The notes beneath the pieces were generated by a model that worked only from the letters and a program-made list of their open reading frames with translations, searched no databases and had not been told where the DNA came from. 32,015 nucleotides of DNA from a virus (taxonomy: Duplodnaviria > Caudoviricetes), in the IMG/VR virus record IMGVR_UViG_3300033405_000056, positions 1 through 32,015 of that record. One strand, given 5' to 3'. This document shows positions 1-32,015 of this stretch, one piece after another. Each line of letters opens with the position of its first letter. Position 1 is the first letter of the stretch. The translations under genes and the position numbers were made by a program.

Positions 1-1
1 C

Positions 2-727
2 CATCTTGGAGCCTGCGGGCACGTTTGGTTCGATAAACGTGCCAGGCTTGTTGGGATCCTCCATCAGAGGGAGCTGGCTCGGCCCGAGTAACGTGTCGGG
101 CGCCCAGTGTGGCGCCGGCGCGGCGTTCTTGCTCGCATTCCGGGAACGCGCCACGCCCATCAACGAATCCGCGGTTTTGAACGGTATGCGTTGGTCGGGC
201 GCAAGGCCGTTCACGCCGTTGAAAGCATCGCCCAGTTGCCCTGGAGTGACCGAGTTGTTTTCATTGAGCGGCAATTCCTTGGCTTGGGCTTCCGACGCGG
301 CGGCTTGCGCCTTATCTGGCATGTACCAGGCCTCGCCATTCGAGGCGTAGTGTAGATGGAAGTCGCCCTGCTGAATGCCCGCCAGGCGGGGATCGTCGGC
401 CGGTTCGTGATTGTCCCTCGCAAGAGTCGGTTGTCCCGTGTTGCCGATTTGCACGGGGTCGAACTTCGGCACGCGATAGCCGCCCAGTTGGAGGAGTCCG
501 CGCTGCTCGGTCGCGAGATCGTTGGCCTTTTGCTGGTCGAGCTTTACCTGTTCGAACTTCTGCGCCTGTTCCTGCTTCTGCTGCTGGAACGCGGCCTCGC
601 GCAGCGCTTGCGCGAACTGCAGGCCTGCGGCATAAGCGTGCGCGCCTCCCTGCGCGAAGCCGGATGCGGCCTCGATCGAGGGGTTGCTCAGATTGAGCTG
701 GGGAGCTTCTGGTAATCCTACGGCCAT
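2..727 (-). CDS. Putative ejection/internal virion protein, truncated at the window edge
   Basis: ATG at 727 after a GGAGG SD; frame is open to the left edge (MAVGLPEAPQLNLSNPSIEAASGFAQGG...QQQKQEQAQKFEQ); Gln/Ala-rich and follows a pilot-like gene. Absent from the ORF track because it has no stop in the window. Confidence 0.65.
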   Translation of the reverse strand, partial: MAVGLPEAPQLNLSNPSIEAASGFAQGGAHAYAAGLQFAQALREAAFQQQKQEQAQKFEQVKLDQQKANDLATEQRGLLQLGGYRVPKFDPVQIGNTGQPTLARDNHEPADDPRLAGIQQGDFHLHYASNGEAWYMPDKAQAAASEAQAKELPLNENNSVTPGQLGDAFNGVNGLAPDQRIPFKTADSLMGVARSRNASKNAAPAPHWAPDTLLGPSQLPLMEDPNKPGTFIEPNVPAGSKM

Positions 728-730
728 GGC

Positions 731-1273
731 TTATCCTCCACTCGGTACGCTAATTCCGGGAATGCCCGGCACTCCGAATCCGGCGCCGGCCCCGAAGCCC
801 CACGACGAGCTGCTCCCGGTACCGCTGGCATTGCCGGCATTGCTCGATCCTGGATTCGCATACGCGAATTCGAGCGCATCAGCGAGCGTCGTGTTATTTT
901 GCTGCAGTTGGAGGCCGCCGCCGCTTGCCAGGTTGTTTCCCTGCGCCGCCTGCCTTGCCAGTTCCGTCTGCAGGCCTGCCTGCCCGGTCTGTCCGCTTTG
1001 CCCGAACCCGCGGCTTGCCAGGAACCGGTTGATCGCCGTCCCGCCCGCTGCCGACGTCTGATTGATTTGGTTGGCGTTCCCCGTCTCGACCGCTTGCACT
1101 TGCGGCGACGTCCCCCCGCTCGCCGCCGATGGCACCAGGCTCGATAGCGCTTGCGCCAGGAGGTTCTGCAGGCTGTACTGGTTGCCGCTGTACGTCGGCT
1201 GACTGGTCGACGAGCTGGTCGATGATGTTTTGCTGCTGCTGCCGCCGGTCGATCCGCCTAAACTCAGTCCCAC
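731..1273 (-). CDS. Gly/Ser/Gln-rich DNA ejection (pilot-like) protein
   Basis: GTG at 1273 lies 8 nt after GAGGA; MGLSLGGSTGGSSSKTSSTSSSTSQPTY... and 'FLASRGFGQSG' resemble podophage ejection proteins; position after a GNAT gene fits. Confidence 0.65.
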   Translation of the reverse strand: MGLSLGGSTGGSSSKTSSTSSSTSQPTYSGNQYSLQNLLAQALSSLVPSAASGGTSPQVQAVETGNANQINQTSAAGGTAINRFLASRGFGQSGQTGQAGLQTELARQAAQGNNLASGGGLQLQQNNTTLADALEFAYANPGSSNAGNASGTGSSSSWGFGAGAGFGVPGIPGISVPSGG

Positions 1274-1751
1274 GGTCAAAGTCCTCTTTCGTTATTCCGA
1301 TACACACCGCGTTCAGCGGCTTCCCATCCCGTAGCGTGTGATTTCTCAGCACGCCCTCAATCTGTCCCCCGCTCCGTACCGCGAGCGCGATCGCCAGGCG
1401 GTTATTCTCAGGCACAAGGCCCAGGATCTTGCGCACGCCCGACGCAAAAACTCTCTCGCATGCCATCCGCGACGCAGTGCCCGTATTGTTCACGCCGCGA
1501 AACTTCGGCGCGAACAGCACGTGCATGATCACGCTGGCCGGATTCACGGGCTCGAACATCGCCACGCCAGCGAGCAGGTCGTCGGCGGTGACACCGATCG
1601 CCCATAAACCGCCCTTCATCTTCATTTCGACGAATTCACCGATTGTCTTTGGAGCATAGTCGTCGCACACGATCCTGCGGACCGGACTTAACCAACTCCA
1701 TGCGACGGGCCAAAGGTGAACGGGGAAGGGGTTTAAGAGCTTTATTTCCAT
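894..1751 (-). CDS. GNAT-family acetyltransferase-like protein
   Basis: HVLFAPKFRG, KILGLVPENNRLAIALA and GGQIEGVLRNH are RimJ/GNAT-like motifs; start reassigned to ATG 1751 (MEIKLL), 9 nt after GTCGAA. Confidence 0.75.
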   Translation of the reverse strand: MEIKLLNPFPVHLWPVAWSWLSPVRRIVCDDYAPKTIGEFVEMKMKGGLWAIGVTADDLLAGVAMFEPVNPASVIMHVLFAPKFRGVNNTGTASRMACERVFASGVRKILGLVPENNRLAIALAVRSGGQIEGVLRNHTLRDGKPLNAVCIGITKEDFDRGTEFRRIDRRQQQQNIIDQLVDQSADVQRQPVQPAEPPGASAIEPGAIGGERGDVAASASGRDGERQPNQSDVGSGRDGDQPVPGKPRVRAKRTDRAGRPADGTGKAGGAGKQPGKRRRPPTAAK

Positions 1752-1794
1752 GCCCGGTTGTTCGACCCTGCCGGGAAGTCGAATTTCAGGCGTG
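1749..1794. promoter_or_regulatory. Back-to-back GTCGAA late-promoter motifs
   Basis: Minus: GTCGAA-CAACCGGGC-ATG(1751). Plus: GTCGAA(1778)-TTTCAGGC-GTG(1792). Confidence 0.65.
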
Positions 1795-1929
1795 TGGGAA
1801 ACCGAAGACGAGGACGCGGAAGAAGTTGATTTGTGCGACCTGGTGGGGCTCAAGCCCGCGCTGAGGCCCCAACTATTGAAAAAGAAAAGAGAGACTCAAA
1901 ATGCTGACCGTTTTCAACCAAATTGCTAA
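1792..1929 (+). CDS. Possible 45-aa leaderless ORF
   Basis: GTCGAA-TTTCAGGC-GTG; translates MWETEDEDAEEVDLCDLVGLKPALRPQLLKKKRETQNADRFQPNC*. Confidence 0.35.
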   Translation: MWETEDEDAEEVDLCDLVGLKPALRPQLLKKKRETQNADRFQPNC

Positions 1930-2206
1930 CCTGGCCGCGGGCGTGACCGCGATCGCGAGCGGCGTGCAGGCCGCGGCGCCGCAGCTTTCCGCTCAGTCGG
2001 CGAAACAGGCCACCCTCGCGATCGCCACGGCATCGCTCCAACAAGCCGCCGCGATCGCGCCCAATGCCTATCTTTCGGGCACGGCGGAGGCATTACTCTC
2101 CCCGATTTACGATTCCGTCCTGGCTTCCATGACCTTTCCCGCTTCGCCGGCTGCCGCCGCGCCCGTTGCCGCGAAAGCCACAGCCGCCGGAACTGTGCCG
2201 GCGTAG
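1901..2206 (+). CDS. Ala-rich hypothetical protein, possibly membrane-associated
   Basis: Fills the gap between minus-strand genes; purine-rich leader; converges on the GH43 gene. Confidence 0.6.
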   Translation: MLTVFNQIANLAAGVTAIASGVQAAAPQLSAQSAKQATLAIATASLQQAAAIAPNAYLSGTAEALLSPIYDSVLASMTFPASPAAAAPVAAKATAAGTVPA

Positions 2207-2214
2207 CTACGGGA

Positions 2215-3003
2215 TCACGGGTTCACGATTGTGGTTCCGTGGTTCGCAACGTACGGCGAAGCGATAGGCGTGGGCGCGCTCCACGTGGACCAGTTGTTCG
2301 TGCTGACCGAGTAGCTCTGTCCCACGGAGTCGGTGTTGTTGTCGAAGTAAATGATCCAGTTGTCTCCGCCCGTGTTCAGCACACATGGGCCTTCGTAGGT
2401 CGGGGAGTTCCCCCAACCTGCCCAGTTGCCGGTTTCGACAGCCGTGAATATGCCGGTGGGGGAGGACGAGGTGGCGTATTCGACATAGCCCGTGTTGTTG
2501 TTCTTGTACCAGAGATAGTAGGCACCCCCCGCGTAAACGACGTAGGGGTCGATCGAGTAGTTTCCGGAGTAGACCTGGCTGAAGCTGCTCCATGATGTGA
2601 GCGATGTGTTGAGAGCCTGGGCGACGTAAATACTGAAGGGGCTGGTGGTCAATCCGCCGCTCGTCGAAATCGCGACGTAGACATAAACGTTCCCTGAAAC
2701 CGGGTCCTGGAAAAATTCCGGTGCCCATACGCGCACGGTTCCAGAAACCCCAGGGGACACCGCAATTTCGCTTGACCACGTGCCTAGATTGGTTGCCGAT
2801 CTTATCCCAAAATTGGTCTCTACGGATGTTGAGTTTTGGCAATTAGTGTAGGCAATCCAATAGCTGCCGTCGTAGTACATGATGGAGGGGTCGCGGAGAT
2901 AGCCTGAAGATCCGTCTACCATGAACGAATCGAGCAGAGTCCAACTGATGCCGTCCGGAGACGACAGCAATTGAAGGTTTGGTGAGGTCCCGAAAGAGGC
3001 CAT
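2215..3003 (-). CDS. GH43-like five-bladed beta-propeller glycoside hydrolase
   Basis: Motifs LRDPSI, VWAPEF, SIDPYV, YYLWYK, YEGP and NHGT match GH43/clan F propellers. Confidence 0.8.
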   Translation of the reverse strand: MASFGTSPNLQLLSSPDGISWTLLDSFMVDGSSGYLRDPSIMYYDGSYWIAYTNCQNSTSVETNFGIRSATNLGTWSSEIAVSPGVSGTVRVWAPEFFQDPVSGNVYVYVAISTSGGLTTSPFSIYVAQALNTSLTSWSSFSQVYSGNYSIDPYVVYAGGAYYLWYKNNNTGYVEYATSSSPTGIFTAVETGNWAGWGNSPTYEGPCVLNTGGDNWIIYFDNNTDSVGQSYSVSTNNWSTWSAPTPIASPYVANHGTTIVNP

Positions 3004-3033
3004 TAGGTACTGGCCTGCGGCGGGTGTCGTAAG

Positions 3034-4050
3034 TCAGGGACTGGACTGGCTGAAGGAGACGAACCCTTGGCTGTTGACGGTCAGGCCGTTGATCGAGCTG
3101 CTATAGAGATCCATCGCGAACCCTGCCTTCGTCGCTGTCAGGAAAGTAGTATCCGTCTGCGAGTAAAGCGTCGTCCATCCCTGGTTGGTCGGGTCGCAAG
3201 ACACGCTGAAAGTCCGATTGGTGCCGTCGTCTTTTATCCTGAACCAGGTCGCAGGGCAAAAGGAAAACGAATCGTTTTGGTATGGCGTGCTCGAAAAGGT
3301 TGTGGCGTTGGTGAACTCATTGATCTGGATTTGGGGGGTATAGGCGGTTGCCGCCGCGAAAGCGACCGCGAACGTGATGAACTTGGTCCCATCGCTGAGG
3401 GCGATGCCGGTTGAATATCCGCTCACTGAGCCTGCCGAGGAACCAGCGATGCCCGACTGGATGGGGGGCATGAACGCGCCGATCACGCTATATGGAGTCG
3501 AGAGCGTGGCCTTGCCGTAAAAACGGATATTATCGCTTCCCGTGCCGGTGGCCGTCATCGTAAGCAAGCCGCCTGAAACGTCCACGGAGGATGAGCCTTG
3601 GTTGATCCAGGACATTCCCGAAGTCGATGGAGCGGTTAGATTGGCGAATGGGGTGTAGCCGGTGCTGGTGACGATGCAGCCGGTGGTAGTTGTGCCACCG
3701 TTTCCGTCTAGGCACAGGAGATTGCCTGTGCCGCTCACGCTGCCTGCGCTCATCAGGTTAGCGTCTGAGCCCTGCACGCCATACGATGTGCCCCACGCGC
3801 TGCCGGTAGAATTGGGCACCCCTGAGCCGGGATAGGTCGTGCCCGAAGGCATGCAACTTGTCCCGCCGCTCAGGATGCAGGTCAGGACTCCTGTGCTGTT
3901 ATTGACATATAACCGCGCGTTTCCGCTTGCTGGGTTGCCTGGCGCTGCGCGCTCGGCGAAATCCAGGTAACCGTTGACGACTGCCCCGTAGAGCGCCATC
4001 GCGAACATCGTCGTCAAAACTGCCGCTGTCCAAAGTAGTTTCTTTTTCAT
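3034..4050 (-). CDS. Tail-fibre/adhesin-like protein with a lectin-like C-terminal domain and signal-peptide-like N-terminus
   Basis: Start MKKKLLWTAAVLTTMFAMALYGA at 4050; 'APGNPASGNARLY' fibre-type motif; beta-rich C-terminus (WFRIKDDGTNRTFSVS). Confidence 0.6.
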   Translation of the reverse strand: MKKKLLWTAAVLTTMFAMALYGAVVNGYLDFAERAAPGNPASGNARLYVNNSTGVLTCILSGGTSCMPSGTTYPGSGVPNSTGSAWGTSYGVQGSDANLMSAGSVSGTGNLLCLDGNGGTTTTGCIVTSTGYTPFANLTAPSTSGMSWINQGSSSVDVSGGLLTMTATGTGSDNIRFYGKATLSTPYSVIGAFMPPIQSGIAGSSAGSVSGYSTGIALSDGTKFITFAVAFAAATAYTPQIQINEFTNATTFSSTPYQNDSFSFCPATWFRIKDDGTNRTFSVSCDPTNQGWTTLYSQTDTTFLTATKAGFAMDLYSSSINGLTVNSQGFVSFSQSSP

Positions 4051-4058
4051 AGAAATCC

Positions 4059-4793
4059 CTATCCGATCACCACCACTGATCCCGACTGCACGGTCCCGAA
4101 GGTCAGCGTGACAACGCTGCTGCTTGTTACGACCGTGCTTTCCGGTTCGATTTTGTTGCCCGACGAATCCCAGCACTGAACGATCACTGCGGTTGTGCCG
4201 AGGCTGTGAGTGACCGTGACTGAGGTGGCCGAGCTGTAAGTCGTCGAGTACTTGTTGACCGTGCCACCGCCCAGCCCGGAAACCGCTGCCGCGACGAACG
4301 CCGTGGTGGCGATCTGCGTCGTGTTTGTCCCGCTGCTCGCGGTGGGCGCTGCCGGCGTCCCGGTGAACGTTGGCGAAGCGAGAGGGGCTGCTCCGGTGAC
4401 CTCGCTAACGGTGTAATCGCCGCTTGTCGCTGTCACCGCGCCCGTTCGGCCGAAGACGGAACTGACGCCCGTGGTCAACGCGGCCGTTGCAGCCTCCACG
4501 AATGCCGTGGTAGCGAGTTGCGTGGTGTTCGTTGCCGGCGCTGCCGTGGGCGCCGTGGGTGTGCCGGTGAATGCCGGTGATGCCTTCGGCGCGAGCGCGG
4601 CGATCGCTACGCCGCTGTCGGCCCCATTTCCGGAACCATCACCTTCGAGCAGGTTGGTCACGCTGGGGATGGTGGGCGGGGTCACGTAATAGGCAGAGAC
4701 ATTCGTCGGGCTGCTGCTGTCGTTCTGCCACTTGACGTTGCTGTGCCCCGAGGGCGCCGCTGGTGTCGTGTCGTTGAAATTGTCGGTTGTCAT
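4059..4793 (-). CDS. Phage tail fibre protein
   Basis: Two copies of the fibre repeat AP(K/L)ASPxFTGTPxAPTAxxxTNTTQ(L/I)ATTAFV, plus VSSVFGRTGAVT and VTVTHSLGT. Confidence 0.85.
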   Translation of the reverse strand: MTTDNFNDTTPAAPSGHSNVKWQNDSSSPTNVSAYYVTPPTIPSVTNLLEGDGSGNGADSGVAIAALAPKASPAFTGTPTAPTAAPATNTTQLATTAFVEAATAALTTGVSSVFGRTGAVTATSGDYTVSEVTGAAPLASPTFTGTPAAPTASSGTNTTQIATTAFVAAAVSGLGGGTVNKYSTTYSSATSVTVTHSLGTTAVIVQCWDSSGNKIEPESTVVTSSSVVTLTFGTVQSGSVVVIG

Positions 4794-4794
4794 C

Positions 4795-5115
4795 CTAGTG
4801 CCCGTTGATGGTCAAGTTACTCGCGAGCGCGCCGCTGTTGATCGTGATGAAGTAGCTCACGCCATTGACCGAGATACCGCCGCCCGTTCCGGTACCGGCG
4901 CCGCTCGCCGAGTTGGAGGCCTTCACGGGTACGCCCGTGTCCACGATGAAACCATTGGAGTCGATGGTGAGCGCATTGCCGGGCTTGAGCTTACCCTTCG
5001 TCTGCAGGCCGCTGGCGCGCCGCAGGCGATCGTTAATCGCAGAAGTGAGAGCATCACTGGTCAGCCCCGAGTTGATAATAGGGATCTTCTTCGTGCCCCC
5101 CTGTACGGTTTTCAT
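4795..5115 (-). CDS. Hypothetical tail protein
   Basis: ATGA overlap with the upstream gene; ends 1 nt before the tail fibre start. Confidence 0.6.
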   Translation of the reverse strand: MKTVQGGTKKIPIINSGLTSDALTSAINDRLRRASGLQTKGKLKPGNALTIDSNGFIVDTGVPVKASNSASGAGTGTGGGISVNGVSYFITINSGALASNLTINGH

Positions 5116-8100
5116 CCGGACACCGCCACGTCAAGATCCACCCATTGCCATTCCGGAGGCGTGGCCGCGATGCTCAAAATAGCCCCCCACGTCCACTGGG
5201 CCGGATCTTGCGCCTGCGCTGCCGGTGGCGTCGGCGACACCGCAAACGGGGCATTCGTCCACTGCGGGGGCGTCGGCGGAATCGGCAGATCGCCCCAAGT
5301 CCACTGGGCTTTCGGCTCGTTGAGCGGGCGCCACCAGATCCTGCCGGCGAACAGACGTGTGCCCGCGCCCGAGATCTCGACCTCCACGCGCCGGCCGCGG
5401 ATACCCGGAGTGAGCGGAATCTTCACTGACTGCCGTACGCCGCCCGTGTTCAGCGCGCAAGTGAGCTGTTGAACCATGGCGCCGTTCGGTGAGTCCGTCC
5501 AGAGCGTGAGCGTTGCCGCCCCGTCCGTCTGCGCCTCGATTTCCAGTTTTTTGAATTCCTTCAGCCGCTCGCTGCCGAAGTCGATCGGCGTGGTGTCGAA
5601 CACGCCGGCGGGATCCGCCGAGGCTTCGTCTCCAGTAAGGTAGCAGCCCAGCTCGCGAATCTTGAGGGTTGCGCCGTAGAGGCGGAAAGCGTTGCTACCG
5701 TTGATTACCAAACGCCACAAACGTCCGACGGGATAATCAAACGGCGCGGAATCAAGCGTTAAGGGCAAGAGGATCTTCTGCCGGCCGGTGGTGGCTACCG
5801 TGTTCTGGAAACACTGCGCCATCGTGAAGCCCGGCAAGTCGCAATAGACTGTGGCCGTTACATCGCCGGTAGTCTCGATGTCGAGTTCCAGCTCGCGCGC
5901 TTCCTTCGGTTTCTTGCTTCCGAAGTCCGTCTCACGCGAATCGTAGACCGCGCCGCCCGCGGCTTCGTAGGCCTCGATGTATTCGCCGACCGGCAGAAAT
6001 TCGACGGAGGCCTCGTAGATCACGTACTTGCTGGATCCGGAAGTCTGCAGGCGGCACATGCGCCCTTCGATGGGGAGGGGTTGCCACCAGGAGGATCCGA
6101 CAAACGGCGCGTTTCCGGAGTTTGCGGGCTGCAGGCTTTGCCAGGGATTGCCGGCATAGCTGCAAAACGCGCCGTCGCCGTAGGTGGTAGTTGGATTGTA
6201 CACCGGGGCGCCGATCGCCAGGGGCAGTGGCAGCCGCATGTAGCGCCGGCCGTTTGTCCCGGTGTTGACAGTCCAGGTGCAACGGGTTGCCGCGATATTG
6301 CCCGGCAGATCGGTCAGGAAAGCCACCGTGACATCGCCGCCGAAGGTCTCTATTTCAACCGAAAGCTCTCGAAACCGCTTGATCGGAATCGCCGCCAACG
6401 CGATCGCGAAGGACCGCGGGATGTGAGTCAGGCCGCTCTCGAAGGTATGGGGCTCACTGTCGTAGACAAAGCCCGCCAAGCTCTCGTACGCCTCGACATA
6501 GACACCCACCGGCCGCATGAGTAATCGCGCACTGTAAAGCCGGAACGCCCCCGCCGCGGCCGTCAAGGCGACACGCCAGAGAAAACCCTCGGTCACAGAG
6601 AACGGGTACTTCCAGATCGCGCGGCCGGCGTTCTCCGCAATCGTAGGAGTCTGCCGGACAGCCAGCACATTGCCAGGCAGATCGGAATAGATGTTGCAGC
6701 CCACGGCGCCGCCCGACGTGTCGATGTCGAGCATCAGCTCTTTGCACTGCTTGACGGCCGCGGTGCCGAGGTCCGTCGCGAGGGTCGATGCAGCGAGCGC
6801 CAGGCGCGCTTCCACGTAGTAGTACAGGTAAACATTGTGGATCTCGCAGGCACCACTGTCCGAAGTCGAGGACCATGCGATCGCGATCGTGATGTTGGTG
6901 GCGAGCATCCCGTCATCGCCCAGTGGAAAACTATGCTTCTGTCGGCTGCCGGTACCGGTGAACGTGCCGAGTTCCGTCAACGGAGCGCTGATGGCGTTGT
7001 CGAGCGCAACATAGACCGTGACCGTGACATCGGCGCCCCAGATACCATCCACCACGACTTCGAGCCAGTTCTTCTGGTTGTCGGGCTGCCCCGCGTCCTC
7101 GAAGTGCGATTGGTAGACGCACTGGATCGGTACGGCCGTCGATCCGGACACTGGTTCATCCTCTGTCAGGAAGCCGCGGAAATCGTCGATGTTGTAAGCC
7201 ACGGCATCCGACCCGCCGCTCGCGGGCGTTGTGCCGGTGAGTCCCAACATCTGGATGCCGTCGAAGAGGAAGCCGTAAAATCGCGAGATGCCCAGCGCAT
7301 TGCGGTGGTACATCCAGCGGTCCTCTTGCTCGAAATAGACGAGGGTATTGCCGGTGTTGGCCGCGGGCAACGCGCTCGTGCCCGTGGTGCCAACCGAGCT
7401 ATCGGGCTGGCCCGTACCGTGCGCGCCTGGCGGCTGCGGAGGGGCTGCCGCGGAGATCCCCCCGCAGCATGCCGCATTGGTCAGGTTGAGGATGACCGAG
7501 CACCCGCCGCCGCCGGCACTCACCGTGTTCGAATAGCTCGTCGTAAGCGATGGCTGGTCGTCGTCGCCGAACGCGAAACAGTAACCGTTGATGGTGTCTA
7601 TCTGTTGGGCGCCCTGGTACCGAATCGTCCCGGACTCCGCGGTGTAAACGCCTCTACCGGTTGCGCTCCTGCCCCAGATCACCATGCATTCCTCCGTCGA
7701 GGAGAATGCCGTCGGGTCGCTAGGATTCCAGTGGAGGTTGGTGTTGCTGGTGTTGAAGGATCCCGGATACGTGCTGCCCGGGCAGATGTAGAACGGCAGA
7801 ATCGAGGAATACTCGGCGGCGATAAAAGCCGTTCCTCCGACGTTGTTATTGACCGTCAGTGGTCCGCTGGCCGAAGCGATGGCCGCGTAAATCGTGCATT
7901 CGTTGAAGACTTCCTGTTGGGTCAATGAGTACTCGTTGCCTTGGGAATCCGTGATGTCTCCGCATGGCCCCTGCGTATTGCTGACAGAGCCGGCTGTCAC
8001 GAACGCGATGATCGCGTCTCCCTCGGATACATCTGTGCCGAAGACCTGCTGGCCGAGATCTCCGACTGGCGAGCTCGCCGGCCAGGTCGGTGTACCCTCT

Positions 8101-8141
8101 CCACTCCCTGCCGTGATCTGAACGAATGCGAAGTTACTCAC
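5112..8141 (-). CDS. Large tail protein: C-terminal part of a nozzle/stabilisation protein with five tandem domains and a CBM5/12-like insert
   Basis: GTG 8141 overlaps the upstream stop (GTGA); repeated D(F/L)G...KxxxELxxDIxTxGxxxxxxxxDLPG units; YNPTTTYGDG...PWQSLQPANSGNAP...WW insert. Confidence 0.65.
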   Translation of the reverse strand: MSNFAFVQITAGSGEGTPTWPASSPVGDLGQQVFGTDVSEGDAIIAFVTAGSVSNTQGPCGDITDSQGNEYSLTQQEVFNECTIYAAIASASGPLTVNNNVGGTAFIAAEYSSILPFYICPGSTYPGSFNTSNTNLHWNPSDPTAFSSTEECMVIWGRSATGRGVYTAESGTIRYQGAQQIDTINGYCFAFGDDDQPSLTTSYSNTVSAGGGGCSVILNLTNAACCGGISAAAPPQPPGAHGTGQPDSSVGTTGTSALPAANTGNTLVYFEQEDRWMYHRNALGISRFYGFLFDGIQMLGLTGTTPASGGSDAVAYNIDDFRGFLTEDEPVSGSTAVPIQCVYQSHFEDAGQPDNQKNWLEVVVDGIWGADVTVTVYVALDNAISAPLTELGTFTGTGSRQKHSFPLGDDGMLATNITIAIAWSSTSDSGACEIHNVYLYYYVEARLALAASTLATDLGTAAVKQCKELMLDIDTSGGAVGCNIYSDLPGNVLAVRQTPTIAENAGRAIWKYPFSVTEGFLWRVALTAAAGAFRLYSARLLMRPVGVYVEAYESLAGFVYDSEPHTFESGLTHIPRSFAIALAAIPIKRFRELSVEIETFGGDVTVAFLTDLPGNIAATRCTWTVNTGTNGRRYMRLPLPLAIGAPVYNPTTTYGDGAFCSYAGNPWQSLQPANSGNAPFVGSSWWQPLPIEGRMCRLQTSGSSKYVIYEASVEFLPVGEYIEAYEAAGGAVYDSRETDFGSKKPKEARELELDIETTGDVTATVYCDLPGFTMAQCFQNTVATTGRQKILLPLTLDSAPFDYPVGRLWRLVINGSNAFRLYGATLKIRELGCYLTGDEASADPAGVFDTTPIDFGSERLKEFKKLEIEAQTDGAATLTLWTDSPNGAMVQQLTCALNTGGVRQSVKIPLTPGIRGRRVEVEISGAGTRLFAGRIWWRPLNEPKAQWTWGDLPIPPTPPQWTNAPFAVSPTPPAAQAQDPAQWTWGAILSIAATPPEWQWVDLDVAVSG

Positions 8142-9457
8142 GCGCTCGCCCCCTGCTCGTCGTAGGACACGTAGAGCTTGCCCATGGCGTAGCCCAGGGC
8201 GATCCCGTAGCAATCGAGCGAGTTGGCGGAGTAATTCGGCCCGGTCAGGATCGAACCTGGCGGTGTCAGATTGCCGGCATTGACGATTGAGCTATTGAAC
8301 AGGGGCCGGATGTCAGGGCCGAATTCCTCGGTGCGCGTGGTGTCCGAACGCCGCAGTCCTCCTGGTGACACGAAGTAGTCGACGAGTCCCTTACCCTTGA
8401 CCACGGCAAACGCGCTGGTGAGTCCGACGCCGTCCTCGATCTGCTCGAGCGTCCCCGTATAGGGATCCCCGATCAGCACCCAGACGGACTTTTCCTTGTA
8501 GATCACCAACACGCCCGTGTGATCGGTGCACCAGATGATCGCTTCGCCGTCTTGGCCCACATCGACCCATGCCCCCGCGGCAGGATCAGTGTTCCAGTAC
8601 TGCGGTTGACCCGGCGGGGTGTAAAAGAGCCGGTTGCCCACCCAGCTATACAACGCATCGAAATATGGACCGGCCAGGCCGCAACCTGCGGGAGGCAGGC
8701 CGTTGCCGATAGGCATCTGCTCGCCATTGTCCGTGATGGTCAGGTCATTCGTATTCCACGTGCCGGTTGTCGTGCCGTTGGCGACGGTGAGGCAGAGATA
8801 GGCGCCGCCCAGCGTTCCCCCCACGGCGTAGATGTTCACAAAGCCCACGCGCGGATCGGTCGAAACGGGGATACCGGTGAAATTGACGTCCTGATCCGCC
8901 ACGGTTACCGCGATCGATTGCGGGCCGCCGTTCGATTCCGCGGTTTGATCCGTCGCTTCGAAGGTCGCGTAGAAGTTGTAAGTGCCGTTAGGGCCAGTAG
9001 AATCCGTCGCGCCGGCGGCCGGCGTGGGCGCGCTCGACGGCCCGGTGATGGCCCATGCCCAGAACGCCGCACCGTCATGGTAGCCCTGGACGTTCCGGTC
9101 CATGATGAACATCTTGCCGAGCATGGCTGCGAAGCCGACTCGAAAACCGCTCAGGCCGCTCACGATGGGCGTCGATCCGCCGTTGTAGTAAACGCTGCAG
9201 GGGTTCGGGCCGCTCAGGACGTTGCACGCGGTGTAATAGCTGGTCTCATCGCCGCCATTGTTGGCGGAACTGTGCGCGTAGCCTACGCCGGCAATGCGGT
9301 ATTTCTGCGGGTAACCCCAGCGCTGCACCAGTTTGCCGGTGCGGTCGACGCGAAAGTTCTGGCCGAGCAGGATCGAAGTCTTGGGAACTTTGTCCCCGGG
9401 ATCCGCGAGCGAGAACTTGTCGGCCAGGATCTGCAGTTTTTCACGGGTATACCCCAC
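8138..9457 (-). CDS. Tail nozzle/stabilisation protein (P22 gp10 / T7 tubular protein B-like), N-terminal part
   Basis: 'GQNFRVDRTGKLVQRWGY', 'NRLFYT', 'LVIYKEKSVWVL' and 'GVGLTSAFAV' beta-propeller-type motifs; lies after the adaptor genes. Confidence 0.7.
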   Translation of the reverse strand: MGYTREKLQILADKFSLADPGDKVPKTSILLGQNFRVDRTGKLVQRWGYPQKYRIAGVGYAHSSANNGGDETSYYTACNVLSGPNPCSVYYNGGSTPIVSGLSGFRVGFAAMLGKMFIMDRNVQGYHDGAAFWAWAITGPSSAPTPAAGATDSTGPNGTYNFYATFEATDQTAESNGGPQSIAVTVADQDVNFTGIPVSTDPRVGFVNIYAVGGTLGGAYLCLTVANGTTTGTWNTNDLTITDNGEQMPIGNGLPPAGCGLAGPYFDALYSWVGNRLFYTPPGQPQYWNTDPAAGAWVDVGQDGEAIIWCTDHTGVLVIYKEKSVWVLIGDPYTGTLEQIEDGVGLTSAFAVVKGKGLVDYFVSPGGLRRSDTTRTEEFGPDIRPLFNSSIVNAGNLTPPGSILTGPNYSANSLDCYGIALGYAMGKLYVSYDEQGASA

Positions 9458-9471
9458 GCCCGTTGTTCGAC
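9455..9471 (-). promoter_or_regulatory. GTCGAA late-promoter motif
   Basis: GTCGAA-CAACGGGC-GTG. Confidence 0.7.
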
Positions 9472-9487
9472 CCGCGAAGCCGTTAGC

Positions 9488-10108
9488 CTACGCGCCTACG
9501 CCGTAAAGGTGCTGGACGATCTCTTCGTACGTCGCGGCGCGCTGCTCGTAGTGGTCCGCCATTTCCGTTTGCGTGCCGTCCGATTCCTTGCGGCGCGCAG
9601 CTTCCAGCATCCGGTAGCTCAGCCAGTCCTGCAGCGGGATAGGGAGCTGCACGGTGGAAGCATCGAGCGCGATGGTACAGGGATACTCCTCTGCGATTTG
9701 GTTCAGCGTCCCGCCGGCGCTGGGATTCGGGTAAAGCGTAATCGTGCCGATGCTACCGGCGTCGAGCGATGCCCGCGTGCTGGCTCCAGACGTTGCGGAC
9801 CAGGTGGCATCGAGCGCCCAAAGCTCGCGCACGGGTGTTAGCCGCAGGTTGGCGGTGCCGAGCCACGCCGCAAGCGTGTAAACGTTTGCTGCGGGCTCAT
9901 CGTAGACGGCGGTGCCTTCACTCACCGTGATCGAGGAATCGTAAGTGATGAAGGCGCCCGCCAAATAGGCCAGGCGCTGCACGGCCTCGTCGGCGAATTC
10001 GTACAGCTCGGTTGAGGTCACCCAGGTCCCGGTGGCGTCCAGATCGTCGGCATCCTGGAAGCCGAGCCGGTAAGTGATATCAGTGATGCAGTCGGCCGCG
10101 TCGATCAT
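9488..10108 (-). CDS. Head-tail adaptor/ring protein paralog 4
   Basis: ELYEFADEAVQRL, ITLYPNPS and LPIPLQDWLSY motifs shared with neighbouring adaptor-like genes. Confidence 0.65.
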   Translation of the reverse strand: MIDAADCITDITYRLGFQDADDLDATGTWVTSTELYEFADEAVQRLAYLAGAFITYDSSITVSEGTAVYDEPAANVYTLAAWLGTANLRLTPVRELWALDATWSATSGASTRASLDAGSIGTITLYPNPSAGGTLNQIAEEYPCTIALDASTVQLPIPLQDWLSYRMLEAARRKESDGTQTEMADHYEQRAATYEEIVQHLYGVGA

Positions 10109-10809
10109 TGTGGTGTCACCGTCCCATCGCCTTGCGGCAGCAGATTCACAGGCATCGTGCCGGCGAGCTTCGAGCGATCGAAAAACTCATCCTCTGGGGG
10201 ACACTTATCATAGCGGGCGCCTTTGTTGCGCGATCGCACGAAGCCCGCGTATTGCTTGGCCGCATCCATGAACCGGTCATGGTAAGGGATCGTCTTCGAA
10301 AATTCCTGCGCACCTTCCACCATGCGGCAGCGATAGATGGCATAAGAGACCAAAGCCGCATGGTACTCCGCGGGGATCGCGGGCACGTCCGTGTCATCCA
10401 CGAGCGCGGCGGGCGCCTGCACGTAAGTCACGGTGAGGGCCGCGAATGACTGGCCGTATACGCCGATGAAGTCTGCCCCCAGCGAGAGATACCGGGTAAT
10501 CGCGGTGTCCGAAGAGATCCAGGAAGGATTGAGCGCAGCGAGTTCGGCCAGGGTTGCAGGCCGCACCTTCGCGCCCGTCGAGTCGGTGATGCGGAGCGGA
10601 CAAATCCAGTCGGAAGCCACACTCAACATGTGGGTGAAAGTGGCTTCGGGCGTCCAGGAAATGGAATTTTCCAAACCCAAAGTCAGCAGGACAAAGTACC
10701 GTTGGGCTTCATTCAAGGCGGCTACCAGTTCAGCTTTGGGATAGTACACGGGCGTGCCGGCTTCGTTGAGCCGCTGGCTCACCCGCGTAACCATGACGGA
10801 GAGCTGCAC
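10105..10809 (-). CDS. Head-tail adaptor/ring protein paralog 3
   Basis: GTG 10809 directly follows the upstream stop; ELVAALNEAQR and DTDVPAIPAEYHAALVSYA are typical adaptor motifs. Confidence 0.7.
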   Translation of the reverse strand: MQLSVMVTRVSQRLNEAGTPVYYPKAELVAALNEAQRYFVLLTLGLENSISWTPEATFTHMLSVASDWICPLRITDSTGAKVRPATLAELAALNPSWISSDTAITRYLSLGADFIGVYGQSFAALTVTYVQAPAALVDDTDVPAIPAEYHAALVSYAIYRCRMVEGAQEFSKTIPYHDRFMDAAKQYAGFVRSRNKGARYDKCPPEDEFFDRSKLAGTMPVNLLPQGDGTVTPQ

Positions 10810-10810
10810 G

Positions 10811-11500
10811 TTATTTCGCCCGCGGTGGAGGCGTGAACTTCGCCGCGCCCACATAGCGCGCTTCCTCGGCCAGGCGCGAATTCGGCTGCCGGTGCATTTC
10901 GACCCGGAGCATGTCGTTGATGCCGGCGGTGAAGAGGTTCTCGAAGGCGGTCATCCCGTCGTAGTCCTTCGCCAGGCTGAGAATGTCCGCGCGCACGCCC
11001 TGGATGATTACTCTGGGGGGTATCCAGGGCAGCGGCGACTCGGTGATCTCGGTCGGATCGAAATTGGGCGCATTGACGATGTAGCGATAGGCCAGCGTCG
11101 ATGCGGCCGCGGTCGAGCTCGGAACCGGGTAAACCTCGACCTGGTGCACTGGCGGGGTGTCGCCCGAATCCTGCGCCAGTGAATAATAGAAAGGCTGCCC
11201 CTGGTCCGCGCGGCCCGGAAACCGCATATTCAGCTCGGCCTGGGTATACGGCCGCATCGGGAAATCGCCCGCGGTGTTGTTCATTTCTAGCAAAATTTTG
11301 AGGTTCGCCGGCAGCTTGTAAATGCTGGGCGTGCCCGGTGTCCCCTCGGTGATCGTGAGGGCCGCGCCTACCTCAAGACTTTTCCAGGGGTACGCGTCAA
11401 GAATCGTCTTATAACGCTCGTAAAGAAAAGAATCCAGCATGTCCAAATCGAGGTTTTCGCCCCATTTGGCGCACATAAGTCTGATAGTTCCCCAGGTCAC
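10811..11500 (-). CDS. Head-tail adaptor/ring protein paralog 2
   Basis: MTWGTIR, YKLPAN, VHQVEVYPVP and ESPLPWI; clearly paralogous to 11610..12557. Confidence 0.7.
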   Translation of the reverse strand: MTWGTIRLMCAKWGENLDLDMLDSFLYERYKTILDAYPWKSLEVGAALTITEGTPGTPSIYKLPANLKILLEMNNTAGDFPMRPYTQAELNMRFPGRADQGQPFYYSLAQDSGDTPPVHQVEVYPVPSSTAAASTLAYRYIVNAPNFDPTEITESPLPWIPPRVIIQGVRADILSLAKDYDGMTAFENLFTAGINDMLRVEMHRQPNSRLAEEARYVGAAKFTPPPRAK

Positions 11501-11515
11501 AATCAGTCATTCGAC
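11498..11515 (-). promoter_or_regulatory. GTCGAA late-promoter motif
   Basis: GTCGAA-TGACTGATT-GTG. Confidence 0.6.
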
Positions 11516-11573
11516 GGTACCAGGAATCGGCATTTTGAACCTAGTAGACACAGGGCTTTCGAGGGACACAGCG

Positions 11574-11610
11574 AAAAAACAACAGGACCCCCGAGGAATG
11601 GGCTGTTGCT
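11574..11610 (-). terminator. Probable intrinsic terminator
   Basis: Minus strand GCAACAGCCC...GGG..CTGTTG followed by TTTTTT, right after the stop of 11610..12557. Confidence 0.5.
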
Positions 11611-12557
11611 CAGTTCGTTCCGTTGTTCCATCCGTAATTGTACCCACGCGCGCTTCTCTCCACGCGATGACGCCAGAAGCGCGGCGCCATCCGCATGGTG
11701 GGCTTCGTCCGTCTCTGCGTAAATTCCACGCGCAGCATGCGCGCCAGCTCGGCGTTGAACTTGGCTTCGAACATCTGCGCCTGGCTGATCTTGCCCGCAT
11801 CGGCAGCGAGGTCCGCTTTCACTCCGTACATGATGCAGGAGTCGCTGATGAAGGGGAGCGGCGATTGCGCCAGGTTCTGGCCGTTGAAGGTGAACGCATT
11901 GCGTAGGTATTCGATGGTCATGCCCCGCGCGAACTTCGGCGGGGGGAACAGCTCGACCTGGTGCACGGTGGGCGTGCCGATGACTTCGGCCGTGTCCTCG
12001 ATCTCGGTCCAGTTCTGCGGGTAGCCGACTTGCGCCCGGCTGCCGGCCGTCTCGTCCAGTTCCGCCGGCGTGAACTTGATCAGCGGGAAGTTGGTCAGCG
12101 AATCGAGTACGCGCTCGAGGGATCGGCAGTCCGCCGGCAGCGTGTACACGTTCTGCATGAACACGTAGCCGCTCGATGCGTATTGGACGCCTGGCGCGTC
12201 CTCGCCGTATCCCTCGTAAGGTCGATCGAGCGTGAGGCTTGTGGCGCTGCCGACTGCGGTCACCGTGTAGACCGGCTCATCGCCCACGCGGTAGAACTTC
12301 ATCCCGACATAGGCGTCCGTCCAGGCGGTCCCGACGCCCGCCACGGTGGCGGATCCCACGGTGAGGGTGCAGGTGTCGGTGTTCGAGAGGTAGGCCGCCG
12401 CGGTTTGCAGTTCAGCCCGGGCGTGGATCCCGGTCCAGTCGGCGGCGCCGAGAATCTGCTCATAGCGCCCGTTCAGGAACCCGTCGAGCACGTCCAGGTT
12501 CGTGCCCGGGACCTGTTGCAGGATGTTGTATCGAAGAGTGCCCCAAGTAGCCATCAC
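11610..12557 (-). CDS. Head-tail adaptor/ring protein paralog 1 with an inserted beta domain
   Basis: MATWGTLR, YTLPADC, VHQVELFPPP and QSPLPFI; insert TVTAVGSATSLTLDRPYEG. Confidence 0.7.
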   Translation of the reverse strand: MMATWGTLRYNILQQVPGTNLDVLDGFLNGRYEQILGAADWTGIHARAELQTAAAYLSNTDTCTLTVGSATVAGVGTAWTDAYVGMKFYRVGDEPVYTVTAVGSATSLTLDRPYEGYGEDAPGVQYASSGYVFMQNVYTLPADCRSLERVLDSLTNFPLIKFTPAELDETAGSRAQVGYPQNWTEIEDTAEVIGTPTVHQVELFPPPKFARGMTIEYLRNAFTFNGQNLAQSPLPFISDSCIMYGVKADLAADAGKISQAQMFEAKFNAELARMLRVEFTQRRTKPTMRMAPRFWRHRVERSARGYNYGWNNGTN

Positions 12558-12570
12558 CAGGCAATTCGAC
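12552..12570 (-). promoter_or_regulatory. GTCGAA late-promoter motif
   Basis: GTCGAA-TTGCCTG-GTG-ATG. Confidence 0.6.
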
Positions 12571-12607
12571 TTCGCGAGGGGTACGATGGTCTGCAGGGAG
12601 AATCACC

Positions 12608-12910
12608 ATGGACAATGGTTTCGTCACAATCGGCAGTCACAACATCCCGCTGACAGGCATCCGGGATGTCGATACGCAGTATGAGCGCAATCAGAGCGAG
12701 GGTGGGGGAACGTGCGTGAGGCTCTGGCTCAATACTCAGCCAGGCAGCCCCGGACCCACCTTCTACGACTTCCGCGGCAACCAGGCCCAGCAGATCCGCA
12801 GAAACCTGCTGGCACTAGGGAACACAGGCTCGTGCATGGTCTTGCTCGAAGCCGGCGAGACAGGCGAAACTGCCGAACCGCCGAAAGGCAAGACTGCCGG
12901 CGCCAAATAG
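12608..12910 (+). CDS. Hypothetical moron-like protein
   Basis: Opposite strand within the structural block; own TACGAT -10 (12582), GGGAG SD and downstream hairpin. Confidence 0.7.
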   Translation: MDNGFVTIGSHNIPLTGIRDVDTQYERNQSEGGGTCVRLWLNTQPGSPGPTFYDFRGNQAQQIRRNLLALGNTGSCMVLLEAGETGETAEPPKGKTAGAK

Positions 12911-12940
12911 CATCGGGCGAGCGGTAACGCTCGCTCGGTG
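12911..12940 (+). terminator. Stem-loop after the plus-strand gene
   Basis: CATCGGGCGAGCG-GTAA-CGCTCGCTCGGTG: 13-bp stem with G-U pairs on the plus strand and a GNRA loop; no U-tract. Confidence 0.55.
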
Positions 12941-12950
12941 ATAATGTTGC

Positions 12951-14564
12951 CTAGTAACCCTCGCACGTCCAAGCGACCACGTCTCCGACTCCAAAGGCAG
13001 ATGTAGCCGTGATCGTCAATTGAGATGTGGTCTCAGCCCATGTCAGCCCGGTATTTAGGCTTGTCGTGGTCCTGTCTCGCACGTAACAGTTCACGTAGCT
13101 TCGCGAGTATGCGCTTGACCAGTAGATGATACCGGTCGTGGCCGTCCCACCGGTGCCTATGACTACTTGGCCAGCACTGTCGAATCCATTGATACTGGGA
13201 TTGGTGCCAAATCCGGAATGCACAGTGGGGGAGCCGCCCTGCCCCGTTACATGCCCAAAATATGCATCTGGAGTCGCAAAGTGATTATAGCCAGGAGCGT
13301 AAATGCCGTACGCTGTACCATAGCCTCCGAGTTGACCTGTCGGATAGGCCAGTGACACATTTTCGGCGTAGCAATTCTGAGTGGTCGCGCTGTTGGGGTT
13401 GTAAACAATAATGGCCGGGCACGATGAGCTAGAGTGGATTGCATATCCATTTGCCCATGAGGCCCCATCTGTCGTGATATTAGAATTGGAGTCGATCACC
13501 GGAGCTAGTACCCCGAACTGTCCAGGGAAACGAATTGCTTGCGCTGTGCCAGACGCACCGGCGGCTATCTGGACTCCGTAAAGCGACACCGTACCATTCT
13601 TGACCCAGATTCCATAATTCTCGAACGCTTCAACATTGGATCCGGAGATTGTCACATATGAGTAAGTATTCGCGGAATCTCCCAGTGATGTGCTCTGCCC
13701 GAGCGCGGCCCAGTTAACATTTGAACCAGAGCCATCTAAGCCGTTGCAGTTGCTTATCGTCGCCGATCCTTGGTAAATTACATAGGCAGACTTGCCGCTG
13801 CCGACTGCATGCACGTAACTGTTTGCAATCGTGCTGGCTGGCCAGCCATTTATCTCGATGCCGTTGTCGGCACTGCTGGTACATCCTACCTCGTCGATCA
13901 ACGTCGAGAACGCATCGGGAAGGTAGACGCATCTACCACCCACCCCCACGACCGTAACGTCATGGATCGTCAAATTATTGGTGAACGTATCGTTGTGAAT
14001 GTATATTCCGTGGTTCGACACGCCTCCGTTTCCATTGATTCCCAGGTCTCGAATGGTGAGTGCAGATATCGAGGCACCGGTCGTCTCGATCACGCCTGTG
14101 CCGGTGCGACTCTTGATCACCGAATTGAGCGGTCCATCGCCATATACCAGCATCCCGGACACATTGATGCAGGTAATTGTGTCCGTCAAGTACGTCCCCG
14201 CGGGAAAATAAAGTGCAGTGGTCGCCGCCTTGGCGGCTGCGCACGCGTTAGCAATGGCCGTCGTATCGTTAGCGGAGCCATTGCCAACAGCGCCGTACGA
14301 CTTGACGTTGATCGGCATCGCTGGAGAATAGAGCACGTTTGCGCCGAGTGTCCCAGTGGGAGCACCGCTAGGTAAAGTAGTCCCTATCGCGACGGTGCCT
14401 GGGATCCTGGTGACCGACGTCGCTCCGCTTCCGGTCACGGTGCTCCCCACTGGCAACGACGGGCCTCCAACGCAAGCCCCGTTGCTGAGCACGTATCCGT
14501 TGGGACAGTTCTGCGCCACAAGCGGAAACACCGCGAAAACCGCGGCGAGTATCCAGAGTTTCAT
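12951..14564 (-). CDS. Pectate-lyase-superfamily beta-helix protein (tailspike/depolymerase-like) with a signal-peptide-like N-terminus
   Basis: INVKSYGAVGNGSANDTTAI...LYFPAGTY motif; real start ATG 14564 (MKLWILAAVFAVFPLVAQ) after an AAGGAAGG SD; visibly lower GC than flanking genes. Confidence 0.8.
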   Translation of the reverse strand: MKLWILAAVFAVFPLVAQNCPNGYVLSNGACVGGPSLPVGSTVTGSGATSVTRIPGTVAIGTTLPSGAPTGTLGANVLYSPAMPINVKSYGAVGNGSANDTTAIANACAAAKAATTALYFPAGTYLTDTITCINVSGMLVYGDGPLNSVIKSRTGTGVIETTGASISALTIRDLGINGNGGVSNHGIYIHNDTFTNNLTIHDVTVVGVGGRCVYLPDAFSTLIDEVGCTSSADNGIEINGWPASTIANSYVHAVGSGKSAYVIYQGSATISNCNGLDGSGSNVNWAALGQSTSLGDSANTYSYVTISGSNVEAFENYGIWVKNGTVSLYGVQIAAGASGTAQAIRFPGQFGVLAPVIDSNSNITTDGASWANGYAIHSSSSCPAIIVYNPNSATTQNCYAENVSLAYPTGQLGGYGTAYGIYAPGYNHFATPDAYFGHVTGQGGSPTVHSGFGTNPSINGFDSAGQVVIGTGGTATTGIIYWSSAYSRSYVNCYVRDRTTTSLNTGLTWAETTSQLTITATSAFGVGDVVAWTCEGY

Positions 14565-14575
14565 AAACCTTCCTT

Positions 14576-14986
14576 TTACGGTAGAATTTCCGCGTCGACC
14601 TGAAGCGTGGCTGCGTTGCCTGTGCCGAGCGTGAGCTGGACGGCCCATTGCAGGGGCAGATGTAGGCCCATCACGCCAAGGGATGCGCCCCCGGACGCGA
14701 CCTGCGATGGCAGCCACGCGCCCGGGTAAAAGTCGAAGACAAACGTGCCCGCCGTCGAGAGAATGCCCGCGGCCGAGAAGCCAGCCAGAGGAATCAGCGT
14801 CCCGGTGCTGGGGACTGCGCCGCACAGAAAAAGGCTGTCGGTTGCGTCTGCGCTGGTGACGGCAGAGACGGTGACGTAGAGCCGGATGCCCCGGCCCCAC
14901 GTGTTGGTTTCGACTTGCGAGGTATACGTGCCCGCCGTGAAGGCCGTGGCCCGCACGACATTTGGCCTGTAGCTCTTGTTCTGCAT
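14576..14986 (-). CDS. Hypothetical virion protein
   Basis: Start MQNKSY directly after the upstream stop; beta-rich (GRGIRLYVTVSAVT). Confidence 0.6.
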   Translation of the reverse strand: MQNKSYRPNVVRATAFTAGTYTSQVETNTWGRGIRLYVTVSAVTSADATDSLFLCGAVPSTGTLIPLAGFSAAGILSTAGTFVFDFYPGAWLPSQVASGGASLGVMGLHLPLQWAVQLTLGTGNAATLQVDAEILP

Positions 14987-14990
14987 GGCG

Positions 14991-15626
14991 TTACGAGTTC
15001 GCCGGAACCACGTAGACCACGAGCACTTCAATGACGCCCTGTGTCAGCGGTCCGGTCTCCACAGTGATGAGGATCTGGCCGGCCGCGCTCATCTTTACAG
15101 GCGATGCAAAGGTGCATGCTCCGTTAATCAGCGCGTCGGCGGTGAGCGAGGCCTTGCCTGTCGATCCGAGGATCGACGTGGCCGAGGATCCTGCCGTGGT
15201 GCCGATTTCGAGCGTTGCCGAACCTGCAGCCGCTACGGCCGTAGTCGGATTGATCGTTGCCCCGATCAGCAGTGCGTTTGCCGGGATGGTGGCGTTGGCC
15301 GCGGGCGTGCAGCTTGCCCCGCCGTCGACGGCAAAGTTGTAGATCGCGTGAGCCACGCCCACCGAGCCGAGCCCGGTTTGGGGGCCAGCCAGGCCGCCGT
15401 TGACGATGGCGCCCGCAGCGTTGATCGCGAAGATCACCGTTCCATCGGGTTGCTCGACGGTGAGGATGTTGGCCGATTGGTTGGTGGGGACCTGCAGGCG
15501 CAGGGCGATGTCGTCGCCTGCGCCTACGGTCAGCGGATCGTGTCCGAGTGAGCCCGCGCCGCGCAGCGTGATGACGGTCGGCCCGCGAAACCGGGTAGCC
15601 CCGGTGGTTTCTTGAGTTTGTCCCAT
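14991..15626 (-). CDS. Putative head decoration/minor capsid protein
   Basis: Immediately after the major capsid gene; TRFRGP and ATIPANA motifs; AAAGGAAA SD. Confidence 0.6.
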   Translation of the reverse strand: MGQTQETTGATRFRGPTVITLRGAGSLGHDPLTVGAGDDIALRLQVPTNQSANILTVEQPDGTVIFAINAAGAIVNGGLAGPQTGLGSVGVAHAIYNFAVDGGASCTPAANATIPANALLIGATINPTTAVAAAGSATLEIGTTAGSSATSILGSTGKASLTADALINGACTFASPVKMSAAGQILITVETGPLTQGVIEVLVVYVVPANS

Positions 15627-15670
15627 CTTAGTAAGTTTCCTTTCGGTGACTTAGTAACTAGGCCGAACGC

Positions 15671-16591
15671 CTAGCTGGAGGGCACTCCCCAGATGCCGTA
15701 GAAGCCGTTGAATCCGACGGCGAATCTCATCCAACCGGCGGTCTTGAGGGACCGCGTATCGAAATCGATGTCGTGGCGAGTGTTGAACGCCTCGCGGTTG
15801 TAGAACCGCAGTTCGGTGTCTTCCTTCTCGCACTCGATGAACCAGGCGTTGGGATCGCTGAGATAATCCCAGACCATCCAGCTATCGAAGCTGGGCATCC
15901 CCGAGCGCCGCTTGAAGGCGTTGATGGTGCGGTTGGCGGTATCCGGTCGGTCGTTGCCGCCGAGCAGTTCCGCCGCGATGAATTCGAGTTGCGAAGGCAC
16001 GATCAATTTCTTGGGCGGAATGCGCAGTTTCTTGCCGCGGTGATCGAGCGTTTGCCGGATCCCGGTCAGCGAGAGCTGAATGCTGGTGATGTCTGGGTCG
16101 CTGGCATAGGCGAGGCGGTTGGTCTGTGTTCCGCCGCCCACCAGGGGGTGAGCCGTGGAGAACAGGGACTGGCCGTCCGGACCGTTCGAGACCGTGAAAC
16201 CGTTGTTGAAGACCGAGGCCGCGGTTACCTCGACGGTTTCCTTGGCCGACTTGCCCAGCTCGCTGGCGAGCTTGCGAACCACCCCGAATTTGTCATCGTC
16301 CTGCGCAATGCGCGAGACGCGGAACCCCAAGCTGTACTGGGCCGGGATGTAGGTCTTGTTGAACCCGGGAAGCGGATCGTCGTAGACGGTCCGATCGTTT
16401 TCGGGCACGACCGCGAACTGTCCGAAGCCCGTTACCTCGGTGGTCTGCTCGATCGACCGAGATGAGGTCTCCATCCGGAAAACCTCGCTGTATTGCTCCG
16501 GAAACCTGTTGTACTTGCTCATGACCACCTCGTCGATGGCCGGGAGCATGGTCGTCAGGTTCAAATCCGGAAAGGATGTGCGTAAATACAT
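15671..16591 (-). CDS. Major capsid protein (Mu gpT-like family)
   Basis: YSLGFRVSR...DDD, GPDGQSLFSTAHPL, PKKLIVPSQLEF, WDYLSDPNAWF and RFAVGF...GIWG motifs. Confidence 0.9.
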   Translation of the reverse strand: MYLRTSFPDLNLTTMLPAIDEVVMSKYNRFPEQYSEVFRMETSSRSIEQTTEVTGFGQFAVVPENDRTVYDDPLPGFNKTYIPAQYSLGFRVSRIAQDDDKFGVVRKLASELGKSAKETVEVTAASVFNNGFTVSNGPDGQSLFSTAHPLVGGGTQTNRLAYASDPDITSIQLSLTGIRQTLDHRGKKLRIPPKKLIVPSQLEFIAAELLGGNDRPDTANRTINAFKRRSGMPSFDSWMVWDYLSDPNAWFIECEKEDTELRFYNREAFNTRHDIDFDTRSLKTAGWMRFAVGFNGFYGIWGVPSS

Positions 16592-16630
16592 TGCTGTGCC
16601 TGTGTCCCCTGTTCCTGTTCCTGTGCCGCG

Positions 16631-17194
16631 CTAGACGCCGGCGGTGTCCTGTCCGAGTTCGGACTTGAGAATGACGACTTCCACAATCGCGTTCGCGCCC
16701 TCCACGTTGGGGCTGATGTTCGACACGCGGATGATGCGGAGATCGAGCCCCGAAGTCGTCGCGATGGATCCGTTCGCCACGGCCATCTTGGATTGCTTGG
16801 TGAGCGCGTTGCCCGCCTGGTTGTTCACGTTGGCGTTCTTGCCGGCGTGGGAGGCGGTAGTCACGGCGAGCGTACCGTCGACCTGCGCGATATAAATGGT
16901 GTCCAGTTCGTCGTAGACGTACTGCGGGGTCGCGGTCGAGGCGGCGCCGTAGTTGACGCTCGCGCCCAGCCACAGAGTCGTACCCGGGGTTGCGTTCTGG
17001 CCGCTGGTGCAGCCGGGCATCGGGTTGCCGAGGCCGGTAGGATCGGGCACGCTGGTTGCGGCCTTCATCACCAAGTCGGCCGCGAAGATGGCAGTTCCGT
17101 CGTTAGACGCCTTGCCGTATTGGCGGGTAGTCAACGGGCCGCCGCTGTCCCGCGAGATGGCTTTGAAGCCGAAAGGGTTGTTGGGGTTCGCCAC
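16631..17194 (-). CDS. Capsid-associated (cement/decoration-like) protein
   Basis: MANPNNPFGF N-terminus, a type often found just before this capsid family; GAGGA SD. Confidence 0.7.
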   Translation of the reverse strand: MANPNNPFGFKAISRDSGGPLTTRQYGKASNDGTAIFAADLVMKAATSVPDPTGLGNPMPGCTSGQNATPGTTLWLGASVNYGAASTATPQYVYDELDTIYIAQVDGTLAVTTASHAGKNANVNNQAGNALTKQSKMAVANGSIATTSGLDLRIIRVSNISPNVEGANAIVEVVILKSELGQDTAGV

Positions 17195-17224
17195 GCGAAA
17201 AATATCCTCGCCCTTTCGTTCGAC
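17192..17224 (-). promoter_or_regulatory. GTCGAA late-promoter motif with a short SD leader (capsid operon)
   Basis: GTCGAA-CGAAAGGGC-GAGGATATTTTTCGC-GTG. Confidence 0.65.
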
Positions 17225-17241
17225 CTGTCACCGACGAATCG

Positions 17242-17409
17242 CTAGACAGAAAGTGAAGTACTGCCGTGGATGCTCCGATACTGTTCGCCGCGGCGGAAGG
17301 TACGCGTCTCGATTGCGGGCTCGACGAAGAGGAGCTTGCAAGCCCACTGTTCGGCATCGCTGCCGCGATCGCGCATGTAGAGCAGCTCCACCGCCGCGGC
17401 CTCGTGCAT
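17242..17409 (-). CDS. Small hypothetical protein (55 aa)
   Basis: ATG 17409 after GGAG; fills the intergenic gap. Confidence 0.4.
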   Translation of the reverse strand: MHEAAAVELLYMRDRGSDAEQWACKLLFVEPAIETRTFRRGEQYRSIHGSTSLSV

Positions 17410-17434
17410 GACCACGGCTCCGGCGTGCAGCCGG

Positions 17435-18334
17435 CTACTCGCCGGCGAAGCGGAGGCCGGTTTCGCGGGATGCCCCGTCATACTCATCGTTGACCGCCAT
17501 CGAGGCCGTAACGCGCTCGCCAGGCCTCAGCAGGCTTGCCCCGCTGCGCATTGCCCCGCCTTCGCCCGCGATCTCGCGTTGTGCCTTGTCGTAATAGGCT
17601 TCTTCCATGTCGCGGACCTGGGCGCGGCCTTCCTCCGCGAAATGCTCCATGCGCCGCTGCGCGATGTATTCCGGGATCATGCCCATGATCAAAGTCCCGA
17701 TCTTTACCGGGTCGCCGCGCTCGTCTTTCACGACTTCGTAGCCGCGGAGTCCCAGTACGTCGTTGCAGCGATCGCTGAGGAACTTGAAGCTCATCCCGGG
17801 ATGCAGCGGCCCATACTTCGCCACTACGTTGCGCATCGGGTTGATGATAAGCGGGTCGATGACATCGTCCAGCTCGATTTCTACGGTGCGTTGCGGGATC
17901 CGGAGGATGCGGTCGCGAAAGGCCTTGGCCGTCGCGTCCACGCCGAACTTCGCGATCGAGGCGCGCAGCCCTTTGCGCATGATGGGATCCGGCGCCGCCA
18001 GTTCCTTTTTCTTCAGGATCAACTCCATGAAGGCATCGGCCACGGCTTCGAGGCCGTACCTTTCGAGGCGCTCGTGGAATTCCGGACAGTTGGTCACGAT
18101 GGGATCCGGACCGTACACGACGCGCGTGGTGGTCTTGGGCGCATCGCCAAAAGACTGCTTGTCGAACTGATCGCGCAGCAGCTCGGCCGCGCTATCGAAT
18201 TTTTTCTCGGGGATTTTGAGGCCGAGGTCGATCGACTCCTCGACTTCCTTCGCGATAATCCGCTGCTGCCGCTGCTTCAACACGCGCTGGTTGAGTGCCT
18301 CGGCGGGGTCTGTCACGGGTAGTTTCTTGGCCAC
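17435..18334 (-). CDS. Head-module hypothetical protein
   Basis: Between scaffold and capsid genes; RGYEVV...GTLIMGMIP motif; AGAGGAAGG SD. Confidence 0.7.
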   Translation of the reverse strand: MAKKLPVTDPAEALNQRVLKQRQQRIIAKEVEESIDLGLKIPEKKFDSAAELLRDQFDKQSFGDAPKTTTRVVYGPDPIVTNCPEFHERLERYGLEAVADAFMELILKKKELAAPDPIMRKGLRASIAKFGVDATAKAFRDRILRIPQRTVEIELDDVIDPLIINPMRNVVAKYGPLHPGMSFKFLSDRCNDVLGLRGYEVVKDERGDPVKIGTLIMGMIPEYIAQRRMEHFAEEGRAQVRDMEEAYYDKAQREIAGEGGAMRSGASLLRPGERVTASMAVNDEYDGASRETGLRFAGE

Positions 18335-18337
18335 TTA

Positions 18338-19141
18338 TCAGTTCCTTCCTCTCGGCAGGCCGCCAAGGGCTGTGCCTTTCTTGAGCCGCGCAATGTAGGC
18401 TTCCTCGGAAATGTCCATGCCGCGGCAGATCGCTTTCTGGGCTTCGGTTAGAGTCGTGTCGTCGTCTTCCGGCTCGGCGTCCGCCGCCGGACGGTTACCG
18501 CGATCGCCGGCCTGCGCGCTGATCCGCGCCTGGCGTTTGCGTTCCGCCTCCGCGGCCTGATCGGTGGTTCGCTGGGCCGGCGTCTTGACCTTGCCGCTCT
18601 TGAATCCGTCGAGTTCAGCGCGCTCGGCCGCGATCTTCATCGCGAGCTGCTCGGGCACTCCCTCTTTCACCAGCTCGCCGTAATGGCTGGCTGTAGCCCG
18701 GAAAAACTCGCTCTGTTTGTTCGCCAGGTCCGGGTACTTGCTGAGGAGCTGGGATTCGGTGGTGAGCTGCGATGCCTTGCTGTTGGCGATCGCCGAGGCC
18801 ATCTCTTCGGCTTCGGTTCTCGTGACGTAGCCTTTCGACTTCATGTAACGGTCGAACGCCTTCGGGCCGCCGGTGGTCAGCAGGTCGAGGAGGTCGGTGT
18901 TGTCCTCGGGCTCGGGCTCCGGAGGGGCGGCCGCCGCGGCCGGAGCCGGGGGCGTTGCCTGGGCACGTTGCGCCCAGAATTCGCTCGAGTGCCGTAGCGA
19001 GGTGTTTTCGGCCTTGAGCGCGTCGATCTCGGCCTGGCGAGCAGCGAGGTCCTCCGCGGATGGCCCCGCGGCTGCCGGGGGCGCGGGAGGCGCCGCAGGC
19101 GGTGGTGTGGTGGAAACGGTGGTATCGATGATTTCGGGCAT
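18338..19141 (-). CDS. Putative capsid scaffolding protein
   Basis: Pro/Ala-rich, coiled-coil, with C-terminal LTEAQKAICRGMDISEEAY; start MPEII at 19141. Confidence 0.7.
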   Translation of the reverse strand: MPEIIDTTVSTTPPPAAPPAPPAAAGPSAEDLAARQAEIDALKAENTSLRHSSEFWAQRAQATPPAPAAAAAPPEPEPEDNTDLLDLLTTGGPKAFDRYMKSKGYVTRTEAEEMASAIANSKASQLTTESQLLSKYPDLANKQSEFFRATASHYGELVKEGVPEQLAMKIAAERAELDGFKSGKVKTPAQRTTDQAAEAERKRQARISAQAGDRGNRPAADAEPEDDDTTLTEAQKAICRGMDISEEAYIARLKKGTALGGLPRGRN

Positions 19142-19145
19142 TGGG

Positions 19146-19316
19146 TTACTTTCGTTTTGAGGAGCGCTGGACGACGGCATTGGCCTCGCGGACGGCTCGG
19201 CCTTCGTCGCCGGTGCGCTTCAGGACCGAATTGGCGACTTCGGAAAATTGCCGCTGCAGCTTCGGTGTGGTGGCTTTCTTGGTGTGGCTCTTGGCGTCAG
19301 ATGGGTCCCAGGGCAT
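19146..19316 (-). CDS. Small ChaB-like protein (56 aa)
   Basis: TAATG overlap start; MPW...RQFSEVANSVL...DEGRAVREANAVV resembles ChaB-type helical proteins. Confidence 0.5.
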   Translation of the reverse strand: MPWDPSDAKSHTKKATTPKLQRQFSEVANSVLKRTGDEGRAVREANAVVQRSSKRK

Positions 19317-19693
19317 TAGGCTCGTTTCTCCAATTGGTTTCCGTACTGAGTCCCGCGGTAGAGGTCTTTGCGCTGGTGCGTGTACGGGATCGCGCAGCGC
19401 TCGCAAAGCATCTGCTGGATGCCGTCCTTTGGGACGACGTAAATCTTCACGTCGAGCGCCCGGGGATCCGCGTTGCGCAGCTCATCCCAGCTGCGCCCGC
19501 ATTCCTGGCAGCCGCGCGGTACGGCGCCCCCAAGGAACTGCATGGCGTGGATATGCCACTCCAGGCAGTAATCGCAGATGACCTGGCCCGAGCGGAGGCG
19601 GTGAACCCTCCATTCGGGCAGTTCTTTTGAGCACCAATGACAGCGCACGCCCAACACATTTGGGAGGCGCATGACGCTGCTGGTATCGGGCAC
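19316..19693 (-). CDS. Zinc-finger protein (four CxxC motifs)
   Basis: CHWC, CDYC, CQEC and CERC; start GTG 19693 lies 8 nt after GTCGAA. Confidence 0.65.
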   Translation of the reverse strand: MPDTSSVMRLPNVLGVRCHWCSKELPEWRVHRLRSGQVICDYCLEWHIHAMQFLGGAVPRGCQECGRSWDELRNADPRALDVKIYVVPKDGIQQMLCERCAIPYTHQRKDLYRGTQYGNQLEKRA

Positions 19694-19707
19694 GCCCGCC
19701 ATTCGAC
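19691..19707 (-). promoter_or_regulatory. GTCGAA late-promoter motif
   Basis: GTCGAA-TGGCGGGC-GTG. Confidence 0.7.
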
Positions 19708-19730
19708 GCGACACGCGGCCGCGTGCGGGC

Positions 19731-19771
19731 AAAAAAACGCCAGGCCCGGCGGTTAAAGTCCGGACCTGGCG
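19731..19771 (-). terminator. Intrinsic terminator
   Basis: CGCCAGGTCCGG-10 nt-CCGGGCCTGGCG followed by TTTTTTT on the minus strand. Confidence 0.85.
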
Positions 19772-19800
19772 ACCAATCACCAGAAAAGGTTGAAGAAGCT

Positions 19801-19814
19801 GCCCGCTATTCGAC
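19801..19814 (-). promoter_or_regulatory. GTCGAA late-promoter motif with no start codon after it
   Basis: GTCGAA-TAGCGGGC-AGC. Confidence 0.55.
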
Positions 19815-20117
19815 GTGGATGGCTCCGGGGGCTTTTTTGAACGCTTCCGCGGCCTTTTGGGCGGCCTCCAGCTTCGCCCGCATCTCGTCGAGCATACGTT
19901 CCCCGATCGCGGGAATTACTTCGAGCGCTTTGGCGGCGCCCTGCGCCTGCCACATCGTGATCTGGTCGGTAGCCCGGACGCACAGGTCCACGGCACGCCT
20001 GTGCTCCTGCTCGATGCGCGCCATGATTGCCTTGTAGGCGTCGGAATCCAGTAAGGCCCGGAATTCGGTCACATCGAAATGATCGATGTGGTCGGGGGGC
20101 GAGATTTTGGTTGTCAT
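19806..20117 (-). CDS. Small protein following the portal gene
   Basis: Helical protein with a WQAQG motif; ATG lies 9 nt after GTCGAA. Confidence 0.75.
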   Translation of the reverse strand: MTTKISPPDHIDHFDVTEFRALLDSDAYKAIMARIEQEHRRAVDLCVRATDQITMWQAQGAAKALEVIPAIGERMLDEMRAKLEAAQKAAEAFKKAPGAIHVE

Positions 20118-20139
20118 GCCCCGCCATTCGACTTATCAT
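20111..20139 (+). promoter_or_regulatory. Sigma70-type promoter for the mini-CRISPR RNA
   Basis: TTGTCA (20111-20116), 17 nt, TATCAT (20134-20139). Confidence 0.7.
20115..20132 (-). promoter_or_regulatory. GTCGAA late-promoter motif
   Basis: GTCGAA-TGGCGGGGC-ATG. Confidence 0.7.
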
Positions 20140-20140
20140 G

Positions 20141-20231
20141 GGGGGCGAAGGCGAGCGGCCCCATTGAAGCATGTCCTTCACGTGCCGCACCATGTGCAGC
20201 AGATCGAATTTTTCCGCTCGCCTTTGCCCCC
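20141..20231 (+). CRISPR. Cas-less single-spacer mini-CRISPR with split type I-G-like repeat halves
   Basis: 3' repeat half GCGAGCGGCCCCATTGAAGC (20151-20170), a spacer of about 37 nt (20171-20207), then 5' repeat half TTTTTCCGCTCGC (20209-20221). Arms 20141-20158 and 20214-20231 are complementary. The spacer is homologous to portal 20545-20580. Confidence 0.75.
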
Positions 20232-22457
20232 TTACGAATTGCCGTGCAGGCTTTCATCGTGGCCGCTGTAAAGAAACGGCCCCGAAGCAACCGGGTTGCC
20301 CGGTGGCTGCGAAATCGGCCCGCGCCACAATCCGTTGGGCATCTCGACCGGCTGCGCGCCCGCGATGGCTTGCGCCGAGCGCGCGCCGCTCTGCGCGATT
20401 TGCGATGCGGCCTGTATCGCCTGCTCGATCACGGCCTGCTGAATCTTCTTCTGTTGGAGCTGCTGGATGTGTTCCTGGTAGTGCAGGATCAGTTTGGCCA
20501 GCGCTTCCGGGTCCGCATGTTGCATGTCGGCTTCGCACGATTTGATATCGCGCATGTGCCTGATCATATGTAGCAAGTCGTTGTCCATTGGGTTCACGAC
20601 AACGGTCTCGCCGTGCAACAGGTTCACCCATTCGGTCTTCGGATCCACGGACGCATCAGGCTGCGGAGGCCGCGGCACAAGCGCCTCAAATTCCGGATCC
20701 CCCAGCGCATCGTGGGCTTCGCGAGTCACTTCCCAGAGCGCTAACGGGTTATTTACGATCAACGGATTCTGCAAGTCGAGCTGGTAGCGCGCGAGGGTCT
20801 TTTCCTTGTCGGCTTCCCTCGACCAGACGGAATTCGCGAACTGCAGCCGGAAATCGTAGCGGCCGTCGCGGTCTTCGAGGGAGAGGTAGGAGCCACCCTT
20901 GGCCACGGGAAACGCGCCATCCGCGTCTTCCTCGGTCACGCGGAAGAACGTCTCGTCGTTCGAGAAGGCGTACTCGAGCTGCCAGAAATGCTGTAACACA
21001 AGCGCCATATCCTCGCGCAAGACCTTGGTGTCGAGCGAGATCCGCACGTTGCCCTCTTCGAGTAGCGACACGGTCTGTTGGGCCGTCCGCGGCGCGTTCG
21101 GCCGATCGGACTGTCTCCCCATCTGCAGATCACCCATGCCGGTGAGCTTTTCGCCGTAGGCCAGGGTGCACTGCTCTTTCCACTGCGCGATCTGTAGGTC
21201 CGTCGTGATGGTGAGCTGCTTGATGTCCGTCGCCGGATTGTCGAGCGGGATCGCCATGCCCGGCTCCATCTTGAAGGTGTCGGGATTGAAGCCGCTAGCT
21301 GGCCGATAGCCTACCGGCGGATTCATGGCGAGCTGGCCGCCCTCGGTCGCCTGGTTGTGATTGACGCGGAGCTCGTCTTCGAGATTGATGAGCATCTCGG
21401 CCATGCCCATCGACCAATACGAGCCGTCTTTGACCATCGAGGCCTCGACGAAGGGCCGCTTGTTCTTCACGGTCGGGTAGAGCGCATCGAGCGATTGCAC
21501 GCCCACGATGATGTGGAGATCCCAGAGGTACCGGACCACGAAATCCTTTTGCAACATCTCCCGCTTCTTCCAGTCCCACTCGCTGGCATCGGCCTTGCCT
21601 TTCTTCAGCGGGCGCCAGCGGCCATACCATTCCAGAACGAGCAGATTTTCGCCGGCGGAGATAGGCCGCTCGTACATGAGGCCCTCGGCTTCGTCCTGCT
21701 CGCGTTTGATCTCGTCGCCCTCGGATTCGCGCTGGATGCCGTGCTGGGCCATGTTGATGATTTGCTGCCAGTTCTTGCCGATGTTCTGGAAGCGGCCTTC
21801 CTGCTCGCCGCGCAGCAGCGCGTCCGGAGTCATCCGGCATTTGCGGATACAGAAGCTGAACTGGTGCAGTGTCTCGACTTCCTCGCACGGGACCACGAAA
21901 TCGTCCGGATAGAGCGGGAGGAAGTCCGGACCCTCGTAATCGGTGATGGTGACCGGTTCATTGGTTTCGGGCCGCGTCACTTCGAAGGTGTCGCGCAGCC
22001 AGGGCGAGTAGGCCACGCTTCGGCCGAAGAGCAGCTTGCGCAGCACGAAGGTGCAAAACCGCGACGTCAGCTTCATGGAGGTGAACAGGCGCCAGGTCAT
22101 GTACCGCGAGATCTTCTTGTCGCGTTTGAAGTCCGAGGGGCCTACCGGGACCGCCACAATTTCCGCGTCGTCGCCGAACAGCGCGTCCATCTCCTTCGAC
22201 CACTTGGTGAAAATGTTCCACTGGACATAGGGCACCGGGACGTTCGACGCGGTTTCTTCGCCCTGATTCGGCACGTCGACCATCTGGCGCCATCGGCGGT
22301 AATACTCGCGCCACTTCTCCATGCGCCGGTTGTGGTCGGCGAGGGCGTTGCGGTAGTCAGACTGGATCCGGTTCGCGATGCGGGCCAACTCAGCCGCGGG
22401 CCATTTGAGCTGGAATGAGTCGTTGGAGGTAGTGTCTAAGGCGGTTTCGTCGGCCAC
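20232..22457 (-). CDS. Portal protein
   Basis: About 740 aa after the terminase region; DFVVP, YWSMGMAE, TGMGDLQMG and PRTAQ motifs of P22/T7-type portals. Start is GTG 22457 or in-frame GTG 22508, each behind a GTCGAA motif. Confidence 0.88.
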   Translation of the reverse strand: MADETALDTTSNDSFQLKWPAAELARIANRIQSDYRNALADHNRRMEKWREYYRRWRQMVDVPNQGEETASNVPVPYVQWNIFTKWSKEMDALFGDDAEIVAVPVGPSDFKRDKKISRYMTWRLFTSMKLTSRFCTFVLRKLLFGRSVAYSPWLRDTFEVTRPETNEPVTITDYEGPDFLPLYPDDFVVPCEEVETLHQFSFCIRKCRMTPDALLRGEQEGRFQNIGKNWQQIINMAQHGIQRESEGDEIKREQDEAEGLMYERPISAGENLLVLEWYGRWRPLKKGKADASEWDWKKREMLQKDFVVRYLWDLHIIVGVQSLDALYPTVKNKRPFVEASMVKDGSYWSMGMAEMLINLEDELRVNHNQATEGGQLAMNPPVGYRPASGFNPDTFKMEPGMAIPLDNPATDIKQLTITTDLQIAQWKEQCTLAYGEKLTGMGDLQMGRQSDRPNAPRTAQQTVSLLEEGNVRISLDTKVLREDMALVLQHFWQLEYAFSNDETFFRVTEEDADGAFPVAKGGSYLSLEDRDGRYDFRLQFANSVWSREADKEKTLARYQLDLQNPLIVNNPLALWEVTREAHDALGDPEFEALVPRPPQPDASVDPKTEWVNLLHGETVVVNPMDNDLLHMIRHMRDIKSCEADMQHADPEALAKLILHYQEHIQQLQQKKIQQAVIEQAIQAASQIAQSGARSAQAIAGAQPVEMPNGLWRGPISQPPGNPVASGPFLYSGHDESLHGNS

Positions 22458-22523
22458 GCCCGCTATTCGACTGACAAGCCCCGGTCCCGCTTGCTTGTAT
22501 GTCCACACAAGCCCGTATTCGAC
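22455..22523 (-). promoter_or_regulatory. Two tandem GTCGAA motifs before the portal gene
   Basis: GTCGAA-TACGGGCTT-GTG(22508) and GTCGAA-TAGCGGGC-GTG(22457). Confidence 0.65.
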
Positions 22524-22606
22524 TCTGCGGTCACCAAGCCAAGCACCGCCGCGAGAATCACGATGAGCGTGAATCCCGCGACGTGATGAGGCGAGTAGTG
22601 GTTCAC
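22463..22606 (-). CDS. Possible 47-aa single-TM protein
   Basis: GTGA overlap start; MNHYSPHHVAGFTLIVILAAVLGLVTAESNT...SVE*. Confidence 0.4.
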   Translation of the reverse strand: MNHYSPHHVAGFTLIVILAAVLGLVTAESNTGLCGHTSKRDRGLSVE

Positions 22607-22779
22607 CGCGAGTGGCTCCAGCCCTTCGAGACTTCAGCGAAGTTGGCCTCTTCGCGTTCCTTGGCAGAACGGGAATGCAGCGCAGCTTGCAGCTTACCCG
22701 CCGGGATCGGCTCGTCCTGCGGTACGCCGAGTTTCTTGTGCAGCAGCCCCTTATTTTTTTTCTTGATGTGGATCGCCAT
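22603..22779 (-). CDS. Small basic protein (58 aa)
   Basis: MAIHIKKKNKGLLHKKLGVPQDEPIPAGKLQAALHSRSAKEREEANFAEVSKGWSHSR*; ATG 9 nt after GTCGAA; below the ORF-track cutoff. Confidence 0.75.
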   Translation of the reverse strand: MAIHIKKKNKGLLHKKLGVPQDEPIPAGKLQAALHSRSAKEREEANFAEVSKGWSHSR

Positions 22780-22794
22780 GCCGGCTAATTCGAC
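22777..22794 (-). promoter_or_regulatory. GTCGAA late-promoter motif
   Basis: GTCGAA-TTAGCCGGC-ATG. Confidence 0.7.
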
Positions 22795-23045
22795 TTCGGC
22801 GCGGTGAGCTTCATCACGATCGGCGGAACGGTGATCGTGAGGGTCCAGCCGTCCAGTCCTGCGATGGTCCGATCAATCTCGCACGAGGCGCGGTCCACGA
22901 TCTCATCCGCGGCCTTCTGCGCCGCGGCGATCGCCGGCAGCATGGCAGCGTTCAGGCGGGCAGTGATGCGGTCCACCAGCTCGTCGCCGGCGGACTGCGC
23001 TCGTGCGACCGCCTCATCTAACGTCTGTTTGCTCTCGACATCCAT
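22785..23045 (-). CDS. Hypothetical helical protein
   Basis: Tightly packed between neighbouring small ORFs. Confidence 0.6.
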   Translation of the reverse strand: MDVESKQTLDEAVARAQSAGDELVDRITARLNAAMLPAIAAAQKAADEIVDRASCEIDRTIAGLDGWTLTITVPPIVMKLTAPKSN

Positions 23046-23048
23046 GGT

Positions 23049-23207
23049 TCACTTCTTTCGATACATGAGGTAACCGCCGAACAGGATCACCAGTGCCAGG
23101 CCGATCTTGACGGCTTCTCCGCAGGGGACTAGGTTCCACTGAACCGTGGAAAGGAGGTGGGCGCACATGATGCCGCCCGCCCCGGTGGTGATGTTATCGG
23201 CGTCCAC
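23049..23207 (-). CDS. Holin-like small membrane protein (52 aa)
   Basis: MDADNITTGAGGIMCAHLLSTVQWNLVPCGEAVKIGLALVILFGGYLMYRKK*; hydrophobic segments and a basic C-terminus. Confidence 0.5.
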   Translation of the reverse strand: MDADNITTGAGGIMCAHLLSTVQWNLVPCGEAVKIGLALVILFGGYLMYRKK

Positions 23208-23208
23208 T

Positions 23209-23355
23209 TTAGGCCACGGTTGCGGGAGCGGCGGGCGCGGCAGTTTTGGGCGCGGCAGCGGCTAGTTTCTGTTGCAGGGTGCTGGCAGCGGCCGAGAGAA
23301 ACTCGGCGCTGACTTGCTCTAACAGAGCGATGAAGAATTGTTCGAGAGCGTTCAT
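23209..23355 (-). CDS. Small Ala-rich protein (48 aa)
   Basis: MNALEQFFIALLEQVSAEFLSAAASTLQQKLAAAAPKTAAPAAPATVA*; ATG 9 nt after GTCGAA. Confidence 0.65.
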   Translation of the reverse strand: MNALEQFFIALLEQVSAEFLSAAASTLQQKLAAAAPKTAAPAAPATVA

Positions 23356-23370
23356 GGCCTCGTATTCGAC
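23353..23370 (-). promoter_or_regulatory. GTCGAA late-promoter motif
   Basis: GTCGAA-TACGAGGCC-ATG. Confidence 0.7.
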
Positions 23371-23384
23371 TCACGCTGGACGAC

Positions 23385-23690
23385 TCATTCCCAAAAGCCT
23401 CCGTTGTAGCCCCAATGCTGCCTCGACGGCGTTTCTCTGTAGCCCGGAAGCGCTTTTCCGTCGCTCGCAGGCATGCGCGCGAAATTCCCAGGATCGAGAC
23501 TGGAGGCAGGTGAAAGGCGCAGGCCGACGATCTGCAGCACGTCTTCCGCGGGCCACGGCATCCTGGCATTCAGTTTGGCCTCAATCCTCGAATGGCGCCG
23601 CCTTGCCTTGCGATCGCTAGGGGCGCGAGCACGGGCGGCGCGATCGCGCTGCAGCTCTTTCTGCAGCCGCGCGTGTAAGTCGGCGCGCAT
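23385..23690 (-). CDS. Hypothetical basic protein
   Basis: Starts just after the upstream stop, on the operon strand. Confidence 0.45.
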   Translation of the reverse strand: MRADLHARLQKELQRDRAARARAPSDRKARRRHSRIEAKLNARMPWPAEDVLQIVGLRLSPASSLDPGNFARMPASDGKALPGYRETPSRQHWGYNGGFWE

Positions 23691-23693
23691 GCG

Positions 23694-24176
23694 TCAGTAG
23701 TGGAAGGCTTGCAGGATGTCGCCTGGCTGCGGGATCGCGTCCGCGGCGAAGGTGACGGTTACGCCGCTCACGGAATAGTCAACGCCGGCCGCGAGGACCA
23801 GGCCGTTGTTGGTTACCAAGACAGGAACCGCAGGCGCGATGAACACCGTATTGGCGCCGTCAATCGCTCCCGTGAGTGTGCCGGCGGTGAGCACGGGCAC
23901 TGGGGCCGGCGCCGGAACGATCGCATGGAGCACGGGCGGCGTTTTCGTGGTGTCCAGGGCGAGGGTGGCAGGATCCACAGTCGCGCACACCAACGCCGGC
24001 ATCTCGACGGTTGTAGTTGCGCCCGCGGCGATCGTGGTGACCGTAGAGGGTACGGCGACTACGACCGCTACAGTGCCCGCTGCCAATGATGCGGAGCAGT
24101 GCACCTGTTTGATGTCGACGCTGGTCTGCGCGATCGCGAGGGATGCGCCGCAGAAGAAAAGGATGAGTTTTTTCAT
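23694..24176 (-). CDS. Signal-peptide protein with a C-terminal virion-type beta domain
   Basis: MKKLILFFCGASLAIAQT start at 24176; GAIDGANTVF...NGLVLAAGVDYSVSGVTVTF..PQPGD. Confidence 0.7.
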   Translation of the reverse strand: MKKLILFFCGASLAIAQTSVDIKQVHCSASLAAGTVAVVVAVPSTVTTIAAGATTTVEMPALVCATVDPATLALDTTKTPPVLHAIVPAPAPVPVLTAGTLTGAIDGANTVFIAPAVPVLVTNNGLVLAAGVDYSVSGVTVTFAADAIPQPGDILQAFHY

Positions 24177-24190
24177 GCCCGCCATTCGAC
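24174..24190 (-). promoter_or_regulatory. GTCGAA late-promoter motif
   Basis: GTCGAA-TGGCGGGC-ATG. Confidence 0.7.
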
Positions 24191-24192
24191 GC

Positions 24193-25974
24193 TCACCAGC
24201 CCCGGCGTATCTCTTCGCGCGAAGCTGCGTCGCGAGCCTTGCCATAGAAACTGATTTCCTTGCGCACCAGGCCCTCGACCTTCGCCGGGCGCGGCATCCG
24301 CGTGATAGCGATGATGGCGAGCGCCAGCGCGATCACCGTGTCATCGTGGCAGCCGGATTGGTGCTCAGCCTTTCCGTTGGGCTTGATGACGAAGGTCATC
24401 AATTCGCTCACGGTGATGGGATCATGGAGGGTGATGGCGAGCTGCCGGATGACTTCATCGAGGGCCGAAATGAGCTGCGGCCTGGACACTCCGGATGTGT
24501 CCCATCCAAGACGGTCGCCCCGGATCTGCGGGTCCCGGTCGGGGGTGACCGAGCGGTGATAGAGCAGGCTCGGTGGGTAGTCCGCATTGATTACGGCCTC
24601 CAGCATCGACACCCCGCCGCCGCCAGGATTACGCTCTCCGCAAATTTGCGCCATGTTGTAGAACTTGCCGACTCGCGCGACATACCGCCCCGATTCGCCT
24701 GGCATCATGCGAGCACGCAAAACGGCGCATTGTTCGCCCGTATCGCGGTCGAGGACCTGGCCGCAGGTCCAATCCGGATTGGCCTCTCCCTTGCCCTCAT
24801 TGATGTCGAGGCCCTGCGCACAATCGGCCCCGAGTACATACAGGCGTCCCTTTTCGGGCCGGCGCCAGACCCGGAAGGCGCCGTGCTCGTTGGGACTCAA
24901 GACCAAACGCTTTTCCCCTGCGCCCACGTCCTCGACTTCAAGTTCGCCCGCGAGTGGAGCTGCCTTGAAGTAGATCTTGGTGAGATGCGGAATCGAGAAA
25001 CGAGTGCGCGAATTGGCGGCGAAAGCTTCCTCCGGGGTGCAGGGATGCTCTCGCCGAAACCGTGTCATGTCGCCATTGAAGTCGTTGGCGATCGTCCACC
25101 GTCTCCAGTTGAGTTGCGGAAGGTCAAGGTTGTACTTGCCCTTTAAGTCCCACTCTTCGCGCGAGAGACTGTCTTGGAACCGATCCGGGGGGATCGCGAG
25201 CGGCATCCGGTTGGTCGGATGCTCCCACCAACCCATGAAGATGCCGAGCCATTCCGAATCCGAGCCCGGGTCCATCGCCTGCTGCCACATGGTGTGGAAG
25301 TAATCGCCAATGGTTTTCGCGGTCCCCTCGACGATGGCGCACGTATCCGGCAGCTTCGGCACCGCACTCATGACCGCGGCGAGCGTACCGGCGGGATCCG
25401 GATAGTAGGGAAACTCGCTGAAGTGAACGTTGGTGATGCGGAACGATCGCCCGAAGTTCACTGAGCCAGCCGTGTGGATCTGGATGAAGCTCGATTTGGG
25501 ATCGCCGCCGAATTCGTAGTAAATGCGATCGCTGAGCGGATCCGATGGCGGTAAGCCGTAGCCGTCGATCCATTGCCCCTCGGCGGGGTTCACCTTCGAG
25601 GGTACGAACACCGGCCGGCCGAGGCTAAAGGGCTTGTAGGTGTCGTGGAACCGCTTGTAAATGCCGAAGATGTTACGCGTCGACGTGTCGTCATGGGCAA
25701 GCACCACGGTGTGGACGCCGGCCGCGAAGGCGGTCTGGTGGAAGTAGCGCGCCGCGGTACCGGTAGTCGCCTGGATCCGCCGCGACTTCAGGTAGATGAT
25801 GCGAACCGGGCGCCCGATTTTTCGTTGCCGCTCGATGGCTTCGTCGAGCCTGATCTGGCCAGGCCCGAGCACCATCGGTACCAATGCGCGCTGCTCGTTC
25901 TCGACGGTCAGCGACTCGCGGGCGAAGGTGGCGTGGTTGGCGAACTTGCGCGCCAGGATCTCATGATCGAGCAC
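24193..25974 (-). CDS. terL: Terminase large subunit
   Basis: IIYLKSRRIQATT (variant Walker A), VHFSEF (Walker B), VEGT, FRREHP..PEEAF, YVLGADCAQG and HDDTVIALALA nuclease motifs. Confidence 0.93.
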   Translation of the reverse strand: MLDHEILARKFANHATFARESLTVENEQRALVPMVLGPGQIRLDEAIERQRKIGRPVRIIYLKSRRIQATTGTAARYFHQTAFAAGVHTVVLAHDDTSTRNIFGIYKRFHDTYKPFSLGRPVFVPSKVNPAEGQWIDGYGLPPSDPLSDRIYYEFGGDPKSSFIQIHTAGSVNFGRSFRITNVHFSEFPYYPDPAGTLAAVMSAVPKLPDTCAIVEGTAKTIGDYFHTMWQQAMDPGSDSEWLGIFMGWWEHPTNRMPLAIPPDRFQDSLSREEWDLKGKYNLDLPQLNWRRWTIANDFNGDMTRFRREHPCTPEEAFAANSRTRFSIPHLTKIYFKAAPLAGELEVEDVGAGEKRLVLSPNEHGAFRVWRRPEKGRLYVLGADCAQGLDINEGKGEANPDWTCGQVLDRDTGEQCAVLRARMMPGESGRYVARVGKFYNMAQICGERNPGGGGVSMLEAVINADYPPSLLYHRSVTPDRDPQIRGDRLGWDTSGVSRPQLISALDEVIRQLAITLHDPITVSELMTFVIKPNGKAEHQSGCHDDTVIALALAIIAITRMPRPAKVEGLVRKEISFYGKARDAASREEIRRGW

Positions 25975-25991
25975 TCAGCCCGCTTTTCGAC
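25972..25991 (-). promoter_or_regulatory. GTCGAA late-promoter motif (terL)
   Basis: GTCGAA-AAGCGGGC-TGA-GTG. Confidence 0.65.
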
Positions 25992-26011
25992 GAGGTTAGC
26001 GGTGCCGTGCG

Positions 26012-26332
26012 TCAGTCTTCGATGCGGGAAAGGATGGTGCGAGTGTGACCAACCAGGCAGGCAAGGCGCGTGGAGATGCGGGCAAGGGTGTCGTCGACGC
26101 TGCTCGCCGAGTTGCACACTTCATCTGCCGGCTGGGGTTTGTATACGAACAGGAATCCGTCAATCCTCTGCAGAGTGTTTTCCAGCTCGGCTACGAACTT
26201 CAGGCATTCGTCCGCTTTCGCAATGAGGCCAGGCTCCCGGATGGGGTCCGGAGCCTGCGCGCAGATGTTGGCCTGATTACACTGCTGAGAGTTGAGCCGG
26301 CCATTCTCGGGCGGGCGTGAGTTTTTATTCAT
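26012..26332 (-). CDS. Hypothetical protein
   Basis: ATG 9 nt after GTCGAA; fills the gap before terL. Confidence 0.6.
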   Translation of the reverse strand: MNKNSRPPENGRLNSQQCNQANICAQAPDPIREPGLIAKADECLKFVAELENTLQRIDGFLFVYKPQPADEVCNSASSVDDTLARISTRLACLVGHTRTILSRIED

Positions 26333-26347
26333 GCCCCAACATTCGAC
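26330..26347 (-). promoter_or_regulatory. GTCGAA late-promoter motif
   Basis: GTCGAA-TGTTGGGGC-ATG. Confidence 0.7.
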
Positions 26348-26380
26348 GCGCGCCGCGGCGCCGTGCGCTACGCTGGCGTT

Positions 26381-26548
26381 ATGACAGCTCAGGAGTTCTG
26401 CGATTCTCTTGAGGAGGCACTCCGCGCGGAGAATACCGGAATCGAATTATGGCTCAGCCATGACGAGTATCAAGAGGCCAAAGCTGAAGGTGAGCCCTTT
26501 CCGGATTTCCTGGCGAGGGCACTCAAACGCGCGCGCTCGATAATATAG
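26381..26548 (+). CDS. Small acidic hypothetical protein (55 aa), probably leaderless
   Basis: TACGCT-N6-ATG (26369-26383); MTAQEFCDSLEEAL... Confidence 0.55.
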   Translation: MTAQEFCDSLEEALRAENTGIELWLSHDEYQEAKAEGEPFPDFLARALKRARSII

Positions 26549-26564
26549 TTCGCTATTACGCGGC

Positions 26565-27218
26565 CTACGCGGCCTTGTCGAGTCCCATGCCCCACATGAG
26601 CACCTTGGCTCCCAGCGTAGCCCGCGCACTCGCTAGCTTCGCCCGTGCCCACGCCACGCTGCGGCGCCGCTTCTCCGCGATCGCGATCAATGAGGCGCCC
26701 CCCACCGACATGGTGAATACCTCGCGTTCGTCTGCCGGCAAATCCTGGACCGCCTGCGAGAGCAAGTAAGCCTGCTCGCGCTTCTGCGCGGTCTCTTCGG
26801 GCATGGGGGCATTGTCGCGCACAATCCGAATGGCGGCCATCTTGCGCGGATCGGGCCTTTCGATGTACCCTTCGCCCACCCCGCTCTCGTCGATCGTCAC
26901 CAGGCTGAGGGTGTCATCCTTGTACGCTCGCCGCTTGTGCGCGTCGATCATGGCGCCGCGGATTCTGAAGTAAGAGAAGGCCTGGAACGTCTTGCCCTTC
27001 GCAGGATCGAACAGCCGATCGGCTTCGAGCAGCCCCACGTATCCCGACTGGATGAGATCCTCGATCGAGACGTGGGTCATGTGCCGGTGCACCTGGCGGG
27101 CAATACGCTCGACGATCGGGACGCATTCGAGCAAGATGGCCTCGCGGTTCTTTTTCCAGCGCACGCGGGCCGCATAGCGCGCCCACTGGGTCCGGGTCAG
27201 CTCAATCTTTTTGGGCAA
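26565..27218 (-). CDS. Phage-encoded sigma-70-family sigma factor, FliA/WhiG-like
   Basis: Region 2: EDLIQSGYVGLLEADRLFDPAKGKTFQAFSYFRIRGAMID; region 4: LSQAVQDLPADEREVF...SLIAIAE. Confidence 0.9.
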   Translation of the reverse strand: MPKKIELTRTQWARYAARVRWKKNREAILLECVPIVERIARQVHRHMTHVSIEDLIQSGYVGLLEADRLFDPAKGKTFQAFSYFRIRGAMIDAHKRRAYKDDTLSLVTIDESGVGEGYIERPDPRKMAAIRIVRDNAPMPEETAQKREQAYLLSQAVQDLPADEREVFTMSVGGASLIAIAEKRRRSVAWARAKLASARATLGAKVLMWGMGLDKAA

Positions 27219-27672
27219 AGGGATCCACTCCGGTCAAATCGAAAAAAGCCTGCGCGGTGATCAGGCGCATCTCGTGGACCGTCTCCTCTTTCGGTTTGCC
27301 TTGCGCCAGTTCCATCAGCTCGCCGTGGCGCTCGATCGCGCGCAACCGCGTGAAATGGTCGGCTGAGTCCGTCTTTTCGGCCACCAGCGCATCGCCCAGC
27401 GCATCCATGACACGCGGCAGCAGCGCTTCCAGCTCGGGCGTGTAGGGTGCGATGGCGCGAGTAATAAGGAATTGGGTTTCCTTTTCCGCGGCGATCCTGC
27501 GTACCGTGCGGTCCGTGCAGCCCAGCTCCCGGCCGATGACCTTGCTTTTCTTGCCGGCGACGATGCCGGCGGCCACTACTTTGCGCTTGCGAGTCTTCTC
27601 CGCGGCCTTATTGGGCAGGGGTTTTATGGGTTTCTTGGGCGCGGCCTTCTTCGGCGCGGCTTTACGCGGCAC
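27202..27672 (-). CDS. Putative terminase small subunit (HTH)
   Basis: Lys/Pro-rich N-terminus; HTH SKVIGRELGCTDRTVRRI; upstream of terL. Confidence 0.6.
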   Translation of the reverse strand: MPRKAAPKKAAPKKPIKPLPNKAAEKTRKRKVVAAGIVAGKKSKVIGRELGCTDRTVRRIAAEKETQFLITRAIAPYTPELEALLPRVMDALGDALVAEKTDSADHFTRLRAIERHGELMELAQGKPKEETVHEMRLITAQAFFDLTGVDPFAQKD

Positions 27673-27937
27673 GGGGCCTCGCGTAGAAACGCTCCCTGAG
27701 TTGGTCCCAGCCGCAGTTGATGGCCGCAGCCTGGGCGCGCTCTATCATGGCCGCAGCCTGGGCGCGCTCTATCGGGGACTCGACCCACGCGAGCCCGTTG
27801 GGCGACTCGATCCACCCGAGACCGTTGCCAGGCCCCGGCAGAAACTGTAATTGCCTTGCGCCGTGGATATCGCAATCCGCGCGCGGTTCGTTCTTCCGGA
27901 CCACGTCGGTGCAGCCGCAGGCGTATTCCACGATCAT
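27662..27937 (-). CDS. Hypothetical protein with internal 9-aa duplications
   Basis: ATGA overlap start; NGLGWIESP/NGLAWVESP and IERAQAAA twice. Confidence 0.55.
   Translation of the reverse strand: MIVEYACGCTDVVRKNEPRADCDIHGARQLQFLPGPGNGLGWIESPNGLAWVESPIERAQAAAMIERAQAAAINCGWDQLRERFYARPRAA
27720..27773. repeat. Perfect 27-bp tandem duplication
   Basis: ATGGCCGCAGCCTGGGCGCGCTCTATC at 27720-27746 and 27747-27773. Confidence 0.9.
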
Positions 27938-28329
27938 GCGGCGTCCCTCATCCCCTGCTCGGCCCGGCAGGCCTCCGCATGGTCACAGGTCTCCTGGTAA
28001 CGACAGTGGACGCACAACGGCGCCCCCAACTCACGGATCACCTCGGTAAGGTGTTCAACACAAAGGTTCGTTCCCGGGCCGAGCGCCCGCCTCGAACACG
28101 TCTCCACCTTGCACTTGATCGAGAGCCGCGTCGTATCGGTTCGCGTGCCACACTTCCCGCAGTACGCCGAGCTATAAGGCTGTTCGAATTGCTGGGACAG
28201 CTCTAAACGCCCGTTACAGAAGGGATTCGGGCACGGCCAGCACCACTCCGCGTGCTCACCGCGGCCGAACACGCAGCGCTCGCAGCACTTCGCGCCAGGC
28301 TTGTAGGGCCGCGACATCAGATCGCTCAT
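27934..28329 (-). CDS. Cys-rich (Zn-binding) hypothetical protein
   Basis: Start MSDLMSRP at 28329; multiple CxxC motifs. Confidence 0.55.
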   Translation of the reverse strand: MSDLMSRPYKPGAKCCERCVFGRGEHAEWCWPCPNPFCNGRLELSQQFEQPYSSAYCGKCGTRTDTTRLSIKCKVETCSRRALGPGTNLCVEHLTEVIRELGAPLCVHCRYQETCDHAEACRAEQGMRDAA

Positions 28330-28454
28330 AAATCCTCCGCAGCGTCGTACCAGAGCCACGCCAGGCACAACAGGTTGATCGCCAGGTACGTCCCCCACTT
28401 GAAGCTGAAGCCCACGAGCCAGCGGTCCCACTGCCACGAGAATTCGAACGTCAT
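28326..28454 (-). CDS. Small Trp-rich hydrophobic protein (42 aa)
   Basis: MTFEFSWQWDRWLVGFSFKWGTYLAINLLCLAWLWYDAAEDL with ATGA overlaps on both sides. Confidence 0.5.
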   Translation of the reverse strand: MTFEFSWQWDRWLVGFSFKWGTYLAINLLCLAWLWYDAAEDL

Positions 28455-28657
28455 GCGGCTTTTGCCTCGTCGATCGCCCGACTGACAAGCTCGCGCAGTC
28501 GGCCCTTGCCGCTGGTTAGGCACTTCAGGCATCGCGCTCTCGTCGCCGATACCCTGCGCCCGCAGTTGCCGAGGCACGGGCGTGATCCGCGCTGATGGTG
28601 CGCCGGGAGCCTCCTGGGCGGATTCAGCACGGGATTGTTGAGAGGACAATGCATCAC
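28451..28657 (-). CDS. Small Zn-finger-like protein
   Basis: CLGNC...CLKC; coupled by 4-nt overlaps. Confidence 0.5.
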   Translation of the reverse strand: MMHCPLNNPVLNPPRRLPAHHQRGSRPCLGNCGRRVSATRARCLKCLTSGKGRLRELVSRAIDEAKAA

Positions 28658-29100
28658 GCGGCCTTGGGCATCTCTGCCGGCGCGATCGCTACCGGCTTCA
28701 GCGTCCGGTAGCCTGAGCGTTCCTCGGTCACCAGGCCCGCTTGCGCGCTCTTGGGCACGTGTTTATCGATTGCGCCCAGCGGCAGGTTAAATGTCGCGAT
28801 TACCCCATCCAAGCCCAGGGTTTTTCGCAAAATGTTGAAGAGTTTGCGCTGATCAACGATGGTCCGCTCGTTGCGACGCGGGGATAATTGGACTTCCCAG
28901 CGATCGCCCCGCACCACAATAGGCAGTTCGGGAGGCGAATCCTCGAACCAGCTCTCGATCTCGGCCTTGAGCGTCTCCAGCCTTTGTTCATCAGGCTCCG
29001 AGAGGGCAAGGCGCCGTTTGATTTCACCGAATTCGTCCAGCTTTGCCCGCCGGATGGCATCCTCGGGCGTCCCGGAGCGAATGGGCACGACTTTAGCCAT
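28654..29100 (-). CDS. Hypothetical phage protein
   Basis: First gene after an AT-rich divergent intergenic region; N-terminal coiled coil. Confidence 0.65.
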   Translation of the reverse strand: MAKVVPIRSGTPEDAIRRAKLDEFGEIKRRLALSEPDEQRLETLKAEIESWFEDSPPELPIVVRGDRWEVQLSPRRNERTIVDQRKLFNILRKTLGLDGVIATFNLPLGAIDKHVPKSAQAGLVTEERSGYRTLKPVAIAPAEMPKAA

Positions 29101-29173
29101 TCTGAATTAAGTATTTGCGTTTGTTTGACGGTTTAACAGTACGATTAGTGAAAGGGAGAAGTACCTACGAACA
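29101..29173. promoter_or_regulatory. AT-rich divergent promoter region
   Basis: Markedly AT-rich gap between divergent genes; TACGAT at 29140-29145 on the plus strand. Confidence 0.55.
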
Positions 29174-29482
29174 ATGTCCACACCCACCCTCACGCCCCAG
29201 GAGACCAGGCTCGTCGAGCTCGTCTGCCAGGGGTTACCAAACAAGCAGATTGCTCATTCCATGGGGCTGTCGAAGAACACGGTCCCGGTGTATCTGCATG
29301 AGCTGTTCCTGAAAACCGGCGCCCGCTCGCGCACAGAGCTTGCGTTGTGGTACGCCCGGCGCGGCGCCATCTCGACAGAAAACTACCAAGCCATACGACG
29401 TGCGCTCAAGTGCAGCAGTCTCACCACCGATCAGAAGCGCGAGTTGGCGATCATTCTGCTGGACCTGCCGATAGCGGCATAG
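29174..29482 (+). CDS. LuxR/GerE-type HTH transcriptional regulator
   Basis: LTPQETRLVELVCQGLPNKQIAHSMGLSKNTVPVYLHELFLKTGARSRTELA. Confidence 0.9.
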   Translation: MSTPTLTPQETRLVELVCQGLPNKQIAHSMGLSKNTVPVYLHELFLKTGARSRTELALWYARRGAISTENYQAIRRALKCSSLTTDQKRELAIILLDLPIAA

Positions 29483-29708
29483 CCTCGGTTCGCACCGTGG
29501 CTTCGGCGAGCTTGACCAGCACGGCCCGCAGATCCGGATCCGCCGCCACGATCCGCACCGAGTAGCGGCAGTGTCCCCAGCCATTCTGGACTGGGAACAT
29601 CTCGTGCAGTTCCTGGGCACGATCGTAGTCGGAGAGTGGCTTCGGCGTGATCACGATCACGCGGCCGAGAATCTCGATAAGGGTGTGATCGTCCTGGTAG
29701 TGGATCAT
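29451..29708 (-). CDS. Hypothetical protein
   Basis: ATGA coupling to the upstream ORF. Confidence 0.5.
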   Translation of the reverse strand: MIHYQDDHTLIEILGRVIVITPKPLSDYDRAQELHEMFPVQNGWGHCRYSVRIVAADPDLRAVLVKLAEATVRTEAMPLSAGPAE

Positions 29709-30193
29709 AGCTCAACCTTGACCGTCGTCAGCTTCGGCTCCCGGTATACCGCCGCCTCCTCGTTGATTAGCCGGATGCCGGCGTCAATGTCTTCCTGAGT
29801 GATGGTAAATTCATACCTCACCTTCTCGGACACTGGCGTCGCCAGGTCAAGCCTCCCAGTCGCGAAATCCTCTTCCTCGATTTGCTCGACGCACAGCGTA
29901 AAATCTATTACCAGCCCGGGAGCAGGGTGCCTCCCCAGGCGCAGGGCGTGTGCGATGGCGGCCGCGCGGAGGGTGGCATCATCGAGTCCTCCCACAATAT
30001 GCGTAGCCGCGGCCTCCATGCGCCCGGTCGCGCTAACGATGACTTCCAGCGCACCCTGCAGGTCTTCATGGCTGTACATGAGGGAGTGCAGCTCCTTGTT
30101 GACCAGCTTGGCATCGCGGCAAAGCGCACGAAGGATGTCCAGCTCGTGGCGTTCGTCGAGCGGCGCGGCCAGGCTGATGCGCGGCGAGATCAT
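29705..30193 (-). CDS. Hypothetical protein
   Basis: ATGA coupling; natural amino-acid composition. Confidence 0.6.
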   Translation of the reverse strand: MISPRISLAAPLDERHELDILRALCRDAKLVNKELHSLMYSHEDLQGALEVIVSATGRMEAAATHIVGGLDDATLRAAAIAHALRLGRHPAPGLVIDFTLCVEQIEEEDFATGRLDLATPVSEKVRYEFTITQEDIDAGIRLINEEAAVYREPKLTTVKVEL

Positions 30194-30393
30194 GGCTTCT
30201 GCCCGTTCCGAATATCCACGCCCGCTAGAAGTGCCACGCGTTCGACGTCTGCCGGCGTTACTCCGGTTCGCAACGTTTTATACGCACCACGAGCCAACAG
30301 TGCAAGGGCGTTCCACTCCTCCGCCCCGTTGCTCTTGACGTAGCGCCGTGCTTTCCAGATGGCGTTTACCGCAATCGCTTCACCTACGGTCAC
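30190..30393 (-). CDS. Hypothetical protein
   Basis: GTGA-coupled start (MTVGEAIAVNAIWK). Confidence 0.5.
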   Translation of the reverse strand: MTVGEAIAVNAIWKARRYVKSNGAEEWNALALLARGAYKTLRTGVTPADVERVALLAGVDIRNGQKP

Positions 30394-30572
30394 GCCTGCC
30401 CCCATCCTTCCACACACACGATCCGGTACCGCCGCGGCCACGGGCTCGCCGGCCCGTCTGCATCCTGGATGGTCGCATTGAGCTCCGCGCAGAAGTGCCG
30501 CGTCTCGGGCTCGTGGCTCTGGAGCGTGTCGCCGCAGGCGCACTCCATGATGTAGACGGAGGAGCTCAGCAC
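30390..30572 (-). CDS. Small Cys-containing hypothetical protein
   Basis: GTG overlapping the upstream stop region; ECACGD motif. Confidence 0.4.
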   Translation of the reverse strand: MLSSSVYIMECACGDTLQSHEPETRHFCAELNATIQDADGPASPWPRRYRIVCVEGWGQA

Positions 30573-30859
30573 AAAACGGGCTCCATCCGCGCCTCTGCCC
30601 CGAGGCAGTCGTACCATTTCCCACGGATCTCACGCAGGTACAAAATGATTGGGCCCGGCAGATTCATCAGCGCAACAGCGTCGACCTCCGGCTGTTTCTC
30701 CATGATGGTCATGGCATCGTTTACGAAGCAGTCCTTTGGGCCGCGCGAAATCGACATGATCCATCGGACGCCTGGCGCGCCTCTGCGCCACACGTGGATG
30801 CAGGTAGCCTGCACCCGTCCTTTGGGGACAGCGAGGGCCACATGCTCGCCGTCGGTCAT
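30566..30859 (-). CDS. Hypothetical protein
   Basis: ATG 30859 after a GGGAGG SD, with ATGA overlap. Confidence 0.55.
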   Translation of the reverse strand: MTDGEHVALAVPKGRVQATCIHVWRRGAPGVRWIMSISRGPKDCFVNDAMTIMEKQPEVDAVALMNLPGPIILYLREIRGKWYDCLGAEARMEPVLC

Positions 30860-31074
30860 CCTGCCCTCCCGACCAAACGAGCGCTGCCGCGCGTGATATA
30901 GCCCACCGCGGCGCGCTCCACGCGGTCGAGGGCTTCGGACGCCATCGCCACCGTGTGGATCGCCTTGCAGGCTGCGCAGCCAGGCGGAGGCAGTTCCCCA
31001 CGGACCGTGTACTGCGCCCTGGGGTGCGTCGGGCACTTCAGCGTGAGACGCCGGCGAGCTGGGAGGGTCAGCAT
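30856..31074 (-). CDS. Small Zn-finger-like protein
   Basis: CPTHP...CAAC; AGAGG SD. Confidence 0.55.
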   Translation of the reverse strand: MLTLPARRRLTLKCPTHPRAQYTVRGELPPPGCAACKAIHTVAMASEALDRVERAAVGYITRGSARLVGRAG

Positions 31075-31418
31075 GGATCGGGCCTCTTAACCGTGTTCAT
31101 TGGCCACGTAACCGCGGGGTACGAGGACGGCGCACAAGGCACGACGCCGAACACTTCGCGCAAGACCCACTCCAGTTCGTCGATTTGCCGCTCGAAGGCG
31201 TCTATTTCGGCATCTTTGTAGGGGATGGGGCCGTAAACCGCGTGCGCCGCGGCATCATCGTCATCGTCGTCGTCGTCGGGATCCTCCATCGTGCGAACGC
31301 GCAGCAGCTCGCCGCTCAGCTCGCGAATGCGGTCCTCGATCATCTTTATCTGCCGCTCGCGTTCGCCTTCCGCGCGTTTGGCGCGGTCGTAATCGGCGAT
31401 GAATTGTGCTGGGCTCAT
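31068..31418 (-). CDS. Coiled-coil protein with a poly-Asp tract
   Basis: Start MSPAQF at 31418; DDDDDDDD. Confidence 0.55.
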   Translation of the reverse strand: MSPAQFIADYDRAKRAEGERERQIKMIEDRIRELSGELLRVRTMEDPDDDDDDDDAAAHAVYGPIPYKDAEIDAFERQIDELEWVLREVFGVVPCAPSSYPAVTWPMNTVKRPDPC

Positions 31419-31606
31419 CCCTCGCCTCCCGCGGCGCCCACGAGCGGCACATCGAGCGCCAGGCCGTCGCACGCGCACGCGCTACAGACGGGCGGATTCA
31501 GAGTGATCCAGTGGCAGGGTACGCCTGTCTCGGGATCGACACACGCGGCGTCGTCCGTGCAGCCGCAGTGGATACAGCGGCGGTAAGGTTCAGGATGGTG
31601 CTTCAT
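31415..31606 (-). CDS. Small Cys-rich phage protein
   Basis: RRCIHCGCTDDAAC...CHW...CSAC, a common small phage Zn-binding protein type. Confidence 0.65.
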   Translation of the reverse strand: MKHHPEPYRRCIHCGCTDDAACVDPETGVPCHWITLNPPVCSACACDGLALDVPLVGAAGGEG

Positions 31607-31803
31607 GACGCTGCCCTCAGTTCGCCCTCGCCCATGAAGTGGAAGCGCAGCTTCGCCCGCAAATCCGGATGGAGCTGCGCTTCGTCGATGATCGCGCCGT
31701 GCGGGCAGATCGTCTCACCCACCACGGCTTTCGTCAGGTTGGCCTTTTCGTCGTCTGTGAAGTGCCGCTGGACTTCCTGCCAGCGGCGTAACGGGATTTT
31801 CAA
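31603..31803 (-). CDS. Hypothetical protein
   Basis: Coupled by 4-nt overlaps; GAGGAG SD. Confidence 0.55.
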   Translation of the reverse strand: MKIPLRRWQEVQRHFTDDEKANLTKAVVGETICPHGAIIDEAQLHPDLRAKLRFHFMGEGELRAAS

Positions 31804-32006
31804 TGGCTTACCGCTCCTCTCTCCGCGCAGTCGCTCTTCAGGGCCTCAACGGCCTCTCTTATCAGTCTGAAAGCGTGGCAGGCGGTATCGTGATCCTGCC
31901 AGAAATCTTCCAATGTGCCAATCGGGAGTCTGTCAGGCAGCTTGGCGGCGAAGCTATCATGCGCCCGCCATTGAAGACTCTGCACCAGGTCCTCCAGCAC
32001 CTTCAC
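31800..32006 (-). CDS. Hypothetical protein (start may lie outside the window)
   Basis: In the operon with the downstream small ORFs. Confidence 0.45.
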   Translation of the reverse strand: MKVLEDLVQSLQWRAHDSFAAKLPDRLPIGTLEDFWQDHDTACHAFRLIREAVEALKSDCAERGAVSH

Positions 32007-32015
32007 TGTGCCGTG

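Follow-up and report, generated by a model that had tools for sequence, protein, structure and literature searches.

Viral mini-CRISPR arrays have been interpreted as a means of superinfection exclusion, and the accessible portions of the papers describing them propose neither homing nor a rule on the PAM side (PMC6858448; PMC11656645). Some of the published mini-array spacers target adjacent genes, a point for which Medvedeva et al. (2019; PMC6858448) cite Faure et al. The free-standing homing nucleases of T4 attack a conserved gene that lies at a distance of hundreds to thousands of bases from their own gene, and the latter is inserted in the course of repair (PMC2988022). As for the processing of type I-G CRISPR RNA, the Csb2 of Thioalkalivibrio was reported to cut 4 nt 3' of the hairpin base, to leave an 8-nt handle and to stay bound to the hairpin, and the PAM of this type I-G system is TTN (PMC9638904). 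For another I-G Csb2 the cut was placed differently, at a distance of 5 nt to the repeat's 5' end (10.1101/2022.08.19.504415), so that the cut geometry given below for a phage element rests on one system. Neither a split or permuted I-G repeat nor homing by cas-less mini-arrays was found in the open-access texts (supplements apart).

The DNA examined here (hereafter the window) comprises 32,015 nucleotides of the IMG/VR record IMGVR_UViG_3300033405_000056 and represents a 32-kb portion of a tailed phage, the late genes of which lie on the minus strand. The same portal occurs, together with the same element, in a complete 47-kb record with terminal repeats (L003/G002). The portal stop codon (20232-20234) and the start of the next gene (20117) are separated by 114 nt, and this intergenic gap holds an element of approximately 90 nt, in which two halves of a type I-G CRISPR repeat enclose a single spacer. 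On the plus strand the gap contains, in this order, a promoter, a GC-rich arm, CCCC, ATTGAAGC, the spacer, TTTT, CC and a complementary second arm. We lean slightly towards the interpretation that this is a free-standing homing element made of RNA only, which would borrow the Cascade-Cas3 of its host. The features of the window are as follows:

19806-20117, minus strand: conserved small gene after the portal, located directly after the portal stop in L155, L188 and L176.
20111-20139, plus strand: putative sigma70-type promoter (-35 TTGTCA at 20111-20116, 17 nt, -10 TATCAT at 20134-20139).
20118-20132, minus strand: family-wide motif, reading ...ATTCGAC on the plus strand, with copies ahead of several late genes.
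20140-20158, plus strand: 5' arm, in the predicted fold the 3' strand of the repeat stem, with GG at its end.
20159-20170, plus strand: CCCC followed by the 8-nt handle ATTGAAGC (20163-20170), with the geometry given in the accessible part of PMC9638904 and ends as in host arrays.
20171-20209, plus strand: spacer, of which 36 nt match the antisense strand of portal genes; 39 nt if counted up to the 4-nt lead of the repeat.
20210-20232, plus strand: the repeat's 5' half, made up of TTTT, CC and a 3' arm pairing with the 5' arm; adjoins the portal stop codon.
20232-22508, minus strand: portal gene (PHROG head-tail adaptor, E 3.5e-7; solved portal, E 2.3e-4).
20542-20580, plus strand: own copy of the target, with the TTG PAM kept and 24/36 matches at 20545-20580.

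An initial annotation of this stretch had described a single-spacer mini-CRISPR lacking any complete repeat. All of its features were found where it had placed them, and indeed only halves of a repeat occur, with no second handle and no self-contained hairpin. The stem that it described as closing the spacer in a loop does pair, with a computed length of 19 bp, including two G-U pairs, instead of 18 bp (20140-20158 with 20214-20232; z -6.6, equalled by 0/200 shuffles). The order of stem, 4 nt and 8-nt handle in the predicted fold agrees with the accessible description of the Thioalkalivibrio repeat (PMC9638904), which would place the Csb2 cut between 20162 and 20163, 4 nt off the stem base. 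The two distant arms would in this way rebuild the stem that is reported to be bound by Csb2. An RNA starting at about 20146 keeps 13 of the 19 stem pairs (z -4.4), and this shortened 13-bp duplex has a predicted energy of -25 kcal/mol. The 114-nt slot encodes no gene and hence no nuclease protein, and the element is without a match in Rfam. A T-rich tail after the stem is absent in the window and present in 11/57 of the split units described below, so that no such tail accounts for the 3' end of the RNA. The letters of the element are unchanged in two other sequencing runs (X3 spans 20032-20244 and X2 extends to 20216), so it is no assembly artefact; a further run, X4, covers 20191-20341, and X1 may itself be the run from which this DNA came.

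The putative promoter, whose activity would have to follow from its sequence, scores 10/12 and is the sole match within 1.5 kb, but shuffled sequences already give 0.4 +/- 0.8 matches, so that it is weak evidence taken alone. Its -35 box shares bases with the start codon of the minus-strand gene that comes next. A related phage, L001, has another -35/17/-10 pair that is equally placed. The ATTCGAC motif nested inside this promoter likely serves as a promoter read with the sigma factor that the phage itself encodes. Copies occur in the window at 19693, 19800, 20118, 22457, 22509, 22780, 24176, 25977 and 26333, the motif recurs in relatives, and a Sigma70_r2 gene is located at 26565-27218. The window also contains a perfect 27-nt tandem duplication within a coding region (27720-27773).

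The portal gene adjoins the gene for the terminase large subunit. Portal relatives were encountered in two MAGs labelled Bryobacteraceae and Streptosporangiaceae, and the portal was not found in the 401 genomes of the phylum of G005. No cas genes were seen in the subset of ORFs of the window phage that was scanned, and a csb2 search of the complete 47-kb genome gave 0 matches, as did its control. Among the ORFs of G002 scanned no integrase was seen; outside the window this genome carries an IS1595-family transposase (L193, 209-1165) and a small serine resolvase (2978-3628). L192 encodes, at 11310-17729, a protein of 2,139 amino acids in which an FtsK gamma domain is located around residue 510.

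At the own portal site (20545-20580) the 24 matches and the TTG ahead of them, both noted initially, were confirmed. At the nucleotide level alone this site stands out little, since the next best places in the window have 22 matches. Of the 11 codons, 8 specify the same residue as the spacer and 6/9 differing codons are silent, and against shuffled spacers the match has a z of 7.3. The own target shows 4 seed mismatches outside position 6, lies 374 nt from the handle with its PAM facing the element, and is predicted to be immune to the guide.

The initial suggestion that the spacer was taken from a relative's portal was borne out to the extent that relatives match it at up to 29/37 positions versus 24/37 for the own gene. 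The near-perfect target that had been expected did not turn up, 29/37 (reached by five portal loci) being the best value among 40 portal loci. In approximately 29 of the 39 other portal loci, judged by eye, the best spacer match is at the same portal site. A 10-nt seed free of mismatches and preceded by TTG is present in L187, L177 and L176, and TTN occurs at the site of the spacer in 10/31 family portals. The best match at the protein level is 9/11 residues among the 120 of 212 portal proteins listed. Comparison with cultured phages yielded short chance matches only, and a degenerate scan of viral contigs with the spacer retrieved this phage only. On these sequence comparisons, the spacer stems from the portal gene of a relative. 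In L001 the corresponding slot holds the same arms around a different portal spacer, whose 14 top matches are all preceded by TTN. The spacer of L181 matches the small gene, its own copy lying 70 nt away. In L163-L165 the slot after the portal is occupied by a fourth unit; for the L163 spacer no match was found.

These data bear on another explanation for the locus, i.e., that it is a decayed duplication of the portal end within a terminator-like hairpin. In its favour, the hairpin comes immediately after a stop codon, and RNA of the minus strand would fold too (z -7.0). However, the spacer is nearer to relatives than to the own gene with mostly silent differences, the repeat ends match those of I-G arrays, and 56 other units share the same plan. 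Contradicted by the better match of the relatives, by the class of split units and by the adjacency data discussed below, a decayed duplication is extremely improbable.

The attribution of the two halves to the I-G repeat family was substantiated by full arrays with the same repeat ends beside csb1, csb2 and cas3g in L022 and beside cas4g-cas1g in L011, the repeats of which share the 3' 20 nt, exactly or nearly. An array with the exact left arm of the window element was not found. In host repeats the TTCC...GGCCYCATTGAAGC parts, i.e., stem base and handle, are constant and the stems vary, and the same holds for split units. The pattern is present in 43/401 genomes of one phylum (42/400 without the unpublished G055). 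A repeat scan of genome contigs yielded 7 loci, one of which (L011) is an array. Of the 10 loci yielded by the metagenome repeat scan, three are arrays that share one repeat, one is this phage and the other six are single matches. Comparison of 20 kb of the window with the 42 repeat-bearing genomes gave only weak short matches (best E 1e-4), counted irrespective of whether they fall in arrays. The I-G locus with the closest repeat (L022, 132-16717) is located among the conjugation genes trbF, trbG, trbI and traA, so that the nuclease could derive from a plasmid or island.

Two complete IMG/VR scans (65 and 57 stretches) provided 158 distinct spacers, which, with class and score thresholds that were self-chosen and fixed after inspection of the data, comprise 57 split units (including the window and L001), 73 spacers in arrays, 20 half-and-whole and 8 unstructured cases. 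The 57 split units carry 54 distinct arms, which covary: the duplex of the own arms has a median of -30.7 versus -14.1 with the arms swapped. Their arms have a median length of 14 bp versus 6-8 bp for host stems, the spacer measures 36-39 nt in 52/57, and a -10-like hexamer lies at most 20 nt from the arm in 25/56 versus 8% of random windows. For none of the split spacers was a match of more than 29/34 found in 2.4 Mb of loci. The spacers of L304, L294, L296 and L226 match other contigs that bear elements (L282/L263, L304, L281 and L284, respectively) at 27-29 of 34 positions; three of these four cross-matches have TTN and represent candidate rivals. Two or three split units per phage occur in L297, L299, L276, L243 and L221, the last with a tandem pair 100 nt apart. 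L238, L209, L208, L216 and L264 have a half repeat before the spacer and a degenerate whole repeat after it and may be intermediates; L264 has a PAM-side neighbour 517 nt away. An array-class spacer near 7921 of L267 matches its own contig at 34/34 behind TTG. In a control scan with a motif that we take to represent the type I-C pattern, 80 of 102 loci were examined. No long-stem split unit was found among them, and 1/25 of the short-array spacers had a neighbouring match, a spacer duplication. This is a negative control for the method, and other subtypes may still have the class.

The position of the split units relative to the genes that they match was assessed in two ways. Spacers were scored against their own flanks by nucleotide and protein likeness, with the PAM left out of the score. 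With flanks to 10 kb, 21/57 split spacers have a homologue in their own genome versus 6/684 cross-comparisons, in every one of the 21 cases at a distance of no more than 800 nt (2.4 expected). Counted over the three codon positions, mismatches at these homologues number 43/23/129, and TTN precedes 14/21 of them versus a background of 4.4%, even though the PAM was unscored. With 1-kb flanks, a tighter mask and the 99th percentile of 2,786 cross-comparisons as threshold, 28/57 split spacers pass (0.6 expected); they are diverged, mostly synonymous copies of a nearby gene. For array spacers of type I-G an own-flank match was found in 4/73. The element lies on the PAM side of the own homologue in 24/28 cases (p 1.8e-4), of which 17 are direct and downstream and 7 inverted and upstream. 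Four of the 28 point away from it, as do the borderline cases L271, L212 and L231. By lineage group there are 17 on the PAM side, 3 away and 1 mixed (17/20 unmixed groups; p 0.003). The remaining 29/57 split units have no own homologue within 1 kb. Adjacency within 1 kb on the PAM side of the target gene points to homing; that half of the units are without such a neighbour and four point away argues against it.

The PAM side is also what would be expected if each element were a scar of its origin, i.e., a fragment of a host array patched in once on the side chewed by Cas3, and spacer gain by recombination with host arrays has been proposed in the literature. Arms that covary and are longer than host stems do not fit such a fragment, however, nor do the enrichment of promoters and the codon phase reported below, which implies selection among spacers. 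The window and L001, moreover, keep arms and slot and swap portal spacers. We therefore regard a scar of origin as improbable.

The own homologues keep TTN in 18/28 cases. Compared with sites from which TTN has disappeared, those that keep it show more seed mismatches (p 0.025) and a reduced identity (p 0.013), with 1-6 seed mismatches where the PAM is kept. Own sites would, as read from the sequences, escape either through the loss of TTN or through mismatches in the seed. In 25/29 cases the wobble bases coincide with spacer positions 3, 6, 9 and so on, whereas TT placement alone predicts 44-48%; this codon phase also sets the TT of the PAM on codon positions 1-2. In Cascade every sixth guide position is unpaired. 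Such a codon phase would let guides tolerate silent drift in rivals. With respect to the matched gene, 17 spacers are sense and 11 antisense (n = 28), a mix that would suit DNA targeting.

The frequent retention of TTN at own sites, the predicted promoter ahead of the element and the fact that the RNA of the window would be antisense to the portal mRNA could also indicate an anti-CRISPR or regulatory RNA, either a Racr-like decoy that titrates Cas proteins or a non-cutting guide on the own gene or mRNA, as in Cracr and CreA. Against this, the spacers are 36-39 nt versus a median of 19 nt for viral I-F Cracr, they match coding regions and not promoters, both orientations occur, and the own sites that keep the PAM carry seed mismatches. 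We consider this explanation very improbable.

In the homing mechanism that we favour, host RNA polymerase would transcribe a short plus-strand RNA, the two arms of which would pair, and the stem base, flanked by TTTT and CCCC-ATTGAAGC, would mimic the host repeat. A single Csb2 cut would yield a complete crRNA with a two-strand duplex as its 3' 'hairpin', the released 5' piece staying paired to the 3' arm. Upon co-infection Cascade would recognise the portal of the rival through a TTN PAM but leave the own allele untouched, and Cas3 would nick and degrade PAM-wards toward the empty slot of the rival, 0.1-0.8 kb away. With the genome that carries the guide as template for repair, the immune allele and the guide would be copied in together, the 3' end of the portal being the predicted co-conversion tract, and unrepaired rival genomes would be lost. 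Spacers would be renewed via recombination with host arrays, and only guides to neighbouring genes would spread. In vitro, I-G Cas3 nicks the non-target strand and degrades it 5'-wards to the PAM according to the accessible part of PMC9638904, and because of this direction a guide on the PAM side would be uncovered and copied in. In Escherichia coli, I-G cutting promotes repair from a donor (PMC10482374). Cas3 there also produces deletions of tens of kb in both directions (PMC10482374), and such long two-sided deletions could destroy a 47-kb rival, which weakens the argument from the PAM side.

These long, bidirectional deletions in vivo fit the main rival to homing, i.e., a guide for the exclusion of kin that does not home, which we consider possible, though on balance unlikely. 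It would share the evidence on processing and targeting. Any recombinant in which the guide ended up with a sensitive allele would kill itself, so that tight linkage to the immune allele would be selected, and this would be the sole reason for the position beside the target gene. The accessible text of PMC6858448 has published mini-arrays acting in conflict between viruses, some against adjacent genes. The split units without a neighbouring homologue, half of the total, also speak for this view, as does the L304 spacer, which matches another phage at 29/34 with TTG. Linkage does explain closeness, but not the placement on the PAM side in two geometries, nor the sharing of a slot with homing-type nucleases. 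Exclusion of relatives was also the purpose given in the initial annotation; the spacer from a related phage supports it, but the position within 1 kb on the PAM side is left unexplained. The adjacency to the own portal had been noted correctly, and no conclusion was drawn from it.

The slot after the portal provides a further comparison. Where it is empty the next gene starts at offsets of +2, -4 and -14 nt (L155, L188 and L176, respectively), versus 114 nt here. Among the slot ORFs scanned (23 of 58 listed, from 16 loci) three encode HNH nucleases (L167, L171 and L175) and one a GIY-YIG nuclease (L160). Phages frequently carry HNH and GIY-YIG genes, and the count made here concerns this slot only, which counts against its use as an argument for homing. 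Directly after the portal stop of L187 a 35-codon ORF (2745-2852, minus strand) presumably resembles the start of a LAGLIDADG nuclease and might be a decayed homing nuclease in the slot. In a portal tree of 31 rows (L178 and L187 dropped) the four guide-bearing portals are scattered; they form no single group, and the starred branches force 4 changes. The portal of L001 is closest to that of the window over the last 58 codons only, by a few points, and ranks 10-13 among the relatives of the window around the targets; with closeness confined to the tail, the signal of co-conversion is weak.

For the broader proposition we see even chances: that these elements form a widespread class in phages of approximately 90 nt, in which a circularly permuted one-cut I-G crRNA makes a homing endonuclease of the host nuclease, placement on the PAM side exposes the insertion site, and the elements compete with HNH and GIY-YIG genes for slots. 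New here are the counts of closeness, side, codon phase and slot; homing, if demonstrated, would be categorically new. Gene conversion among phages would then be driven by CRISPR immunity itself, with one of the smallest selfish elements described as its vehicle. This would answer why spacers of phage mini-arrays often match the adjoining gene, a pattern which the accessible texts mention without accounting for it. The permuted repeat is invisible to array finders, has no direct repeats between which recombination could remove the spacer, and points to guides needing one cut as a design for type I-G editing.

Compared with known systems, the element resembles virus-borne mini-CRISPR arrays, as far as the accessible literature describes them, in that no cas genes were found, it has one spacer, it is directed against related viruses and its own orthologous site is altered. 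The published arrays consist of whole repeats with the same sequence as the host's, however, whereas here halves with private pairing arms occur. The 8-nt handle, the cut 4 nt off the stem base, the TTN PAM and the spacer length are those of the Thioalkalivibrio I-G repeat in the accessible part of PMC9638904; the phage stem differs in being built from two distant arms, so that a single cut would be enough and the 3' handle would consist of a two-strand duplex. Racr single-repeat units, Cracr and CreA are likewise compact viral mimics of crRNA that use host Cas proteins (10.1101/2024.10.29.618823; 10.1101/2023.03.03.530964), but in the accessible accounts Racr and Cracr have no real spacer or a short one, directed against cas promoters, whereas the spacer here is a full-length one from phage coding sequence. 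RNA-guided cutting that favours the element through repair is shared, if homing occurs, with the guide RNAs of TnpB and IscB, which bias transposon inheritance (10.1101/2023.03.14.532601). TnpB and IscB elements come with a nuclease of their own and are directed at the junction left by their excision, whereas the phage element encodes no nuclease and its target is a foreign allele of a neighbouring gene. With the seg and mob homing endonucleases of T4 it shares an intergenic position beside a conserved essential gene, as portrayed in the accessible parts of PMC2988022 and PMC10448857; there, too, the cut, predicted in our case, falls in the relative's allele hundreds of bases away and the own allele is immune. 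An intergenic position near the target gene, empty alleles in relatives and a patchy distribution, all traits of homing endonucleases, were found here. It differs from these in having no protein: the specificity would reside in an RNA and the nuclease would be the Cascade-Cas3 of the host. Without a whole repeat the element is no mini-array and without a protein it is no homing endonuclease, and it likely works as a cross of both.

Follow-up and report, generated by a model that had tools for sequence, protein, structure and literature searches.

Does a phage that carries a CRISPR-like guide resembling its own portal gene protect that gene by respelling the target in synonymous codons? The question was raised by a stretch of 32,015 nucleotides (the window) from a virus of the Caudoviricetes, positions 1 to 32,015 of IMG/VR record IMGVR_UViG_3300033405_000056. 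A sequence-only reading had noticed a "mini-CRISPR" with a partial match to the portal gene and had proposed self-immunity by recoding.

The phage and its portal gene

The window comprises the packaging and morphogenesis part of a peat phage and is transcribed from the minus strand, with genes in the order sigma factor, terminase large subunit, portal, major head protein, and adaptors. The longest open reading frame of the portal gene (20232-22508, minus strand) has 758 codons; the true start is probably somewhat downstream. Its identity was supported by an alignment of six homologs, which matched the portal of PDB 9k09 with an E value of 1.3e-6, by a match to the PHROG 332 connector (E 3.7e-7), and by its location between the terminase large subunit and major head genes. 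An identical IMG/VR record of 47,414 nt has terminal repeats and is rated complete. Searches of this complete record gave zero matches for cas3g, for a tyrosine integrase, and for csb2, where the positive control also gave none, and Pfam searches with 47 open reading frames of the window found no cas family. The absence of a tyrosine-integrase match would fit co-infection better than prophage defence.

Further features of the window were recorded. Several late genes have the motif GTCGAAT on their coding strand immediately ahead of the start codon, in many cases with a GC-rich run after it (plus-strand hits at 11508, 12563, 19700, 20125, 22787, 24183, and 26340; also near 22465); this motif may be a promoter recognized by the phage sigma factor encoded at 26565-27218. 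An exact 27-nt tandem duplication occupies 27720-27773. The late operon is broken up by a plus-strand open reading frame of 100 codons (12608-12910), which adjoins a beta-helix tail-spike-like gene of low GC content (0.53) at 12951-14900. A gene with a GH43 domain is found at 2215-3003.

A single spacer between swapped repeat halves

The supposed mini-CRISPR is not a repeat-spacer-repeat array. The unit (20111-20232, plus strand) lacks direct repeats and contains one 37-nt spacer between two half-repeats of type I-G that have changed places, and neither a conventional array nor an Rfam family was found in the window by a repeat search and an Rfam search. It starts with a predicted sigma-70-like promoter (20111-20139, plus strand), TTGTCA and TATCAT separated by 17 nt (10 of 12 matches). 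One such site was present in 1 kb, compared with a mean of 0.3 in shuffled sequences, and L010 and L164 carry a similar promoter-like site at the equivalent position. From this predicted promoter, a guide RNA antisense to the late operon would be transcribed. The 3' half of the repeat (20140-20170, plus strand) is laid out as left stem arm (20140-20158), 4-nt linker (20159-20162), and 8-nt 5' handle (20163-20170); then come the spacer (20171-20207, plus strand; 3' boundary uncertain by 1 nt) and the 5' half of the repeat (20208-20232, plus strand), which contains the right stem arm (20214-20232) and ends on the portal stop codon. The halves pair around the spacer in a 19-bp stem (z -5.4, 0 of 200 shuffles). 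In the relative L290, the stem arms are kept with one compensatory pair, and the spacer is replaced. The spacer is of ordinary length, 35-38 nt being found in 623 of 707 host type I-G spacers.

Csb2 of T. sulfidiphilus is reported to cut 4 nt 3' of the hairpin base, leaving an 8-nt handle, and the type I-G PAM is given as TTN (10.1101/2022.08.08.503147). Because exactly a stem, 4 nt, and 8 nt precede the spacer in the unit, a single cut by Csb2 within the permuted stem would release a normal crRNA, its 3' hairpin being provided as a duplex. A permuted repeat without direct repeats is missed by repeat finders and could not be lost via repeat recombination. If it is processed as predicted, the unit would offer type I-G a compact guide that needs only one cut.

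The 16-nt end of the unit's repeat also closes host repeats adjoining csb2, cas7g, cas3g, and cas8g. It was present in 135 of 401 genomes from the family to which a Bryobacterales MAG with a portal homolog belongs, and type I-G cas genes adjoined such arrays in all six regions scanned for open reading frames (27 open reading frames; 6 of 10 regions fetched). A whole host repeat built from the unit's arms gave 0 hits in GTDB. The unit contains only halves, with conserved ends that match host I-G repeats, and not whole repeats identical to a host array. As 707 host spacers gave no convincing match to the phage, the host is deduced only from portal homologs on binned contigs, which were assigned to Terracidiphilus, Bryobacterales, and Verrucomicrobiota. 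The host would possess a type I-G system and likely belongs to the Acidobacteriota.

The spacer and its matches in relatives

Sequence comparison traces the spacer to the portal genes of the phage's own family. Three scans gave 93 rows, reduced to 54 distinct sites including self; two loci did not cover the site. The 53 other homologous sites match the spacer at 20-31 of 37 positions. The own site, with 24/37, is in the middle of this range, and L107, which has no unit, also scores 24. Taken by itself, 24/37 is within chance here, at least 24 being reached by 53 of 300 random 37-mers from the window; what establishes the portal homology is the score in relatives, up to 31/37, together with a local test in which p was 0.003 within 1.2 kb. 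A degenerate spacer pattern retrieved only family portals and the spacer itself from IMG/VR (5 loci) and one locus from GTDB. A TTN PAM was present at 20 of the 54 homologous sites, self included.

No target above 31/37 was found among the sampled relatives, IMG/VR, or GTDB. Spacer position 11 is matched by none of the 53 other sites, implying either that the spacer itself drifted or that its target is unsampled. A search of IMG/VR for an exact target encoding the peptide of the spacer returned the spacer alone, and the window has no second copy of the site above 24/37. The exact stem arm was detected in IMG/VR only in the window's phage and in L010, and a near-identical unit-free strain was not seen in four runs.

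Mismatches at the own site

The own homologous site (protospacer 20545-20581, plus strand) is situated at portal codon 643, 310 nt from the unit, and recurs in another sample with 0 differing letters (run X2, contig 20254-20644). Thirteen mismatches separate it from the spacer (positions 3, 6, 7, 8, 11, 17, 18, 20, 24, 27, 32, 33, and 37). The codons of the site, the intact TTG PAM (20542-20544, plus strand), and the presence of four mismatches in the first eight PAM-proximal positions (3, 6, 7, and 8; seed 4/8) had all been correctly read from the sequence. Three of the mismatches fall on paired seed positions. The claim of synonymous recoding did not hold for the seed: mismatches 6-8 represent Arg CGC versus Lys AAG, and only position 3 is synonymous. 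Arg CGC is found at this place in 11 of 52 homologs, and Ile/Val, Met/Val, and Asn/Phe are further amino acid differences at the own site. The seed is probably protected mostly by the Arg/Lys difference, which is also present in unit-free relatives and may predate the unit. The rare codons are PAM-distal (positions 17, 24, 27, and 32). The CAT change at position 24 is likely unpaired, a prediction that draws on the 6-nt periodicity stated for type I-F.

Codon rarity and synonymous divergence

The codons TTG, CTA, CAT, and AGG had been called atypical for this gene, and for codon rarity this was borne out. Of all in-phase tiles of the portal gene, the one covering the protospacer has the rarest codons (rank 1 of 66 with 11 codons, 1 of 60 with 12 codons; codon-resampling test, P=0.04). 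GC3, on the other hand, is ordinary at 0.70 versus 0.81 (rank 129 of 726). Within-gene percentiles at this position are comparably low (0.03-0.05) in the unit-free portals L151, L128, and L113. A hairpin at the own site was considered as a cause of the odd codons and rejected (z -1.1).

Synonymous mismatch to the spacer was compared among 53 portals, the distant L032 having been dropped. At the own site, 7 degenerate codons encode the residue of the spacer, and 6 of them differ from it in spelling, the top share of all 53, compared with 110 of 327 in the other portals (P about 0.005 from column rates). In five of these six codons, the carrier uses a codon that is in the minority in the family and the spacer uses the majority codon. 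Unit-free relatives do not generally share the carrier's spelling: CTA accounts for 1 of 33 Leu codons in the homologs, AGG for 2 of 52, CAT for 9 of 52, GAT for 12 of 52, and TTG for 1 of 8. The expected local peak of synonymous divergence is present but modest, 0.64 versus 0.45 gene-wide, and the tile ranks 4 of 58 against nine close relatives and 6 of 58 against all. The recoding is, in sum, genuine but of moderate extent, and it accounts for only part of the mismatch. The idea of self-immunity by recoding is partly supported. It survived both refutation tests proposed in the sequence-only reading, codon use being an outlier here and the unit-free relatives having other codons. It gains from the excess of rare synonymous codons and is weakened by a seed protected mostly at the amino acid level, by the modest peak, and by L107, which equals the carrier at 24/37.

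A natural replicate

The relative L010, whose portal is about 75% identical, carries a unit with the same arms and a different spacer at the equivalent place. The match of its spacer lies in the portal as well, some 30 codons beyond the window's target. The window's spacer scores 28/37 on L010 versus 24/37 on self, and the L010 spacer scores 25/36 on the window versus 22/36 on self; each phage fits the spacer of the other better than its own. The codons of L010 at the window's target site are ordinary (percentile 0.63). At its own site, L010 has a rarity percentile of 0.26-0.29 and 6 of 8 synonymous mismatches, compared with 0.52 in others, a difference in the same direction that was non-significant (P=0.14). 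The two carriers did not group as sisters in a quickly built tree; in their clade, two of six members possess a unit after the portal gene and four do not. Sliding identity gave no clear co-conversion tract common to the window and L010.

A wider family of split units

A scan of IMG/VR yielded 67 stretches with 74 distinct spacers, namely 41 in split units (including the window's own and near-duplicates such as L173/L223), 8 in mixed units, and 25 between full repeats. The arms of the split units are unit-specific yet complementary, with a mean of 14.5 bp for own arms and 4.7 bp for swapped arms. A promoter-like site is present in 6 of 40 split units and in 0.75% of controls. At p<=0.01, a local match within 1.2 kb was obtained for 19 of 41 split, 1 of 25 full-repeat, and 0 of 8 mixed spacers, whereas 20 of the 41 split units had no local match even at p<=0.05. 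In a whole-locus test, all 15 significant hits fell within 582 nt (3.5 expected within 1.2 kb); the window's own unit remained below significance in this test. The targets of split units include portal, terminase, major head, and SSB genes. Among the 19 locally matching units, sites with a TTN PAM were less identical to the spacer than sites with a broken PAM (12 versus 7, p=0.038). Seven units had a better non-self target (higher identity or a restored PAM) among the compared loci.

Codon tests were conducted with 22 units. Twenty were split units selected at p<=0.035, from which L187 had been removed manually; L206 and L204 were manual additions. The mean rare-codon percentile was 0.30 at TTN sites versus 0.57 elsewhere (p=0.02). 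This trend persisted without the window (p=0.012) and weakened to p=0.076 without the window and sites near gene starts. Pooled synonymous mismatch was 95 of 179, below the saturation expectation of 107. Eleven of these units are sense to the mRNA and 11 are antisense. Wobble positions coincided with spacer positions 3n in 17 of 22 units, compared with a codon-bias expectation of 0.50 derived from this window (p=0.009). This phasing is suggestive of guides that tolerate synonymous escape; in this test, frames had been assigned partly by synonymy. The spacers of L192 and L222 carry stop codons in the target frame.

Individual cases from the scan are also worth recording. L211, a viral contig of 16.9 kb, has three split I-G units (8247-8306, 9194-9252, and 12625-12682), each matching its own neighboring gene, and two of the own sites lie in the rarest 1% of codon windows. 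Three other phages with portal homologs have I-G units elsewhere (L208:10001-10058, L194:7471-7529, and L214:6495-6551); the L208 spacer scores 29/36 with a TTN PAM on a small open reading frame of relatives versus 23/36 on its own. A full-repeat spacer at L171:7920-7977 matches its own contig at 37/37 with a TTG PAM about 1.9 kb off; this contig may be chimeric or a host-phage junction.

Discussion

Taken together, we consider it somewhat probable that the unit encodes a type I-G guide against relatives and sits beside a resistant, partly respelled portal allele of its own. Guide RNA from the unit would direct the host's I-G Cascade-Cas3 to the portal gene of relatives, which would then be cut. 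The own portal would be a mismatched allele, likely pushed further off by selected synonymous changes. Imperfect self-matches have been argued to carry a priming cost (PMC7099407), and respelling in the PAM-distal part would lower residual binding or primed adaptation against the carrier and not block cutting.

The same guide may be, or have been, aimed at relatives while the own site, resistant from the start through amino acid differences, merely drifted, its rare codons being a chance cluster. We regard this explanation as possible and rather unlikely. It would account for seed mismatches that are a standing Arg/Lys difference, for a score of 24/37 that is ordinary among homologs, for a synonymous-divergence rank of only 4 of 58, and for the non-significant result in L010. 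The private changes in the spacer and the stop codons in the L192 and L222 spacers point the same way, as they imply that spacers decay too. What speaks against drift is that the rarest tile of 66 lies at a position fixed beforehand by the spacer, that the own site is first among 53 portals in synonymous mismatch, and that the changes of the carrier go toward minority codons. An RNA that serves mainly as a decoy tying up host I-G proteins, comparable to RNA anti-CRISPRs, which are known (PMC10651486), with the spacer as filler kept harmless by mismatches, would agree with the failure to find a near-perfect target and with the 20 of 41 split units that have no local match at p<=0.05. Such a decoy needs no full-length spacer with a TTN PAM in the neighboring gene of relatives, however, and would not place 15 of 15 whole-locus hits within 600 nt when 3.5 are expected within 1.2 kb; we judge it improbable.

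At least as improbable, in our estimation, is a functional partial match, in which non-cutting Cascade binding or antisense pairing damps the phage's own portal expression, the alternatives that the sequence-only reading had offered. The guide is indeed antisense to the portal mRNA, the PAM is intact, the site is only 310 nt from the unit, and regulatory mini-arrays exist. Known regulators keep the seed and target promoters, whereas here the seed is the worst-matched part and the site lies at codon 643. The duplex of the guide with its own mRNA (-28.6 kcal/mol) is weaker than with 36 of 53 other sites, and sense and antisense orientations are similarly frequent among other units (11 each in a set of 22).

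Returning to a guide against relatives, the tight linkage of units and targets may point, by analogy with homing endonucleases, to RNA-guided homing. Split-repeat I-G units might accordingly be protein-free, RNA-guided homing elements of phages, an idea that we put forward as a tentative and on balance unlikely one. Host Cascade-Cas3 would cut a co-infecting relative beside the insertion site, and repair would copy the unit together with the respelled resistant allele. Homing would account both for the constant proximity of the targets and for the recoding of the own site. Wild-type I-G Cas3 is reported to cause deletions of 10-55 kb in E. coli with <20% templated repair (10.1101/2023.04.24.538059), and such long deletions argue against neat local repair. 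Adjacency could also reflect selection for linkage between the guide and the resistant allele, or primed acquisition in the vicinity of a previous target.

Comparison with known systems

RNA anti-CRISPRs of the solitary-repeat kind consist of a whole repeat without a targeting spacer; the unit, in contrast, is a split repeat around a portal-derived spacer. A resemblance is seen in crRNA-like regulatory RNAs and phage Cracr (10.1101/2023.03.03.530964; 10.1101/2024.10.29.618823), which likewise are mini-units imperfectly matching a nearby site. Such RNAs are reported to keep the seed, hit cas or toxin promoters, and have shortened spacers. The spacer of the unit, unlike those of CreR and Cracr, is of full length, its target is coding, and its seed is mismatched.

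Free-standing homing endonucleases of T4-like phages are described as a cause of "intronless homing" and marker exclusion (PMC2988022). Like them, the unit is intergenic, has its target hundreds of bases off in a neighboring conserved gene, and is patchily distributed, with empty sites in sister phages. It differs in that about 120 nt contain no endonuclease open reading frame; specificity would reside in the RNA and cutting in host Cas3.

The closest counterparts are viral mini-arrays, which have been linked to interviral conflict (Medvedeva 2019, PMC6858448; model, PMC7099407; review, PMC11656645). Target-adjacent, self-avoiding viral mini-arrays have already been published (PMC6858448, PMC11656645). 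The unit shares with them a single spacer, no cas genes found, a mutated locus in the carrier itself, and a presumed target near the array, in the corresponding locus of related viruses. It is set apart by two swapped repeat halves on a unit-specific stem, by type I-G, by a promoter-like site of its own in place of a leader, by self-avoidance that is likely achieved partly via rare synonymous codons in an essential gene, and by the fact that no perfect target was found. In the openly accessible literature, we found no description of a permuted repeat or of synonymous self-avoidance by mini-arrays. Avoidance of the phage's own CRISPR guide would leave a footprint that can be measured in the codons of this essential gene. 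The origins and consequences of the proximity of mini-array targets have been called unclear (PMC6858448). The split units make this proximity amenable to testing, as they provide about 20 natural cases of a carrier whose own site either has a broken PAM or is more diverged.
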